Assembly: GCF_006345805.1 (NCBI RefSeq)
Contig: NC_043010.1
Coordinates: 43,152,001-43,216,000, forward strand
Reading direction: 5' to 3'
Length of the DNA: 64,000 nt
From: Octopus sinensis
Lineage: Eukaryota
Shown here: positions 1 through 64,000 of the stretch, one piece after another
How positions within the stretch are numbered: position 1 is the first letter of the stretch
How the letters are laid out: each line of letters begins with the position of its first letter
Notes under the pieces: generated by a model
The model's database searches: none
What the model was told of the DNA's origin: nothing
The model's input: the letters and a program-made list of their open reading frames with translations, nothing else
Made by a program: the position numbers and the translations under genes

Positions 1-35
<35 letters not shown>

Positions 36-58
36 ATATATAATATATATATATATAT
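1..58. repeat. (TA)n microsatellite
   Basis: Direct reading of the sequence. Confidence 0.95.
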
Positions 59-59
59 A

Positions 60-326
60 GGTGCAGGAGTAGCTGTGTGGTAAGTAGCTTGTTTCCCAAT
101 CACATGGTTCCGGGTTCAGTCTCACTGCAAGGAACGTTGAGCAAGAGCCTTGTGAGTGGATTTACTAGACGGAAACTGAAAGAAGCTCGTCGTATATATA
201 TGTGGGTGTGTTTGTGTTTGTCACCACCACCCCCATCGCTTGACCGATGCTGGTGTGTTTACGTGCCCATAACTTAACGGTTCGGCAAAAGTGACCGATA
301 GAATAAGTACCAGGCTTACAAAGAAT
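60..326 (+). mobile_element. tRNA-derived SINE family A, partial copy
   Basis: tRNA-like head (gtgcaggagtagctgtgtggtaag...gggttcagtc) and body (gccttgtgagtggattt...ggaaactgaaagaagc) recurring in many copies in this window. Confidence 0.85.
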
Positions 327-339
327 TTTAATACACTCA

Positions 340-755
340 CTGTATTCGTGACTGTCACTCCCGTGTGGGCCACTACAGTCCCAACAGACGCTGCACCACC
401 ATCAGCAGCTCTCTGCCGGCGTTACTGATTTTTCCTTCTGTCGAGTGCGCTTTTCTTAAGTAGCGAGTTCCTGTTTTTCTTCTCGCTTCATCCACTTTCG
501 CAGAATTTGTCTCTAGCGTGAGCGATCACTTGTCACCTCCTTCCATCTCAGGACGTCCAGATCAAGTGACTTCATATATCTCTTGTAGACATCCTTCAAA
601 CGAAGATGAGGTCATTCTCGTGCTCTTGTGCCGGTGGCCAATCCCTCATACAGGCGGTCTTTTGGGATCTTCCCGTCCGGCATGACCGAGCCAGCGCAGG
701 CGATTCTGCTAGACTCTGCTAGGATGAGCATACTGAGTATCTTGGCACGGTTGAG
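340..755 (-). mobile_element. RTE (BovB-like) LINE, 3' ORF fragment, decayed
   Basis: Minus-strand translation with frameshifts gives RLRWLGH..PDGKIPKDRLYEGLATGTR..PHLRLKDVYKR..W, typical of the RTE region after the RT domain. Confidence 0.8.
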
Positions 756-785
756 GACTTTTGGTGTTGATGATGCGTCTCAAAT

Positions 786-863
786 TATATATATACACAC
801 ACACACATGTATACATAAATATACATACATCTATACATATCTATCTATCTATCTATATATATA

Positions 864-894
<31 letters not shown>

Positions 895-933
895 ATATCT
901 ATATATCTATCTATCTATCTGTCTATCTGTCTG

Positions 934-988
<55 letters not shown>

Positions 989-991
989 GTA

Positions 992-1074
<83 letters not shown>

Positions 1075-1075
1075 A
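786..1075. repeat. (CA)/(TA)/(CTAT)n compound microsatellite
   Basis: Long CTAT run; explains the IYLS-repeat ORFs. Confidence 0.95.
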
Positions 1076-1814
1076 CACTTTGGTCTCTTATATATAAGTA
1101 TATATATATATCTAAATTTTGTACGACTCTATTATTCTTTCTATTCTTTCATTCTTTCCTTCTTTCTATCAGCCCCTTCACAATTACTTCCTTCATTCCA
1201 CTCATCGTTCTCCCTCTCTCACATTTCCTGGCCTTCTCTTCATGCTCACCTTCCCTCCCCTTTCACGTTACTCTGTCCCTTTCATTTTTTCTCGTCTTCT
1301 CCTTAATTCTTCTATCCCTCTGCCACTACCTCTCTCTCTTCTCTTCCCACGTGACCGGTGTTTGACCAAGCCTGACCTTTCTTTCTTGGTTCGACTACCA
1401 TCTGTACAACATCTATATTCCTTCCTGTGCCTGTCAAACCTTATGTCCCGACCGTAAGGCTTTACTTCCACACACGCCAGCTTAACTGAATTCATCCTTA
1501 GTCGAAAGACTCCTGTTATTTGTATTTGTCTACCATTTCTCCGTTTTTTTTCTGCCCTTGTTTTCATATACATTCGCTGCTTTCTTCCCAGGAATCTAGT
1601 GCTCTTAGCTTAGTTTTTTCTTGGGGCTAACCAGATTGGAGCAATCTCGAATATAACCAGCCGAAATTGCAAAGATAATCTGGAACTCGACTGAAGAAAG
1701 AAAACTCCGAATGACACGTCCTTGTTTTCTTTGTATCGTACGTCTGTCTGGATGTCTTATCCTCTTTTTTGCATCACCTAACTGTCTGGATGTTTTGCGT
1801 TCTTGTCCCATTTT

Positions 1815-1860
1815 ATACATACACACACACACACACAACACACACACACACACATATATA

Positions 1861-1921
<61 letters not shown>

Positions 1922-1927
1922 ATATAT
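1815..1927. repeat. (CA)n-(TA)n microsatellite
   Basis: Direct reading. Confidence 0.95.
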
Positions 1928-3182
1928 TTCGACAAAATTATTTTTAAAAATATGGCGTTACCTCATTCTTTAGATATATGAACAGAAATAATCGACTATA
2001 TTAGCGTAGTTCTGAAACGATTCAATAGATTTTTTAATCTTGCTTTGCAGAATTCCAGTGTTTTATAGTATTTCGAACAATTGCTAGTTTGTGCTTTAAT
2101 AAATAAAAATTAATTAAATAAAATATCAGTGGAACATTCTTGAAAAGAAATTATTTCCCATAATTCGACCAATTGTCAATTCGAGCAACTGTTACTTCTA
2201 TCAACTGTTTCTCAGTCATGTCTTCGGTAAATTATATTTTGATCAACTGATTTTAATCTACTGTCAGCATACTATATATTAATAATAATTTCAAATAAGA
2301 GTAAGAATAGAAATTATCCTAATTATTCTTAATTAATAGAAGAAAGTTGTGTTTAGAAACACTGACCGTATGAAATAACACATAAATAAGTGTTTATGCT
2401 AAATTTTGAATTATATATAAAAGATTTGAGAGGAAGATATTGTGAATTAATTATTCGAATTTGGCGAGAGAATATCTACAATTTAGTTGTAATTAAAACT
2501 TTACCGTTAAGTAGAGGAATTAAAAACATGTAGGGTTTAAAAACAATTAAATGGTGAAGTTAATGATGAGAGTTAACTCCCTTGAAAAATATCTATTAAT
2601 AAAAAAAAATATAACATTCTCTAAAAATTCACAAAATGAATATTTTTATTGTTTTTCTTTTTGTATGCACCAATTATGTGTACAATTTTTAGGGGAATCG
2701 TGATTCTAAATAAAAGCCGAAACCAGAATTCAAATGATTTTTCTAAAATATGGATAGAAACAGACAACTGAACGCCTGGAAATTTATATTTTATTTTAGT
2801 ATATATTCTTAGCTTCTTTATATATGTATACATATACAGACACATATCAACATATTTACATGCATTTGTGAGTATACACATTAATAAATATGCATACATC
2901 TTGAGAGGAAGAGAAGGGTAAGCATATATAGAATAAATACTGAAAGAGATTGGGGGACATTAGTGTTAATATTTTTAATGAAAAAATGTCTTAGTGAGAA
3001 ATTCGGACTGAGGCTGGCTTAATTAATCCAAGACACTGTCTATGTAAACAAACCTAAGCCCTACCACCCAACACCACAACTAGGCCATCATGGATTATTT
3101 CCCTTCCCAAGTTTCTTGCTTTTCAACAAACCCCAATCAATAGAAAACGTGCGCATTATCTGAGCTATGTCCCGTTTTCCAG

Positions 3183-3284
3183 GCTGTCAGACAGATCTAA
3201 TATGCTTTAGAAAATAGAATTGGAAAATCTGACAGAAACATTGCTTGTGACAATATCGAAATATCTCATTTCAAAATCTCCCAT
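3183..3284 (+). other. Candidate non-coding upstream exon, possibly 5'UTR of ZNF-A
   Basis: ttttccAG at 3181-3182 and cat|GTAAGT at 3285, with a CpG-containing cgtgcgcat motif just upstream; no transcript evidence and chance signals are common. Confidence 0.2.
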
Positions 3285-6200
3285 GTAAGTTAACATTGAT
3301 AACGATGCTAATCTGTATGTGTAGGCAAGGCTGTATGTTCAATGTATATACGTGTAAGCGTACGCAGTCTAAATATGTGACAATGTTTATAGTTATGTAC
3401 ATCTATTCTCTACACAGTTATTATATGCATGCATTTGCTTACGACCTGTCTAATGCTATGCAGATACATGTAATTATTTATTCTTGGCAGTTGGCATGCT
3501 GCAAAACAATATTTCTTGTGTTCGTGATTTTTTGATGAGGATTTTGTTTGTTTATTTGTTGCACTGTCCCTTTCTTCTGCTCGCCTCGCACCCACCTCTT
3601 TATTTCTATTTCTCACTTCTTACTCTCTGCTTCACTCATTTTTACTCCGCCCTTCCCTCATTTATTTTCCTTACCTCTTCATCCCTCGAGTGCATGTGTG
3701 CTTAATTGTATCAAAGTTACGCGCTTTCATGTTTTTCTTGCAGTCTGGTTTACTCCAGACGGGCTCTGAATTCGGGCAGATTCATATTGTTTCCTGCCAG
3801 TCTACCTGCTTTCTCATGGATACATGCAAGGAATTTATGGATCCTGTTTTAGCATTTAGCATGTCTTAATTAAAGATGCTTTCTCTGTGGATCATTCATC
3901 TAATTTTTTTTTTTTTTTTTGCTTAACTAAGAATCAAGCTGAAAGCAGAGAATATGCTATTAACCTCCTTGCTAGTACTCATTGCTTGAGTCTGTAATAC
4001 GGCAACCCCTTTTATTGAATAAAACTGAGTCTAGATAGTATTTGAATACCTCTGCATTAATAAAATATCCGAATGGCGTCATTACCATATATGCGTGTCA
4101 GAAATGCAGGTTTAGAAAATGATGTTTTGCAGTAATAGTCCATTGCTAAGTGTTTTTGCTCACACCACCATCATCATAACCGCTTTTTCATCATCACCAT
4201 CATCATCATCAGTATTATTTCTCTCAGTAAATTATATTGTCATTTAGGCAAAACTTATAAATGCATAAACTTGCTGAAGAACAACGTCAATTATGTTAAT
4301 TTCAACCGCAAGTGTAGAACTTCAATAAGGTCAGGGTGGTCAGAAGGTGCTTTAAGGAATTCACCTAGGAGAATCGAAACTTTAATGCAAATTCGATTTT
4401 GATTCACTATATTTAATGCTTCCCAGTAGTGTTTCTCACAGTGGGATGAATATATATAAATATATATATATGAGGATTGAAAGGGGGTGGACAAATTGGC
4501 ATGTTTAAACTTCAATTTGACCATCACTGATAAATAAAGAAGAATTATATGGATATAAAATCTATTGCTTTCTCATTAATAGAGGGTGATGCTTGTCTGT
4601 TTGAGACACCCTGTTATAATATATACAAACGAATACATTCCGTTTATACTATGTGAATGAAATACTTGGTTGATATACACTTATTTAAAGCTTTATGAGG
4701 TACAGATGATATTGGTTTATTTATTAGATACGTCTATCACCTGTTTATGTATATAAGCAATGCTTTATGAAATACCCATCAGTACCATTTATTCAATCTT
4801 TGATTCTAGTCTAGTCTGGAATTTTAGCCTCTGATTCTATAATGTATTGAAAATCTCCACAATATCGCTAATTCATAAAGATGACAATAGTAAACATAAG
4901 ATGGCAACATTGTTGGAATATAAGAATCTGTTACATATTCATTTTTAAAGATGTTTTGGAAGCAAGATATTTCGTAGGCCACTTATGTCAACTGGTACAA
5001 GTATCATATTCCTTTTTAAAACATTGTATTGACAGAACTGTTACATACTGATTAATAAGTGACAGCCACAGGACCTGTCATAGATTTACTTTTCCTACAT
5101 TATAGGATTAGTAAATAATTGGTAGCAGGTTCATAGTTAGTACTGAAACCTAATACATCACATAAAAGCTGATACATTCATTTTGCTGTCATTGTCATCT
5201 AATTTGTGGTCCATCTGTTATCTTTCACATTGTGAACTAATCCTTTTTGATTTCTCTCAGCAAATCTACTTACTCCAGTTTGCCTTATTAAATAGGCTCC
5301 ACTCCTTCTCTTGAGTAACTGAGCATCTTAGAAATATATGACTAAATAGCAGTAGATCCCTCATTGCTCACCTTTTCTGCTCATCAGATCCTTCATCGTG
5401 GTACCTCTCCATTTTTTATCTTGTCTTATACTATGGTTCTCCTGTATCCCATATGTGATGGGAACAGCTCATCTTTTAAGTGGATTAACTCAACCTCACA
5501 GGTTAAATAACTAGCTTGATTGCTCTTTTTTTGGGGGCTGCATACACCCACAAAAATTTCACACATATGCTATTCTCTTCACATGCCTGTATACATACCA
5601 TCCACACCACCATAATTCACTAAACACACATATACACATTATACACACTTGCAAATAAACCACATACCCTGTACTTCCCTTCACTATCACTCTCTTTCTT
5701 ATAAAATTCCATTTCCTATCCTTACCACCTTTGTTTCATGATTATAAACTCATATGCACATGATTTTCTTTTTTGCTTTTTTATTCCTTCCTTTCTCTTT
5801 TTATGATGAAAGACAAATATTTCAAAATGTAAGAAGATTCATGTACTTTTCTTTATCCCTGCATGTGCTAATTTATTAACTTTGCATTTCCATTATTTCT
5901 TTGTGTTGTATTTAAAATACTGTCTTAGACAAAACATACACACATTGAATAGTAAAAATCAGAAAAGCATCTCTACAGCTGTTTCAGTAGCTAGAGTAAA
6001 AGCACCATCATTTATGTGATTATGTAATTAACATATATAATTATTTAATTATCACATTTAATGTGAAAGGTTAACAATTTTCTCTAGAGAAAAAAAAAAT
6101 GGAAATTAAAATGCTGTTGCTGTTTTAAATAATCAATGAGACAGAGAGAAGAAAAAAAAAAGACAGATAAAATAAAACCCAAAAAGAAAACAATAAATAA

Positions 6201-6890
6201 GAAAGGAAAATTTTCAGAGGGAATGAATGATGTTTTCTGAGAAACTGGATAGCCCATTGCATTTAAATTAATTATGGTAGTTAATTACATAATTATAAAA
6301 ACGATAATTTACTCTATCAATTGAAGTAGCTGTAGAGAAAATCAAACTCTGAATCATATATGAAATTTATGATTTTTCTGCTTTTCTAAATATGTTGCTC
6401 TGAACTATCATTTTAACTGATTCTATATATACAAGTAAATTTACTCCACTAATATTCGTTATAATGCTATTATGTATTCAAGTTTAACAGTGTGTTAATA
6501 ATTGAGTTCTTAAATACAGTGGATATATTTTATGATGTTTATACACACTTTTCCAGTGTATGGTATTTGTAAGTTTGTGTTATTAACAAAATAAAGAAAA
6601 TTCAACACACATTGTAGAATAATATATTTTGTATATTATTGTAGACTATTTTAAATATTGCCAGCCAGTGTGAAACTCTAGGTTATGGCTAGAATAAAAC
6701 AATATGCACCCTCAATAAAATAATATATAAATACTGTTACGCAAATTCAAGTCACTTCTCCATGAACGTTTGAATTCAAGTAACAACTAAAGAAAAAATT
6801 GCTGTTAAGTCCTATGAGGAAGAAAATAAAAGAGACTGAATCCATTCAACATTCTAATTCCCTTCTTTCTTATTATTGTTCTTATTTGAT

Positions 6891-7279
6891 AGGAGGCGCA
6901 ATGGCCCAGTGGTTAGGGCAGCGGACTCGCGGTCATAGGATCGCGGTTTCGATTCCCAGACTGGGCGTTGTGAGTGTTTATTGAGCGAAAACACCCAAAG
7001 CTCCACAAGGCTCCGGCAGGGGATGGTGGTGATCCCTGCTGTACTCTTTCACCACAACTTTCTCTCACTCTTACTTCCTGTTTCTGTTGTACCTGTATTT
7101 CAAAGGGCCGGCCTTGTCACTCTCTGTGTCACGCTGAATATCCCTGAGAACTACGTTAAGGGTACACGTGTCTGTGGAGTGCTCAGCCACTTACACGTTA
7201 ATTTCACGAGCAGGCTGTTCCGTTGATTCGGATCAACCGGAATCCTCGTCGTCGTAACCGACGGAGTGCTTCCATCCCA
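6891..7279 (+). mobile_element. Full-length tRNA-derived SINE family C with 11-bp target-site duplication
   Basis: A box TGGCCCAGTGG, B box GTTTCGATTCC; TCTTATTTGAT at 6880-6890 and 7280-7290; 3' tail shared with the element at 30342-30666. Confidence 0.9.
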
Positions 7280-10200
7280 TCTTATTTGATTCTCTTTAAA
7301 TCTCTATATGATTTGAAAAAGTCAAAATAACTTACATGATTTTCATAAATTAAATTTCAATATTACACTGCTGAAAAATTAATTAAGATTAAAATAAGTA
7401 TATGCAATTGGAATTCTATTACTTGTGTGTGTGTGTGTATACATACAGATGTTACTCACTGTTACTCAAGAAAGATGTCTCTGCCTTGTGTGGACATGTG
7501 CTATGAATGGGCAATGAAGGTTGGGTTAAAAATAGCCTGAGATTTCTGGTTTTATGATACAAAACCTTTCATCTTAAATTAAAATCTGTCAAATTCATGA
7601 AAGAAGCTTTTTATTAAGTTATGTTTCAAACAGCAGTTTAATGATAAACATTTGAAATATGGTCACATAATGGTTGAATATTAAAGATTAGTTAAAGTAT
7701 TGAAGGCCTTAATAAAAATAAAATTACCTTTTTAAAGAAAAAGTTCTGTAAATATTGAATAAATACTGTTTAATACAGTAACAGTAGTCTAATGACAAAA
7801 AATAATTTAGGATGTAGTTTTCCTGTTCATGAAGATTTATAATCTACATTGCACAACACTAATTGTAAAAATAGCTATATATTAAGTCAGTGTAGTTCCC
7901 ACTGAAATCCAAGTTATACAATAACCACAGACCAGTAATTGTAGCAGGATGAAAACTTAATTGGCTTAATTCTGTGCTTTCTAATGCATACATTCCAATC
8001 TCTTGAAGTGTAATCTAAGTACCCTATATCAGTTCTTCTGTTATATGCCCTCATTTAAGGATATTTTTTACTAGCAGAATACATCATCCATTTGTGTTAC
8101 TTGTAAACTCCAATCATTGTGGTTGAGCTCATATTGATTTAACAATATATTTGCTCTTATTTAGTTACTACTTGAAACTGCCCTACAACATTCAACAAAG
8201 AAATTCACTTCATAGCTTTGGTCCTAATGCATAATACTTTCAACAAATATCTTTTTCCATAGCCTTAGCTCAGCCTTATGAGTGATATCAAGCTGAGGCC
8301 TGTCAGACTGATGGTACCTTTGTCCTGATGAACTCCACCATCATCACCTGGCCTTTGAGCACCTTTAGCAAACCCCAGTCAGTTGCAAGCATTTGAACCA
8401 GATCTCTGATCTCAAAATATCTTCTTTCTAGCTTCCAGTGTTGGAGGCCTTTAAATATATGATGGTTGCTGCTCTTCCACTTCTAAGTCATAATAAAAAA
8501 AAATAAGCAACTTTTCAGGTGAAGAAAAATTTCCTTTTATCATTGACTAATAGAATCCCCCAAACTTCTTCCACATTCTCTGTGACTTACAAAGTAACAG
8601 TAGCTTTGTTTCAATCTGTAATATATTTACCTTATTATTTACATAACCTCCTTACTTTGGTTGATAACATGGTACTAATACATGTAGTACACTTAATGTG
8701 TTGTTTGTACTTGGGAAACTTCTTCAACATTTCTAAAGCTATTCGTTGCATTCCATTCCATATATAAGCTAAGTTAGATGTTACTCCTTGGTTTTGAGCA
8801 TAGAAATTCTCATACGACATGGTTGGGTTTTGAATGTTCATACTGCCAACTAAAACGTTAGTTTAGGCTTATCAAGGATGACCATCAGTTTTATTTTATT
8901 AAAAAATTTTTTTTTCATACTTTCACAACATACTTTCACATACTTTAACATGTGAGGCTGATTGAAAAGAAATTATGTTACTTGTGTGAAATGTATGTCA
9001 TAGTCGAAACTTCAGTAGTTGCATATTTGTGCAGATCTGCTCCTCTTTTGTTTTATGTTGGGACTACCAACTGGTCTCATTAGTCCTGAACAGCAAGAAT
9101 ACATTAACAGATATAGATTTTTTTTTCTTATTTCCTTCTTGGATTTATTTGCCTAAAATAAACACTCAGACTAGTATTAGAAAGATAGTCTGTTTGCCAT
9201 TTTAGATTTACTCTAAAATAAACCTAAATAAGCCCAAACATGTAAATTTTGGTGTATGTGTGTGTATGGGCATTGGTCATAACATTGACTAATCTAGAAT
9301 CATTTTAAAAGAATTAAAGTAAAAGATACAGTATTAATTCTTTTCTTCTTTTTTTTAATAATGATGCTAGCATTTTACTTGTGAAAAGCAAAGTTAATTG
9401 AAATAACACTTCATATGTTACTGATAATTTTTGTCATAACAAAAAGGATAAAAAGTAAAGCTGACTTTAGTTAGATTTTAACTCCGAACTGTACAACACT
9501 AGGAAAAAGTTAACAATTATCTGTAAAGTGTAATGTTAATAAACATCAGTAAAACATGTTAGTTGAATGTATTGGTTGAAATGAGAAATAGTTTTTATAT
9601 ATTAAAACAAAATTCTTCTTGGTAAAAGTATCACTTAACATTGTTCATTAGATTGTCTATGGGTCACATACTCTCACCTGTGCTGTGTTGTATCTGGCAA
9701 AGACACTAGGTAGACCAAATATTGTAATATTGAAGAGCAGCTTATATTATAGGGTAAATGATGAGATTGTACTGCAGCTCAAATAGTGATATTGGAGGGC
9801 ATCTACAATGTAATACTGATGTTTGGACAAAAGTGTAATATTATATGCCATGACAACATGTAATATCAGAGCAGCTATATTATTATATTGTAGGACAAGA
9901 AAAATATTATATGACATGACATGCCAAATTGTGATATTATGAGCCAAAATGTGATATACAGCAAGACAAAATATAATACTAGAGTGGAATCAAAATGATA
10001 TTTTTGAGATATAATGTATTAGATTGTAGAGCACATTAAATTTTGTAGAACAGTAAAAAGCTGGATATTGTTGAGCAGGCATAGTTTGAAACAGTAAAAT
10101 TGACATTTTGCTTTCTCTATTGCTGTAACTGATGAAACTGAGTTTGCTTTTTATATTTATATGAGTTAATGAAAATTAGTGTCGGAAATACAGGAGATAA

Positions 10201-10387
10201 ATTTCACCATATAATATGTTATATGAGTTTATGTTTGTATGCATAGGCTGTAGTTCTACCAGTGTCACATGTAACACCTTTAAACTATAAAACATTTGTC
10301 ACAAAACAAATATTTCTTCTTGCAAAGGTTCATGAATTGGTACTTGCTTGAGGAAGTATTGTGTGTGTGTGTGTATATATATATACT

Positions 10388-10437
<50 letters not shown>

Positions 10438-10689
10438 AATAAAAAAACAGGAAAAAACAAAAGTCAATTAGACGTACACAGTGAATATATTAAATTGACG
10501 TTCAGTAAACATTTTAGTTTGAAAAATAGGAGTGGAAATGATGTTTTGAGCATGCCTCTTCATCTGAAAGAGGAAAAAGTTCTGAGAGGAAGAAAAGGAG
10601 GAAGAAATAGTCCAGAGAAAAGCACATATATTATTACACATGCGTCATTACATGGTTGAAAAATAACTGACCAGAAGTTGGACGAGATA

Positions 10690-12060
10690 GAGAATGTGGT
10701 TGTAGAAAGGCAGAAGGGTGCAAAAATGGCCACTGTGTGTGAGTATGTGTGTGTGTGTGTGTGAATGCATGTGTTACTGTGTATACATGTGTTTGTGTGT
10801 GTGCATATGAGTGTGTGTGTACAGGTATGTGTATGTATATATGTTTGTGTGCCAGTGTGGGCAAGGAGTACATGCTATGATATGCAAACGTGTGTGTGTG
10901 TGTGGGGGGATCTGAGTTATGTATGTGGGTGTGTGGAAGGTGTGGAAGATAAATGGAATGAGAAAAAAGGAGGAGACATCAGAGGAAAGGAGAATGAGAG
11001 GGAAAAGAGAGTTGGAAGCAGTTACAAGAAGGAATGGGTTGTGTTAAGCCCAAACAGTGTATGAGTTTGTTGTGTGAAAGTCTGGTGGAAGTGGTTCCAT
11101 GGTGTAAGGCCAGGCTGAAGTCAGTGAGGTGTTTGGTGGAGTGGTTGGCTGAGCAGAATTGACAGGTGATGGGGGGGGGGATTTTGGAGGCAGATATCTC
11201 ATAAATGTTCTGCAAATCTGTCAGCTTGATGGTGGCCAGACTGTCCAACATATAATGGGCTGCAAAGGGTACATTTGAGGCAATAAATGATGTTGGAAGA
11301 GATACAAGAGAAAGAGTCAAGGATATGAATAGTGTGTTGGCTAGTCCCAGTGAGGGAGGTGCTGTTGGTGTGGCACTGGGGTCTGGAGCAAGGGAAAGAT
11401 CCAGGGAGAAGGGAAGGGCTACAGACCAGTTGCTAGCATAGGTTTCAGGCTCATTTGAAGGAGGGAAGGTGGGTTAGGGAAAACAGAAGGTTGCAGGATT
11501 GGATAAAGGTTGAAAGGCCTGTAAGATTTTCTAATGAAGGGGTAGGGTAGAAGGGTCGAAAAAGAGGGGAAAGGAGATGCAGGTGAGAGACAGGTGTGAG
11601 GAAAGAGAGAGGGCTGAAGTGCAGTCAACTTAGTATGCACAGGTAAGGGCAACATGGACAAGATTGGAGGGTATTCACAATGAGTGAATAAACGGGCCAA
11701 ATATTGAGACTGAGTCTCAAAATCTCAGTCACAGCTGCACAGACATCAGGGATGGAGGAATTAGGAGTAGTGGATATACCATTTAGTTTGGGAGGGGTGG
11801 AAGGAGAAAAAATTGAGGTGGAGTTGGGAATTAGTAGTTTGAAAATGCTGAAAGTGGTAGAGAATGATTGAGGGCATCATTAGAGAGAGAGAGAGAGTTG
11901 AGTTGTCCAGGAAGTTGAAAGAGATGACAGAGGTGAGCTCAAGGGATGGATGAAAGGTAGAAACAGAAGAGGTGAAATTACTGAGTCATTTACTGCAGTT
12001 GTCTATGTACTGACTATAGTTCTAGGTAGGTCAGTGGCTTGAGAGAAGATTTAGGCCTTG
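10690..12060 (-). mobile_element. Penelope-like retroelement fragment (RT C-terminus plus GIY-YIG endonuclease), decayed
   Basis: Minus strand reads QYIDNC (YIDD motif, about 12000), FPNPP linker, and CISSNIIYCLKCTLCSPLYVGQSG..DRFAEHL (GIY-YIG, 11241-11294), then FCSANHS..LALHHG..LIHCLG. Confidence 0.85.
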
Positions 12061-12119
12061 ACATAATCAACAAATAAGTGGGCAAAGTTGGAGCTCATTC
12101 TCACTCTCACAGTGACTCC

Positions 12120-12121
12120 AG

Positions 12122-12156
<35 letters not shown>

Positions 12157-12990
12157 TACATACATATATATACACCACCTAACTCAGTACCCTCACCACA
12201 CACACCACCATACAAACACCCATACACTGTTCCACTCTGTACTCACATCACACCATTATGCACACACCCACACACACCTTCCCACTCCACACACACTAGC
12301 ACCCAACACCTCCCAGTACCCACACCACACACCATTATGCACACACCTTCCCATTCCATAAACACCCAATACCTGCCAACCCTAACTCCTGTCACCCCCT
12401 ATCCCACCTCTCAACCCCTAACTCTTGGTATCTGTATCCTACCTCACACCTCTATGCATTCCCCCACAACACATTATTTTCTCCAAAAAAGCACACAATG
12501 CACATGTACACGGATAATATACACACACACACACACATGCTTAAAACACATACAACTTTCACACACATACATACACACGTGCACACACACATACTTACAC
12601 ACGTGCACACACCACCCGAACAAGTACATATCAACTGCTACACACACGCATTTGCACACACACACAAATGCACGAAATGCACATCACTCAGTGCACGCTC
12701 TAATTTACTTGTACACATACACATGCTCCCATATACCCGCACAGCCTATGATTTTGCACATGCACACACTCACACACACACACACACACACATGTCCATA
12801 TGCACTAACACATACACGCCAGTTCATGAAGCACACATCACTCCACAAAATGTATGCATTAGGTCAATTATACACATACACACAGGACCACATAATTTTA
12901 AGCTCACCCACATATACATTCACATGTGCTCGCCCCTGTTCACACATACACACTCACACACACCATTTCTCACATATGCACATGCACTTG
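12120..12990. repeat. CA/TA-rich low-complexity tract
   Basis: Degenerate (CA)n; source of the HT-rich ORFs. Confidence 0.85.
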
Positions 12991-13199
12991 GACATCCTAG
13001 TTTGACCAGGTCACCTTTATTATCTCCCTTTCACTCAGCCTCTTTCTTCTGGCCTTTTCATTGTGTTGAACCATTAATCCCTACCTATTTTTCTTCTCTT
13101 TGTTTTTTTCATTCTCTCTCCATTTTTTTTTACCTCTCAATCCTTTCTGTCAAAGAGTGTAGGCTCAAAATGTCAAAATCTTTTCCATTCTTCCCAAGC

Positions 13200-14297
13200 A
13201 TTACACTTTAAGTGACTGACACTTTTTTATACAGCTGTCTTCATCCATGCCCATCAGACAACAAAACCAGCACAGTCTTCTCTCTTGCACAATACATGAT
13301 TCCTCTTATGCTTGATTTTTCTCTTAATACCTTGGTGCTGTACATGCACACTGACATTGCACACCCAACAGAATATACTAGCTTCATTCCTTTCTAGTCT
13401 TTGTATATGCTCTGCATTCAGTACCCATGTTTCACTACCATGTAGCATTGCTATTTGTATATAAGCATCATAGTCTGCCTTTCAATCAGAGAGAGAAAAC
13501 TTTTGTCATCAGCAGATGTAGTAGTCCTCTGAACTTTCCCCATCCAATTCTTATTCTAGCAACTATACTTTCAGAACATCCTTTTCCACTACTTACAGAA
13601 AGTTCCTACTACCTGTAGGACACCTCCAGAGCATTCAAGAAAAATCTATTTCTTGTGTGTAATTAGTTTTTATTGTTTTTGTGCGTCTCCTACATACAAA
13701 GGCTACTTTCTCTGTTAGCCTTCTTGTGAATCCACTCTACCTCTTGTGTGCCCATAACTTGCACTGAATACATTGTATGGAATTCTTACCTCCACCTTTC
13801 CCTATATATCAAGCTGGGCCATTTATCAAATGGGATTAGAGTCTGTCTACTTTTCTGCTAACTAGAACTTTAAACTTTAAGGCCCTGTATTCTTTTCTAA
13901 TTCTACTATAAATTCTGTTATCAGAACAAGGTCATCAGCATATAATAGTTCCCAAGGGCAGTCAGTCTTAAATTCCTCTGTTTTGGCCTGGAGGACTATG
14001 ATGAACAAAGCCCTGGTGAACTCCTATGTGTACTCTAAATTCATCACTGTACATGGCTAACTCTTACTTTACTGACAGTTCTGTACATGGCTTGTATGGT
14101 GATCATAAGCTATTTGTCTATCCCTGACTACCTCAAAGGCTACCAGATCACAGAACATGGGACTATGTCGAAGGTTATCTCCTGTTTGACAAATACTAAG
14201 TATAATGGCTTACTTTTAGCTACCTGCAGTTGTCTTATTAGGAAGATGGCATCAGTAGTACTTCTCTCTGACACAAAACCAAACTGCAGTAGATATT
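13200..14297 (-). mobile_element. RTE LINE RT fragment, decayed
   Basis: Minus strand: QFGFVSERSTTDAIFLIRQLQ...CPWELLYADDLVL...MLHGSETWVLNAEHIQRLERNE. Confidence 0.9.
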
Positions 14298-14789
14298 GAA
14301 AAGAGAGAGGGAGAGAGAGGAGATGTAAAATAATTAGCTATAGAAATTACATATTAGCAAATGAACAAAAAAGCATAAAACTTAGCTGGATTGATGATTC
14401 TTGAAGCATATAGTGGTGGTGATTTGATGATATGCTCAAAATTAGGTAATTCCCACATTGGTCAAAATATGGATATGCATTAAGCATGTTTAGTGTGCAA
14501 AACTCGGCCTGGCTTGGAAAATTGTGGTGTAGGAGGTATCCTCCACTTGGATAAGATAATGTTAATATGTCTAGTGAAAAATTTTAGTTCTAGAATTTAA
14601 GTAACTGTTGTAGGTCATTCTTTTTGATTTATAAAGGCTGCATCTCCCTGACCCATTCACATACAATTTTGATCTCTCATGGTCCCACCATTTAATGCTG
14701 TAAGTAATGCTATTCTCCCTTGGTTTCCAGATGTGGTTTTCTAACACCATTTTATATCAGGTACTTGAGATGACTTTGGTTTTGTATAC

Positions 14790-15018
14790 TTTACTCTTTA
14801 GTTTCAGTCATTTGACTGTGGCCATGCTGGAGCACCACCTTTAGTCGAACAGATCGACCCCAGGACTTATTCTTTGGATGCCTAGTACTTATTCTATCGG
14901 TCTCTTTTGCCAAATCGCTAAGTTATGGGGATGTAAACACACCATCATCGGTTGTCAAGTGATGTTGGAGGGATAAACACAGACACACAAACATATACAC
15001 ACACAGACACACACATAT

Positions 15019-15085
<67 letters not shown>

Positions 15086-15248
15086 CGACGGTCTTCTTTC
15101 AGTTTCCGTCTACCAAATCCACTCACAAGGCTTTGGTTGGCCCGAGGCTATAGTTGAAGACACTTGTCCAAGGTGCCACGCAGTAGGACTGAACCCGGAA
15201 CCATGTGGTTCGCAAACAAGCTACTTACCACACATCCACTCCTACGCC
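14790..15248 (-). mobile_element. SINE family A, near full length with internal (TA)n expansion
   Basis: Reverse complement of the family A head, body and tail. Confidence 0.9.
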
Positions 15249-15269
15249 TATTGATTTTATATTGCTTGC

Positions 15270-15940
15270 CTGTTCTAGTTAGTATAAATCTTCATTTCTG
15301 AAAGTGCAATCTGGAATAGTTCATTTGGTAGGTCTATTTGAGATTATTTTCTTCATGTTGGAATTGCAACTATAGCTTACCTACACAGAATGCCTATCAA
15401 AGATTTTTCTTCATATGGTTTTCAAGAAAATGCTTATGTGGTAAGACCAGGAACTTTTTCTCTAAATCAATCCTAACATTTAAAGAGATAGGTGGGCATA
15501 AAGCTTATTTTCTTATGTCTATTCTTAAGTCATAAATGTGTGTTGGTTGGGGCATATGAGATCTCGGAATCCACTCACTGCTAGGGCCCTATATTGTAAT
15601 CTGATACTACGTTACTGAATATTTCCTTAGAAAAGGGGGTTTGAAATACTTATACTGATGTTACGAGATTTTTAAAAACAATTGTTGACAAAAAATAAAA
15701 GATTACTTACTTATATATTCAAGCTTCTTGTTGGGCTTATAGAAGATTTGTAGGCATCTGAATATGGGTTTAGCAAAATGCTTAGGAAGTAATTTTAAGC
15801 CCTATGTTGGTAAGCATAGCTAAGAGGTTGTTTTCATAAAGTATGACTATCACAGCTGTGTCATATTTCTAATCCATTGTCTCAGTAGAAACCAGTACTG
15901 TGGGTGAGGAATTTGGTTTTTAGTATATCAAGTTTATATG
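15270..15940 (-). mobile_element. Second Penelope-like RT/linker fragment, decayed
   Basis: Minus strand with frameshifts: DNGL, FYKPNKKLEYISK, KKFLVLPHKHFLENH, KIFDRHSV.VSYSCNSNMKKIIS, resembling the PLE post-RT motif HFP..H.L.KIFNR.TVK.SYSC..NM. Confidence 0.65.
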
Positions 15941-16597
15941 GGCTTACAAGTTTACATATATTAGCACTGTCAAAAATGTTCTGATTCAAGTTTTTTTTAC
16001 CCAAGCTGACTCTTGTTCAAAGGGTAGGATTGTATGTATACACATTTGTAGCTTAGATATCAGGGTTAATTAAATATATATCTATATTCCAGCAAGTTGT
16101 GTGGAAGCTGTAATAATTACATTAACCTGTAGATTATGGAAAAGAATTTGTTTTGCATATGAAGAGTGCTTTGTAAATATATTCTTAGAAATTTAATGTT
16201 TAAGCTTTTCTTTAGCTTTGTGATTGTATGTTTAAATTTATATTTAATTTTTTTTTTTTGTATTTATTTTGATGTAAATTCTTTTTATTTTTAGATACTG
16301 CTTCACAACATGGACACATCCTGGTTGCCAAGTGCAAAGAAGTTAAATTTTCGTTCATATTTATCCTCTTTCATTACATTTTCTACAATATGGAAATGGG
16401 ATTTGGCAAAAACTAAACTTTCTTCTTCATCATGATTTGCAGAGAGAATCAAGAGCCTCGGGCATAAATGTATTAGTGATGTTGATAAAAATTATTTGAT
16501 GGCATTTTAAATTAAATCACGTATCAAATATTGATTTCAAGAATACTATGGTTGTCTACTGGAAGATTTTGTGGAGGTTTTCCAACTAATCCTGATA

Positions 16598-18199
16598 ATG
16601 TATACTATACCATCTATGTATTCAGTTGGTAAACAATATATTTTTGATATTACTGGGAAAGCTTTCACACAAGAAGATTTGGTGAGATCTGAGGATTATT
16701 TTGACAACAATAGTGAAAAACAGTTCAGCTATACAAGCCAGCCAACATTTCCTACACAACCCAATATGAATCCTCTTGAACAGCCCACTTCAACAGCAAG
16801 TTCGACAAGTGAAAACTATGTACCTTATCGAAAACCTTTTCCTCAACAAACTGTTTCTTCTCAAGGTACTGGTGAAACGTCAAGAAATTCAGAAGCTACA
16901 GAAGCTGAAACTGAAAACACAAACTATTCTGGTGATTGTTGCAGTGAACAACAAAGAGCTCGTAACTGCTCAACCAGTTGCTACAGCACTCCAAAAGCCC
17001 ACAAGTGTGCTCACTGTTCAAAGACTTTCGCTCGGAGAACTTATTTAAAAAGTCATGAGCGAGTCCATTCTGGTGAGAAACCTTTCAATTGTATGTATTG
17101 TCGTAAAGCCTTTTCGCAGCGAACAAACGTTCGTAGTCATGAGCGAACACACACAGGTGAAAAACCTTATATGTGTTTAATTTGCCGTCGATCTTTTTGT
17201 CAGCAGAATGAGCTGCGGTCACACGAGCGTGTACATACAGGTGTTAGACCATATCAGTGTCATTTTTGTCCCAAAGCTTTCACTCAGCTTACCAATCTGC
17301 GGAATCATATAAGAATACACACAGGCGAAAAACCATTTGTATGTATTGTGTGCGCTCGCTCATTTACTCAACATAACGAACTTCGAAGTCACGAACGAGT
17401 TCATACTGGAGAAAAACCATTTAGTTGTTCCATGTGTTCTAAAGCTTTTTCACAAAGAACTAATTTACGAAATCACGAAAGAGTTCACTCTGGAGAAAAA
17501 CCATTCCAGTGTATTTACTGTTCGAAATCCTTCTCCCAGAGAGGTACGTTAAAAAATCACGAACATACTCATACAACAGATAAAAATCAAGTAAAAACGT
17601 CTCAGAAATCTGCATCGTTGTCTTCATCTAATTCATTAAGCCATCATTCCAAAAGTCAAAGTCATGAGCAAAAATCTAGACAGCTGGGACAACAAGAACT
17701 TATTCAGCCTGCTTCCTCAGCTGAACCATGCCAAAAAGAACCATCAACTTCAGCATTCCATCATAAACCACAATCATCATCTGTCATTTCAAAATGGGTT
17801 AATTCGACATCATCACATTCAAAGTCTCAAAGCAATTCATCTGTTTCTCGTATATCTCATGCAAACACACACGGACGTGTTTCTCTTGGAGATGACAGCA
17901 GCCGCAAAGAAATACAATCATCCTCATCTATTAGATTTCAGCAGGTACCAACTATTCCACCAGTAATAATGGCACCTTCCTTTTTGCACCAGATGACCCA
18001 GGGCTGGGAAAATACCTACAATTGGCCCCGTGGATTTCCTATGGCTGCTGCTTGGAATACATCAGGGAAAAATATTTCATCTGTATATTCTCATGAAGGA
18101 AAGTTGAAAAAACAAAAGTCCTCTTCTGGAGATATAAATAAAGGCAAGAATATGAACTCTTATGATGTGAGGAAAGAAATTCAATCAAGCTCCAAGTAG
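16598..18199 (+). CDS. ZNF-A: tandem C2H2 zinc-finger protein, 533 aa, 7 fingers (17006-17572), S/T/Q-rich flanks, conserved N- and C-terminal motifs shared with ZNF-B
   Basis: Uninterrupted ORF with canonical CxxC-x12-HxxxH fingers and TGEKP linkers; ATG at 16598 preferred over the GTG at 16571 because it aligns with the ZNF-B start; candidate splice acceptor at 16293-16294. Confidence 0.93.
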   Translation: MYTIPSMYSVGKQYIFDITGKAFTQEDLVRSEDYFDNNSEKQFSYTSQPTFPTQPNMNPLEQPTSTASSTSENYVPYRKPFPQQTVSSQGTGETSRNSEATEAETENTNYSGDCCSEQQRARNCSTSCYSTPKAHKCAHCSKTFARRTYLKSHERVHSGEKPFNCMYCRKAFSQRTNVRSHERTHTGEKPYMCLICRRSFCQQNELRSHERVHTGVRPYQCHFCPKAFTQLTNLRNHIRIHTGEKPFVCIVCARSFTQHNELRSHERVHTGEKPFSCSMCSKAFSQRTNLRNHERVHSGEKPFQCIYCSKSFSQRGTLKNHEHTHTTDKNQVKTSQKSASLSSSNSLSHHSKSQSHEQKSRQLGQQELIQPASSAEPCQKEPSTSAFHHKPQSSSVISKWVNSTSSHSKSQSNSSVSRISHANTHGRVSLGDDSSRKEIQSSSSIRFQQVPTIPPVIMAPSFLHQMTQGWENTYNWPRGFPMAAAWNTSGKNISSVYSHEGKLKKQKSSSGDINKGKNMNSYDVRKEIQSSSK

Positions 18200-18490
18200 C
18201 TATGAGGCTGCATTTATATATTTTGTAAGCTGTTAATCCTTATCTCATAAATATATTAATAGTAGAGAAGGCTGTATCTTTATTAATCTTAGACACTTGG
18301 ACACTGATATCGATATCTCTTTGTTTTAGAAGTGAAGAATTTAGAACTTTTGAAAATATTTCTGTGATGCTTCTTTTGCTAAATGAATACATGCTTATTT
18401 TATTTCAGTTGTATTGTTATGTAAGCAAAGTGTTGGTTCTAATTAATTCTGATTTATTGATTTTAGTCTGAAGAAAATGCCTTTTACTTG

Positions 18491-18496
18491 AATAAA
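18491..18496 (+). promoter_or_regulatory. Candidate polyadenylation signal of ZNF-A
   Basis: AATAAA about 290 bp after the stop codon, followed by T-rich sequence. Confidence 0.35.
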
Positions 18497-19604
18497 AAAA
18501 AATGGACTAATTTTGGTATATATTATCATCTTGTTTTTCTTTTGAATGGATTGGTACAAGCATGAGTGTACTTAAAAAGTTTGCTTTGTGACTATTTGGC
18601 TTTGGATCTGATTCTATAGTGTGGAGCCTTGGGCAAACATCTATTATTTTCTCATTTTGGACAATGCCTTGTGAATGAAATTTTGGTGGCAGAAACTGTA
18701 TGAAAGCTTATCATGTGTGTGTATGTATGTATGTATGTATGTATGTGTGTGTATGTATGTGTGTGTGTATGTTTGTCATCACACACCTTTGCATTCACAC
18801 AGCTTAAGCTTCAGTGACATTGTGTTCAATATAAACAAAGAATTTGACAGTTCAGCAGTTTGTTGTGTGAAAATGTGGAGCAAAATCTTTTGCTTGAAAA
18901 CAAGTAAGGAAAGAAAACATCAGGAAAGACATCTGGCTAGAGAATACTATCTCACAAAGTCTCATCCAAGCCAAGCCAATATAGAAAAAGCAGATGTGGC
19001 AGTGATGGTTATGACGATGATCAATGTCATCATCATTAGAATAAGCCAAGCTAAATATTTCCCTGAAATTAATTTTTCTTGTTTCCTGCAATGACTTTTC
19101 ATTAGGGATTAATTGATCACCAAAGTTGTTTAATGGACTTTATCTTCTGCTTGAGCAGTTCTTATATTTCAAACCCTGTTTAAGGTAATTGATGCTATAT
19201 AGGTTTGGTACTCATCATCTCTTTCGTGTTCACATTGATGTGCTGGAGATAAAATTGAAAGAAAGGCCAAAACCCATGGGAATATTCAAATTCCTGTGAG
19301 CTAATGTGATATTCAGTTGAATAGTGATGTGTTTTTAGAGCGATAATCTATTCCATTATGTGATGCCTACTTACAGTTAGGTGGACTACAGTAAAGTGTT
19401 GATGACAGGATTGTCTGGTACTGTATTGACTTAGTCGTCTGCAACTTTAGACTAATTCTGTTAATTAATTCATGATTTGTCCTTTTCTCTTATTGTCTAT
19501 TTTCCTCTAATAGATAATCACACTATTACTAACTGACTAAATTCCAGTGAGCTGATGTCTATAGAATTCTGTTACCATTTGTTAAGATTATCTTGAAAGT
19601 AACT

Positions 19605-20320
19605 TCCTGTATCATCAACCTTTAATGTCTGCTGTCCATGCTGGCATGGGTTAGACAGTTTGACTGGAGCTGATGAGCCGGAGAGCTGCACCAGGTTCCA
19701 GTCTGATTTGACATGGTTTCTACTACTGGATGCCCTTCCTAACACCAACCACTTTAGGAGTGTAATGGGTGCTTTCACATGCCACCAGCATGGGTGCCAT
19801 TTACATGACACCAGCAATGACCACGACTACAATTCATTGGTGCCATGTAGATGGCACCAGACTACAATGCACAGGTGCCATTTACATGGCACCGACAGCA
19901 ACCACAACTACAATTCATGGGCACAGTGACTACAACCATGACTCATGGGTGCAATTTACATGGCACTGCCAATGACCACAACTCATGGGTGCCATTTACA
20001 TGGCACCAACAATGACCATGATTCCCAAGTGTCATTTACATGGAGCCGTCAATGATCACAACTACAAAGCATGGGTGCCATGACTACAATGCACAGGTGT
20101 CATTTACATAGCACCGGTGGTGACCACGACTATGATTCATGGGTTCCACTTACATGGCACCAACTATGACCACAACTATGATGCACAGGTGCCATTTACA
20201 TGACACCAGCATGGCTACAACAACGATTTCACTTGGCCTGACGAGTCTTCTCACACACAGCTTATCACCAGAGGTCTCGGTCACTTGCCATCACCTCTGT
20301 GAAGCCTAACGTTCAAAGAT
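19605..20320 (-). mobile_element. Repeat family D (SINE or LINE-tail-like, ggcattaggaagggcatccagc core) with expanded internal minisatellite
   Basis: ctggatgcccttcctaacaccaaccac core and ccatgctggcatgggtt terminal motif match the copies at 29540, 42805 and 56450. Confidence 0.75.
19790..20210. repeat. Minisatellite of palindromic GGTGCCAT-TTAC-ATGGCACC units, about 35-46 bp period
   Basis: About 9 full and 2 truncated units counted by eye; spacers resemble each other (aatgaccacgactacaat). Confidence 0.9.
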
Positions 20321-21199
20321 CATGAGTATACCAATTCTCAGGTATTACATTTTCCAGTTTCTCATCTAAAAAGCATACTTCTAGCAAAGTTCTATATTGT
20401 AGTTCCCTCTACTTCTGTTCCATTCTTTCTTTCAGTAAAATTTTACTCCCATGTACATCATACTCCATACCATAGTCTCTTGTTAAATCCACACTATGTC
20501 ATTTTACCTTTTCTCATTATTTGCTTCAACGCTTTGTTTTGCTGGTACTGGTGACATGCTAAAATTACTACCTTCACTTATAGGGGTTACTGAAGCTCTG
20601 TTTGCTGGGCCTCAAGGTATTCTTTTCCTGCTGAAAGCATATGCATACACCTATTATTCATCTGCTGCATGGTAACATTTGTACTAGCATTTTAACAAAA
20701 ATGCTTCTGTAAAGACAGTGAAAATATTGTCAATTTCCCCAAAGAGGGACACAATTCAATTTTTAAACAATAACCAAAGCACCTTCTCCGAAAGGGGGAG
20801 GGTTACGGTTTACAATTATTTAACAAATGCAACACAACAACATTTCCCTGACAAGGAACCAACAAACGTGATTACAATAGTCAAACAGTAATAATAATAA
20901 CAACAAACCTTTTTAATGTATCCCCATTTATGTGAAACCACTTATTCAAGTTCAAGTCATTGATGCAATTTTATACGAATTGCTAATACACACACACATA
21001 ATAAGGGCGAAAAATTGAATATCAATTTGATTAATATGAATTGAAAACCAGTGGTGTAGCATATAAGACCATAGCGGATCTTCTTCTAGCAAAAAGAATG
21101 ACCACTGTTAATGGTTCATCCCTGTTATATGATACTTTCACTTTAATAGTTTCAGTATTAAAATGAAAGTGTCTGCATTACAATAGAGAGATGTTTTTG

Positions 21200-21400
21200 T
21201 TTCACTTTTAACACGTAATACTGAAATAGTGGGGAAGATATGATATTGCTGTGGGGTCGCCATAGGGAAAAAGTTAATTTTGCCGATGACACTTCCTGGA
21301 CCTTAAGTAAGGCATGTGTAAATTTGAATGAAATTGGTTGTGTAGTTCTCAAATTTTAGGGAAATACACAGACAGACACACATTCTCAGTTTTATATATA
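21200..21400 (+). mobile_element. Possible Helitron-type non-autonomous element terminus
   Basis: aaatttgaatgaaattggttgtgtagttctc...acagacagacacacattctcagttttatatata resembles the ends of invertebrate Helitron-like repeats. Confidence 0.3.
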
Positions 21401-21496
21401 TATATTATATATAGGATAAGATTGTTAATTTAAATATCGATCTTATAAAGTGGCCAGCATGGGAATAAAAACCTTCAAAGGTAATAATTATTATTA

Positions 21497-22249
21497 AAAT
21501 TATAATTTAAGGTGTCTAAGAGATACCTCTACGCTGGAAATAGCAGTCAAAAATTGACTCTAAAACTACATTAAATGTTCATACAGCACCAGGGGAGAAG
21601 ACAAAAGGACAAAATAAACTAGCAAAAAATTACTGAATAATTCCAGATCCTGGATTTCTGGCTCTACATAAGAAATGTTTTGCCTCATCAGTGGAATATA
21701 CAGATAGTAACATAAATACACACACACATATATATATATTGTTACGAACCTGCCGTTGCTCAACTCGAACTCGGGACCCTAAGTCGAGCGACGACGACGA
21801 CCACGCTCAGTCAAATCGGAAATCCACCACAGCAAGCGGTGGGGGATGGCAGCGAACGCAAACCAGTAACCAGTGACCGGAGACAACAAAAACAACAGGA
21901 AGAGAGAGACAGCCGAAGGCAGTTGCTTACATTTACAACAGTTTATGCAATTGTTACAACATCAATCAAAGCGTAATACATTGCAGATACATTAAAGAAA
22001 AACATTTAACAAATCGTACGGAGTTAAAAGAAAAACAATCAATGCATGCACAATACACAACGTCCAAAAACAATCCACATTAAAGCATTTCTTATGCAGA
22101 GCCAGAAATCCAGTAATTTTTTGCTAGTTTATTTTGTCCTTTTGTCTTCTCTCCTGGTGCTGTATGAACATTTAATGTGGTTTTAGAGTCAAGTTTTGGC
22201 TGCTATTTCCAGCATGGAGGTATCTCTTAGATACTCTAAATTATAATTT
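21497..22249. repeat. Long inverted repeat, arms 21497-21677 and 22086-22249
   Basis: Arms align at roughly 90% by eye; the left arm carries a short insertion. Confidence 0.9.
21740..22080. mobile_element. LTR-like (TGTTAC-terminated) CpG-rich fragment nested between the inverted arms
   Basis: Starts TGTTACG directly after a (TA)n run; GC and CpG content jump; right boundary uncertain. Confidence 0.4.
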
Positions 22250-22309
22250 CATATATATGCAGTATACGGATGTCCTGAAACCATACTTGGTGTGTGTTAT
22301 TAATACGTC

Positions 22310-22341
22310 CTGATGAATGCTGGAAGGTATATCAGCCGAAA
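22310..22341 (+). ncRNA. Hammerhead-like core (CUGAUGA-stem II-GAAA), Penelope-associated type, probably degenerate
   Basis: CTGATGA at GCTG gaaggtatat CAGC c GAAA; no correctly placed NUH cleavage triplet found. Confidence 0.35.
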
Positions 22342-22989
22342 TGTGTTAACAACAAAGATGAGGACAAATATCTGTCAAATGTAAATAATGTAGTTAGGTT
22401 TCTTTTTCTAACATTTTACATAGTTCAACCTACACAAGATAATGTGTGATAAACAAAATAGGAATTTTGAAAGAAGTTTCTGTAAAACTAGTTTTTAACC
22501 ACTGAATGCAACTAGTGGCCCACCAGAACAAAACAGTAGTCAAAGGGGCTCATAGATAAAAAATGGTTGAGAACCCTTTTTCTAACTGAATAAAAAGAAA
22601 TTAGTTTCACTGAGATAGCGACCCATGACAAATATTCTCATTCTATTCAATTTCATAGCAAATTTCTTCAGATTTATTGAGCTGCTAGCACCAAAATTAC
22701 TCAAGTTAACTTTGATGATGCAATTGCAAATGTTAGAATATAAAATTTCAACCTCATTCTTGGACAAAAAGCCATAATTTTTATTTAGTAATGCATGAGA
22801 ATTACCTTGTGAATTGCATACTTTGTTGCAACCATACATTCTTAGATATTTCACTAACAGATTTTACTTTTGCTAAAAAAATGATAGGATTATAGCATTA
22901 TGTATGAATTTACTATTTTCATTAATCCCATACGCATTCTTTTTACTAGCTTGGTCTGGAAGAAAGGACAGTGCCTATGGCTTTTGCAG

Positions 22990-23320
22990 GATCTCCTAGA
23001 CCTACGAAATAGAGGCCAATAAAGTTCTTGAACCATTGCATGTCAACACCTGCAGGAAAGACAAATGGAGAGGGAATTCTAAAGAATCAATGTTCTGGGA
23101 AGGATGGACAGAACATAGTGATTAATGTGTAGTTGGAAGGATTTGATGTAACAAGGCTGATGAAAGGAAAGATAAGTGGGCTGAGAATGCCTAATAATAG
23201 TAGTAAAACAAAAGAGATAAGACAGTGTGCCTGTGTGCTATTGTATTGTGTCTGTGATTATCTTTATGCTAATCAGTCAGGTGGTTCTTTTCTGTCTGGA
23301 ATGACTGTGAGTGCAATGGT
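22990..23320 (-). mobile_element. CR1/L2-like LINE 3' fragment, decayed
   Basis: Minus strand: AHRHTVLSLLFYYY...NSLS.FVFPAGVDMQWFKN; same family as 53780-54800. Confidence 0.5.
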
Positions 23321-23345
23321 TGCACTGTCTTAGATGTAGGAATTA

Positions 23346-23565
23346 AGGCGACGAGTTGGCAGAAACGTTAGCACGCCAGGCGAAATGCCTAGCGGTATTC
23401 CGTCTGCTGCTACATTCTGAGTTCAAATTCCGACGAGGTCGACTTTGCCTTTCATCCTTTCGGGGTCGATAAATTAAGTACTAGTTATGCACTGGGGTCG
23501 ATGTAATTGACTTAATCCGTTTGTCCCCTATATGTTTAGCCCCTTGTGGGTAATAAAGAAATAAG
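23346..23565 (+). mobile_element. tRNA-derived SINE family B (Meta-domain-like core)
   Basis: Head tggcagaaacgttagc...gagttcaaattcc and core gcctttcatcctttcggggtcgataaattaagtac; second copy at 62222-62435. Confidence 0.85.
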
Positions 23566-24265
23566 GAATAACTGAGCTTTGCAGAATGTAAATAATTGTT
23601 GAGGGACGACCTATGAAAATTTGAAAATTTGTCTCATTCCTTTCGATATAATATAAAATTTCAGTGTTTACTTTCGCACGACAACGGATGGAGTCCCTGT
23701 ATTATGCATAACACTATTAAAGAAGCCATACATGTATTTCTGAATAATTAGGAAGTAACCATTATAGATACAAAGTAATTATATCTATATAAAGTTATTA
23801 ATGATTATTGGCACAATATCACCACCAGTTGAAATATTTTTGTAATAAAGATACAAATTTTTCTTTTACATATTTGATTTATGATCTTTAATGGTGGTGG
23901 TGGGGGTGGACAAATCACAAGACAAAATAATTTGCGAAAAAATAATTCTTTGGATAGTGTATTTTCAGAAAACTCATGTTCTTTAAATTTAGTGAAAACA
24001 TATTATTTACACAGTATATTGAAATTACAGCCTATATTTTTAAATAAGAGTAAAGATAAGCAATGTTGTCATTTGAGCGATACACTCAAAGTGACTTTCT
24101 CTGTAGTGTAAAAGTGTACGAACAGCCTCTTTTCTGACCATTATTCAGTTTTAGTCATGTCCAGTTGCATTTTGATCAGTTACAGTATTTTCACCAACCT
24201 TTAAACCCTACAATTTTTTAAGTGTATGTATTCTTAAATTTCACCAGATAATTTATATTTACATA

Positions 24266-24480
24266 CCTGAGAGGTGAGTGGGCAGAATCATTACTGTTCT
24301 GGGCAAAATACTTAGCCGCGTTTCATCCATCTTTATATCCTGAGTTCAAATTCCACTAAGGTTGACATCACCTTTTATCCTTTCAGGGTATATAAACTAA
24401 GTACCAGTGATCACTGAGGTCAATGTAATTGACTTACCCACTCCACCAAAATAGCTGGCCTTGTGTCAAAATTTGAAATC
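24266..24480 (+). mobile_element. SINE family B-related old copy
   Basis: Degenerate gagttcaaattcc and ccttttatcctttcagggt..aactaagtaccag core. Confidence 0.65.
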
Positions 24481-26394
24481 AATATATTTACATACATGAA
24501 TCTGGTAGGGTAGTAGTGGCTTCTGGAGTCCTTTGATCAGGGCACGTTGCCCTTGCTTTTCTTTATCTCTCCCCTGCTTACTTAGGACACATTGCCCTTG
24601 TTTTTCTTTATCTCTCCCTTGCTTGCTTACTTCTGTTCATGGTTGCTCCTCTTTAGTAGGCAACAGTCTCTGTTTTTTTTGACATGGACTACCTCCTACA
24701 GGGTGGTAGATAACTGCAGGTAGAGCTCGAATAGCTATTTCCAGAGCAAATTAAATTGACTCTGTTAAGTTAAGACAAATTACAGTCAAAATATTTCTGA
24801 CAAACTTTTTGATGAATCTGATCAATGTCACTTATTTGCTGAAAGCCAAATTTTTTGAAGGTTGGACTGATGCTTTGTCTTTGGCAAACATCAGTGTCTT
24901 ATTTAGCCAGGAATGAGTTCTGGGTGCTTTTTTGTTTCCAGGATCCTGTGAAAGTGAAAGTGAAAGTATTTTGTCAAAAAGTAGATGTTTCCCAGACTAA
25001 AAAGTCAGTTCTTTGATATACTTACATCCCTTTCCATGTTCTCACAGAACAAAAAATAGTGGCCAGTAGAGGCCCTGCTAAATATCATAAAGAATCCAGT
25101 GTGATAGCCAAATATTTTGTGATTAACAGGAACAAAACAAGGCTATTAGCTAAGTGTTAGAATGATTAACAGCAAATACACAAGTTGAGTACTTTTCTTC
25201 AACAGTGTGGTTTTCTTCATTATATGTGATTGTGTCCTGGTTGTGGTGAAGGTATGACATCCACAGAAGTGATACACCATGCAGATAGTTACCAATGGGA
25301 GGTATACCAAAGTTTTTCAAAATATTTGCCACGGAAGTCTTTGTCTAAGTAATTGATCTTATGTGTTATCATGCATATGACATTGCAGAAAAAGTGCTAA
25401 CTGGAAGAACTACTGCCACGATATAGCATTTTATTCAAAATCCAATTAAAATCAGCAGTGTCAGTATCAAATTGAAGAGAGTGAATTTGAACAATGATTT
25501 GTAGATAGATCCATTTATTATTTGTTTATAGAATAAATAATAAATCAATCTTTCATTTTCTTTTATGGAAACAATTTTGTGACCTGATAACTACTTACTG
25601 TTGACAAGATAAATATTTTTACTTTCATAGGGTCTTGGAAAAGGAGAAAAAAAAAAGGAAAAATAACCGAGTTTCAACCATCAGGATCAGGAATGATTTT
25701 TGTCAGAGAATGAAGCACTGGTGTGACAAGCTCTTGAATTCCTGAATTCGTTCATGCAGTGTCATTTCAACTGAGTGCCGGTCGCTCTGCTTGTCAGAGA
25801 TAAACTTAGTAATTATACAAACCCTAGATAGATCAAGTATCCCTTCAATTCTTGGTGCCCAGAGACACCAAGAAGAGATTTAATCGACTCACACTTTGCC
25901 CAGGTACCTTTATTAAGAAGACCACTTCTAGAGATACTTTCGCTTCAACATACATTTGTAATATCGTAAGGGAGGTGGAGGTTATTGCAGCCGTAATTGG
26001 ATGGAAGAAGACACTGAAACGCCTTAATCTGTCAGTCGACATTTTCAACCTGCAACATTTCAATCGTTTAGGAAGCTGCCCCGATGACTTAAGTTTTTGA
26101 CTTCGTTAGGGCCCCATCTCGAACAAGTATTACATGATGCTAATGAAGGTGCTTGGTTGTTACAGAACGTCAGCCTCACAGTCGCCTGGTTTTGGGGGTT
26201 GAGCCGTATAGCTTGAAGAATGTGCATGTGTGTTTATTATATTTATTCACTCATGATTTCTTTCTTTATTAACTTTTTTGGCCATATTTTTACTGTTTAC
26301 ATTCGAAAAATTGTGCTTCTTTTTTCGATAAAATTATCTTACTTTATTGCCTTAATTCACATTGAAAAAAGTTTTTGGAATAAGTTTTAATATC

Positions 26395-26769
26395 CTTTAC
26401 TTGTTTCAGTCATTAGACTGCGGCCATACTGGGGTACTGCCTTGAAGAATTTTTAGCCAAATGAATCGACCCCCTCCTCCCAGTGCTATTTTTTAAAGCC
26501 TGACACTTATTCTATCGATCTCATTTCGCCGAACCGGTAAGTTACGAAGATGTAAATGTCAAGCGATGGTGGGGTGACAAACACAGACACACCTACACAC
26601 ACGCAAATGTATATGATGGGCTTCTTTTAGCTTCCGCCTAACAATTCCACTCACAAGGCTTTGGTCAACCCAAGACTATAATAAAAAAAAAAACACTTGC
26701 CAAGGTGCCGCGCAGAGGGAATGAACCCGGAATCATGTGGACGTGAAGCAAGCTTCTTACCACACAACC
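26395..26769 (-). mobile_element. SINE family A
   Basis: Reverse complement of family A. Confidence 0.85.
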
Positions 26770-27769
26770 AAAAACAAAATTTTTAAACTTTATTTTCAGA
26801 AAAATAAAAAAGAGATTGAGAAGTAAACATTCATATTTTTATTGTTTAATACATACATTCATACATAGGTACATACATATATATATAATTTTTATACTAT
26901 ATATTAAAAAACATATTCAGCGGTAAGAGCATGAAGTTATCTCCCTTAGTTCGGATCCGCCTTCAATGTATTCACTTACCGTTTCTTTGCTAAAAAAATT
27001 CTGTAAATAAAACAACTGTCTGTCCGTGTGTCTTTACTTCAACTGTGTTTCTAGTGGCACTCACTCTAGCTTCTTGAGTTTCAAAAAGCGGAAGGGTAAC
27101 GACTGTCAAAAAAATTGGTAGGGCTTACCTGAAGAAATTAACTCTCCTATCCCTGCTACTCTTACTTGATAGGCGCTAACTTGGCAAGGTCTGTATTAAT
27201 CTGACATGTACTATGTCACCTCTTCCTGCTCCTCCTGCATTAACAACTGCTCCCCCACTCTATGTCTCTCGTTCTCTTTCACGTTTCACAGCACGCCCCC
27301 TCTTTTACTGCTTTGCAGTTTCTCTTATAACAAGCTTATGTTTTTTAACATCTAAGTGGATGTTATTGCGGATGGTGATGATGATGATGATGATGATGGT
27401 GATGGTGGTAGAAGGATATCGACCATGTTGGTGTGATAATAGCGATAATGTTGGTGAAAAATGGTGTTGATGAGAAATGATAATTATCTTTGGCTTTGGC
27501 TGCTGTTAGTTTTTGAAGTAGAGATATATAAGTCTATTGAACTTAGAAGACTACACGGACGAAAGAAAGTCCACTCCCGTAGGGTTTGAAACTGGAATTC
27601 AAAGAAATGAATCTTTATAATATTGTATCTTTAAATTTTTGAGTATGTTGTAAAAAACACTAATGGTTATGATAATCAGGATGATGATGATGATGGTGAT
27701 GAAAATGATGATATGAACAGGTGTTGATAGAAATCGTTTCTAAGTTACTTGCACATGCATATACTAATG

Positions 27770-27841
27770 TGTGGGTATATATATATATGCATGTATGTAT
27801 ATCTGTATGTATGTATGTTTGTGAATAAATGTGCATATATG

Positions 27842-27890
<49 letters not shown>

Positions 27891-27919
27891 TATATATCGC
27901 TAAACGATGATGATGATGA

Positions 27920-27960
<41 letters not shown>
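27770..27960. repeat. (TA)n/(GAT)n compound microsatellite
   Basis: Direct reading. Confidence 0.9.
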
Positions 27961-27963
<3 letters not shown>

Positions 27964-28059
27964 CGGAGATGTACTCGCATAGCAAGTAATTTGATCTGAG
28001 ATCGTATGCTGCAATTGTTGTATATATATATATATATATGGCATTAGGAAGGGCATCCA

Positions 28060-28310
28060 GTCATCATCATCATCATCATTGTTCGACTGTAGTCGAGACA
28101 ATGGAATTTACCATGCTACGCCAGACTTCACGATCCATCATGGCATTACAGAGGTCCTGTTGCTGGATGCCTGTATCCCTGGAGAACGTGATCAGAGACA
28201 GGACCCGGCAAAGCAGGGGCTGGACCTATATCCGCAGGTATACCATTAGGTCTGGTTCCCTGGGGAAGAGGAACCCTGGTGCAGTTAATTGTAAATTCCA
28301 TAGTCTTTTC
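28060..28310 (-). mobile_element. RTE LINE extreme 3' end with (GAT)n tail
   Basis: Minus strand: SRDTGIQQQDLCNAMMDREVWRSMVNSIVSTTVEQ* followed by tgatgatga. Confidence 0.7.
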
Positions 28311-28569
28311 AAATGGCTAATAATGTGTGCGCGCCACTACTACATAGAAACCATGCCAAAACAGGCAAATGGAAGGTGATCAGTGTTCCAGCTGACCAAA
28401 TCCTGTGAAACTGTCCAACCCATGCTAGCATGGAGAACAGACATTGAAAAGTGATAATGATGATGATGATGAAATATATGTGTGTATGTGTGTGCATGTG
28501 TGTGTGTGTTAATAACACCTAGAAGGAGGTACTTTTTCCACTCATGAAAGTGAATGGAGTTTTAGCCAG

Positions 28570-29028
28570 CAGGAACTGATGTCATCAGATGGTACCCAAT
28601 ATTCACCAGGTGTTTTTGACTCTGAACTGTGACACCCACCTGTTGGTGGGTCAGCACAGGTGGCAGAATCACTATTCTTCATTTCCTCCTGGCTTCCAGC
28701 TTAACTCCTCTCTCTTATTCCAAAGCTAACAAGAGGCTCTTGGAACTTCCTTTTCCGTCCTGCACACAGTCTCCTTTTACTCCTTTCCTCTCATTCCAAT
28801 GGCTGTAAGCATTCCTCCATGCCAACTGAGCAGAAATCCCCTACAGCCAATCTCAACTGAGAAAAGCCATAACTGCCATCCCTTCTCCCTGCAATCTTGC
28901 AGAAGGTTCTCATAATTGGCATGTTTCAATTTGTGGGCCTCATCTCAAGGGACTGTGAGCTCAATGAAGATAATTTTCTTGGTCTTTTCAGACAACAGAA
29001 CCACATCTGGCCTCAGAGTTGTATGGAC
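28570..29028 (-). mobile_element. Hero/NeSL-type non-LTR retrotransposon 3' end (restriction-like endonuclease domain plus 3'UTR), decayed
   Basis: Minus strand: HTTLRPDVVLLSEKTKKIIFIELTVP*DEAHKLKHANYENLLQDCREKGW..VEIGCRGF...RASC*LWNKR, matching the RPD..ELT..K..KY RLE signature. Confidence 0.8.
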
Positions 29029-29538
29029 AGCCTAGGGACCATTAATAGATATAGCAATTTGGATTATGAAATTCCACATAGAATTAGGAAAGCAAGTGTT
29101 GCTTTCGGAAGGCTAGAAAAGCACCTCTGGAGTCGGTGAGACATATGCAGAAAGACAAAGATAAAGGTGTACAAGGCATGTGTGCTTCCTTCTCTTCTCT
29201 ATGCCCGTGAGATATGGGTCACATATCGATACCACCTTAAACAACTGGAACGTTTCCATCAGATGTGCCTCAGATGGATTTATGGCATTAAGTGGAAGGA
29301 CCGCATCAGTGATCTTGAAATATTGGAAGGCTCTCGGTGTGAAAGTATAGAAGCTCTTGTGTTAAAGCAAAGGCTCAGATGGAGTGGTCATCTGGTTAGG
29401 ATGAAGGATTCAAGTATGCCAAAACAACTCTTTTATGGAGAGTTAGCTAAAGGAGAACGACCTCCACATAAACCAAAAAAGAGGTATAAGGACTTGCTGA
29501 AGGCTTCTTTAAGAGTGCTAAGAGTACCATACGAGTGA
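29029..29538 (+). mobile_element. RTE (BovB-like) LINE fragment
   Basis: LGT..EIPHRIRKASVAFGRL..KVYKACVLPSLLY..LRWSGHLVRM..PKQLFYGEL..G.RPPHKPKKRYKD; in-frame stops present. Confidence 0.9.
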
Positions 29539-29539
29539 G

Positions 29540-29946
29540 ATTGTTGCCAGAGCAACAAGCTGGCCTCCGTGATGATGGCATGTTAAAAACACCATTCGAG
29601 CATGATCATTACCTGCATCACCTTACTAGCACTTGTGCTGGTGGCACGTGAAAAAAACATTCGAGCGAGGTTGTTGCCAGTGCCGCTGGACTGGCTCCTG
29701 TGCAGGTGGCACATAAAAAGCACCATTTGAATGTGGCCGTTGCCAGTACTGCCTGACTGGCCCTCGTGCCAGTGGCATGTAAAAGCACCCACTACACTCT
29801 CGGAGTGGTTGGCATTAGGAAGGGCATCCAGCTGTAGAAACTCTGCCAGATCAGATTGGAGCGTGGTGCAGCCATCTGGTTTGCCAGTCCTCAGTCAAAT
29901 CGTCCAACCCATGGTAGCATGGAAAGTGGATGTTAAACGATGGTGA
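29540..29946 (+). mobile_element. Repeat family D with internal tandem subunits
   Basis: gtggttggcattaggaagggcatccagctgtagaaa...ccaacccatggtagcatggaaagtggatgttaaacgatg. Confidence 0.8.
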
Positions 29947-30091
29947 TTTATGCAAGTTTCCATCTACCAAATTCATCCAAAAGTCTTTAGTCAACCTGGG
30001 TGTATCGTAGAAAACACTTGTCCAAAGTGACATACAGTAGTACTGAACCTGAAACCATGTAACTGTAAAATAAATTTCTTAGCCACATGGC
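29947..30091 (-). mobile_element. SINE family A, 5' half
   Basis: Degenerate reverse complement of the family A head. Confidence 0.65.
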
Positions 30092-30341
30092 CTTGTTAAT
30101 GAGTGTGTTTGTATGTCTGTATTCATATATCTATATTTGTATAAGTGTATGCTTATATGGTGTGTGTGCGTGCATATGTGTGTGTGTGTGTATGTATGTG
30201 TGTACTTGTTATTAGTGTATATATGCTTGAAGATTCATGTATAAGCAAGTGGATATATGTATGAGTATATGCATATTTGTGTATATACATGCATAAGTTC
30301 ACACTCATGCATATATGCATGTAAGATTGTGTAGGGTTTAA

Positions 30342-30666
30342 ATGGCACTCCATCAGTTATGACGACTAGGGCTCCATTTGATCTGATCAACAGAACGGCC
30401 TGCTCATGAAATTAACATGCAAGTAGCTGAGCACTCCACGGACATGTATCCCCTTAACATAGTTCTCAGGGAGATTCAGCATAACACAGAATGTGACAAG
30501 GCTGGCCATTTGAATTATGGGTACTACTCATTTTTGCCAGCTGAGTGGACTGGAGCAACATGAAATAAAGTGTCTTGCTCAAGGACACAATACGTTGCTA
30601 GGAATGGAACTCACAACCTTATGTTTGTGAGTTGCATACTTCTCACTACTAAACCACATGCCTTCT
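30342..30666 (-). mobile_element. tRNA-derived SINE sharing the family C tail but with a different CORE-like body
   Basis: Tail aligns to 7143-7270; body tgtccttgagcaagacactttatttc differs from family C. Confidence 0.8.
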
Positions 30667-31218
30667 CAGGATGTATGAATATATCATATACATGTATATA
30701 TTTCAGTATTCATATATGTTTAAGGCAATCACTGCAAAAGTATCTCTCATAGATTGCAGGATTTATGTATTCATTTACTTATCTAATTACATATACTCAC
30801 TTATTATAATTTACTATTACTGACTTAATTAGCTATCTATTTTCTGTTTGTTTTCTTTATTTCTTTATTTGTATATGATCATGAAGCTAGAAATTACACA
30901 TCTGCTTTCATTTAATATGTAATGATATTCTTTGATTATTCCTTCTGACTCTAATTCATTGACTTTATATTTTGTGAAGAAACAATTCAAACTGCTATGA
31001 GTTAAATTTCTTCCAAAGTTTTGAATCCCAAGCACATGCTATGAAATGACTTTGATGTATTTACAGATGTATTCTCAGATTAATGAAGGCTGAGATTATC
31101 CACTGAAACAATAAATCAATAAAATGATTGCTATTCATTCTAGAATTATCTATATAAAATGTGTTGAGTCCTCTTTTGGATTTCTGGTATCCTTGATCTT
31201 GATCTTTGATTCAAATGG

Positions 31219-31408
31219 AAGGTGTTTATAAGCCATTTAAGAAACACACAAAAACCATTAGATTCACTTCAGTATTTAAATTTAATTTGTCAAAATATTT
31301 TCGTCACTTTTCGTCTCAAAGCGACGAAAATATTTTGACAAATTAAATTTAAATATTGAAGTGAATCTAACGGTTTTGTGTGTTTCTTAAATGGCTTATA
31401 AACACCTT
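31219..31408. repeat. About 190-bp near-perfect foldback palindrome
   Basis: aaggtgtttataagccatttaagaaacacac...ttttcgtc and its reverse complement with a loop of about 10 nt. Confidence 0.95.
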
Positions 31409-32719
31409 TCACGCTGCAATTGTTTTCGTTCCAGCACACGATCTCAGATCAAGTCACTCGCTATGCAAGTACATCTCCGTAATTTGATTCAAGTGTTTTC
31501 CTATATATATATATCCTGTTAATTATAATAATGGTATTTATATAAGCCTAAAGCTTATAACGATCACCGTGCAATTTCGCACTGAAATATATATATATGT
31601 TGTCAGTGGATCATGTCTCTGAAAAAGAAGCACACTCTAAAAGTTAGACAAGTGATGTATTTACATGAAGTTAAATATATGTCAAGTCATAGAGTGATTA
31701 ATGGTTTTTGCATCCATAAAATGCTTAGCTTTATAGATGATTCGTCAGACTCCAGTGGCCACAGGCCACATCTAATTTATAAGCAAACAAATAATATACT
31801 GTCTGAGCCTTAAATGGGACAGGTTATTGCCCTTAGAATGGTCCGGTCAGCAAATCTTATTAACCTAAAGGGCAGACTGGGAATCTCTACCATTAGGTTA
31901 GTTCTGGTCTGCAAATACTTTTTACAACCCTAACTGATGAATGAGGAATTCCATACCTGCCACAAGTAACATTTGAAATGGTGGTAGGGCCTATAGATCT
32001 CAAGTCTTGAGTTTAGGAGAGACTCTGGGTCCAGCAAATCTTTAAGGATCCTTGCCCGCTCTGCTATGCAAAGCTTGCATCATCTGCTCCCATAGGATCC
32101 CAACTGCTCTATATAGATCCTTCATTTAATTTTGTATGGCGTTCCTTCATCCTTAAGGAGCTACATGTGGCTGGCCAGGGATGTGACATAGCATTTTTCC
32201 AGAACCCTAAAAGAGGACCTGTGGTTTTACCTCAGCTCAAATTCCATTTTTACATGAGGAGATACATAGTTACCTAGCTAGAGAGGAAGAGTGAGAGATA
32301 GCAAGAGTGCAGGAGAGAGATGGTGGTAAAGTGCCAGGGTATACTCACAAAAAACAGATCAGAGCATAGATGGGATGGTAGAATAAGGACGAAAGAGATA
32401 AATGGTGGCAAGTGCCAGAACATATCCTCAAGCTATGGAGCCTATAATATAAGTGGCAAAGTATTGCCAAGAAAGGCATGAGTAGAGAAGTTGAGATGCA
32501 GTGACTAGTGAGAATCTAGAATTATATAGGGGGTGGGGATAGCAACAATACAGTGAGCAGGGCAGTGAGGATAGGGTTGGGGAGTGGGAGATAATCATAG
32601 TGTATGTAGAGGAAATGTGTGGAAGAGGATAGAAAGATGCTGTTTGGGAGAGGCGATAAAGTTTGGTTTGTTGGGGTAGGGTGTGTAAAAATTTTTGTTG
32701 CTACATGTGGGTGGGACAC

Positions 32720-32980
32720 AATACTTCTAGAACTCATTTTCACTGACATGGGCAGGTCTTCTCTAGAACCTCATATTGCCAGACATCTTGGTCCATTGTC
32801 ATTTTCTCCATGAGCCCCAACATCCTGAGATCGGTCCTCTGCACTTCTTCTCATGTCTTCCTGGGTCTCCCTCTTCCACAGGTATCGTCCAGTTTCAGTG
32901 ACTGGCACTTCTTTATACAGCTGTCTTCATTCATATGCATCACATGTCCAAACCAACATAGTCTACTCTCTTGCATAGTT
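32720..32980 (-). mobile_element. RTE LINE 3' fragment
   Basis: Minus strand: MQESRLCWFGHVMHMNEDSCIKKC..GRGRPRKT..DLRMLGL..DQDVW. Confidence 0.8.
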
Positions 32981-33042
32981 GTTAAATGAAATATGGTGTT
33001 CCTACCAGCAATCAATCAATATATATATATATATATTCTTAT

Positions 33043-33404
33043 TCTTTTACTTGTTTCAGTGATTTGGCTGTGGCCATGCTGGAGCACCGCCTTTAATCGA
33101 GCAAATCAACCCCTAGTTGTAAGCCTAGTACTTATTTTATCAGTCTCTTTTGCCAAACTGCTAAGTTACAGGTACATGAACGCACCAGCATTGATTGTCA
33201 AGTGATGTTGGGGGGACAGATACAGACACACGAACATATACACACATACACACACTCACACACATATGATGAGCTTCTTTCAGTTTCTGTTTAGGAAATT
33301 CACTCACAAGGCTTTGGTTCGCCTGAGGCTATAGTAGAAGACACTTGCCCAAGATGCTATGCAATGGGACTGAACCTGGACCCATGTGGCTGGTAACCAA
33401 ACTA
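33043..33404 (-). mobile_element. SINE family A
   Basis: Reverse complement of family A. Confidence 0.85.
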
Positions 33405-34266
33405 CATTCCACGTTATACTTACATTATATATAGATAAACAAATTTTAAATTGTAACCAATGACTTTTGGCATTATGTGACTTTGGTTGCTTCCACAGGT
33501 TCTGAGACTTATTGTTTCCTCTTTAAGTTAACACCCTACACATGATCTGACAATGATAATGTAGACCTAAAACTACTAAATATACTATATTGTAAAGTTG
33601 CAGGTGGAAACCTGACAAAATCAAAACTGATAAAATTATATCAAATCCTACACAGTATAATGTGTCAAATAATTTTATCTAAATTTCTCTTTCTGTCACT
33701 GTACATTAAAATTTGTTTTTCTAGTAGTAACTCTATTTTGCCTTTGACAGATCATGTTTGTATGGGCAATACATGGTCCAGTAATGAGATCAGTAAATTT
33801 ACTTTGACATTCCCCTTACATATCTGCACTTCACTCTACTTGAATAAGGCAAACACACATACCCATGTGCATACATGCATACATTAACTCATCACATATT
33901 AACAGTACTTGTTGGTTGCTTGGTGATACTAAAAGAGTTAATACAAGCTATCTTCTATTACTTTTTCTTCCCTCCCTTACTGTCTTCTACTGTAACTAGA
34001 CCACCTCCTGCATAACTACAATTAACAATTCAACCCTGCTATCTTTGCCTCCTACTATTGCTACTCCTACCTTCATTATATGACTATAACTTCTATTTCC
34101 TATGTAGATGTCGTTTTCATTTGGAGATGGGCTTGGAATATAATGACTATCAAGGGTATCTTGTGCCACAGATTGCTGCTTGCAGGAGATATATTCTCTC
34201 ATTCATTATGTATATACATGCACACATGAGTCTAAGAATATATATATATATATATATGTATACATC

Positions 34267-34340
<74 letters not shown>

Positions 34341-35379
34341 TCTCTTCCTTCCCATACACATATACATATTTAATCATAGGTAAAAAAAACAATTTACATA
34401 ACTGTTAAGTTCACTTAAGTCCCCATAGATTTATGCTCATCAGATATGCCTGCTCAGATCTGAAATGGCACATTTGATGACTGTAGGTCACAGGACAGTT
34501 AAGAGGAGCTATTAGTTTTGTAATCTGCTCTGTTCATATATTTTTATAAAAAAATGGAGAAAATATATTTATTCTCACCATTTTATATATTGAATAATCT
34601 TTCTCTTTTGGCATATGAACCACACCCAATTACATTTATATATACCATTGTTATCATCATCATCATCATTTAATGTTTGTTTTCCATGTTGGCACAAGTC
34701 AGAAGGTCTGACATGATCCAAAAGCTGCAGAGTCCTCATCAGAATCCAGTGTCTGTTTGGTATGATTTTTATGGCTAGACATCCTTCCTAATGCCAACCA
34801 CTTTACAGTATGTGTTGCTAAGGAAAGTTGCCAAGTGACATGCAAGACAAAGAAAAGAAAAGAAAGTAAAAGGAAAAAAGCTCCTCCAACTGAATAAGAT
34901 TGTATTTGAGAGAGGGGCTGGTGGCTTTATATCAGGTGTTGAAGGCCTAAGTATGATAGAGTGACAAGTAGAGGTGCTTTAGAGGAGATATATGACTACC
35001 CCACCTCACACCCTTGTGTATTATATGTAGATAGCTTCATAACAAATGACACCAACTTCATTATCTTGGCTGGGCAGCATCATGATGACTACTCCAGAGT
35101 ACGTAGAGACTATTGCTATGGTTCTAGAAAAAAATGCTTCTAGATATTTATGAGGCAAATGAACAAACCATGAATTTTAGGAAACTAATCAGTGTACATA
35201 ACACTGAGAGAAGCTGAATGGAAGATAATAACCAGTGTTCTATGATGAAGGGATCAGAAGTGTGAGGTGTTCTGGATTGCAAAACAGTGTATCATTGGAG
35301 AAAAATGTGTTTGAAATGATTTACTCATACTGACGCCGAGAAGAAAGAGGCTTATAAATATGTCTACGAGAGGCTATTG

Positions 35380-36400
35380 TGGAAAATTTATGGGAAGAAG
35401 AGGGATTTCTACAGGTGTATCAAACCAATAGACCAAGTTATGAAAGAAACTGAACGAATATGAACACAATTTATAAAGAGAATCAGTTTAGATGAGATGC
35501 AATTTAGATTTGTGTTTGGCCATTCCACTACCAGTTCTGTTTTCATAATGAGACAACTGCAAGTGAAGTTTTTAGCTAAGAGTATACTCCTCAACCTAGC
35601 ATTTATTAATCTGGAGTAGGCCCTGACCTATGATTTGGTGGTCTTCAAGTGTAGAAGAATGATTTGTGAGAGTGATGTCAGTCATGTACATAGAGGGAGT
35701 TGGTAAAGTGAGAGTTAGCAATGAGTTCAGTGTGGAAATAAGTGACTAGATAGGTATTCCTCATAATTTGGTTACCAGAGAGAGAGAGGGAGATAAATGG
35801 TGACAAGATTCAGTGATGAAACTTCAAGTGTGGAAATAAAACCTAGAACTGAGAAGCCTTAATTCTAGGTTTTGAGAAACCTCATAGTAGACTGAAATTT
35901 TAGTATGTCGGAAAGACCCTGCAGACATCCAAGAGATGATTGTTTTCAAAATGCAGAAAAGGAGTTGGTGGTAAGTTTGTATGGTGTACCCATGTGAATG
36001 AGGAGGGGCAAGATGTGTATTAGGATTGTAAGTAGACTATCAGAGGGGGAAAATACTTTATGCATAGTAGATGAAGCAGTCAGAGCACAATAAAATAAAT
36101 TCCATTCATTGCTTGGTAGGTTCTATAGAAATAGCTGAAGATGCTCTGAAAGTATAATAGCTAGAATATTGAGGGTGGAAAACGTTCTGAAGGTTATTAC
36201 TGCTATAGGCAGTAAAGGGAATCGCTGAGATTGTATGATGCTTGTGTATGAAGAGTAATGTTGCATGGTAAAGACACAAGCACTGAATACAGAGAATGCA
36301 TGAAGTTTGGAAAGAAACAAAGTGATTTTGTTCTGAGAAGTGCATTATGTTAGCATGCATGAACAATAAGACACAGAGGAGCTAAGAGGAAAAACTGGGT
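35380..36400 (+). mobile_element. RTE LINE RT fragment, heavily decayed
   Basis: LDEMQFRFVFGHSTTSSVFIMRQLQ..LAFINLE..; later LYDACV..MLHG..; same family as 13200-14297. Confidence 0.75.
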
Positions 36401-37494
36401 ATAAGAGGAATGAGGTGTTATGCATAAGAGAGATGACTGTATTGGTACAGGAAGGGTGTCTGTTGGGGAAAAGATGTGCTGTAAAATCCAAGTGGAATGG
36501 AATTGAGGAAGAAGAAAATTGAAGAAAATATGAGCAGCATGGTGGAAGTTGATTTCAGTGGTTGTTGAACCTCACAAAGGAAATGACAAAAGAATGCAAC
36601 AAGTGGCATGATACTGTATTGGAGCAGAATCGACCAATTCAGTTTTCATTTTCACATTTCTTTTTTTTTTTTTAATATTTATGACTTATACATTGTCACA
36701 CTGAGAAAATTTAGGAATGGAGCAAAGTAATTATATATATGCTAGAGTGTTGCCTATTGGGATGTATAATGTTAGGAATATGATTTTTCCACTGTGGGTA
36801 ACAGCATGCAATGTTAGGTACAATAATCATATTTTTACTTTGGTCAAATTTCATGATGTTTGTAATGAAATCAATACTAATTTTCGAAATAAGAAATTAT
36901 TAAATTAAAATAAAATAAATTTCTTATTAATAAATTTGCTGTAAGAATACAAAATCAATAACATTAAACTACTTAACTATCAATTCATTGCAGATGTAAC
37001 ATATTGGTTAATTCCATACAAGACAGTTTGAATTGTTTGTGTGACCAAGAAATCAATATTGAGCATTCTTACTAACATTATTCATTATATGATAGTCAAC
37101 ACTCTAGCACAGTGAATTATGAATACCCTGTTTAACCTCTAAGTTTTCTCAACACAACAAAGAATAATTATAATTATTATTTTTTTTTAATGAGAAAAAT
37201 GAACATTTTTAATTCCTCTCTTTTACAATATGTATTATTTCCTTTTCTTTGACAAGTAGTGGAGAAACAGAGAAACAGTATAGGGTTGGAGTAACTTAAC
37301 ACATTTAGTTTTGTACCTATATCTTCTGAGTTAAAATTCTGCCAGATTCAATTTTTCTTTCATCTCTCCCAGGGAGATCAAATGTATGATAAGCTATAAA
37401 CAATTGAAGTGTTTGAGACTTTTCCTCTGCCAATGTACAGAAATTATTAGTTTTCTCTTTATTTTCTTTCTCCTTCTCTTTATCTCTTTTCCAG

Positions 37495-37960
37495 ATAATC
37501 CTACAAATTCCAGACTGTTTGAACTTACTTCTTTGACCAAGATATCAAACCACATGCACAATCCAAATTCCAATTACAAAATGCTTGTTATTACAGAACA
37601 CTGATGAAATACCAGCTGCATTCAATAATTTGTAAATCAATATCAGTTTCCTGCCATTTTACATTCATTTTGAGAAGGTTGTTGCTTATTGACAGATTTT
37701 GAATAATTTTCACAATTATGTTTGATAGAAAAACAACTCACTAGCATTAACTGATAAACTTTAATAAACTGATGACCATAGGTAAATTGATCAATAGAGA
37801 GTAATAATGATATTTTAACGATTATTGATGAATATCATTCAGTTATCATTTGGGAATTATCACTAATTATGGAACACATATATTGGTAACAAATACTGGT
37901 TGATAGGTAGAAAACTGAAAGTCATTGACAGATAACCCTCAGATGATTTGAAGAAAATAG
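37495..37960 (+). other. Candidate non-coding upstream exon of ZNF-B
   Basis: Long polypyrimidine tract ending ttttccAG at 37493-37494; possible donors at 37782 (GTAAAT) and 37961 (GTATGA); no transcript evidence. Confidence 0.2.
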
Positions 37961-39713
37961 GTATGAAATTGTCAAAAAACAGCTGGTATTCTAAGAGTTA
38001 AGGAATTCTTTAAAAAGTTGAGAATGCGTTTTTTTTTAGTCAATTCATTCAACTTTATTTGATGTTGTGTGATATCTTGCATAAACTATAGAACAGTATT
38101 TAATGTCAATTTTTAGAGATATGATTTACGACCCACTTGAATAATGAATGAGTTAATCAGCCTATATTTTATTCATATACAGTAATGTTAAAATGTAAAT
38201 TACATGAGCCTATTGACCTGGATTGTAATTTTAATTCACTTTTAATTAAATTCACAGCCAATTTTCTTGAAAAAAGCATGAACATAACACAAAATGCTTG
38301 TTCTATAAACATATAGTTTTATACCCATTGCAAGAAATCAGTCAGTGCATTTCATGTGCCAAAAATACTGCTGAGGTACAGAACAAGAAACTCCCATCCA
38401 CAATCCACTTTTGATTCCTGTTTGCTGTGCTTTCACTTACATTGCAAGTGTTGTTGAGAAAGACATAAACATGATAAATTCTTATTTATTTTCCCCTACA
38501 AAGCTCAAGCTTATCTTTTAATATATTTCATATGTATTTTTTTTTTGTATTCATATGTACTTCCTATTTAAAGTTTTCCTGAAATTCCAAATGAGTTTCA
38601 CCAAACATACCTTATACTCCTCCATCTTCATGATAGTGTGTCTCTGGTACTCGTTTCTTGTAGAAGTATTGTCCTTACAACAATAAAATACTGACATTCA
38701 AAGACCATAATGAACAAATTTTTTTTTGTGATATTTTGGCTTCTTCAATTCCAAAAAAAGTGTCAACAGAATGAATGTATAAATTAATTCATAACAATTT
38801 AATAGGTTAAAACAAAAAAAAAATTCATAAATAAATTAAACTGAGATAACTTCTTGAAGTATCTCACTCCTGAGTTTCCTTATTCCTTAAACATTAACCT
38901 AGACTTGTTTCTTTCTAAAATAATTCCCAAAACTAATTCAATTTTACTTGGTCTAACCAACTGGTTATCATTCTTTTGCTTGGAATAGCATCTTTGGTTT
39001 CATATTTCCTCCTTGGACATTTTGATCCTGTTTTTAGTTTTTTCCCTTATATTTTTTTATTACTATAATGCACTTTGTGCCGTACTTTTTTTTATTTGGG
39101 ATAACCCTCTATTAACTCCGATTTTTCTTTCCTTGAATAATTTCTTAAATTTTACCCATTTTCTTTGTAAAACATTGCACCAAACCTATATCCTCTCTGA
39201 ATCAAAAAAATCAATAATGGTAATTTGAGCAAAATATGTTATTACTATTGATCAAAAACTCTTTAGCTGAAGAACATGTTTTTATTTACATCTAATTTTT
39301 GTCTCATTGTACTTATATTTGCCATGTGTATGATCATTTTTGTGTATGAGGAACATGATAATAGTATATAAGGAGAAGAAAAAAGAAAGGAAACAATTTC
39401 TATATTTTGACTTCAATGCTAAAAAGATAGATTAAATTTACTTTCAATGTAAAAGAAGAAAAAAGTAAGAAACTAAAAACCCCATCAACATCTTAAAATA
39501 AATATCTCATCAAAAGTACTACAAAAACAACAATAAAATGTTAAAAACCAATCAATCACTCAATTGATGAAATAATTATTTACTTGATCAACTACAACAC
39601 TTACTCATCCCTTATATAAAACGGCAAATTTATTCTGAATAAGATGATAAAAAATAAAATCATTTTTCATTCAGATTTAATTTGAAAATCAGATATCTCA
39701 GTCTATTGTGAAG

Positions 39714-41417
39714 ATGTATCCTGTACAAACCATGTATACAATGGGAAATCAGTTTAACTTTGAAATTTATGGTCCAACATCCCTTTATTCATCTTTAACT
39801 TCAAAAGAAGGCCCATCCAATGGGAAGTGCCAACAGAAGAGTGCTTTAGGTATACCCTGTGGTTCATCAGGGACTTCCTCAGTTACAAATAGCACTAAAA
39901 AACCTTACAAGTGTGACGTTTGTAGAAAGGGATTTTCAAGACAGGTCAATTTGTCCAATCATGAGGCGATACCTGCTGACGATAAGCATTTCTATTGCCA
40001 ATATTGCAAAAAAGCATTTTCGCAACGAGCACATTTACGCACCCATGAATTTACCCACATGGCTGAGAAACCTTTTAGCTGTACTTTTTGCAGTAAAACT
40101 TTTGCTCAGAGGACAAATTTTGATAACCACCGAAGAATTCATACTGGAGAAAGACCTTACCATTGCTCTTTTTGTGAAAAATCCTTTAGTCAACGTACCA
40201 ATTTGGACAACCACGAACGGACTCATACAGGAATTAAACCATATGTTTGTTCAGTGTGTAAAAAATGTTTTTCTCAGATCACAAACTTGAAATATCACGA
40301 ACGGATTCATACAGGGGTAAAACCATACCATTGTGCCTTCTGTGAAAAGTCGTTCACTCAACAAACAGAACTTAAAAACCATGAACGTACACATACAGGC
40401 GAAAAACCTTTTCATTGTACACTTTGTGATAAATCTTTTACCCAGAGAACGAACTTAATTAATCATAGGCGTATACACACTGGGGAAAAACCATTTCAGT
40501 GTGGCTTTTGTGATAAATCTTTTGCTCAGCGCACAAATTTGGATAACCATAAGCGCACACATACAGGAGAAAAACCATTCCATTGTTCCTTCTGTGAAAA
40601 ATCATTTGCTCAACGAACAAATCTGGATAATCACCGAAGAACACACACTGGGGAAAAGCCATTCGATTGCAATTATTGTGGGAAAGGTTTTGCACAGCGT
40701 ACAAACCTTGACAACCACAGACGAATACATACAGGGGAACAACCCTTAAGCTGTAACTATTGTGGGAAAACATTCGCCCAGAAAACAAACTTGGACAACC
40801 ATCATAGAATTCACACAGGAGAAAAACCATTTACTTGCGAAGTGTGTGGAAAATCTTTTTCCCAGCGTGCCATCTTAGATAACCACAGAAAAATTCATAA
40901 AGTCAAATTACTTCAGTCATGTAAGTCATTCGACCAGAGAAATGAGAGTGAAATAGAAGCTGCTAGAATAGAGGTGAACAACAGGACATCAAATGAAGAG
41001 GGTAAATGCAATCAGTCAGGAAGTAACCAACAACAAAATACACCTGGAATGCAGTCACTCAATACAGCTGATATTGCTCGCCGAAAATCAGCGTTTCCTC
41101 AGCGATTAGATGCAAAGAGCTATAACCAACACAACCCTGTAGTATCAAATAACAGTGAATCTTTTTTAAGGGATTCTCAGCTAACACAGTCTATACCAAG
41201 CCATCGTATGCAGTCTTCTTCATTATCAACCAGCTGGATGAATTCTCAGTTTCTACACCAAATGCCACAGACATGGGAAAATAATTATGGCTGGCCCAGA
41301 GGTTTTCCCATGACTTCTTTGTGGAACTCGGGTTGGACAAATACACCAAGTACACTCTCTTGTGCAATGAGACAAAACAAACCAGGAATTGAAATGGAGT
41401 TACACCAGAGAACTTGA
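39714..41417 (+). CDS. ZNF-B: tandem C2H2 zinc-finger protein, 567 aa, 11 canonical fingers (39996-40898) plus one degenerate N-terminal finger, conserved N- and C-terminal motifs shared with ZNF-A
   Basis: Uninterrupted ORF, TGEKP linkers, exact 84-nt finger period; splice acceptor tttttcattcAG at 39673-39674 shortly before the ATG. Confidence 0.95.
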   Translation: MYPVQTMYTMGNQFNFEIYGPTSLYSSLTSKEGPSNGKCQQKSALGIPCGSSGTSSVTNSTKKPYKCDVCRKGFSRQVNLSNHEAIPADDKHFYCQYCKKAFSQRAHLRTHEFTHMAEKPFSCTFCSKTFAQRTNFDNHRRIHTGERPYHCSFCEKSFSQRTNLDNHERTHTGIKPYVCSVCKKCFSQITNLKYHERIHTGVKPYHCAFCEKSFTQQTELKNHERTHTGEKPFHCTLCDKSFTQRTNLINHRRIHTGEKPFQCGFCDKSFAQRTNLDNHKRTHTGEKPFHCSFCEKSFAQRTNLDNHRRTHTGEKPFDCNYCGKGFAQRTNLDNHRRIHTGEQPLSCNYCGKTFAQKTNLDNHHRIHTGEKPFTCEVCGKSFSQRAILDNHRKIHKVKLLQSCKSFDQRNESEIEAARIEVNNRTSNEEGKCNQSGSNQQQNTPGMQSLNTADIARRKSAFPQRLDAKSYNQHNPVVSNNSESFLRDSQLTQSIPSHRMQSSSLSTSWMNSQFLHQMPQTWENNYGWPRGFPMTSLWNSGWTNTPSTLSCAMRQNKPGIEMELHQRT

Positions 41418-41554
41418 TAACATTTTATAAGACTGGTTAAATGTGGAGGAATCATGTTTGATTTTTTATTTGTTTGTTTCATAGTTTTCTAGGTGATTTG
41501 TGGAGGACAGTGCTTTCTGTAGAAGTTGTATACATTAGCTCTTTCTTTTTCTCT

Positions 41555-41569
41555 CACATACATACATAT

Positions 41570-41612
<43 letters not shown>

Positions 41613-41662
41613 ATATATATATATATATTATATATATATATATATATTTGTATATATATATA

Positions 41663-41744
<82 letters not shown>

Positions 41745-41745
41745 T
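41555..41745. repeat. (CATA)n/(TA)n microsatellite in the putative ZNF-B 3'UTR
   Basis: Direct reading. Confidence 0.95.
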
Positions 41746-42157
41746 TACTTAGGTCACATCCAGCAGTTTTTCAGAAAATGGCAAACAGCTGTAAAAGAAG
41801 AGAAAGAAGACAAAGATCACATTCACAAAATTACTGTATAAATCAATCCTTGGCTTGCAGCCTTAGCTGCAGATCTGGTATATAAAGATTGTTGTTTCTT
41901 GTATGGGTGTTATATGTGGATTTTCTATGAGCTTTTTCATCCAGGTCTTATGAAAGTTTTGTTATCCACTTCTTAATCCTTGTGACACTTGGTGTCCTGT
42001 TGTCAGCAACTGCTTCTGCTATAACAGGATAATATTGATTGCTTTCATATCACATTTGTATGCCTCTTTCTATTGCAGGTGTAGGTAATCTTTGCCTCTC
42101 AATCCAGATAACAGTTAATAATATAGCAGTGCTTCTATAATATAATATAACATGTAC

Positions 42158-42163
42158 AATAAA
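42158..42163 (+). promoter_or_regulatory. Candidate polyadenylation signal of ZNF-B
   Basis: TGTA immediately followed by cAATAAA. Confidence 0.35.
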
Positions 42164-42804
42164 TATATATATATTATATATTGCATTTACATATTTACCT
42201 ATATATATATATATACAGTTCAAATTTATAGAAAACGAAAGATGAAGACAGGTATAAGAACAACAAACAGGTGTATTAGTTTAATGCTCAAGAAGATGGA
42301 AAAGTCATTTACATTTTGAGCCTACACTCTTTGGCGGAAAGATTTAAGAGGAAAATAAAACTAGAAAGAGAATGAAAAAATACATGGAGAGAATTAATGG
42401 CCTTGCAAACACAGTATCTTTATTGTGAACACTAGTGTATGCACACACAGATACACATGCAAGCAAACAAACACACACACACACAGAATCCTGTGTTTTT
42501 GTGGGGATAAAGTTTATATATATATATATATATAAATAAATCAAAATAAGCAACAAGGATATCCAGAGGTAATGCAGTACAATCGTTTCAAGCAACTCCA
42601 TTTAATTGACAATGCAATCATTACATTGATTTAAATGTAGAGCAACCTCAGCTGCATAAAGACATAGAATTTAATTAAATTAAAACAGATGGACACATTA
42701 GTATAATTTTACCTAAAATCTCCAAGAAGGCAAGGAGATAGACAAAGAACATGCTGTCTTCACTTCAGCTTAGAAGCTACTCATATATAAGATATGCTCA
42801 ATAC

Positions 42805-43019
42805 TATATCATCATCGTTTAATGTCCACTTTCCATGCTAGCATGGGTTGGACGATTTGACTGAGGTTTGGCGAACCAATGGTTGCACAAGACTCCAATC
42901 TGATCTGGCAGAGCTTCTACAGCTGGATACTCTTCCTAACGCCAACCACTCCAAGAGTGAAGTCAGTATTTTTTCATGCCACCGGCACGAGGGCCAGTCA
43001 GGTAGTACTGGGAATGGCA

Positions 43020-43020
<1 letters not shown>
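42805..43020 (-). mobile_element. Repeat family D copy
   Basis: atcatcatcgtttaatgtccactttccatgctagcatgggttgg... reverse complement of the 29540 copy. Confidence 0.8.
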
Positions 43021-43058
<38 letters not shown>

Positions 43059-43101
43059 ATTATATGCTCGATAGTATATATACATATATATATATATATA
43101 T

Positions 43102-43140
<39 letters not shown>

Positions 43141-43172
43141 TATATATATATATACATATATATATACATACT

Positions 43173-43206
<34 letters not shown>

Positions 43207-43217
43207 ATATATATATA

Positions 43218-43262
<45 letters not shown>

Positions 43263-43270
43263 ACATATAT
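43020..43270. repeat. (TA)n microsatellite
   Basis: Direct reading. Confidence 0.95.
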
Positions 43271-43535
43271 ATATTGAGAAAAAGGAGGCAGTCAGAATTT
43301 TGGATAAATCTTTATTTGCACTTTTGTTCGTTTATTGAACTCAAGACAAAATCAAAATTCAAAATGATAAAAACAGAACGTTTCCTTGTTCATTTAAATG
43401 AATCAGATGTTTTTGGTTAGAGAAATATTTTGGTTTTTCTGGTAAAAGGGGGTAAGTGAGAAAGGAAAGCAAAGGAGAGAGAGAAAAATAGACACAGAGG
43501 TTTCAGGACAATAGATAGATAGGTAGATAGATAGA

Positions 43536-43579
<44 letters not shown>

Positions 43580-44025
43580 TCTTTTCAATTTGATGTGATC
43601 AACCCATTGAAATTTCATTACAAAGCATTTTTCTTTTTTCTGTCTTTTTTCTCTCCTCCTCTTTCCCTTCTCATTGTATACTTATGTTTTGTAATGAAAT
43701 TGAAAAGAAACCTCAACTCTCTCTATCTCTATCTATCTATCAATCCTTTACTTTTTTTCCTCTTTCTTGATTGTCCTGAAATCTCTCTTTATTTTTCTCC
43801 CCCCTCTTTGCTTTTCTTTCTCTCTTACCCCCCCCCCCCCCAAAAAAAAACTAAAATATTCTTCCCATTTTCTAAGCAAAATAAAAAAATCATCTGCTTT
43901 ATATAAACGAAGAAGAAAATGTTCAGTCTTTATCATTTTGATTCTGTCTTCATGAGCTTGATAAATGAATGAAAGTGCAAATAAAAATTTATCCAAAATT
44001 CTGACTGTCTCCTTTTTCTCAATAT
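43271..44025. repeat. Old inverted repeat, arms about 43271-43512 and 43770-44025
   Basis: atattgagaaaaaggaggcagtcagaattttggataaat.. versus its reverse complement; roughly 75-80% identity by eye. Confidence 0.85.
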
Positions 44026-44077
44026 ACAATATCTGTATACCACTTCAAACACCCTATACACACACACACACACACAC

Positions 44078-44110
<33 letters not shown>

Positions 44111-44139
44111 TGTATGTATGTATATATATATATATATAT

Positions 44140-45102
44140 TGTTATATTTCGGAATGGTCATTTTGCCAGTTTAGCCAATAAAAACACACACACTATATAT
44201 TTGGTGTTACTTTGCTTCAGTGTTATTTATTTTTTACATTAATCTTAATCTTATTTCGGCCAGAGTTCTTTCGTCACACTACTGTGACCGCATCAGTGGT
44301 CCTTTGTTTTCTTCTTTCTTATTTGTGTCTCTCCTTACTAACCGTCAGCCATTTTGTATTTCTATTGTAAGTCTTCATTTGCACATGCTTATATCTCTAT
44401 ATGCGTCTATGTTTATTTAGTAGCTTCTGTAATTTGTCTGATTGTTACAACAATCAGACAAATTACAGAAGCTACACACATAATAGAAAATAAACCTAGC
44501 CTGAATAGAAAACTAGAATGGAACACTAGCACACACCAAAACATATGACGATAGAGGATCCCGAAAACATAATAAAACACAGATAAATAAACAAATAGAA
44601 GTAAATAACAATATTATTTTTTTTTTTTCGATTTATCATTATTACTAGTATTGTTGTTATACACATACATACATACAAGCATATGTAATGATAATAATAA
44701 GTGGATGTAAACACATGAACAAAATAAGAATAAATAAAAACAACAACAACAAAAAACAAATTATATGAACATATATAAACAGAAGATACAAATATTACAG
44801 GGATCCCCCCACATACACACACTAAATAAACATAGACGCATATAGAGATATAAGCATGCGCAAATGAAGACATACAATAGAAATACAAAATGGCTGACGG
44901 TTAGTTAGGAGAGACACAAATAAGAAAGAAGAAAACAAAGGACCACTGATGCGGTCACAGTAGTGTGACGAAAGAACTCTGGCCGAAATAAGATTAAGAT
45001 TAATGTAAAAAATAAATAACACTGAAGCAAAGTAACACCAAATATATAGTGCGTGTGTTTTTATTGGCTAAACTGGCAAAATGACCATTCCGAAATGTAA
45101 CA
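44140..45102. mobile_element. Non-autonomous TIR element with TG...CA ends, about 282-bp TIRs and ATAT flanks (Ginger-like)
   Basis: Arms 44140-44421 and 44821-45102 are nearly identical; ATAT on both sides (44136-44139, 45103-45106), although the left copy lies in a TA run. Confidence 0.6.
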
Positions 45103-45174
45103 ATATCTGTTTCAACACACGACTTTACATAAAAAATCTTGCACAACAAATATTTAAACGCATATATATATATG

Positions 45175-45212
<38 letters not shown>

Positions 45213-46090
45213 ACGGGAAGCTTTATGAAAATAAACAAAAGACGAAGGCAGGTGGAAAACAAACGAACAATTGTATTAGTATGGCGCTCAGGAAATATAA
45301 ATAAAACAAGTCTTTAACGTTTCGAGCCTACGCTCTTCAACAGAAAGATACACAGAGAGAGATATATATAGATAGATAGACAGATAGATAGATAAATAGA
45401 TAGATAGAAAGATAGACACACCTGACAAAAACAGACAAATGGATGATCTGGTATTGCTACAATTGTTTATTTAGAGTCTTTATTGAGGCATAAGCATTGT
45501 ACATACAGATATGCAACATGCACAACATCCATAAGTTTATGCAACTTCCAACTCATCGGGCTAACTAATAAACAAGCAAGCAGTGATATGTTGATTTATT
45601 GAAATGTGAACATCATACAGTCAGGTATGCATACTGCATATCTGACTGTACTATGCTTATAAAGACTCTTAGTAAAACAATTGTAACAATACCAGATAAC
45701 CCATTCATCTCTTTTTATTATGCTTTTATGCCATGCTTAAGGATCCATTCATCGTTGGATACTATTGGAGTTGTGGATTACCTAACATTAGTAAACATCC
45801 TTTCATCAATACATTCTGTGGTATGATAATGGATTAACTATCTATTTTGCATTATTCTTTCTAACCAATTTGTGGCATGCTTCACTTTGATATGCCTCAA
45901 TCATTTATGAAATCCCAGTAATTTGCAATACATTTTGTCCATTATTCAACCAGTTCACCACTCTTTGACTTTAATTTGGCTGCCTGCAGTTTCTGTCAAC
46001 AAGCGAAAATGAAGGCAGTTACAGATAGCATTTCTTTTAAGAAATTTGTTGTCAGATTTCTGTGTCTATTAAAAAAATATTTTGAGTCCA

Positions 46091-46476
46091 AACATGGTAA
46101 GTAGCTTGCTTTCCAGCCACATGGTTCCGGGTTCAGTCCCACTGCGTGGCACCTTGGGCAAGTGTCTTCTACTATAGCCTCGGGTCGACCAAAGCCTTGT
46201 GAGTGTATTTGGTAGATGGAAACTGAAAGAAGCCCATCGTATATATGTATATATGTGTGTCTCTGTTTGTGTGTCTGTTCGTCCCCCAACATCGCTTGAC
46301 AACCGATGCTGGTGTGTTTACGTCCCAGTAACTTAGTGGTTCAGCAAAAGGAGTCCGATAGAATAAATACTAGGCTTACAAAGAATAAGTCCTGGGGTCG
46401 ATTTGCTCGACTAAAGGTGGTGCTCCAGTATGGCTGCAGTCAAATGACTAAAACAAGTAAAAAAAAAGAGTAAAAG
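46091..46476 (+). mobile_element. SINE family A, near full length
   Basis: Best-conserved copy: gggttcagtccc B box, gcaccttgggcaagtgtctt CORE-like start. Confidence 0.9.
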
Positions 46477-46685
46477 CGATACAAATGATGTTAATCTAAA
46501 CAATAATTAATTAATTAATAAGGTAACCACCAGCCATTGTTTTAGACCTACTAAAGTCGCTGTGGTTATATTTTGAGAATTTCATACCAATATATTGAGG
46601 GGTTACAGAAAAACTTTAACAGAAAATATTTATTCCAGCCAAGATATTTCAGTAGATTGACAATATAGGCACTGTATATTTTTAT

Positions 46686-46900
46686 TCTTTCATTTGTTTC
46701 AGTCATTTGACTGTGGCCATGCTGGGGCACTACCTTTAGTCAAACAAATTGACCCCAGGACTTATTCTTTGTAAGCCCAGTAATTATTCTATCAGTCTCT
46801 TTTGCTGAACCGCTAAGTTATGGGGATGTAAACACACCAACATCAGTTGTCAAAGCGATGGTGGGAGGACAAACACAGACACACAAACATATACACACAC
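46686..46900 (-). mobile_element. SINE family A, 3' half
   Basis: tttcagtcatttgactgtggccatgctgg... Confidence 0.8.
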
Positions 46901-46999
46901 GCACATATATATATATATATAGGGAGAATTCACAAAATATCAAAAGACAAAGACAGGTGGTGTAGACAACAAACAGATGTACAGGACAAGTTATTACAC

Positions 47000-47895
47000 T
47001 TGGAAAAGTTCAGGACAACTTATTACATTTGGTAAAGTACAGAACAAGAAAAATTTTTAAATATTGCAGCTAAGGATAAAATTTGAATATTAAAAATGAT
47101 TTGATTTTAATTTACAAAGTAACATTATAATTTAAAAAAGGTACCATCATTTTGTTAAAATATTGACACACTAGAATACTTTAAAAATAAGAGCCAGAAG
47201 TACCAACATAGCTAAAGTTTTATGCAAAGTAGAATAGTATATATGGGAGGCAAATTCATTATGTTAAAAATAGGCATTGGGTCAAGACTAAAAATGTAAA
47301 GACTTGGCAATAACTCAAGCAAATTTTACTGGGAATTTGTTGTTAAAGGTAGATTTTACTGTAATATATAACTAATTATGTATTACTTTTATTTAGTTCA
47401 GTCATTTGACTGTGGCCATGCTGGAGCACCACCTTTAGTCAAGCAAATCGACCCCAAGACCTATTCCTTGTGAGCCTAGTACTTATCCTATCAGTCTCTT
47501 TTGCCGAACCACTAAGTTACGGGAACATAAATACACCAACATCAGTTGTCAAGCGATGATGGGGGGACAAACACAGACACAAACATATACATACACATAC
47601 ATATGACAGGCTTCTTTTAAATTAGAATTCCACTATAACTTATTTTCAAATTTCCAATTATTAATTAATAATTTAAAAAAATGAATTCTTTTAAAGTGCA
47701 AAGAATATTTTAAGTTATTTTTTAATTTTTAATAGAAGTAACAACAAATAGAAGTAATAACTTGTAATAAAATTTTTAGTTTTAATAAAAGCTAATACTT
47801 TATTTGAAATTTTATCCTTGGCTGCAATACTTTAAGTAAAAAATTTCTTGTTCTGTACTTTACCAGATGTAGTAACTTGTCCTGTACTTTTCCAG
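47000..47895. repeat. Inverted repeat, arms about 47000-47088 and 47803-47895, with internal 30-bp tandem subunits
   Basis: tggaaaagttcaggacaacttattacatttggtaaagtacagaacaagaaa versus its reverse complement; about 85% by eye. Confidence 0.8.
47388..47617 (-). mobile_element. SINE family A, 3' half
   Basis: Same tail motif as the other family A copies. Confidence 0.8.
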
Positions 47896-50800
47896 GTTTA
47901 TAATCTTAAGAATATTAATTCTCTTGCTCATATTTTTCCATGTAATATAAAATATGTACCATATGGAATTGAAGAGACTATAGTTCAAATGAGGACTCAA
48001 TACACATATTATATAGTGCAAGTTTATTAGTAGCAAAAGGCTCAAAGGAGAGTATATATATATATACACACACATACACCTTTTATATGCATTAACACAT
48101 ATGTGCATGCACATACACACACAAAATATAATATGTGACAATATCTAATGTATTCAGAATTTGAATGCATATGCTCAGAATTCAACCCTTGATGATCTGA
48201 ATCCAATCATTCTACCAACTGGACCTGCAAAACAGATGAGCTCTCTGTAAGGCCTCTTGCTACTAAAAAACATATACACTCTACACAATAGATGTATTAA
48301 ATCCTCAGTTGAACTATGGTCTTCTCAGTTCGATTCTGGGCATAATCAACATATATGTAGGTATGTGTGTGCATGGATATACATGTATTTACTAATCAGT
48401 ATAAAAATGCATTTTGTTGCCACCAAGTGGGGATCTTCTTTTAAATGGGAAAGATGTTAGAATTGTAGAAATATTAGAGATAGGAAAAGAAAGGAAGCAT
48501 TGTCTGTTTGTTGACATTTGAATTGGGAGTGAATGATAGAACTAGGGCTCAAAAGTTGCATCAATTTCTACAATAATACCTTTGAAAAAACCAGCTTTAA
48601 AAGAGTAACTTTTGATTCTTTTCTCATTTGAAAATGTTCGCTCTCATTTTAGTTTACATATTAGTGTTGAAAGGAGGGAGAAGAAAAAGAAACTACAGAG
48701 ATTCACAAACTTTTCTTAAGCCTCTACATATTTTTAACTTTTTTTTTGGCCAAGAATTATGATCTACTGAAGAGTGGTTTCCAATTATCTTTATCAGACT
48801 CATAAAAGGATTTGAAGTCAGCTACAAGTTACTCAAATATATGTTTGAGTGTTCTCCTGCTTTACAGCAATGAGTCATTCCAAGACACCACACAGTGGAT
48901 CCCACTATTACCACTTCAATTTTGCTGAAACATAGCACAAGGATAAATTTGAGTGGAGGGGGAGATTCCAAAGAAATTACCCAAATTTTACTAAAATTAT
49001 GAACAAAGTCATTTTGAGGTCAAACACTGACCTTACATTTTTCAAATTTCCTTATGTGTGTGTGTGTGCATGTACATATAAAATCATATTATCTGTAGAT
49101 TCCAAAAATATTTTTGATGCAGAAAAAAATAAAAATTTCACAAATAAATGAATATCTGAAGTGACAATTTAACCTCTCAAATACTGAATTTCAGAAAATT
49201 CATTGCTGATCTGTTATTTCTCTGCTATAATCAATTTTAAGATACTGTGTATAGGCCTTTGTACAGGGTAAAACATGATTTTAGTAGTATTTGGCCTTCT
49301 GTATTTTAATATGAACACCTTATTCCACATCATTTCATGATTTAGACATTCTGAAGACCAGATAATATTTAGGGTCCACAAATAGGAATACTTTTATATA
49401 GCTTGCTAAAAGGGAAAAAGTAATGATAGTGTGAAAAATGCAAGATCAACATTTGATCTCAAAATGATTTCACTGGTAAGTTATGGACAGTTGATGAAAT
49501 TTAGCTAAAATCTTGGGAACTGCTTTTGCTCCAAACCTACCCTCATGCCCCATTTCAGTCCATCTGAAAATATGCTATTTTTAAAGTTTTATTGGCAGAT
49601 TTGTACTGGAATTACCTCCAATGAACTGTATTTCATCAGAGCACCTATACACAACTATATGAACTCTGTTAGTGTCTTTGTCTTGGAAATCATAAAACAT
49701 TCAATAAGATATGAAGCATTAACTTTTTTAAGCAACAGGCCAAGGCAATCAGCTATAAATTTCTCCTCACCAAAAGTCAAAATTTTTTTTTAAAAATCAA
49801 AAATAATGTTTGCATGTGTAATAACACTTTTGAGATTTTACTGAAGAATTTTATAAATCCATCAGATAAATATTCTTACTTGTTGATTATTATTAGAACA
49901 AGCTTTTGGAATTTGTTTTCTGCTACCTTCAAGCAATTACAACTGTTACTTATTTCTAATCTTCCCTTTTGTTTAGGTATTTTTCTGAGTTCTTCCAGAT
50001 TACAGGTAAATGTTTGAAAAATTATTTGGCATAAAAGAAGTTTTCCTGAATGAATATGAAGCGGAAAATATAATTGAAAGATATAAACTGTTTCCACCAT
50101 TTGTTTTAAACTGTAAACTTGGTACCACTATTGTGACTTGCATATCAAATGTCTTTCTTGTTTTGAAACTGGTAAATAGTTGACACAAAACTCATAAACA
50201 ATATTAAGATTTCAACAAAGGCACACCTTTATTCATAAAAATTAAACAAAAAAAAAAAATTCATTCACCAAAGAAAATGCGCAACATTTCCTTTACAAAT
50301 ATATTTTCTCTTCTTCGTCCATCTTGTTAGTATATTCTCCTTTAAAACAATAATAGCAAAAACTATAGCAAAACACAAAAAATGTAATCACTGTGAAAAT
50401 CTCAAATGTTCATTTCTAATTGAGGAAAAAAAATATATATAAAAATGCTGTTGCTATGGACAATGAAGTTACAGGAAATTAAAATAAATAGTTAAATAGT
50501 TTGGTTAGTCGATATACTCTAATTTCTTCAAAAACTATTCAGTAAAAATAAAAAATAAAATAAAATAAATTACATACACACACACATTATATATATATAA
50601 ATATAAATATATACATATATATATATATAAAAGCTCTTTGCTCAGAAATTGAAGGAATAACTGTTTGAAATTTAACTGGTCTTAAGCATGTTTACTTTAA
50701 TGTAAAGTTAACTCAAGAAGAAATTTAAGTTAAAGTAACAATTTCACATTACTTGCTAAAAAACAGATTAATGCTCAAAGTCACCAGCAAATATAAATAT

Positions 50801-51434
50801 GAATCTTGTTTTTGTTATAATTTAAGACAACATTGTGTTTAAAATAAGATTTTAAAATATAAGAGTAATAGTTTAGAACTTTGGTTTAGCTATCAAACAG
50901 TCATTATGGAAAAAATATATATATAACCGAATTCCTGATATCCGATAAAATCGATACCTTCCTTTCATTTGCTTTTGCAAAGAGCAAACAATAGACAGTA
51001 TATACACACATATTTGCATGCATAAATAAGTTAGTTCTATATTTTAAATTTTATTAACATATACACACATGTATAAGTTAATATTGATATCTTAAATATA
51101 TTAAACATCTCAGATATTTAAATTTGTTTCCTTTTACAAAGTGTTTTGTGAAAGAATTTTTCAAAGAGTTTGACAAGAAACATTAGCTGTTATTATCTTG
51201 TTTGCTGATTTTGCACTACCAAATATTTATTTTACTGAAGAGAGATATTGAAAAAAAATAAAAGTAGTTCATTTAAAGAAAAGAAAACAGCCAATTAGAT
51301 TGTCTAAGAAGAAATGTTGCTTATCTAGATAAGGCAATCAGTGATGTTTGCAAAATGTTTTTAAATGTGAACAAATATGGCTGTCAATGAAAATGGGCAA
51401 ATAAAAAAAAATTGATTGTGTTTTGAATTTGTAG

Positions 51435-52154
51435 TTATTGCTGCTCACTGTCATAATAAGAATTTTCTTCTGATTGGGAGCCACTGCTGTCGCCGCTGTT
51501 GCTGCATGCATCTAATTGCATTCTTTCAGTTTGATGTGTCTTCTCATGACACTTCAGCAATGCTTTGCGATGGAACACTTTTCGACAAATTCTGCAGAAG
51601 AGGGTAGCACGGTTAGAATGAGTTTTGATGTGGCTCTTTAAATTTCCTTTCTGCGAAAAAGCTTTGTTGCAAATCATACAAATGAATGGCTTTTCGCCGC
51701 TGTGTGTACGTTGATGAATTTTGAGGTTTGTGCGCTGGGAAAAAGATTTTGAACAGACATTGCAAACAAATGGTTTAAATCCAGTATGAATATTTTCATG
51801 GTTCTTCAGATTGGTCCGCTGTGAGAAAGCTTTTTCACAGACTTCACACACAAAAGGTTTCTCACCACTGTGAACGCGTTCATGATTCTTTAGGTTGGTT
51901 CTCTGTGTGAAAGATGCCTGGCAGACATTGCAGTGGAACGGTTTCTCTCCTGTGTGTGTACGTTCATGGGTTTTTAAATTGGTTCGTTGTGAGAAACTTT
52001 TGTCACACTGGGTGCAGTGAAATATCTTATCTGGAACGGCTGGAGACATCTCTGGATGGTTGTTCTTCTTATGGCGTTTCAGCTGAGCATACCTATCAAA
52101 TGTTTTGCCACATATGTCACAAGCATGTGGTGCTTTATCTTCAGGTCTGTACAT
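51435..52154 (-). CDS. ZNF-C: compact C2H2 zinc-finger protein, at least 239 aa, 7 fingers (51534-52121), short acidic Ser-rich tail
   Basis: Intact ORF with TGEKP-linked QRTN fingers; splice acceptors just upstream (exon start 52156 or 52160), so a small upstream coding exon cannot be excluded. Confidence 0.92.
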   Translation of the reverse strand: MYRPEDKAPHACDICGKTFDRYAQLKRHKKNNHPEMSPAVPDKIFHCTQCDKSFSQRTNLKTHERTHTGEKPFHCNVCQASFTQRTNLKNHERVHSGEKPFVCEVCEKAFSQRTNLKNHENIHTGFKPFVCNVCSKSFSQRTNLKIHQRTHSGEKPFICMICNKAFSQKGNLKSHIKTHSNRATLFCRICRKVFHRKALLKCHEKTHQTERMQLDACSNSGDSSGSQSEENSYYDSEQQ

Positions 52155-53779
52155 AGCTAACTTAAAGAAAGATTAATAGCATAAATATTATTTCAGACAG
52201 AGACTTCAGTTAAAGAAATACAGGAAAATTCAAATTTCAGCAACGGAATTCTGATGAAATTCCCTCCCCCTCTCTCTTTCACTAATGTTACTGTGTAAAT
52301 CCAATTTTCAATTGATTTTTATCATTTATGAAAGCTTTTCTGCCAGGTCATATGCTTATATCAGTAGTGCTCAGTTTTTCTTCAAACATTGAAGAAGTTT
52401 GACGATTTATCAACCTTTCAAGACTATATAGAGCTGGCATTTTAAATGACAATCTTACATGGAGATGAAATTAATGGACAGATAAAAGTAGAAACTTCAT
52501 AATCAGGAAGGAAAGGGAATCAAACAATAATATACTAAGATCAAACAAATTAGATATACAAATGTCAAAAAGATCATTTTGTTTTTAAGCATTGTCTTTT
52601 ATGTACATAAAAGATAGACAGGATAGATAAGTTCAGACCATTTTCTCATAACCACTGCATTATGACTTCAAATATATCACTCAAATTTACCAATGTCTAC
52701 CTACTTGTAATTTTATAAAAATAAAAAGTTATTGCTCCTCATATGGCTAACTGCAAATGTTAGTTAAATCATAAAATTACAAGGCATCAAAGATATTGAT
52801 GCTCAGGACAGTTTACTATTTAGGTTGAGGCAATTAAATGTTAATCTATAATCTATATCCCCTTAGCATCAATGATTTATATCTCATCATTAACACTGCC
52901 ATGTGTTTATGATCAAGACACTTCTCTCTCTCTCAATTTGTCTACCTTTAGGTTTCTGTAAGACAGCTGTAAGAAGGAGCCAGCCTAGTGTAAGTAATAA
53001 ATATTTGAAATGCTAAATTCACTCTTCCAATGGACTTGGACAACGTTAAATAGTAAAAAGGGGTTGTACAACATATCTGTACAAACTTGTTTATGTAATT
53101 CTATCACTGCTGTATATTTAAAATATCCACCTATAAAAGGCTGCTTCCAACAATTTATGCAAATATATGAACAAGCAAAACCACTCAATTCATCCTAACA
53201 TAACAAAATGGATGGAAAATTTATTTTACTATTCACAGTTTGCAGGTGCAACCATAAGTTGGATGACTGTGCAAGTTGGGTGGTTCCAATACACATAAAT
53301 TATAAGAGGTCTTTCTTCCAGTCACAGACTTTGATCTTACTATTGAATAGAGGGATCTTTCTCCGGCTGCTTAATTAGTCAGTTGCAATAAAGACACAAT
53401 GGATCATTAATGGTAGATTTGGAACACATACTTTATGTCTGTTGTTCACACTTTAATCCAGTTCAATATTTAGTAGCAGAGTAAATTATATCTTTTGATA
53501 ATGTATATTTCAAATCAAGGAAAATCATATTGTAACTCAAATTCAAAATATTCATGAAAAAGTTTTCCTTCCATTTTAAAGCTTTTCCCTCCTGCGACCA
53601 TTCTGCATTTTGTATTTTTCTGACTATTGATTTCAAGTTCAACCACATTGCAACCATGCTTTCCTTCTTCTCTACTTTTCAGATTTGAAAAATTTCTTTT
53701 TATGTTAACTTGCTGTGTGAGGAGGAAAGAATAGTACCCATGTTTTTTGATGCTACGGAGATTGTAGGAAGAGTGATGC

Positions 53780-54800
53780 CATTAATGTTTATCATAAATC
53801 ATTGAAAGTCAACACTGCAGAAAGACACGAGCAGAGGTTACAGAGTGCTGACATTATAGGAAGGAGAGATTGGTTGTAGTGATTACTGCAAGAACTGGGG
53901 TTGAGGTGGTGTATACAACAAAGATGATGAAGAGGAGGCATGACGAGGATGGAAATAATGCCTGAGTGGCATTGGCATGACCAGAGCCAGCTTCAAAGAG
54001 CAGAGACCATTATAGTAACAGTACAAAAAAACTGAAAAGAGACAGCATGCTCATAAGCTAGAGGCTGCAGCATGTCTGTGAGTGACTTTATTCAGCCCTT
54101 TTCCAGATACAGTCTAAGAAGTCTGTGTGAAGTCAGCAGCACTGTCACAGATGTGAGAGCAATATTCCATTGTGGGCCTCACCTGAGCTCTGTAGAGAAT
54201 CAATAATTGCTAGAGGTTGAAGTATCTTTTGGTGTTAAGAAAAGGCCAGTTGTTAGGACACAGTCCTAGATATAATAACAATGTGCTTTCACCAGAAGAG
54301 ATCCTTGGTGACATTGTGGGTTTGGTGTGATGTTCAGGTTGTGAGTGGATCATGTATGACTGGTAAAGGCGAGGTAGTAATGAAGGACAGAATAACGTGC
54401 ACAAGAGTGGCATTGTTGTTATTGATGTCCTGAAGGAAGAGAGTGAGAGACAAACCTGAAAACTGGGGCATACCTGATATGATAGAATGAGGAACAGAAA
54501 GAGCTCTCTCAACACATGTACAATAGTGGAATCTGAGATGAAGCTACTGGTCCAAGAAATGAGAGGGGTTCAGCCTCATTTTGTTAAGAAATTTGCAAGC
54601 CAGACAGTTGGGATTTGTTGAGAATAATGCTGTTACTCTCAACAAATTTCTCAAAGGCAAGAGCTCATTGGCAGGTGACATAGAAGAATAAGTCACCAGT
54701 GGATTTGGTTTTATGGAAATCATACAAGCAGTTGTTAAAAAGAGCAAAAGGTTCAAAGTGTGAAAAAGTCATTGTTCATGACCATTTCCATTACTTTTGA
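53780..54800 (-). mobile_element. CR1/L2-like LINE RT 3' part, decayed
   Basis: Minus strand: AQVRPTMEYCSHIC...YYNGLCS..L. Confidence 0.75.
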
Positions 54801-55892
54801 GACATTGGAAGTGAGTGCAATAGAGTAATAGGTAGCAGTTCAATATTACATGAATGGCTTCAATTAAGATTAAAATAATGTATATATAACTGAAGAGAGT
54901 AAGTGTATGTGTGCATGCATACTCAGAAATAACACATTATGTAATATCATGCTTGTCTACTAAACTCCATACAGTTGTCAGTTTAACAGAACATTAACAA
55001 AAGGAAAAGAAAAGTTCCTTTTCTTTAGCACTCATATTTATCATCTACAATAATCTTTTTTTACATCCTTAGATTTTAATTTATCACCTGCAGCTTTCTT
55101 GTAATCAAATAAGTTAATGTAAAATTTAAACACACAGTGAGCTATTGAACTACTGAAAGTAAAAACTCCAGTTCAGTTTTCTACTAGTTCAGTCATCTTT
55201 ATTATTCTTAATTTTGATTTCTTAAATTATTTCTCAAACTTATAAAAATAGGGTAAAGCTGATAAAGTAAACTGTACATTAAAAGTGGTATGTATTTATC
55301 AAGTTTAGACAGGATTTGTATTCAGAATATAGAAGAGGTACAAAATGTAAATATTGCAAATTATTTAACTTGGCACACTACCATTCCTACTGCTCTACAC
55401 AATTTAATGTAAGTTTAATATAAATTTCTTAGTTAACATATATCCTCAATTTAAAGGGAAAAGAAATGAGGTTATGCAATTTGCATCCCATCCTCAAAGA
55501 CATTAGTAATGGCTGCAGTCAAATAGAATCACACTTTAATATGAAAAGTGCTTACACATATTTTATAACTCAACTAAAGATATGTTTAATTTTCAAGAAC
55601 CTTGAATAATTGTGGTGTTATAAAAAAAAAGCCTTAAGTATTTCATTTCATCCTTCTACATTGTAATTTCAAAAAGCTTCTGGGAAAAATTTTCTTCAAA
55701 ATCCCTTAGAAAAGGGATAAGGGATTAATATCATTAATATACAGGAAATTTTTATCCAGTAGTGTATGCATCTTCCCTACTAAAATAAAACATATACTGA
55801 GGTATATGAAATGAAAGATGTTCCCAGAACTTACACACATGAAATTTACATTTGAATACTAAAACAAAGATGAATCAAACATTAACTCTTAA

Positions 55893-56112
55893 CCCTTTAG
55901 CATTCAGATTATTTTGCCAAAAGTAATGCTTATTTATTCACATTGCTTTGAGTTGATCATGCATTATATTGTGGCTTTGAGATTTTGATGAGCTAACTGT
56001 TAATTTTTAGAATGATGTTGAAAGGTTGGTGTAAGAGGCCAGATCTGGCCAGTTTGAGCATAAAACAGGTAGAATACTTTGGCTAGGTATGGCTGGTTTA
56101 AATGCTAAAGGG
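55893..56112. mobile_element. piggyBac-type MITE
   Basis: Perfect 12-bp TIR CCCTTTAGCATT/AATGCTAAAGGG; TTAA on the left, GTAA (mutated) on the right. Confidence 0.85.
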
Positions 56113-56449
56113 GTAAAGTTCTATAGTACTCCCTCTATATAAATCTGTCAATCACGTTTGAAACTAGAGACTTGGCAAACTGCAGGGAGTTCAGTATGAA
56201 AATCATAGAAAAATAACTATTGCATGAATTTAGATATGGTATGATGGCTGTTACTGTATGTTGTGAGTGTGGTTTAATCTGTTGTTAGGTCCTTTACCCT
56301 GCTAAGGTAGTTTTAATAGAGTGATGCTGATTACACATAAGTGTTTTCATATATATTTACAAGATATTGATTCATAGTCAACAATTTCCCAGTTAAATCA
56401 TAAATAAATCACCAAATTCTATTTCACCACTTGAAGTATTAATTGCTAT

Positions 56450-56760
56450 TCATCACCATCATCATCATTGTTTAACGTCTGTCTTCCATGCATGCATGGG
56501 TAGGAGCCAGCCAGGTAGAAGAATACCCCAGGCTACTGTGTCTGTTTTGGTAGGGTTTTTATGACTGGATGCCCTTCCTAACATCAACCACTCTATAGAG
56601 TGGACTCAGTGCTTTTTACATGGCACAAGCACAGGCGAGGTTAGTTTTGGCATGATTTTTACAGCTGGATGCCCTTTCATATGCCAAACACTTTACAGCG
56701 TGGACTGGGTGCTTTTTACATGGCACCAGCACAGGCAGGGTCACCAAGTAACTTACAAGA
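56450..56760 (-). mobile_element. Repeat family D copy with an internal duplication of the core
   Basis: ctggatgccctt..gtggact..gtgctttttacatggcac present twice. Confidence 0.75.
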
Positions 56761-56894
56761 CAAGGAACTTTAAGAGTAACATTTGAGGAGGGGAACTGCT
56801 GTCAGAGGATGAAAAGTTGGTGTGACAGAAAAACAGAGAGGCAGAAATAGGTGTCTTGCCATAGAGGAGGTATACATTACCCAATGAAAGAAAG

Positions 56895-56934
<40 letters not shown>

Positions 56935-57209
56935 TGTAAGAGGAAGAGAGAAAGAGAAAAAGAGAGAGGAAGAGAGTGAGAGAGAGAGAAGGAAGAGAAG
57001 TACAAGAAAGAGGATAGAAACAGGTATGCTGATGTAAAGGAGATACTTGGTTACCTAGACACAAGGAAAGGCTATTATGCTCGAAAATCATAGAAAGGGA
57101 AGATCTGGAAATATTTGATAAAATACAAGAAAATAACTGCATAGGGTGTAGACAGGTAATTTTCTGACAGGAATTTCTTTCTGAAACAAAACTAAACTTT
57201 ATTTCTTAC

Positions 57210-57496
57210 ACAGAAGGGCGCTTAAACAATAACACTATTTCAAAAGTGGTTTCATGCAGTTCAGGATTTGGTGATAGTTGTGGACATCAGCAGTATAGGT
57301 CTTTAAGAGTTAACAACAAAAAAACAAATTATTTGTGTCCATGCAATTTGATTCAATATAACATTACCTTTACTTACACTAGAATCTGGTTGTATGTTTG
57401 AACTTCTCTTCTTTCGAGTCAATATTTCATAAGATTTAGACCAAATGCCTAAATCTTTGAAGACACCATTCTCACGAATAAAGAAAAAACAGTTTT
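57210..57496 (-). other. Two candidate 5'UTR exons of ZNF-C (57378-57496 and 57210-57300) separated by a 77-nt intron
   Basis: ttggtcttccAG acceptor, GTAAGT donor, tttttttgttgttaactcttaaAG acceptor, GTAAGA donor; the spliced product has no long ORF, only short uORFs. Confidence 0.4.
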
Positions 57497-58254
57497 CTGG
57501 AAGACCAAATAAAAGAAAGTACAAATGAAAAAGCAACAGAAGAAAACTTGCAGCACAATATTTACATTTGTATAGCATGAAAAAAATACAAAACACCACA
57601 TATATACACACACACCCTTTATCTCTTACTCATTTGGCCAAGCTGGGGGGAAAAAAAACTCAAAGTGTTTAACCAAACAAATTGATCCTAGGACTAATTT
57701 TTGAAGTCTGGTACTTATTAAACGAGTCTCTTTTGCCAGACCACTAAATTACAAAGATGTATACAGATGAACATCAGTTATCAGGCATGTGACAGGAATT
57801 AAACACTAAATTGACTTACACACACACACTCACACACGTCAGGTGTATAGGGGGTTCTGAATAGAGGTAGTACCTTTGGTGTCTGGCAGCTGTACTTTGC
57901 CAAGGATGGTCAGGTGGACTGGCATCACTTGTCCTTATTCAACTCTTAATCTCTTACTTGATGGCTTCTAGTGCCACACCTCAGCGCACCCCACTTCAGC
58001 TTGTAGGACAAACCAAGTGAGGAGATGGTGTTAACACTGCTTGCCTGACTAAGGCTTCCCAAAGAGTCACTAGCCAGGATGGAGGAACTAGCTCAGGACG
58101 ACAGCCTAGAGTTCAGGGCCAGGGTATATCCCAGATAGAAGTATACAATTGTGGCTAACAGTTGGGGGAGGAATGGCCACTGCAAAGCTAACTTGCACAT
58201 GATACGTTCATGACAACCAGACTGGGGTCAATATAGGATCAGTTGTCACCCAGG

Positions 58255-58380
58255 TTAACATCAAGAGTGAACAGGCCTCAGTTTCACCAACTCAAAGAGG
58301 GCAGCAGAAGACCAAGAGAAGTGGCAAAATCTGGCTGCAACATCATCAGTGATTGCCCCAACAACTACATTGTGAAGAGA
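58255..58380 (+). mobile_element. RTE-type LINE 3' end fragment
   Basis: NIK..TGLSFT.LK.AAED.EKW.NLAATSSVIAPTTTL*. Confidence 0.55.
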
Positions 58381-58631
58381 AAGGAAGGACAGGAATGTCT
58401 GTGTGGATAAAAAGCCTGCTTTGCAACCATATGGTTCTGGGTTTAATCCTACTGTGCAGCATCTTTGGCAACGGAAATTCACATGGAAATTTCAAGCACA
58501 ACCTGTCAATGACCTCACCATTCATCCAAAATGAATTTAAAATATTTTGCTAATACAAATAATATGCATAATAAATATATGCTGAATTTATGTAGTGAGT
58601 ACTAGAAAGTCTATACTTTCTAGTACTCACT

Positions 58632-58681
<50 letters not shown>

Positions 58682-58769
58682 AATACACATACATATATAC
58701 CTACTTGTATACACACACACACACATACATACATACAATTACACACATTTGATTTTTATTTTGATGTTG

Positions 58770-58990
58770 ATGTACTTGACTTAATAGGTCTCCTCAAGCA
58801 TAGCAGGTCGCCCCATGATCCAAGGTAAGCACAGCAGGCCGTCCTGCGATCCAAGGTACTTTGAATGGGCTGGGGCTGGTCGTGTGAAGCTGATATAGAA
58901 TACAGCCATGAACTCACTTTATTTGTCAGGTCTTCGCAGTCATAGCATATCTCCAGAGGTTGCGGTCTTTCGTCATAGCCTCTGTGAGGC
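58770..58990 (-). mobile_element. RTE LINE 3' end plus 3'UTR
   Basis: Minus strand: LTEAMTKDRNLWRYAM... Confidence 0.65.
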
Positions 58991-59865
58991 AATATATATG
59001 TATATTGGAGAGGCATGTTGATTAGTGGTTAGTGTGTTGCACTCATGATCATAAGATTGAGGCTTCAATTCCTCAACCAGACAACGCATCATGTTCTGGA
59101 GCAAAACATTTCATTTCATGTTATTCCAGTTTCAGGAACAATAATAGTTTACTAGCATAGAAAGTTGTAGGTTTTTCCATATTGAAGTTTGATAAGCTGA
59201 AAAATGGTTTTATATAGTTCATGGTTAGCAACTAGGGTTGTTATGAATGCAAATAAAATGAGTAATCTGGCAATGCACTGGCATCCTGTCCAGGGAGAGA
59301 ATATATATGCCACACAATCCAAGAAACCAACCTTTTATAAATCTACGGCTCAGAAAGGACCTTTGATCCTTTTTTCGTGATATCATCATTTAACGTCCGC
59401 TTTCCATGCTAGCATGGGTTATATACATAGAAAGAACAGAAAACAAACCCATTGATATTTAAAAGATTTCATATAATCAACAGGTGTTTCCATGACTCAC
59501 AAAAGCATTGTCAACCACATAATATTCCCATAATATTAATTAAAGTTATATTAAATTAGTTGAAAGTCATCATGTAGAAGACATTTTATTGTGAACATTT
59601 TGAAATAAAGTAATTTGCATGTGTATATTATATACCTGCAACAGTTCTTATAGGTGCTATCATTTATCATTGCAATCAATCATAAGTGTGTTCTGTAAAA
59701 AATAAATCTTTGATTTCATTCAATTGTAACTTCATTTTTTAAATATTTATATTATAGATTTCAATCTGTCCTTAAAATGTCAAGTGCTTCACACGCACAT
59801 AGATGACACTTGGTATGGATTGGTTGAATTTATAATTCTTCATTTCATCAAGAAATCTATGGCCT

Positions 59866-60234
59866 AGGTGCAGGTGTGGCTCTGTGGTAAGAAGCTTGTT
59901 TCTCAACCACATGATTCTGAGTTCAGTTCCATTGCATGACACCTTAGGCAAGTGTCTTCTGCTATAGCCTTAGGCTAACCAAAGCCTTGTGATTAGATTT
60001 GGTAGGTGGAAACTGAAAGAAGCCTGTCATATGTGTGTGTGTCCATGTCTCCCTCAACCTCTTCTTGACAACTGGTGTTGGTTTATTTATGTCCTCATAA
60101 CTTAGCAGTTCAGCAAAAAGAGAATAAGTACCAGGCTTTAAAAAGGTACTGGGGTCAATTCATTTGACTAAAATTCAAAGCAGTGCCCTAGCATGGCTGC
60201 AGTCTAATGACTGAAACAAATAAAAGATAAAAGA
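59866..60234 (+). mobile_element. SINE family A
   Basis: Head, body and tail of family A. Confidence 0.85.
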
Positions 60235-60771
60235 TATTTTTTGCAAGACAGGCAGAGTGTCTCAGCCTAAGGTTAGAAAATGTGAGATGGTGCACACAAA
60301 AGCCTTTTTCAGAAAGATTTGATATTTACATGCACCATGGGTCTTAGTGTACATGTTTATAAACAATGTTTTCAAGAAAGACAATTTTTCTTACGTTATG
60401 ATTCACTAAGTTATTATGTCCTTCCAGGACTTCTTGGGAGAAATATTTATCCTATTTTCTTGTAAAACTAATTATTGAACTACTGTGAACTTCTGTCACA
60501 GAGGATTCATTCACATGAATTACATCAGGTTGGTGATAACATGCCATACTTAAAGATTTAGGCACTCTATTTAAGTTACTGTATTACATCTCAAATCTGA
60601 ATTTGATAATGTCCAATTACTAATATTAACTGCCCCTATTAATTTTACTACCAGTAGGTACTGCTATTATAGCAGTCAGGTTTGGAGAAATAGACTAGGA
60701 AAGTTGGGCTTAAGAACTCTATATAATATTTTGGGGTAAATGTTTTTACCTGGAAGGAAATTAGAGGATTG

Positions 60772-61185
60772 GGATCTTTTCGGTTTGAACGGCAGTTTTT
60801 AACATAATTTCTAGGTAACTAAAAAATTTTAAACTTCGTATACTGGTAGAATGTGTTTATAAAACATCTTTTTCTCTTGGCTTTATTGAGAAAATTCTAT
60901 AGTTTGTAAGATATTTGTTGTTTTTTCTTCAATTTCTGCAATTTTAACCAATCACTGGCACCTATTGAGTAAAAAACATTCTGTACCGTATGAATATGTC
61001 TCTCGTTTAAGAAACAGATTGGGTTTATTTACATTTGTGAAGAAAAAAAGACACCCTTCCCCCCGCCCCTAACCCTAACCCTAAAATGGATTGAAATGCA
61101 ATAGATCGATACTAGGGTCATAATTATGGGTAACAATTTCATATGACACTGCTAGAAAAAACTGCTGTTCAAATCGAAAAGATCC
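60772..61185. mobile_element. 414-bp MITE with GG...CC ends, 29-bp TIR and 8-bp TSD (Merlin-like)
   Basis: TIR GGATCTTTTCGGTTTGAACGGCAGTTTTT (2 mismatches between ends); perfect TSD GAGGATTG at 60764-60771 and 61186-61193. Confidence 0.85.
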
Positions 61186-61349
61186 GAGGATTGTACGAGG
61201 TAATGTTCTCCTTTTGCTTTTTTTTCTATTAGGTGAAACTTCATAAGCAGAGTAATTATATGTATCGTTATTTATTTTATAAGAGAGCCTTTGAAGAGCC
61301 TGCACTTCTTCATGGTTTACTACCTGGCTATATCTTCTTAATATATTAA

Positions 61350-61571
61350 CCCTTTCGATACCAACCCGGCTGAAACCACCTCTGGCTCTGTAGTACAAAT
61401 GTCTTATTTTCATAAGTTTTGAATTAAAATCTTCCACCAAACCTTAGTCACAATTTATGTTCCTAATACCAGCTTAATGATAACTAAGCTATTTTACTAA
61501 ATTCATTGTTATATTTAAAATTAATTGAAAGAAACACAGAGCATCTCAAAATAAATATGGTAACAAAAGGG
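61350..61571. mobile_element. piggyBac-type MITE
   Basis: TTAA-CCCTTTCGATACC ... GGTAACAAAAGGG-TTAA. Confidence 0.9.
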
Positions 61572-62221
61572 TTAAATCTATTACTATTAATAGTAGTATT
61601 CCTAATTTCTACATGTTAACTTTTACAATTATTAGCATTATCAAAAATTCCTGAGAGTTTTTCTCTTTTATCCTAATACTCAAGAAAACTATTTTTACTT
61701 ATTTATGAACCCAACTGATCATTATCCCAATGTTTATACTTTAACAGATCAGTAGTTAGGTTAGACAAGTATTTATCCAGTACTGAAGGATGACTTCAGG
61801 ACACTGAATCTTTTGGAGGAGATGACAAAGGCCCAACATATCTAATGCCTTACTGCACTCAAGAAGCTCCGTCCTCCACACCAAAAGTGTTAAGGCTGAA
61901 ACATGAATAGATAAATATATACACGTGTATGTGTGTGTGTGTGAGAGAGAGAGAGCTGGACTCTTACAGCTGACATGGAGCGAATAAATTAAGGCATTTG
62001 AGCACAAGTGCTTCACAAGGCTATTACACATCCTATTTAGTCAAGCAGTAAGTCAACAAATACACTAGCAGACAAGAACCACTTCTAGCACAGATAAAAA
62101 GATGAAGGCTTGCTTGGTATAGTCATGTATCTCACCACAACTCACAGTCCAAAACAATTCTTCAGAGCACAGTTGAGAGAGGACAAAAGAGAATCAGAGA
62201 AAATCCTGGTTTGATAATATC

Positions 62222-62435
62222 TATTTCTTTACTACTCACAAGGGGCTAAACACAGAGGGGGCAAACAAGGACAGACAAACGGATTAAGTCGATTACATCG
62301 ACCCCAGTGCGTAACTGGTACTTAATTTATCGACCCCGAAAGGATGAAAGGCAAAGTCGACCTCGGCGGAATTTGAACTCAGAACGTAACGGCAGATGAA
62401 ATACGGCTACGCACTTCGCCCGGCGTGCTAACGTT
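62222..62435 (-). mobile_element. SINE family B
   Basis: Reverse complement of 23346-23565. Confidence 0.85.
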
Positions 62436-63293
62436 GGTAAGTGAGCCTGTTACACATGACAGAGAAAGTAAACCAGTGGTGAGACAGCTAACTAAGAAAG
62501 TGTCTAGAGTGGCACCCTAATGACTGGCTGCATCAGTTAAGGGATTTTGATGATGATATTGATGACATATATTTAGCTAGCCAAGCAGTGTTTAGCCATA
62601 AGTAAACTTTAGGTTAGTTAAAATATGTTTGTGACATATTTGTACTTGGTATCTGAAGATAAGGTATTTTTATACCTTTTACCATGAGAGAATTTTTTCT
62701 CCACAGTAACTGCACCAAATTTGCCTTTAGAAGTTGAAATTTGTCACAAACATATTTTAACTAACCTAAAATTTACTAAATACAATACTTTAAATCATAT
62801 ACATTAAATCAGATTATTAATTAATATATTTATTTAATAAACATCCAAATACAGTCTAATACCCATTAAGCAATTAATACTAAAAGCTTAAAATTAATTG
62901 ATATACACACTGCTAGTACAAGCCATTAATACTGGAATCAAAATAAGAAATGGTTCAAATATAGACACACTCATTAAATAAACTAACTATATAATTAATA
63001 TATATGTGTAGTTTCTATAGATTTAATATATCACTCAATAATATAGTTGACCAAAATATCAATTAATATAAAACCTAATTTACTTAAAGTTAATACCTAA
63101 TTATTAAATAATATATTGTCTAACAAAATTAATTCTCAAATTGAATTAAATGTAATATGTTAGATCCTTTTATAAAAATAATAAATCATTCTAAATAAAT
63201 AGATATAATAATTAATAACTATCATAACTTATAACTATCAATATATATATAAATGATATAATGTCGAAATCTAGGTAATTAAAATTCATTAAA

Positions 63294-63512
63294 ATGACAG
63301 ATCTGTCAGACTTTCAAAGAGGTCAAATTGCTGGTGTTCGTATGGCAGACGCTAGTGTAATGAAAACAGCCGCAATGTTTGGTGTATGAAGAAGTACTCT
63401 CTCGAAAGTAATGACAGCCTTTAACAAAGAGGGAAAAACTTCCTTGTCAAAACAAAACTCTGGAAGAAAATCAAAATTTTCAGATAGGGACTGTTGGACT
63501 CTTATGCGAATA
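63294..63512 (+). mobile_element. Tc1-type transposase N-terminal fragment (pseudogene)
   Basis: MTDLSDFQRGQIAGVRMADASV..TAAMFGV*RSTLSKVM..F.KEGKT..K.NSGRK.K.SDRD, the paired-like HTH of Tc1 transposases. Confidence 0.85.
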
Positions 63513-63516
63513 GAAA

Positions 63517-64000
63517 ATGGACAAAATTTGGCATCATGGTGTTATCAAGTACCTCCAGACAAAAGGGTTAAGCCTCCATTCTGACATGGTTGCTACATTA
63601 GGGAATGATGCTCCAGTTCTATCAACAGTGCAAAAGTGGGCAGCTGAATTTAGGAAGGGAATAAAGAGTCTTAAAGACGACCCATGGTTTGAATTCCTGC
63701 AAATGCTATCACCAAGGTAAACATTGATAAGGTCACCACATGATGATGGCTGGCAAGGCAATTGACAATAAATCAAATAGCCAATGCTGTTAGTATATTC
63801 TGTGAGAGAGTTGAGAACTTGGCATGACAAAGGTTTCTGCTCAATGGGTGCCATACCTTCTGACATAAGATCAAAACCACACAACGCTGATCACATCAAG
63901 GGAAAAATTTGACATTGCTTCAGGCAGATCCAGCTGGTTTCTTTGAACATTTTCTAACCCAGGATGAATGTTGGGTTCACCACTTTGAGTCAGAGACAAA
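63517..64000 (+). mobile_element. mariner transposase fragment (pseudogene), running off the window end
   Basis: MDKIWHHGVIKYLQ..TVQKWAAEFR.G..SL.DDP, later a WVP motif and QDECWVHHFE. Confidence 0.9.

Follow-up and report, generated by a model that had tools for sequence, protein, structure and literature searches.

The zinc-finger (ZNF) families defined by KRAB, SCAN, ZAD, BTB and FiNZ share a plan in which poly-C2H2 arrays bear a non-finger element restricted to one taxon, in genes that are clustered on one chromosome. Their elements are folded N-terminal domains of 40-120 aa, present in tens to hundreds of genes, and the accessory domains of ZNF families are mostly oligomerisation modules. 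The C2H2 genes of cephalopods are among the largest known lineage-specific transcription-factor expansions. The octopus genes described here follow the same plan, with a taxon-restricted non-finger element on poly-C2H2 arrays and genes clustered on one chromosome. The element is apparently undescribed so far: keyword searches of a 2025 survey of cephalopod C2H2 genes (PMC12513265) and of a 2023 metazoan ZNF/TE study (PMC10547256) found no mention of a non-finger motif for cephalopod ZNFs.

Two shared segments in a pair of neighbouring genes

The window is a 64-kb stretch of Octopus sinensis chromosome CM016872.1. It contains two intronless C2H2 genes, ZNF-A and ZNF-B, which are neighbours on the same strand and whose exact ATG-to-stop proteins are on record (O. 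sinensis GCA_006345805.1, CM016872.1, ~43.17 and 43.19 Mb). Their features, together with a third C2H2 gene in the window, are as follows.

16598..18199 (+): ZNF-A coding sequence, an intronless ORF of 533 aa with 7 C2H2 fingers
16598..16657 (+): ZNF-A N-terminal family motif MYTIPSMYSVGKQYIFDITG, common to ZNF-B and every full-length family member
17000..17575 (+): ZNF-A array of 7 C2H2 fingers (Pfam zf-C2H2 and zf-H2C2_2; translation)
17903..18094 (+): ZNF-A extended C-terminal Trp-rich module, which includes 17981-18058 (translation, family alignments)
39714..41417 (+): ZNF-B coding sequence, an intronless ORF of 567 aa with 12 C2H2 fingers
39714..39773 (+): ZNF-B N-terminal family motif MYPVQTMYTMGNQFNFEIYG (family alignment; AlphaFold2 pLDDT <30)
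39906..40898 (+): ZNF-B array of 12 C2H2 fingers (Pfam; translation; AlphaFold2 pLDDT 70-88)
41169..41363 (+): ZNF-B extended C-terminal Trp-rich module, which includes 41250-41327 (translation, family alignments)
51435-52154 (-): third C2H2 gene (ORF), without the N-terminal motif and without the C-terminal module

Near the C-termini of both ORFs, positions 17981-18058 (+) translate to FLHQMTQGWENTYNWPRGFPMAAAWN and positions 41250-41327 (+) to FLHQMPQTWENNYGWPRGFPMTSLWN. The two peptides are identical at 19 of 26 residues, including an invariant WPRGFPM, and translation thus reproduces the match described in an earlier note on this DNA. When each motif is compared with the window by tblastn, only these two copies are returned, with a reciprocal E of 3e-13, and the match is far above chance. 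Outside the motifs the proteins are 35-44% identical, nearly all of it within the fingers; the later fingers of ZNF-B form an 84-bp tandem periodicity (TRF period 84 and 168, 40140-40744).

The earlier note also held that the surrounding tails do not align. This is true only in part: the tails otherwise evolve fast, and the family alignments contain a conserved island of ~65 aa, larger than the 26-aa core, that aligns across the family. This module begins ~27 residues upstream of the 26-aa motif at R[DK][SE].Q...S.R[LFM]Q, ends with W.N.PS..SC, and has the consensus R[DK][SE].Q..S.R[LFM]Q...I..SWM.S.[FY]LH.M.Q.WENNY.W.RGFP..P....W.N.PS..SC. In some paralogs conservation extends to KQ.KQ..W...Q.MH..SK and a terminal Lys. 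Both Trp of WEN and W.R, plus the Arg of W.R, are invariant family-wide, and R.Q, L, M, Q, E, N, N, Y, F/Y, P, W.N and P are nearly so. Tails contain three to five Trp, nearly all of them inside the module, against none or one in the other 300-600 residues; in the particular case of ZNF-B, the module holds all five Trp of the protein.

A second common motif, absent from the earlier note, lies at the extreme N-terminus of both proteins (MYTIPSMYSVGKQYIFDITG in ZNF-A, MYPVQTMYTMGNQFNFEIYG in ZNF-B; consensus MYPvQpMYpmGNQfnF), and it co-occurs with the C-terminal module in every full-length member. The genomic copies are uninterrupted single ORFs, each with an in-frame stop 6-66 nt ahead of its ATG (66 nt for ZNF-A, 36 nt for ZNF-B). 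An in-frame stop likewise precedes the ATG in the Logan contigs, and these upstream stops, in genomic and other assembled contigs alike, confirm the true N-terminus. Four features make up the signature of the family, and ZNF-A and ZNF-B possess all of them: the N-terminal motif MYPxQPMYxxGNQxxF at the true start, an intronless coding sequence, a C2H2 array, and the C-terminal module in the form R.Q...[FY]LH.M.Q.WENNY.W.RGFP.

When ZNF-A and ZNF-B are scanned against Pfam at E<=1, C2H2-type families alone are returned, with no KRAB (PF01352), SCAN (PF02023), ZAD (PF07776) or BTB (PF00651), in agreement with the earlier note, which had recognised none of these four. With the module alone, taken from 10 members, Pfam yields no family at E<=10, and a PDB sequence search with the C-terminal module profile has no match. 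The profile of the N-terminal motif retrieves ordinary C2H2 fingers only (E 0.6-2.5, not significant). Rfam, tRNA and tandem-repeat scans of the 64-kb window reveal nothing relevant.

Relatives of the pair among coleoids

A profile of the two copies was searched with HMMER, without a word prefilter, against 1.84 billion representative proteins (clusters at 50% identity). Thirteen proteins were returned at E<=1e-3. Four of these (P0002, P0005, P0010 and P0011) are repetitive translations and were discarded, and the other nine are genuine (E 8e-19 to 9e-4), all of them C2H2 proteins or their tails. The module is thus found outside the gene pair, in Argonauta, in Sepia and in other Octopus genes:

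P0001, Argonauta hians: 'ZNF271-like', the ZNF-A ortholog
P0007, Octopus vulgaris and O. sinensis: 'zinc finger protein 2 homolog', 687 aa; the cluster includes P0014 (O. bimaculoides, 688 aa)
P0003, P0006 and P0009, Acanthosepion (Sepia) pharaonis: partial or full proteins
P0004, P0008, P0012 and P0013, Logan assemblies: the P0013 cluster includes P0020 (Acanthosepion pharaonis)

For P0004, two of the five carrying runs are Sepia esculenta RNA-seq (PMC11917092, PMC10442824). The named carriers are all coleoids (Argonauta hians, Acanthosepion pharaonis, Octopus vulgaris, O. sinensis and O. bimaculoides), within the reach of a two-sequence profile that weakens with distance and of 50% clusters that can hide carriers behind motif-less representatives, so that the carrier count is a lower bound. 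A search with full-length ZNF-B was swamped by generic vertebrate ZNFs; scanning the 139 proteins retrieved with the module profile (hmmsearch) brought in two further members, P0056 (O. bimaculoides 'ZFP2', 807 aa) and the Logan protein P0086 (780 aa). The module is absent from ~115 other top-scoring ZNFs, including Argonauta P0074, Argopecten P0048 and Solemya P0066. A word-indexed homolog search with the tail alone gave no matches, and with a 10-sequence profile it gave two short tail ORFs only; the word index evidently misses short motifs inside long proteins.

The family numbers four or more paralogs in Octopus. In O. sinensis, the chromosome of the window also carries P0007, at 63.65 Mb, and in O. 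bimaculoides a single chromosome holds both P0014 and P0056. Ebp2 and Aldolase_II, which neighbour the Argonauta ZNF-A locus, were looked for in the 64-kb window and not found. Along its entire length the 807-aa octopus protein shares 67% identity with a 791-aa Logan protein, the tail of which is almost identical to that of S. pharaonis P0009, and the 687-aa octopus protein is 51% identical to P0013, the Logan protein that clusters with S. pharaonis P0020. By these identities the two octopus-decapod pairs look orthologous, and since at least two paralogs would then have cuttlefish orthologs, the paralogs of the family appear to predate the octopod/decapod split. Current annotation labels the family genes 'ZFP2 homolog', 'ZNF271-like' and, apparently wrongly, 'KRAB'; in the homologs from Sepia pharaonis, the name 'KRAB' was assigned automatically.

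The ZNF-B-like gene of Sepia esculenta has its finger ORF and a 146-codon module ORF in different frames, overlapping around an A8 run. The break is identical in five independent runs (L003-L007), at least two of them RNA-seq, and a similar one occurs in contig L008. It could be a real frameshift with recent tail loss, slippage on the A8 tract or an artefact common to the runs, and in both cuttlefish-type contigs the module may be separate from the fingers. The module of the S. esculenta gene is also the most divergent, with WDSPF for WENNY and I for M.

Selection on the peptide and competing explanations

Between ZNF-A and ZNF-B, 7 of 14 degenerate codons for identical residues differ synonymously, identity at motif codon positions 1, 2 and 3 is 18, 22 and 14 of 26, and codon usage for the module varies across the family. 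Synonymous sites are free to vary, and selection is therefore on the peptide. Regional dN/dS (Nei-Gojobori) was calculated between O. sinensis ZNF-A and its Argonauta hians ortholog P0001, which are 78% identical with an overall dN/dS of 0.13 and a dS of about 0.9. Values are 0.017 in the fingers and 0.04 in the N-terminal motif, 0.27 in the N-side linker and 0.26 in the part of the tail before the module. The 26-aa motif gives 0.15 (dS 0.88), which, on small counts (26 codons), is lower than the upstream tail and not lower than the 46 aa downstream of it (0.12). The ZNF-A tail is coding throughout, with stronger constraint on the motif than on the stretch before it; lower dN/dS in the motif than in its flanks, which the earlier note had made a test of its reading, is thus seen on the upstream side and not on the downstream side.

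A clearer contrast between module and tail is seen at the greater distance of octopus and cuttlefish. The O. bimaculoides 807-aa protein and its cuttlefish-type ortholog are 83% identical in the module and 84% in the fingers, against 39% in the rest of the tail. Judged from the ORFs and the codons, the module is translated and under purifying selection on its amino-acid sequence, and by the orthologies above it has been kept in paralogs whose separation is older than the octopod-cuttlefish divergence.

Structure prediction agrees with a disordered state. AlphaFold2 gives the module alone a mean pLDDT of 56 and no secondary structure. For full-length ZNF-B, residues 1-61 and 405-567 have pLDDT <50, compared with 70-88 in the fingers, and the module falls to 25-35, again with no secondary structure. 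The underlying alignments are shallow (9-10 sequences), so that a small fold or a contact between the termini could be missed, and these models give weak but consistent support to a module that is predicted to be disordered, with no autonomous fold. The island of conservation inside disordered tails that the earlier note had described is borne out at the protein level, by the contrast of module and tail and by the predicted disorder. Of the outcomes that it had named as fatal, a match to an already described domain, confinement to this gene pair with no lower dN/dS than the flanks, or splicing of the region out of all transcripts, none was obtained outright.

There are several possible explanations for this conservation. 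The earlier note suggested a possible effector of the coleoid C2H2 expansion; as a general effector, the module would have the role that KRAB has in tetrapod ZNFs. Attachment to C2H2 arrays, restriction to cephalopods as far as seen in the 1.84 billion-protein search, and the lack of matches to known domains in Pfam and the PDB are all consistent with that role, but the numbers are not. Only 9 clusters at 50% identity carry the motif in 1.84 billion proteins, a lower bound, and ~4 Octopus carriers stand against 1,453 C2H2 genes counted in O. bimaculoides, a figure from the survey (PMC12513265). The third C2H2 gene of the window has neither motif, and other cephalopod and mollusc C2H2 proteins among the best ZNF-B matches lack the module, including Argonauta P0074 and its Logan ortholog P0055. 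On that count and on the motif-less third gene, the module marks a small, old coleoid subfamily, ~4 of roughly 1,450 octopus C2H2 genes with at least four found, and is not the signature of the expansion. The proposal is largely refuted, and we consider it extremely improbable. Conservation at the RNA level, for example as double-stranded structure for A-to-I editing, has next to no chance of being the explanation. Such editing is pervasive in coleoids, and the ZNF-B motif contains a perfect 10-nt inverted repeat (CATGGGAAAA at 41272-41281 and TTTTCCCATG at 41303-41312) with a predicted hairpin of z = -3.0. However, the hairpin is not common to the family, the other eight members folding differently (z -1.7 to +0.8), synonymous sites are free, and the codons for WE and FP are partly mutually antisense by the code itself. 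We rejected an RNA structure because the hairpin is confined to ZNF-B among the family members folded.

The remaining alternatives concern the peptide. The spaced Trp could be a GW182-type array of W-motifs for the Trp pockets of Argonaute/PIWI or for CCR4-NOT (NOT9/CAF40, NOT1), an analogy that the earlier note had drawn loosely. Indeed, the tails have their three to five Trp in an S/N/Q/P-rich region that AlphaFold2 predicts to be disordered, with mostly S, T, G, N or P as neighbours and 6-20 residues from one Trp to the next. Multiple Trp in a disordered region are a feature of Ago-hook proteins too. In known W-motif arrays (GW182, TNRC6, Tas3), only the Trp and small flanking residues matter. 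Conservation in the module is not limited to Trp and G/S/T flanks: E, N, N, Y, R, G, F/Y, P, L and M, which lie between the Trp, are kept in 70-100% of 14 members, and E-N-N-Y, R-G-[FY]-P and [FY]LH.M are conserved as strongly as the Trp, which points to one specific interface. The analogy is weak, and disfavoured because these residues are as conserved as the Trp; since the proteins are also poly-C2H2 factors without RNA-silencing features, we find it very unlikely. A conserved, disordered linear segment would also suit a role in trafficking or turnover, for instance as a degron or a non-classical nuclear import signal, and R-x2-P-hydrophobic (RGFPM) loosely resembles the end of a PY-NLS. Signals of that kind end in R/K/H-x2-5-P-Y, behind a basic or hydrophobic epitope and within a basic disordered stretch, however, and in 7 full-length members this pattern matches the HTGEKPY finger linkers only, never the module; two members have Ala in place of the Pro (RPFAM, RSFAM), the module lies in a non-basic region, and nuclear import is usually provided by the finger arrays themselves. 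Such a signal is improbable, though less so than a W-motif array. Self-association has a somewhat better claim and is still unlikely. Here the N-terminal motif and the C-terminal module would interact, with each other or each with itself, and serve as a 'sticker' for oligomerisation or condensates instead of recruiting a separate cofactor, in a role like that of the SCAN, ZAD and BTB dimerisation domains. Both motifs strictly co-occur in all full-length members, both are aromatic-rich and lie inside Q/N/S/P-rich disordered regions, and oligomerisation is the usual job of ZNF accessory domains. Against this, AlphaFold2 places no N-to-C contact in full-length ZNF-B, with both ends at pLDDT <35 (shallow alignment), and a fixed order and identity of residues fits a defined interface better than a sticker-like composition.

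Putative partner docking and comparison with known systems

The reading we favour, and think probable if only just, is that the ~65-aa disordered, Trp/aromatic-anchored module is a partner-docking segment of a small coleoid family of intronless poly-C2H2 proteins that also carry the conserved N-terminal motif. We infer the docking role from conservation and predicted disorder; taken as a whole, the earlier note's reading is partly supported. The module would become ordered on binding a conserved protein partner. If the stretch were helical, the spacing [FY]-x3-M-x3-W-x3-Y seen in the sequence would line up its aromatics along a single face, and the invariant W-x-R-G-[FY]-P turn would come next. 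Together, the module and the N-terminal motif would supply the non-DNA-binding output of the finger array, i.e. recruitment of co-regulators, by analogy with WRPW, eh1 and SNAG, the short motifs that have this recruiting role in other zinc-finger or bHLH factors.

We would bet against a broader version of partner docking, yet it is a possibility worth stating: the N-terminal motif and the C-terminal module might be an undescribed, cephalopod-specific cofactor-recruitment system and a new class of ZNF effector. The partner, be it a corepressor, a coactivator or a Trp-pocket component of the small-RNA or deadenylase machinery, would be contacted only via these peptides, and the system would persist in that layer of the C2H2 expansion which is oldest, coleoid-wide and reportedly expressed at the highest level. 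The module signature defines a compact, experimentally tractable subfamily and leaves the expansion itself unexplained. The two conserved peptides are a direct handle on what a cephalopod ZNF recruits, and the module profile can be used for clean annotation of the family genes.

Set beside the folded N-terminal domains of the KRAB, SCAN, ZAD, BTB and FiNZ families, the octopus family differs in having a predicted-disordered C-terminal segment and a short N-terminal motif, in ~4 genes per genome. Much like WRPW/VWRPY and eh1 (Groucho/TLE), SNAG (LSD1/CoREST) and PxDLS (CtBP), the module is a conserved aromatic peptide in disorder near a terminus, and the N-terminal motif resembles SNAG in its position at the free N-terminus. 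None of the patterns of these corepressor motifs is present, as a regular-expression scan of 7 full-length members found no WRPW/Y, eh1 (FxIxxIL), PxDLS, [YF]PWM, PPxY, LxxLL, FKPY or SNAG; the corepressor motifs are short and the module, at ~65 aa, is far longer, and SNAG is basic whereas the N-terminal motif is aromatic and neutral. GW182/TNRC6 W-motifs (Ago hook, CCR4-NOT binding), like the tail that holds the module, are disordered and have several Trp with small or polar neighbours, but the module also strongly conserves what lies between its Trp, and it belongs to DNA-binding ZNF proteins. Sp1-type activation domains are Gln-rich with hydrophobic patches, and they share with the module bulky aromatic or hydrophobic residues in Q/N/S-rich, non-acidic sequence beside C2H2 fingers. 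These domains are long, poorly conserved in exact sequence and without similarity to the module, whose order of residues, unlike theirs, is fixed across the ancient octopod-decapod divergence.

The N-terminal family motif and the placement of octopus members

The C-terminal Trp-rich module is not the only feature common to the two zinc-finger genes, ZNF-A and ZNF-B. A second motif, MYPvQpMYpmGNQfnF...HLK, occupies the extreme N-terminus of both proteins and is found in all full-length family members.

16598-16657: N-terminal motif of ZNF-A
39714-39773: N-terminal motif of ZNF-B

Between ZNF-A and its Argonauta hians ortholog, the dN/dS of this motif is 0.04, a tighter constraint than that on the C-terminal motif. 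Comparison of the N-terminal motif with the PDB returned nothing significant, the weak matches to ordinary C2H2 fingers being insignificant (E 0.6-2.5).

The other two octopus family members (L011 and L014) are intronless too.

L011: O. sinensis CM016872.1, 63.65 Mb, on the same chromosome as the window pair
L014: O. bimaculoides CM046614.1, 3.39 Mb

In O. bimaculoides, both of the other octopus family members are found on a single chromosome. These members are separated by tens of Mb and form no tandem cluster.

Repeats within ZNF-B and a frame break in cuttlefish-type contigs

The C-terminal motif of ZNF-B contains an inverted repeat whose two 10-nt arms match perfectly, CATGGGAAAA (41272-41281) and TTTTCCCATG (41303-41312), and which links the W-E codons with the F-P codons. 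The predicted hairpin has a z of -3.0 and is not kept in ZNF-A or the remaining paralogs. The later fingers of ZNF-B display a tandem periodicity of 84/168 bp (40140-40744) with near-identical FAQRTNLDNHRRTHTGEKPF units, which suggests that fingers were recently duplicated internally.

A ZNF-B-like transcript from Sepia esculenta has its finger ORF in one reading frame and its module-bearing tail ORF in another.

L003 (Sepia esculenta contig), about 2140-2216: frame junction, with an A8 run at about 2166-2173; also in L004-L007

This junction at the A8 run is identical across five sequencing runs, and a comparable finger/tail break occurs in another Logan contig, L008, at about 1472-1510. The breaks in Sepia esculenta and L008 could be attributed to a frameshift, to slippage or to an artefact.

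Other content of the window

51435-52154, minus strand: third C2H2 ORF, 239 aa, 6-7 fingers
29167-29538, plus strand: 123-aa ORF in a GC-richer block
838-1074: (TATC)n microsatellite
41558-41743: (AT)n microsatellite, about 140 nt past the ZNF-B stop
43021-43274: (AT)n microsatellite

The third C2H2 ORF carries neither family motif and may be a single exon of a larger gene. The GC-richer block lies between ZNF-A and ZNF-B (28000-30000; GC 0.43-0.50 versus about 0.33). Its 123-aa ORF, which gave no significant match in Pfam, recalls the C-terminal part of a LINE ORF2. A strong GC skew flip, from +0.49 to -0.45, is observed at 10001-14000, and the long ORFs within this stretch (12.1-13.2 kb) have low-complexity translations rich in T, H, Y and I.

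The KRAB name of two homologs

Two family members from Acanthosepion pharaonis (P0003 and P0009) are named 'KRAB' in public records. Since a Pfam scan of two family members, ZNF-A and ZNF-B, found no KRAB match, this name looks like an annotation artefact.

Follow-up and report, generated by a model that had tools for sequence, protein, structure and literature searches.

Cephalopod genomes encode about 1,800-2,800 C2H2 zinc finger genes whose targets are essentially unknown (PMC9068888), and large zinc finger expansions have mostly been discussed as diversifying their contact residues while chasing transposons (PMC10547256). The locus described here, a stretch of 64,000 nucleotides (64 kb) from Octopus sinensis that we call the window, raises the question of why neighbouring fingers of an array should carry almost the same base-contact residues, and what such fingers would read.

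Three C2H2 arrays and the ZNF-B gene

A six-frame scan of the 64 kb window found three C2H2 arrays in total, with 7 fingers in ZNF-A, 11 in ZNF-B and 7 in ZNF-C, giving 25 intact fingers. The genes, their arrays and the recognizable parts of ZNF-B are:

16598 to 18199, plus strand: ZNF-A, a 533-aa paralog that shares the motifs of ZNF-B at both termini; annotated at NCBI
17006 to 17572, plus strand: ZNF-A array, 7 fingers (finger scan)
39714 to 41417, plus strand: ZNF-B, single-exon complete CDS from ATG to TGA, 567 aa (ORF list)
39714 to 39773, plus strand: N-terminal family motif of ZNF-B, MYPVQTMYTMGNQFNFEIYG (alignment)
39912 to 39974, plus strand: degenerate finger 0 of ZNF-B, CDVCRKGFSRQVNLSNHEAIP, second zinc-binding His lost (translation)
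39996 to 40898, plus strand: ZNF-B array, 11 intact C2H2 fingers (finger scan)
41250 to 41363, plus strand: C-terminal family motif of ZNF-B, FLHQMPQTWENNYGWPRGFPM...W.N.....SC (alignment and tail search)
51435 to 52154, minus strand: ZNF-C, 239-aa ORF with 7 fingers (ORF list and finger scan)
51534 to 52121, minus strand: ZNF-C array, 7 fingers (finger scan)

The initial annotation had placed a homotypic array at 39996-40898, exactly where the scan located that of ZNF-B, and a recount returned the same finger statistics: Gln occupies helix position -1 in 22 of the 25 fingers (6/7 in ZNF-A, 11/11 in ZNF-B and 5/7 in ZNF-C) and Q-x-T-N is found in 15 of them (3, 8 and 4, respectively). Zinc ligands and the F/L core are complete in all 25 fingers, and the spacing C-x2-C-x12-H-x3-H is exact in 24, the exception being finger 1 of ZNF-C with H-x4-H. 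The backbone-contact Lys (C-x2-C-x-K) is kept in 21/24 fingers and the corresponding Arg (H-x-R-x-H) in 18/24. All three proteins scored above the Pfam gathering threshold for zf-C2H2 and zf-H2C2_2, ZNF-B reaching 180.7 bits (cut-off 25.2) and 302.3 bits (cut-off 40). In finger spacing, TGEKP linkers and tandem arrangement they resemble Krüppel-type poly-C2H2 factors, but none of the three has a Pfam match to KRAB (PF01352), SCAN, BTB or ZAD, or to any known silencing domain. The nearest solved structures are ZFP568 (5v3m) and CTCF. Elsewhere in the 64 kb window, Rfam and tRNA scans detected no RNA genes, and the retrotransposon-like ORFs at 28-29.5 kb had no Pfam match.

The exact product of ZNF-B is that of a called gene on GCA_006345805.1 CM016872.1, and its helices read QRAHLRT, QRTNFDN, QRTNLDN, QITNLKY, QQTELKN, QRTNLIN, three times QRTNLDN, QKTNLDN and QRAILDN. 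Its linkers are TGEKP in 6/10 cases and fit TG-x-[KRQ]-P in 9/10. Generic zinc finger proteins match it at about 45-53% identity among the matches listed. ZNF-A contains the helices RRTYLKS, QRTNVRS, QQNELRS, QLTNLRN, QHNELRS, QRTNLRN and QRGTLKN, joined by linkers of which 6/6 fit [ST]G-x-[KR]-P. ZNF-C, with the helices RYAQLKR, QRTNLKT, QRTNLKN (twice), QRTNLKI, QKGNLKS and RKALLKC, is not a called gene and was not found by exact look-up in the protein collection. Among the matches listed by the homolog search it had no close ortholog, only generic zinc finger proteins of at most 56% identity, the nearest being unnamed Logan proteins (55% identity) with arrays that are also QxxN-rich.

A coleoid family with constrained contact residues

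The N-terminal motif MY(P)VQ..Y..GNQFNF is present in ZNF-B and, in a diverged form, in ZNF-A, and the C-terminal motif [FY]L[HQ].M.Q.WE.NY.W.RGFP is present in both; ZNF-C carries neither and is a separate small zinc finger protein. No Pfam family covers the N-terminal motif, which aligns between ZNF-B, ZNF-A and octopus, Argonauta and cuttlefish relatives. An exhaustive search of 1.84 billion proteins with the ZNF-B tail returned only 9 representatives, and the named carriers are cuttlefish, Octopus and Argonauta proteins. Members include O. bimaculoides 'ZFP2' (P0045), O. vulgaris 'zinc finger protein 2 homolog' (P0024), Argonauta hians GAB1604214 and Acanthosepion pharaonis CAE1165441; the name 'KRAB' on two cuttlefish relatives is a depositor's label only. 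Judged by these motifs, ZNF-A and ZNF-B belong to a small C2H2 family so far seen in coleoid cephalopods only (octopods and cuttlefish), the spread of which indicates an origin before the octopod-cuttlefish split.

Besides both terminal motifs (MYPVQ and WENNY-W-RGFP), this family has in common with ZNF-A and ZNF-B a first QRA(H)L finger, a QQTE(L/W)KN finger and a preponderance of Q(-1)/N(+3), although overall identity is just 39-45% or so. Q(-1)/N(+3) fingers predominate in the arrays of the relatives P0045, P0038, P0024 and P0073, and 41/56 contact residues are identical between the octopus protein P0045 and the cuttlefish-type P0038. Three finger types (QKINLDN, xQINLRN and QQGNLKx) recur in turn in the coleoid paralogs, with short TG(D/E)LF linkers, whereas ZNF-B is built on one dominant type, QRTNLDN, with canonical linkers.

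Orthologs of ZNF-A (P0128 in the protein collection) include XP_014790726 (O. bimaculoides) and CAI9733009 (O. vulgaris), and its array is 100% identical across four octopus species. Compared with O. bimaculoides, the 189 codons of the array differ by 22 synonymous and 0 nonsynonymous changes (dN = 0, dS = 0.21), with a dN/dS of about 0.24 in the flanks. This per-site ortholog analysis covers ZNF-A only, because no ortholog was found for ZNF-B or ZNF-C. The O. bimaculoides locus with ZNF-A (L002) stops at window-equivalent 25,996, about 14 kb before ZNF-B, and the paralog P0045 lies on the same chromosome, 19 Mb away. If gene order is collinear, a ZNF-B ortholog would be expected in O. bimaculoides CM046614.1 near 22.31-22.32 Mb, some 12-16 kb past the low-coordinate end of L002.

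Within the arrays we took helix positions -1, +2, +3 and +6 as base contacts. In 116 generic poly-zinc-finger proteins picked by similarity to ZNF-B (1,687 fingers), Q(-1) occurs in 32% of fingers, QxxN in 5.3% and QxTN in 0.6%, and QxTN accounts for 0.9% of 796 fingers in ZNF-C matches. The binomial P of about 1e-27 for the QxTN excess is an overstatement, since fingers within one array share ancestry and are not independent samples; within-array homotypy, expressed as the ratio of contact to free-position entropy, is a fairer test. In ZNF-B, contact positions have an entropy of 0.71 bit and free positions of 1.64 bit, and the resulting ratio of 0.43 lies below that of every one of 211 comparison proteins (mean ratio 1.46), so that contacts are its least variable non-structural positions and not, as in generic poly-C2H2 proteins, the most variable. 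ZNF-A (0.79) and ZNF-C (0.86) rank within the bottom 2-3% of the comparison set, and their homotypy is moderate only.

Nonsynonymous divergence between fingers agrees with this picture. In ZNF-B, pN drops from 0.53 at free positions and 0.46 in the rest of the helix to 0.14 at the contacts; only the zinc ligands and the hydrophobic core have a lower value, and just 1% of random sets of four positions have a pN as low. In ZNF-A and ZNF-C, contact pN is 0.37-0.38, near that of some non-contact classes. The suggestion that the arrays are kept by selection is therefore borne out, for ZNF-B by contacts that are more constrained than other variable positions and for ZNF-A by an array without a single nonsynonymous difference: contact residues are near-identical in most fingers and are held by long-term purifying selection. 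The contrast drawn earlier with the diversified fingerprints of KRAB-ZNFs holds on the same entropy ratio and dN. KRAB-ZNF repressors that target transposable elements combine a repressor domain with diversified contacts, and ZNF-A, ZNF-B and ZNF-C have neither; ZNF-A and ZNF-B show the opposite regime to that of the expansions discussed above, with a diverged framework and contacts fixed by purifying selection.

Predicted adenine readout and alternative functions

Asn or Gln at the three canonical helix positions reads adenine (PMC12264921), and Q(-1)/N(+3) is common to the engineered modules for AAA (QRANLRA), GAA (QSSNLVR) and CAA (QSGNLTE) (PMC9705829, table 2); the recognition rules and the AAA module cited in the initial annotation agree with both sources. 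A QRANLRA finger is present in the solved structure Aart (2i13) and aligns to the QRTNLDN fingers of ZNF-B, which likewise place Gln -1 and Asn +3 on a consensus framework. ZNF-B is a natural protein and differs from QRANLRA at +2 (T for A), +5 (D for R) and +6 (N for A). It also reuses one module 5-7 times, whereas each helix is different in Aart and in the six-finger proteins of PMC9705829 (table 2). Given hydrogen bonding of Gln and Asn to adenine from contacts of the -1/+2/+3/+6 type, each such finger should read AAA (or NAA). With motif strings taken from a hand-written code table, we infer the sites 5'-AnA (AAA)5 ACA nAA AAA AAA tGA-3' for ZNF-B and 5'-AtA AAA tCA AAA tCA tAA-3' for ZNF-A, and a core of tAA nAA AAA AAA tAA for ZNF-C. 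Zinc-finger code predictions are imperfect, and long natural arrays usually use just part of their fingers on DNA. Adenine-rich binding by the three proteins is a plausible prediction of the recognition code. In solved natural complexes with A:T-rich DNA (Zfp568 and SALL4), small or hydrophobic residues touch thymine methyls, and adenine is not contacted by Gln or Asn (PMC12264921).

ZNF-A, ZNF-B and ZNF-C are most likely sequence-specific DNA-binding transcription factors, and we infer DNA binding, adenine specificity and a transcription-factor role for all three. We lean towards the fuller reading that ZNF-A and ZNF-B represent a coleoid family of such factors, with ZNF-C standing apart, and that the contacts of ZNF-B have been fixed for adenine readout. 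ZNF-B would allow a test of whether a naturally occurring protein can repeat Gln/Asn-adenine readout along a long series of adjacent triplets. The binding prediction is simple and falsifiable (AA at each third base, with (AAA)5 at the ZNF-B core), which makes ZNF-B a convenient protein to start with when assigning targets to transcription factors specific to cephalopods. A bolder version appears unlikely to us: coleoids would have evolved polydactyl adenine readers and kept them for hundreds of millions of years, nearly every finger contacting adenines directly through Gln or Asn, a readout unlike the thymine-methyl contacts of solved natural complexes with A:T-rich DNA. In this version ZNF-B would bind A-tracts or (NAA)n in a length-dependent, register-tolerant manner, and might serve as a sensor or organiser of A-rich low-complexity DNA (nucleosome-excluding tracts, microsatellites or transposon tails, for example) in a 65% AT, repeat-rich genome. 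Should the motif turn out to be ordinary, the finding would be three conserved lineage-specific zinc finger genes, two of them apparently unannotated.

The initial annotation had further proposed that these arrays read microsatellites or retroposon tails. As an account of all three arrays, namely that they are dedicated readers of A-tracts, (TAA/CAA/GAA)n or retroposon poly-A tails which mark or silence repeats, we regard this as doubtful. The predicted sites are of low complexity and periodic, and in the window A/T runs of at least 9 nt and (NAA) runs of at least 5 units exceed the first-order Markov expectation about 7-fold and 9-fold, respectively. Matches to transposable elements have been predicted for octopus zinc finger proteins in general (PMC10547256), and C2H2 arrays with low-complexity targets have precedents in ZNF384/Nmp4 on homopolymeric dA.dT (PMC8589989), Zscan4 on (CA)n (PMC7083622) and CLAMP on GA repeats (PMC5588930), for which repeat binding is demonstrated whereas here it is only predicted. 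None of these three was among the matches listed for the octopus proteins, and no specific sequence relationship was seen. The fingers of ZNF384 are not known to be Q/N-homotypic. Locally the proposal is unsupported: TRF detected no (NAA)n microsatellite in the 64 kb window, the longest A/T run is 17 nt and the abundant repeats are AT, AC, AG and TATC. The Pfam searches of ZNF-A, ZNF-B and ZNF-C also found no KRAB-like or other known silencing domain. Moreover, the family predates the octopod-cuttlefish split with contact residues conserved finger by finger, and the ZNF-A array is invariant among octopus species, a pattern that fits a conserved regulator and not a repeat-chasing protein in an arms race.

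Less probable still is a role of the Gln/Asn surface in binding RNA, single-stranded DNA or protein, which would make the code-based motif irrelevant. Some C2H2 fingers do bind RNA or protein, and coleoid paralogs have short linkers and include fingers of the non-canonical NQFFLK kind. For ZNF384, the classic dA.dT binder, a preference for T-rich ssDNA and for overhangs was found in comparison with blunt dsDNA (PMC8589989). However, the canonical TGEKP linkers and backbone-contact Lys/Arg of ZNF-B are hallmarks of wrapping around dsDNA, and the strongest constraint falls precisely on the four canonical base contacts.

ZNF-B might also be an unexpressed relic or a young pseudogene, its uniform fingers recording past selection only. 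ZNF-B does not occur in the NCBI-derived, UniRef and Logan protein sets, unlike ZNF-A of the same region, which is recorded together with orthologs, and no ZNF-B ortholog was retrieved because the non-finger query, its concatenated N- and C-terminal parts, had no scoring match in a set of 5.8 billion proteins. We nevertheless give this explanation little credence: an intact 567-codon frame has a chance probability of about 4e-19 at the base composition of the window (35% GC), 44/44 zinc ligands of the 11 ZNF-B fingers are intact, and both terminal family motifs are kept.

Origin and age of the finger uniformity

That one peptide, QRTNLDNH, is encoded by different codons had been taken to mean that no recent tandem duplication was involved. 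The three codon sets quoted for it are found verbatim in ZNF-B fingers B7, B8 and B9, and finger B3 supplies a fourth (caa cgt acc aat ttg gac aac cac). Fingers share 62-66% nucleotide identity, pS between them is about 0.83 and hence saturated, and identical residues in ZNF-B fingers share their codon at a frequency of 0.468, against 0.466 expected at saturation. The 'not recent' half of the claim thus stands. In-array duplication itself is not absent, only old: B7/B8, B9/B10 and B3/B8 are closest relatives at non-contact positions, and this kinship shows that the uniformity of ZNF-B began as an old duplication within the array and was then retained. The idea that recent tandem duplication or continuing gene conversion made the fingers uniform, in the manner of PRDM9-style concerted evolution and without selection on contact residues, draws on the 84- and 168-nt periodicity detected by TRF and on the pairing of B7/B8 and B9/B10, but is ruled out by saturated pS and same-codon use at the saturation level, by the low nucleotide identity, and by free positions that diverged while contacts did not, and we assign it almost no probability.

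PRDM9 and young KRAB-ZNF arrays likewise consist of closely similar tandem fingers derived from duplication inside the array; their framework DNA is almost identical and their contact residues are hypervariable. The octopus arrays are the opposite, with saturated frameworks and synonymous sites and fixed contacts, and their nucleotide identity, pS and chance-level codon matching are not those of a minisatellite-like array. A QRTNLDN-type finger multiplied inside the ZNF-B array long ago, after which the framework and all synonymous sites drifted to saturation while purifying selection kept Gln -1, Thr +2, Asn +3 and Asn +6 almost fixed. In the major groove the Gln and Asn residues would bond to adenine, so that a finger of this type is predicted to read an AAA (or NAA) triplet.

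A conversion tract was considered separately as the source of the excess dS in the ZNF-A fingers and was rejected, the differences being scattered through all seven fingers. Transitions make up 18/22 of the synonymous differences between the O. sinensis and O. bimaculoides arrays, and 13/22 lie in CpG context.

Finger arrays and their fingerprint

A six-frame scan found three C2H2 arrays, and no others, in the window, which has a GC content of 34.7% and plentiful dinucleotide microsatellites. The corresponding features are:

16598-18199, + strand: ZNF-A coding sequence (533 aa; 7 fingers at 17006-17572)
39714-41417, + strand: ZNF-B coding sequence (567 aa; 11 intact fingers at 39996-40898)
39912-39974, + strand: degenerate finger of ZNF-B
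51435-52154, - strand: ZNF-C open reading frame (239 aa; 7 fingers)

The three proteins matched zinc-finger families alone in Pfam, with no KRAB, SCAN, BTB or ZAD domain. ZNF-A, which lies 21 kb from ZNF-B, is an annotated gene with orthologs, and its 90%-identity cluster includes O. bimaculoides and O. vulgaris proteins. A search of NCBI, UniRef and Logan protein sets gave no entry for the intact ORFs of ZNF-B and ZNF-C, and both appear to be unannotated genes; the exact ZNF-B product was found as a called gene on GCA_006345805.1 (CM016872.1, ~43.19 Mb), and the probability of its intact 567-codon frame arising by chance is ~4e-19.

The finger counts of the initial annotation were reproduced: Gln occupies helix position -1 in 22 of the 25 intact fingers, and 15 of 25 (ZNF-A 3, ZNF-B 8, ZNF-C 4) carry QxTN, i.e. 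Gln at -1, Thr at +2 and Asn at +3. Its three codon spellings of QRTNLDNH were located in ZNF-B fingers B7, B8 and B9, and B3 encodes this peptide with a fourth. Among 1,687 fingers of generic poly-ZNFs, the background was 0.6% for QxTN and ~32% for Gln at -1, and a second set of 796 fingers gave 0.9% for QxTN; since the comparison ZNFs were picked by similarity to those of the window, this comparison is conservative. Fingers of one array share ancestry, so that a binomial P overstates the excess, and we therefore also measured within-protein homotypy as the ratio of entropy at the four contact positions (-1, +2, +3, +6) to that at ten free positions. The mean ratio in 211 comparison ZNFs was 1.46, the contacts being the more variable, while ZNF-B, at 0.43, lay below 211/211 of them, and ZNF-A (0.79) and ZNF-C (0.86) both fell in the lowest 2-3%. 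Near-lowest comparison values came from a few unnamed Logan sequences with QxxN-rich arrays and ~55% identity to ZNF-C.

Among the matches listed, the Logan proteins P0187, P0192 and P0161 were closest to ZNF-C (~55% identity), and their arrays are strongly Q(-1)/N(+3)-homotypic (QRTNLKN QRGNLNT QKGNLKN .. QRANLKI QKGNLKC); the Q/N pattern therefore reaches outside the ZNF-A/B family. At 17174-17488 of ZNF-A, QxNELRS (fingers 3 and 5) alternates with QxTNLRN (fingers 4 and 6); the array thus has a period of two fingers, and its predicted site would repeat as a hexamer, (AAA-nCA)2.

Age of the duplication and selection on contact residues

Pairwise Nei-Gojobori comparison among fingers gave a mean pS of 0.83, past saturation, with pN of 0.19-0.26. 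Across all finger pairs with an equal amino acid in an equal column, the same codon was used in 46.8% of cases, against 46.6% expected if codons were drawn fully at random according to the usage of these genes (40% against 44% in the helices of QxTN fingers), and nucleotide identity hardly differed between adjacent (65.5%) and distant (62.2%) fingers. Saturated pS and chance-level codon matching exclude a recent duplication as the source of the uniformity. When relatedness was assessed at non-contact, non-ligand positions only, in 64 fingers of six family proteins, B7/B8, B9/B10 and B3/B8 were mutual best matches, and the ZNF-B QxTN fingers were 59% identical to each other versus 42% to other fingers. 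Judged from these identities, the homotypy of ZNF-B did start as in-array duplication, and the earlier argument against recent tandem duplication holds with the correction that the duplication is ancient rather than absent.

The proposal that the arrays are kept by selection was supported. In ZNF-B, the zinc ligands and hydrophobic core had a pN of 0.03 and the contact positions one of 0.14. All remaining classes had higher values (linker, 0.24; helix C-terminus, 0.40; other helix positions, 0.46; free beta/loop positions, 0.53; last linker residue, 0.65), with pS at 0.7-1.2 throughout; just 1% of random four-position sets, drawn from 15 non-ligand, non-core, non-linker finger positions, had a pN as low as or lower than the contact set. 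The effect was weaker in ZNF-A and ZNF-C (contact pN 0.37-0.38 vs free 0.61-0.67). The ortholog comparison suggested in the initial annotation gave a concordant result for ZNF-A, the array of which differs from that of the O. bimaculoides locus (L002) by 22 synonymous and 0 nonsynonymous changes in 189 codons (dS 0.21, dN 0), against dS 0.06 and dN 0.015 in the non-finger flanks; in four octopus species the array is 100% identical and every substitution lies outside it. No ZNF-B or ZNF-C ortholog was retrieved from protein collections by exact look-ups or among the matches listed in homolog searches, and for these genes selection is suggested by the pattern inside each array and, in ZNF-B, by the intact 567-codon frame as well. 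An old duplication with contacts under purifying selection is supported by these patterns, strongly for ZNF-B within the array and for ZNF-A between species.

Finger dS in ZNF-A (17006-17572 vs L002 10001-11590) is ~3.5x flank dS and also exceeds the ~8% intergenic divergence (Fisher P = 6e-4). Transitions make up 18 of the 22 differences, 13 of the 22 lie in CpG context, and the fingers have a CpG density of 4.8%, compared with 1.2% for the flanks. The probable cause is therefore CpG hypermutability of Arg/His-Glu-Arg codons. Gene conversion is disfavoured by the spread over all fingers, the predominance of transitions and the CpG context.

Predicted DNA readout

The arrays carry hallmarks of dsDNA wrapping, namely TGEKP-type linkers and two conserved basic residues, a Lys following the second Cys and an Arg that separates the His pair. 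A structural review (PMC12264921) describes adenine as read by Asn or Gln at three canonical positions, numbered -7, -4 and -1 there and corresponding to helix -1, +3 and +6, with small residues permissive at +2. Engineered xAA modules all combine Q(-1) with N(+3) (AAA, QRANLRA; GAA, QSSNLVR; CAA, QSGNLTE; PMC9705829, table 2), and the QRANLRA finger of Aart (2i13, solved chain) aligns with ZNF-B fingers. From a hand-written code table, the predicted sites would be:

ZNF-A: 5'-AtA AAA tCA AAA tCA tAA tnG-3'
ZNF-B: 5'-AnA AAA AAA AAA AAA AAA ACA nAA AAA AAA tGA-3'
ZNF-C: 5'-ntG tAA nAA AAA AAA tAA GnG-3'

Long finger arrays rarely engage every finger. The solved structures of natural fingers with A:T-rich DNA (Zfp568, SALL4) show small or hydrophobic residues contacting thymine methyls, rather than Gln or Asn contacting adenine (PMC12264921), and recent assays of ZNF384, a classic dA.dT binder, showed a preference for T-rich ssDNA and overhangs (PMC8589989). 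An adenine-rich specificity of the arrays is a reasonable prediction that is cheaply testable. We rate the window's ZNFs as putative C2H2 transcription factors with an unusual constraint pattern, the inverse of that of PRDM9.

That the arrays act as readers of microsatellites or retroposon tails, as had been suggested, is speculation: it is supported solely by the fact that the predicted site is of low complexity, and TRF reported no (NAA)n array in the window, the abundant repeats being (AT)n, (AC)n, (AG)n, (TATC)n and (TATG)n. A/T runs of at least 9 nt number 26 vs 3.5 expected, the longest being 17 nt, and (NAA) runs of at least 5 units number 15 vs 1.6 expected. Some natural C2H2 proteins do read simple repeats (Zscan4, PMC7083622; CLAMP, PMC5588930; ZNF384, PMC8589989), and such a function, if true, would add one more member to that class.

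A coleoid family and other window features

ZNF-A and ZNF-B have in common an N-terminal motif (MYPVQ.MY..GNQFNF) and a C-terminal motif ([FY]L[HQ].M.Q.WE.NY.W.RGFPM...W.N.....SC), and both motifs also occur in octopus proteins with generic names ('ZFP2', 'zinc finger protein 2 homolog', 'OZF'). An exhaustive profile-free search of 1.84 billion proteins with the ZNF-B tail returned just 9 representatives, the named carriers being Acanthosepion (Sepia) pharaonis, Octopus species and Argonauta hians, and the family was not seen outside coleoids in this search. Carriers in both cuttlefish and octopods indicate that the family is older than the octopod-decapod split. Q(-1)/N(+3) helices dominate the other members (QKINLDN, QQGNLKx, xQINLRN, QRTNLDN), and single fingers, such as the first QRAHL finger and the QQTE(L/W)KN finger, can be traced across paralogs. 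Octopus P0045 ('ZFP2' of O. bimaculoides) and the unnamed Logan protein P0038, assigned by us to cuttlefish on the strength of its match to the cuttlefish fragment P0121, are identical at 41/56 contact residues, and share 71% of finger but 53% of non-finger residues. This profile fits an old conserved regulator family, not one of fast-evolving, transposon-chasing ZNFs. The searched passages of cephalopod genome papers report large C2H2 expansions, without mention of this fingerprint pattern.

The paralogs P0045, P0038, P0024 and P0073 (e.g. L003 10001-12424) show a three-finger super-repeat in which the ..NLD/NDH fingers are followed by a linker, TG(D/E)L(F/Y), that is both short and non-canonical. 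Odd NQFFLK(I/N)H fingers are a further part of the super-repeat in P0024 and P0073; they lack polar contact residues and may be spacers or non-DNA-binding.

Just 3' of ZNF-B lie two long (AT)n arrays, at 41558-41743 (~94 units), beginning 141 nt past the stop codon, and 43021-43274 (~126 units); comparable AT, AC and TATC arrays are dispersed over the window. Within a GC-rich block at 28-30 kb (45% GC), 28038-29946 (+) holds short ORFs (e.g. ..CVLPSLLYAREIWVTY..LRWSGHLVRM..) with no Pfam match; by resemblance, they may be the C-terminal end of a 5'-truncated non-LTR retrotransposon ORF2. At 19765-20208, ~1.6 kb downstream of ZNF-A, a block of 22-46-nt tandem repeats contains a palindrome-like core (GTGCCA..TACATGGCAC), and this region is alignable to O. 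bimaculoides at ~88% identity.
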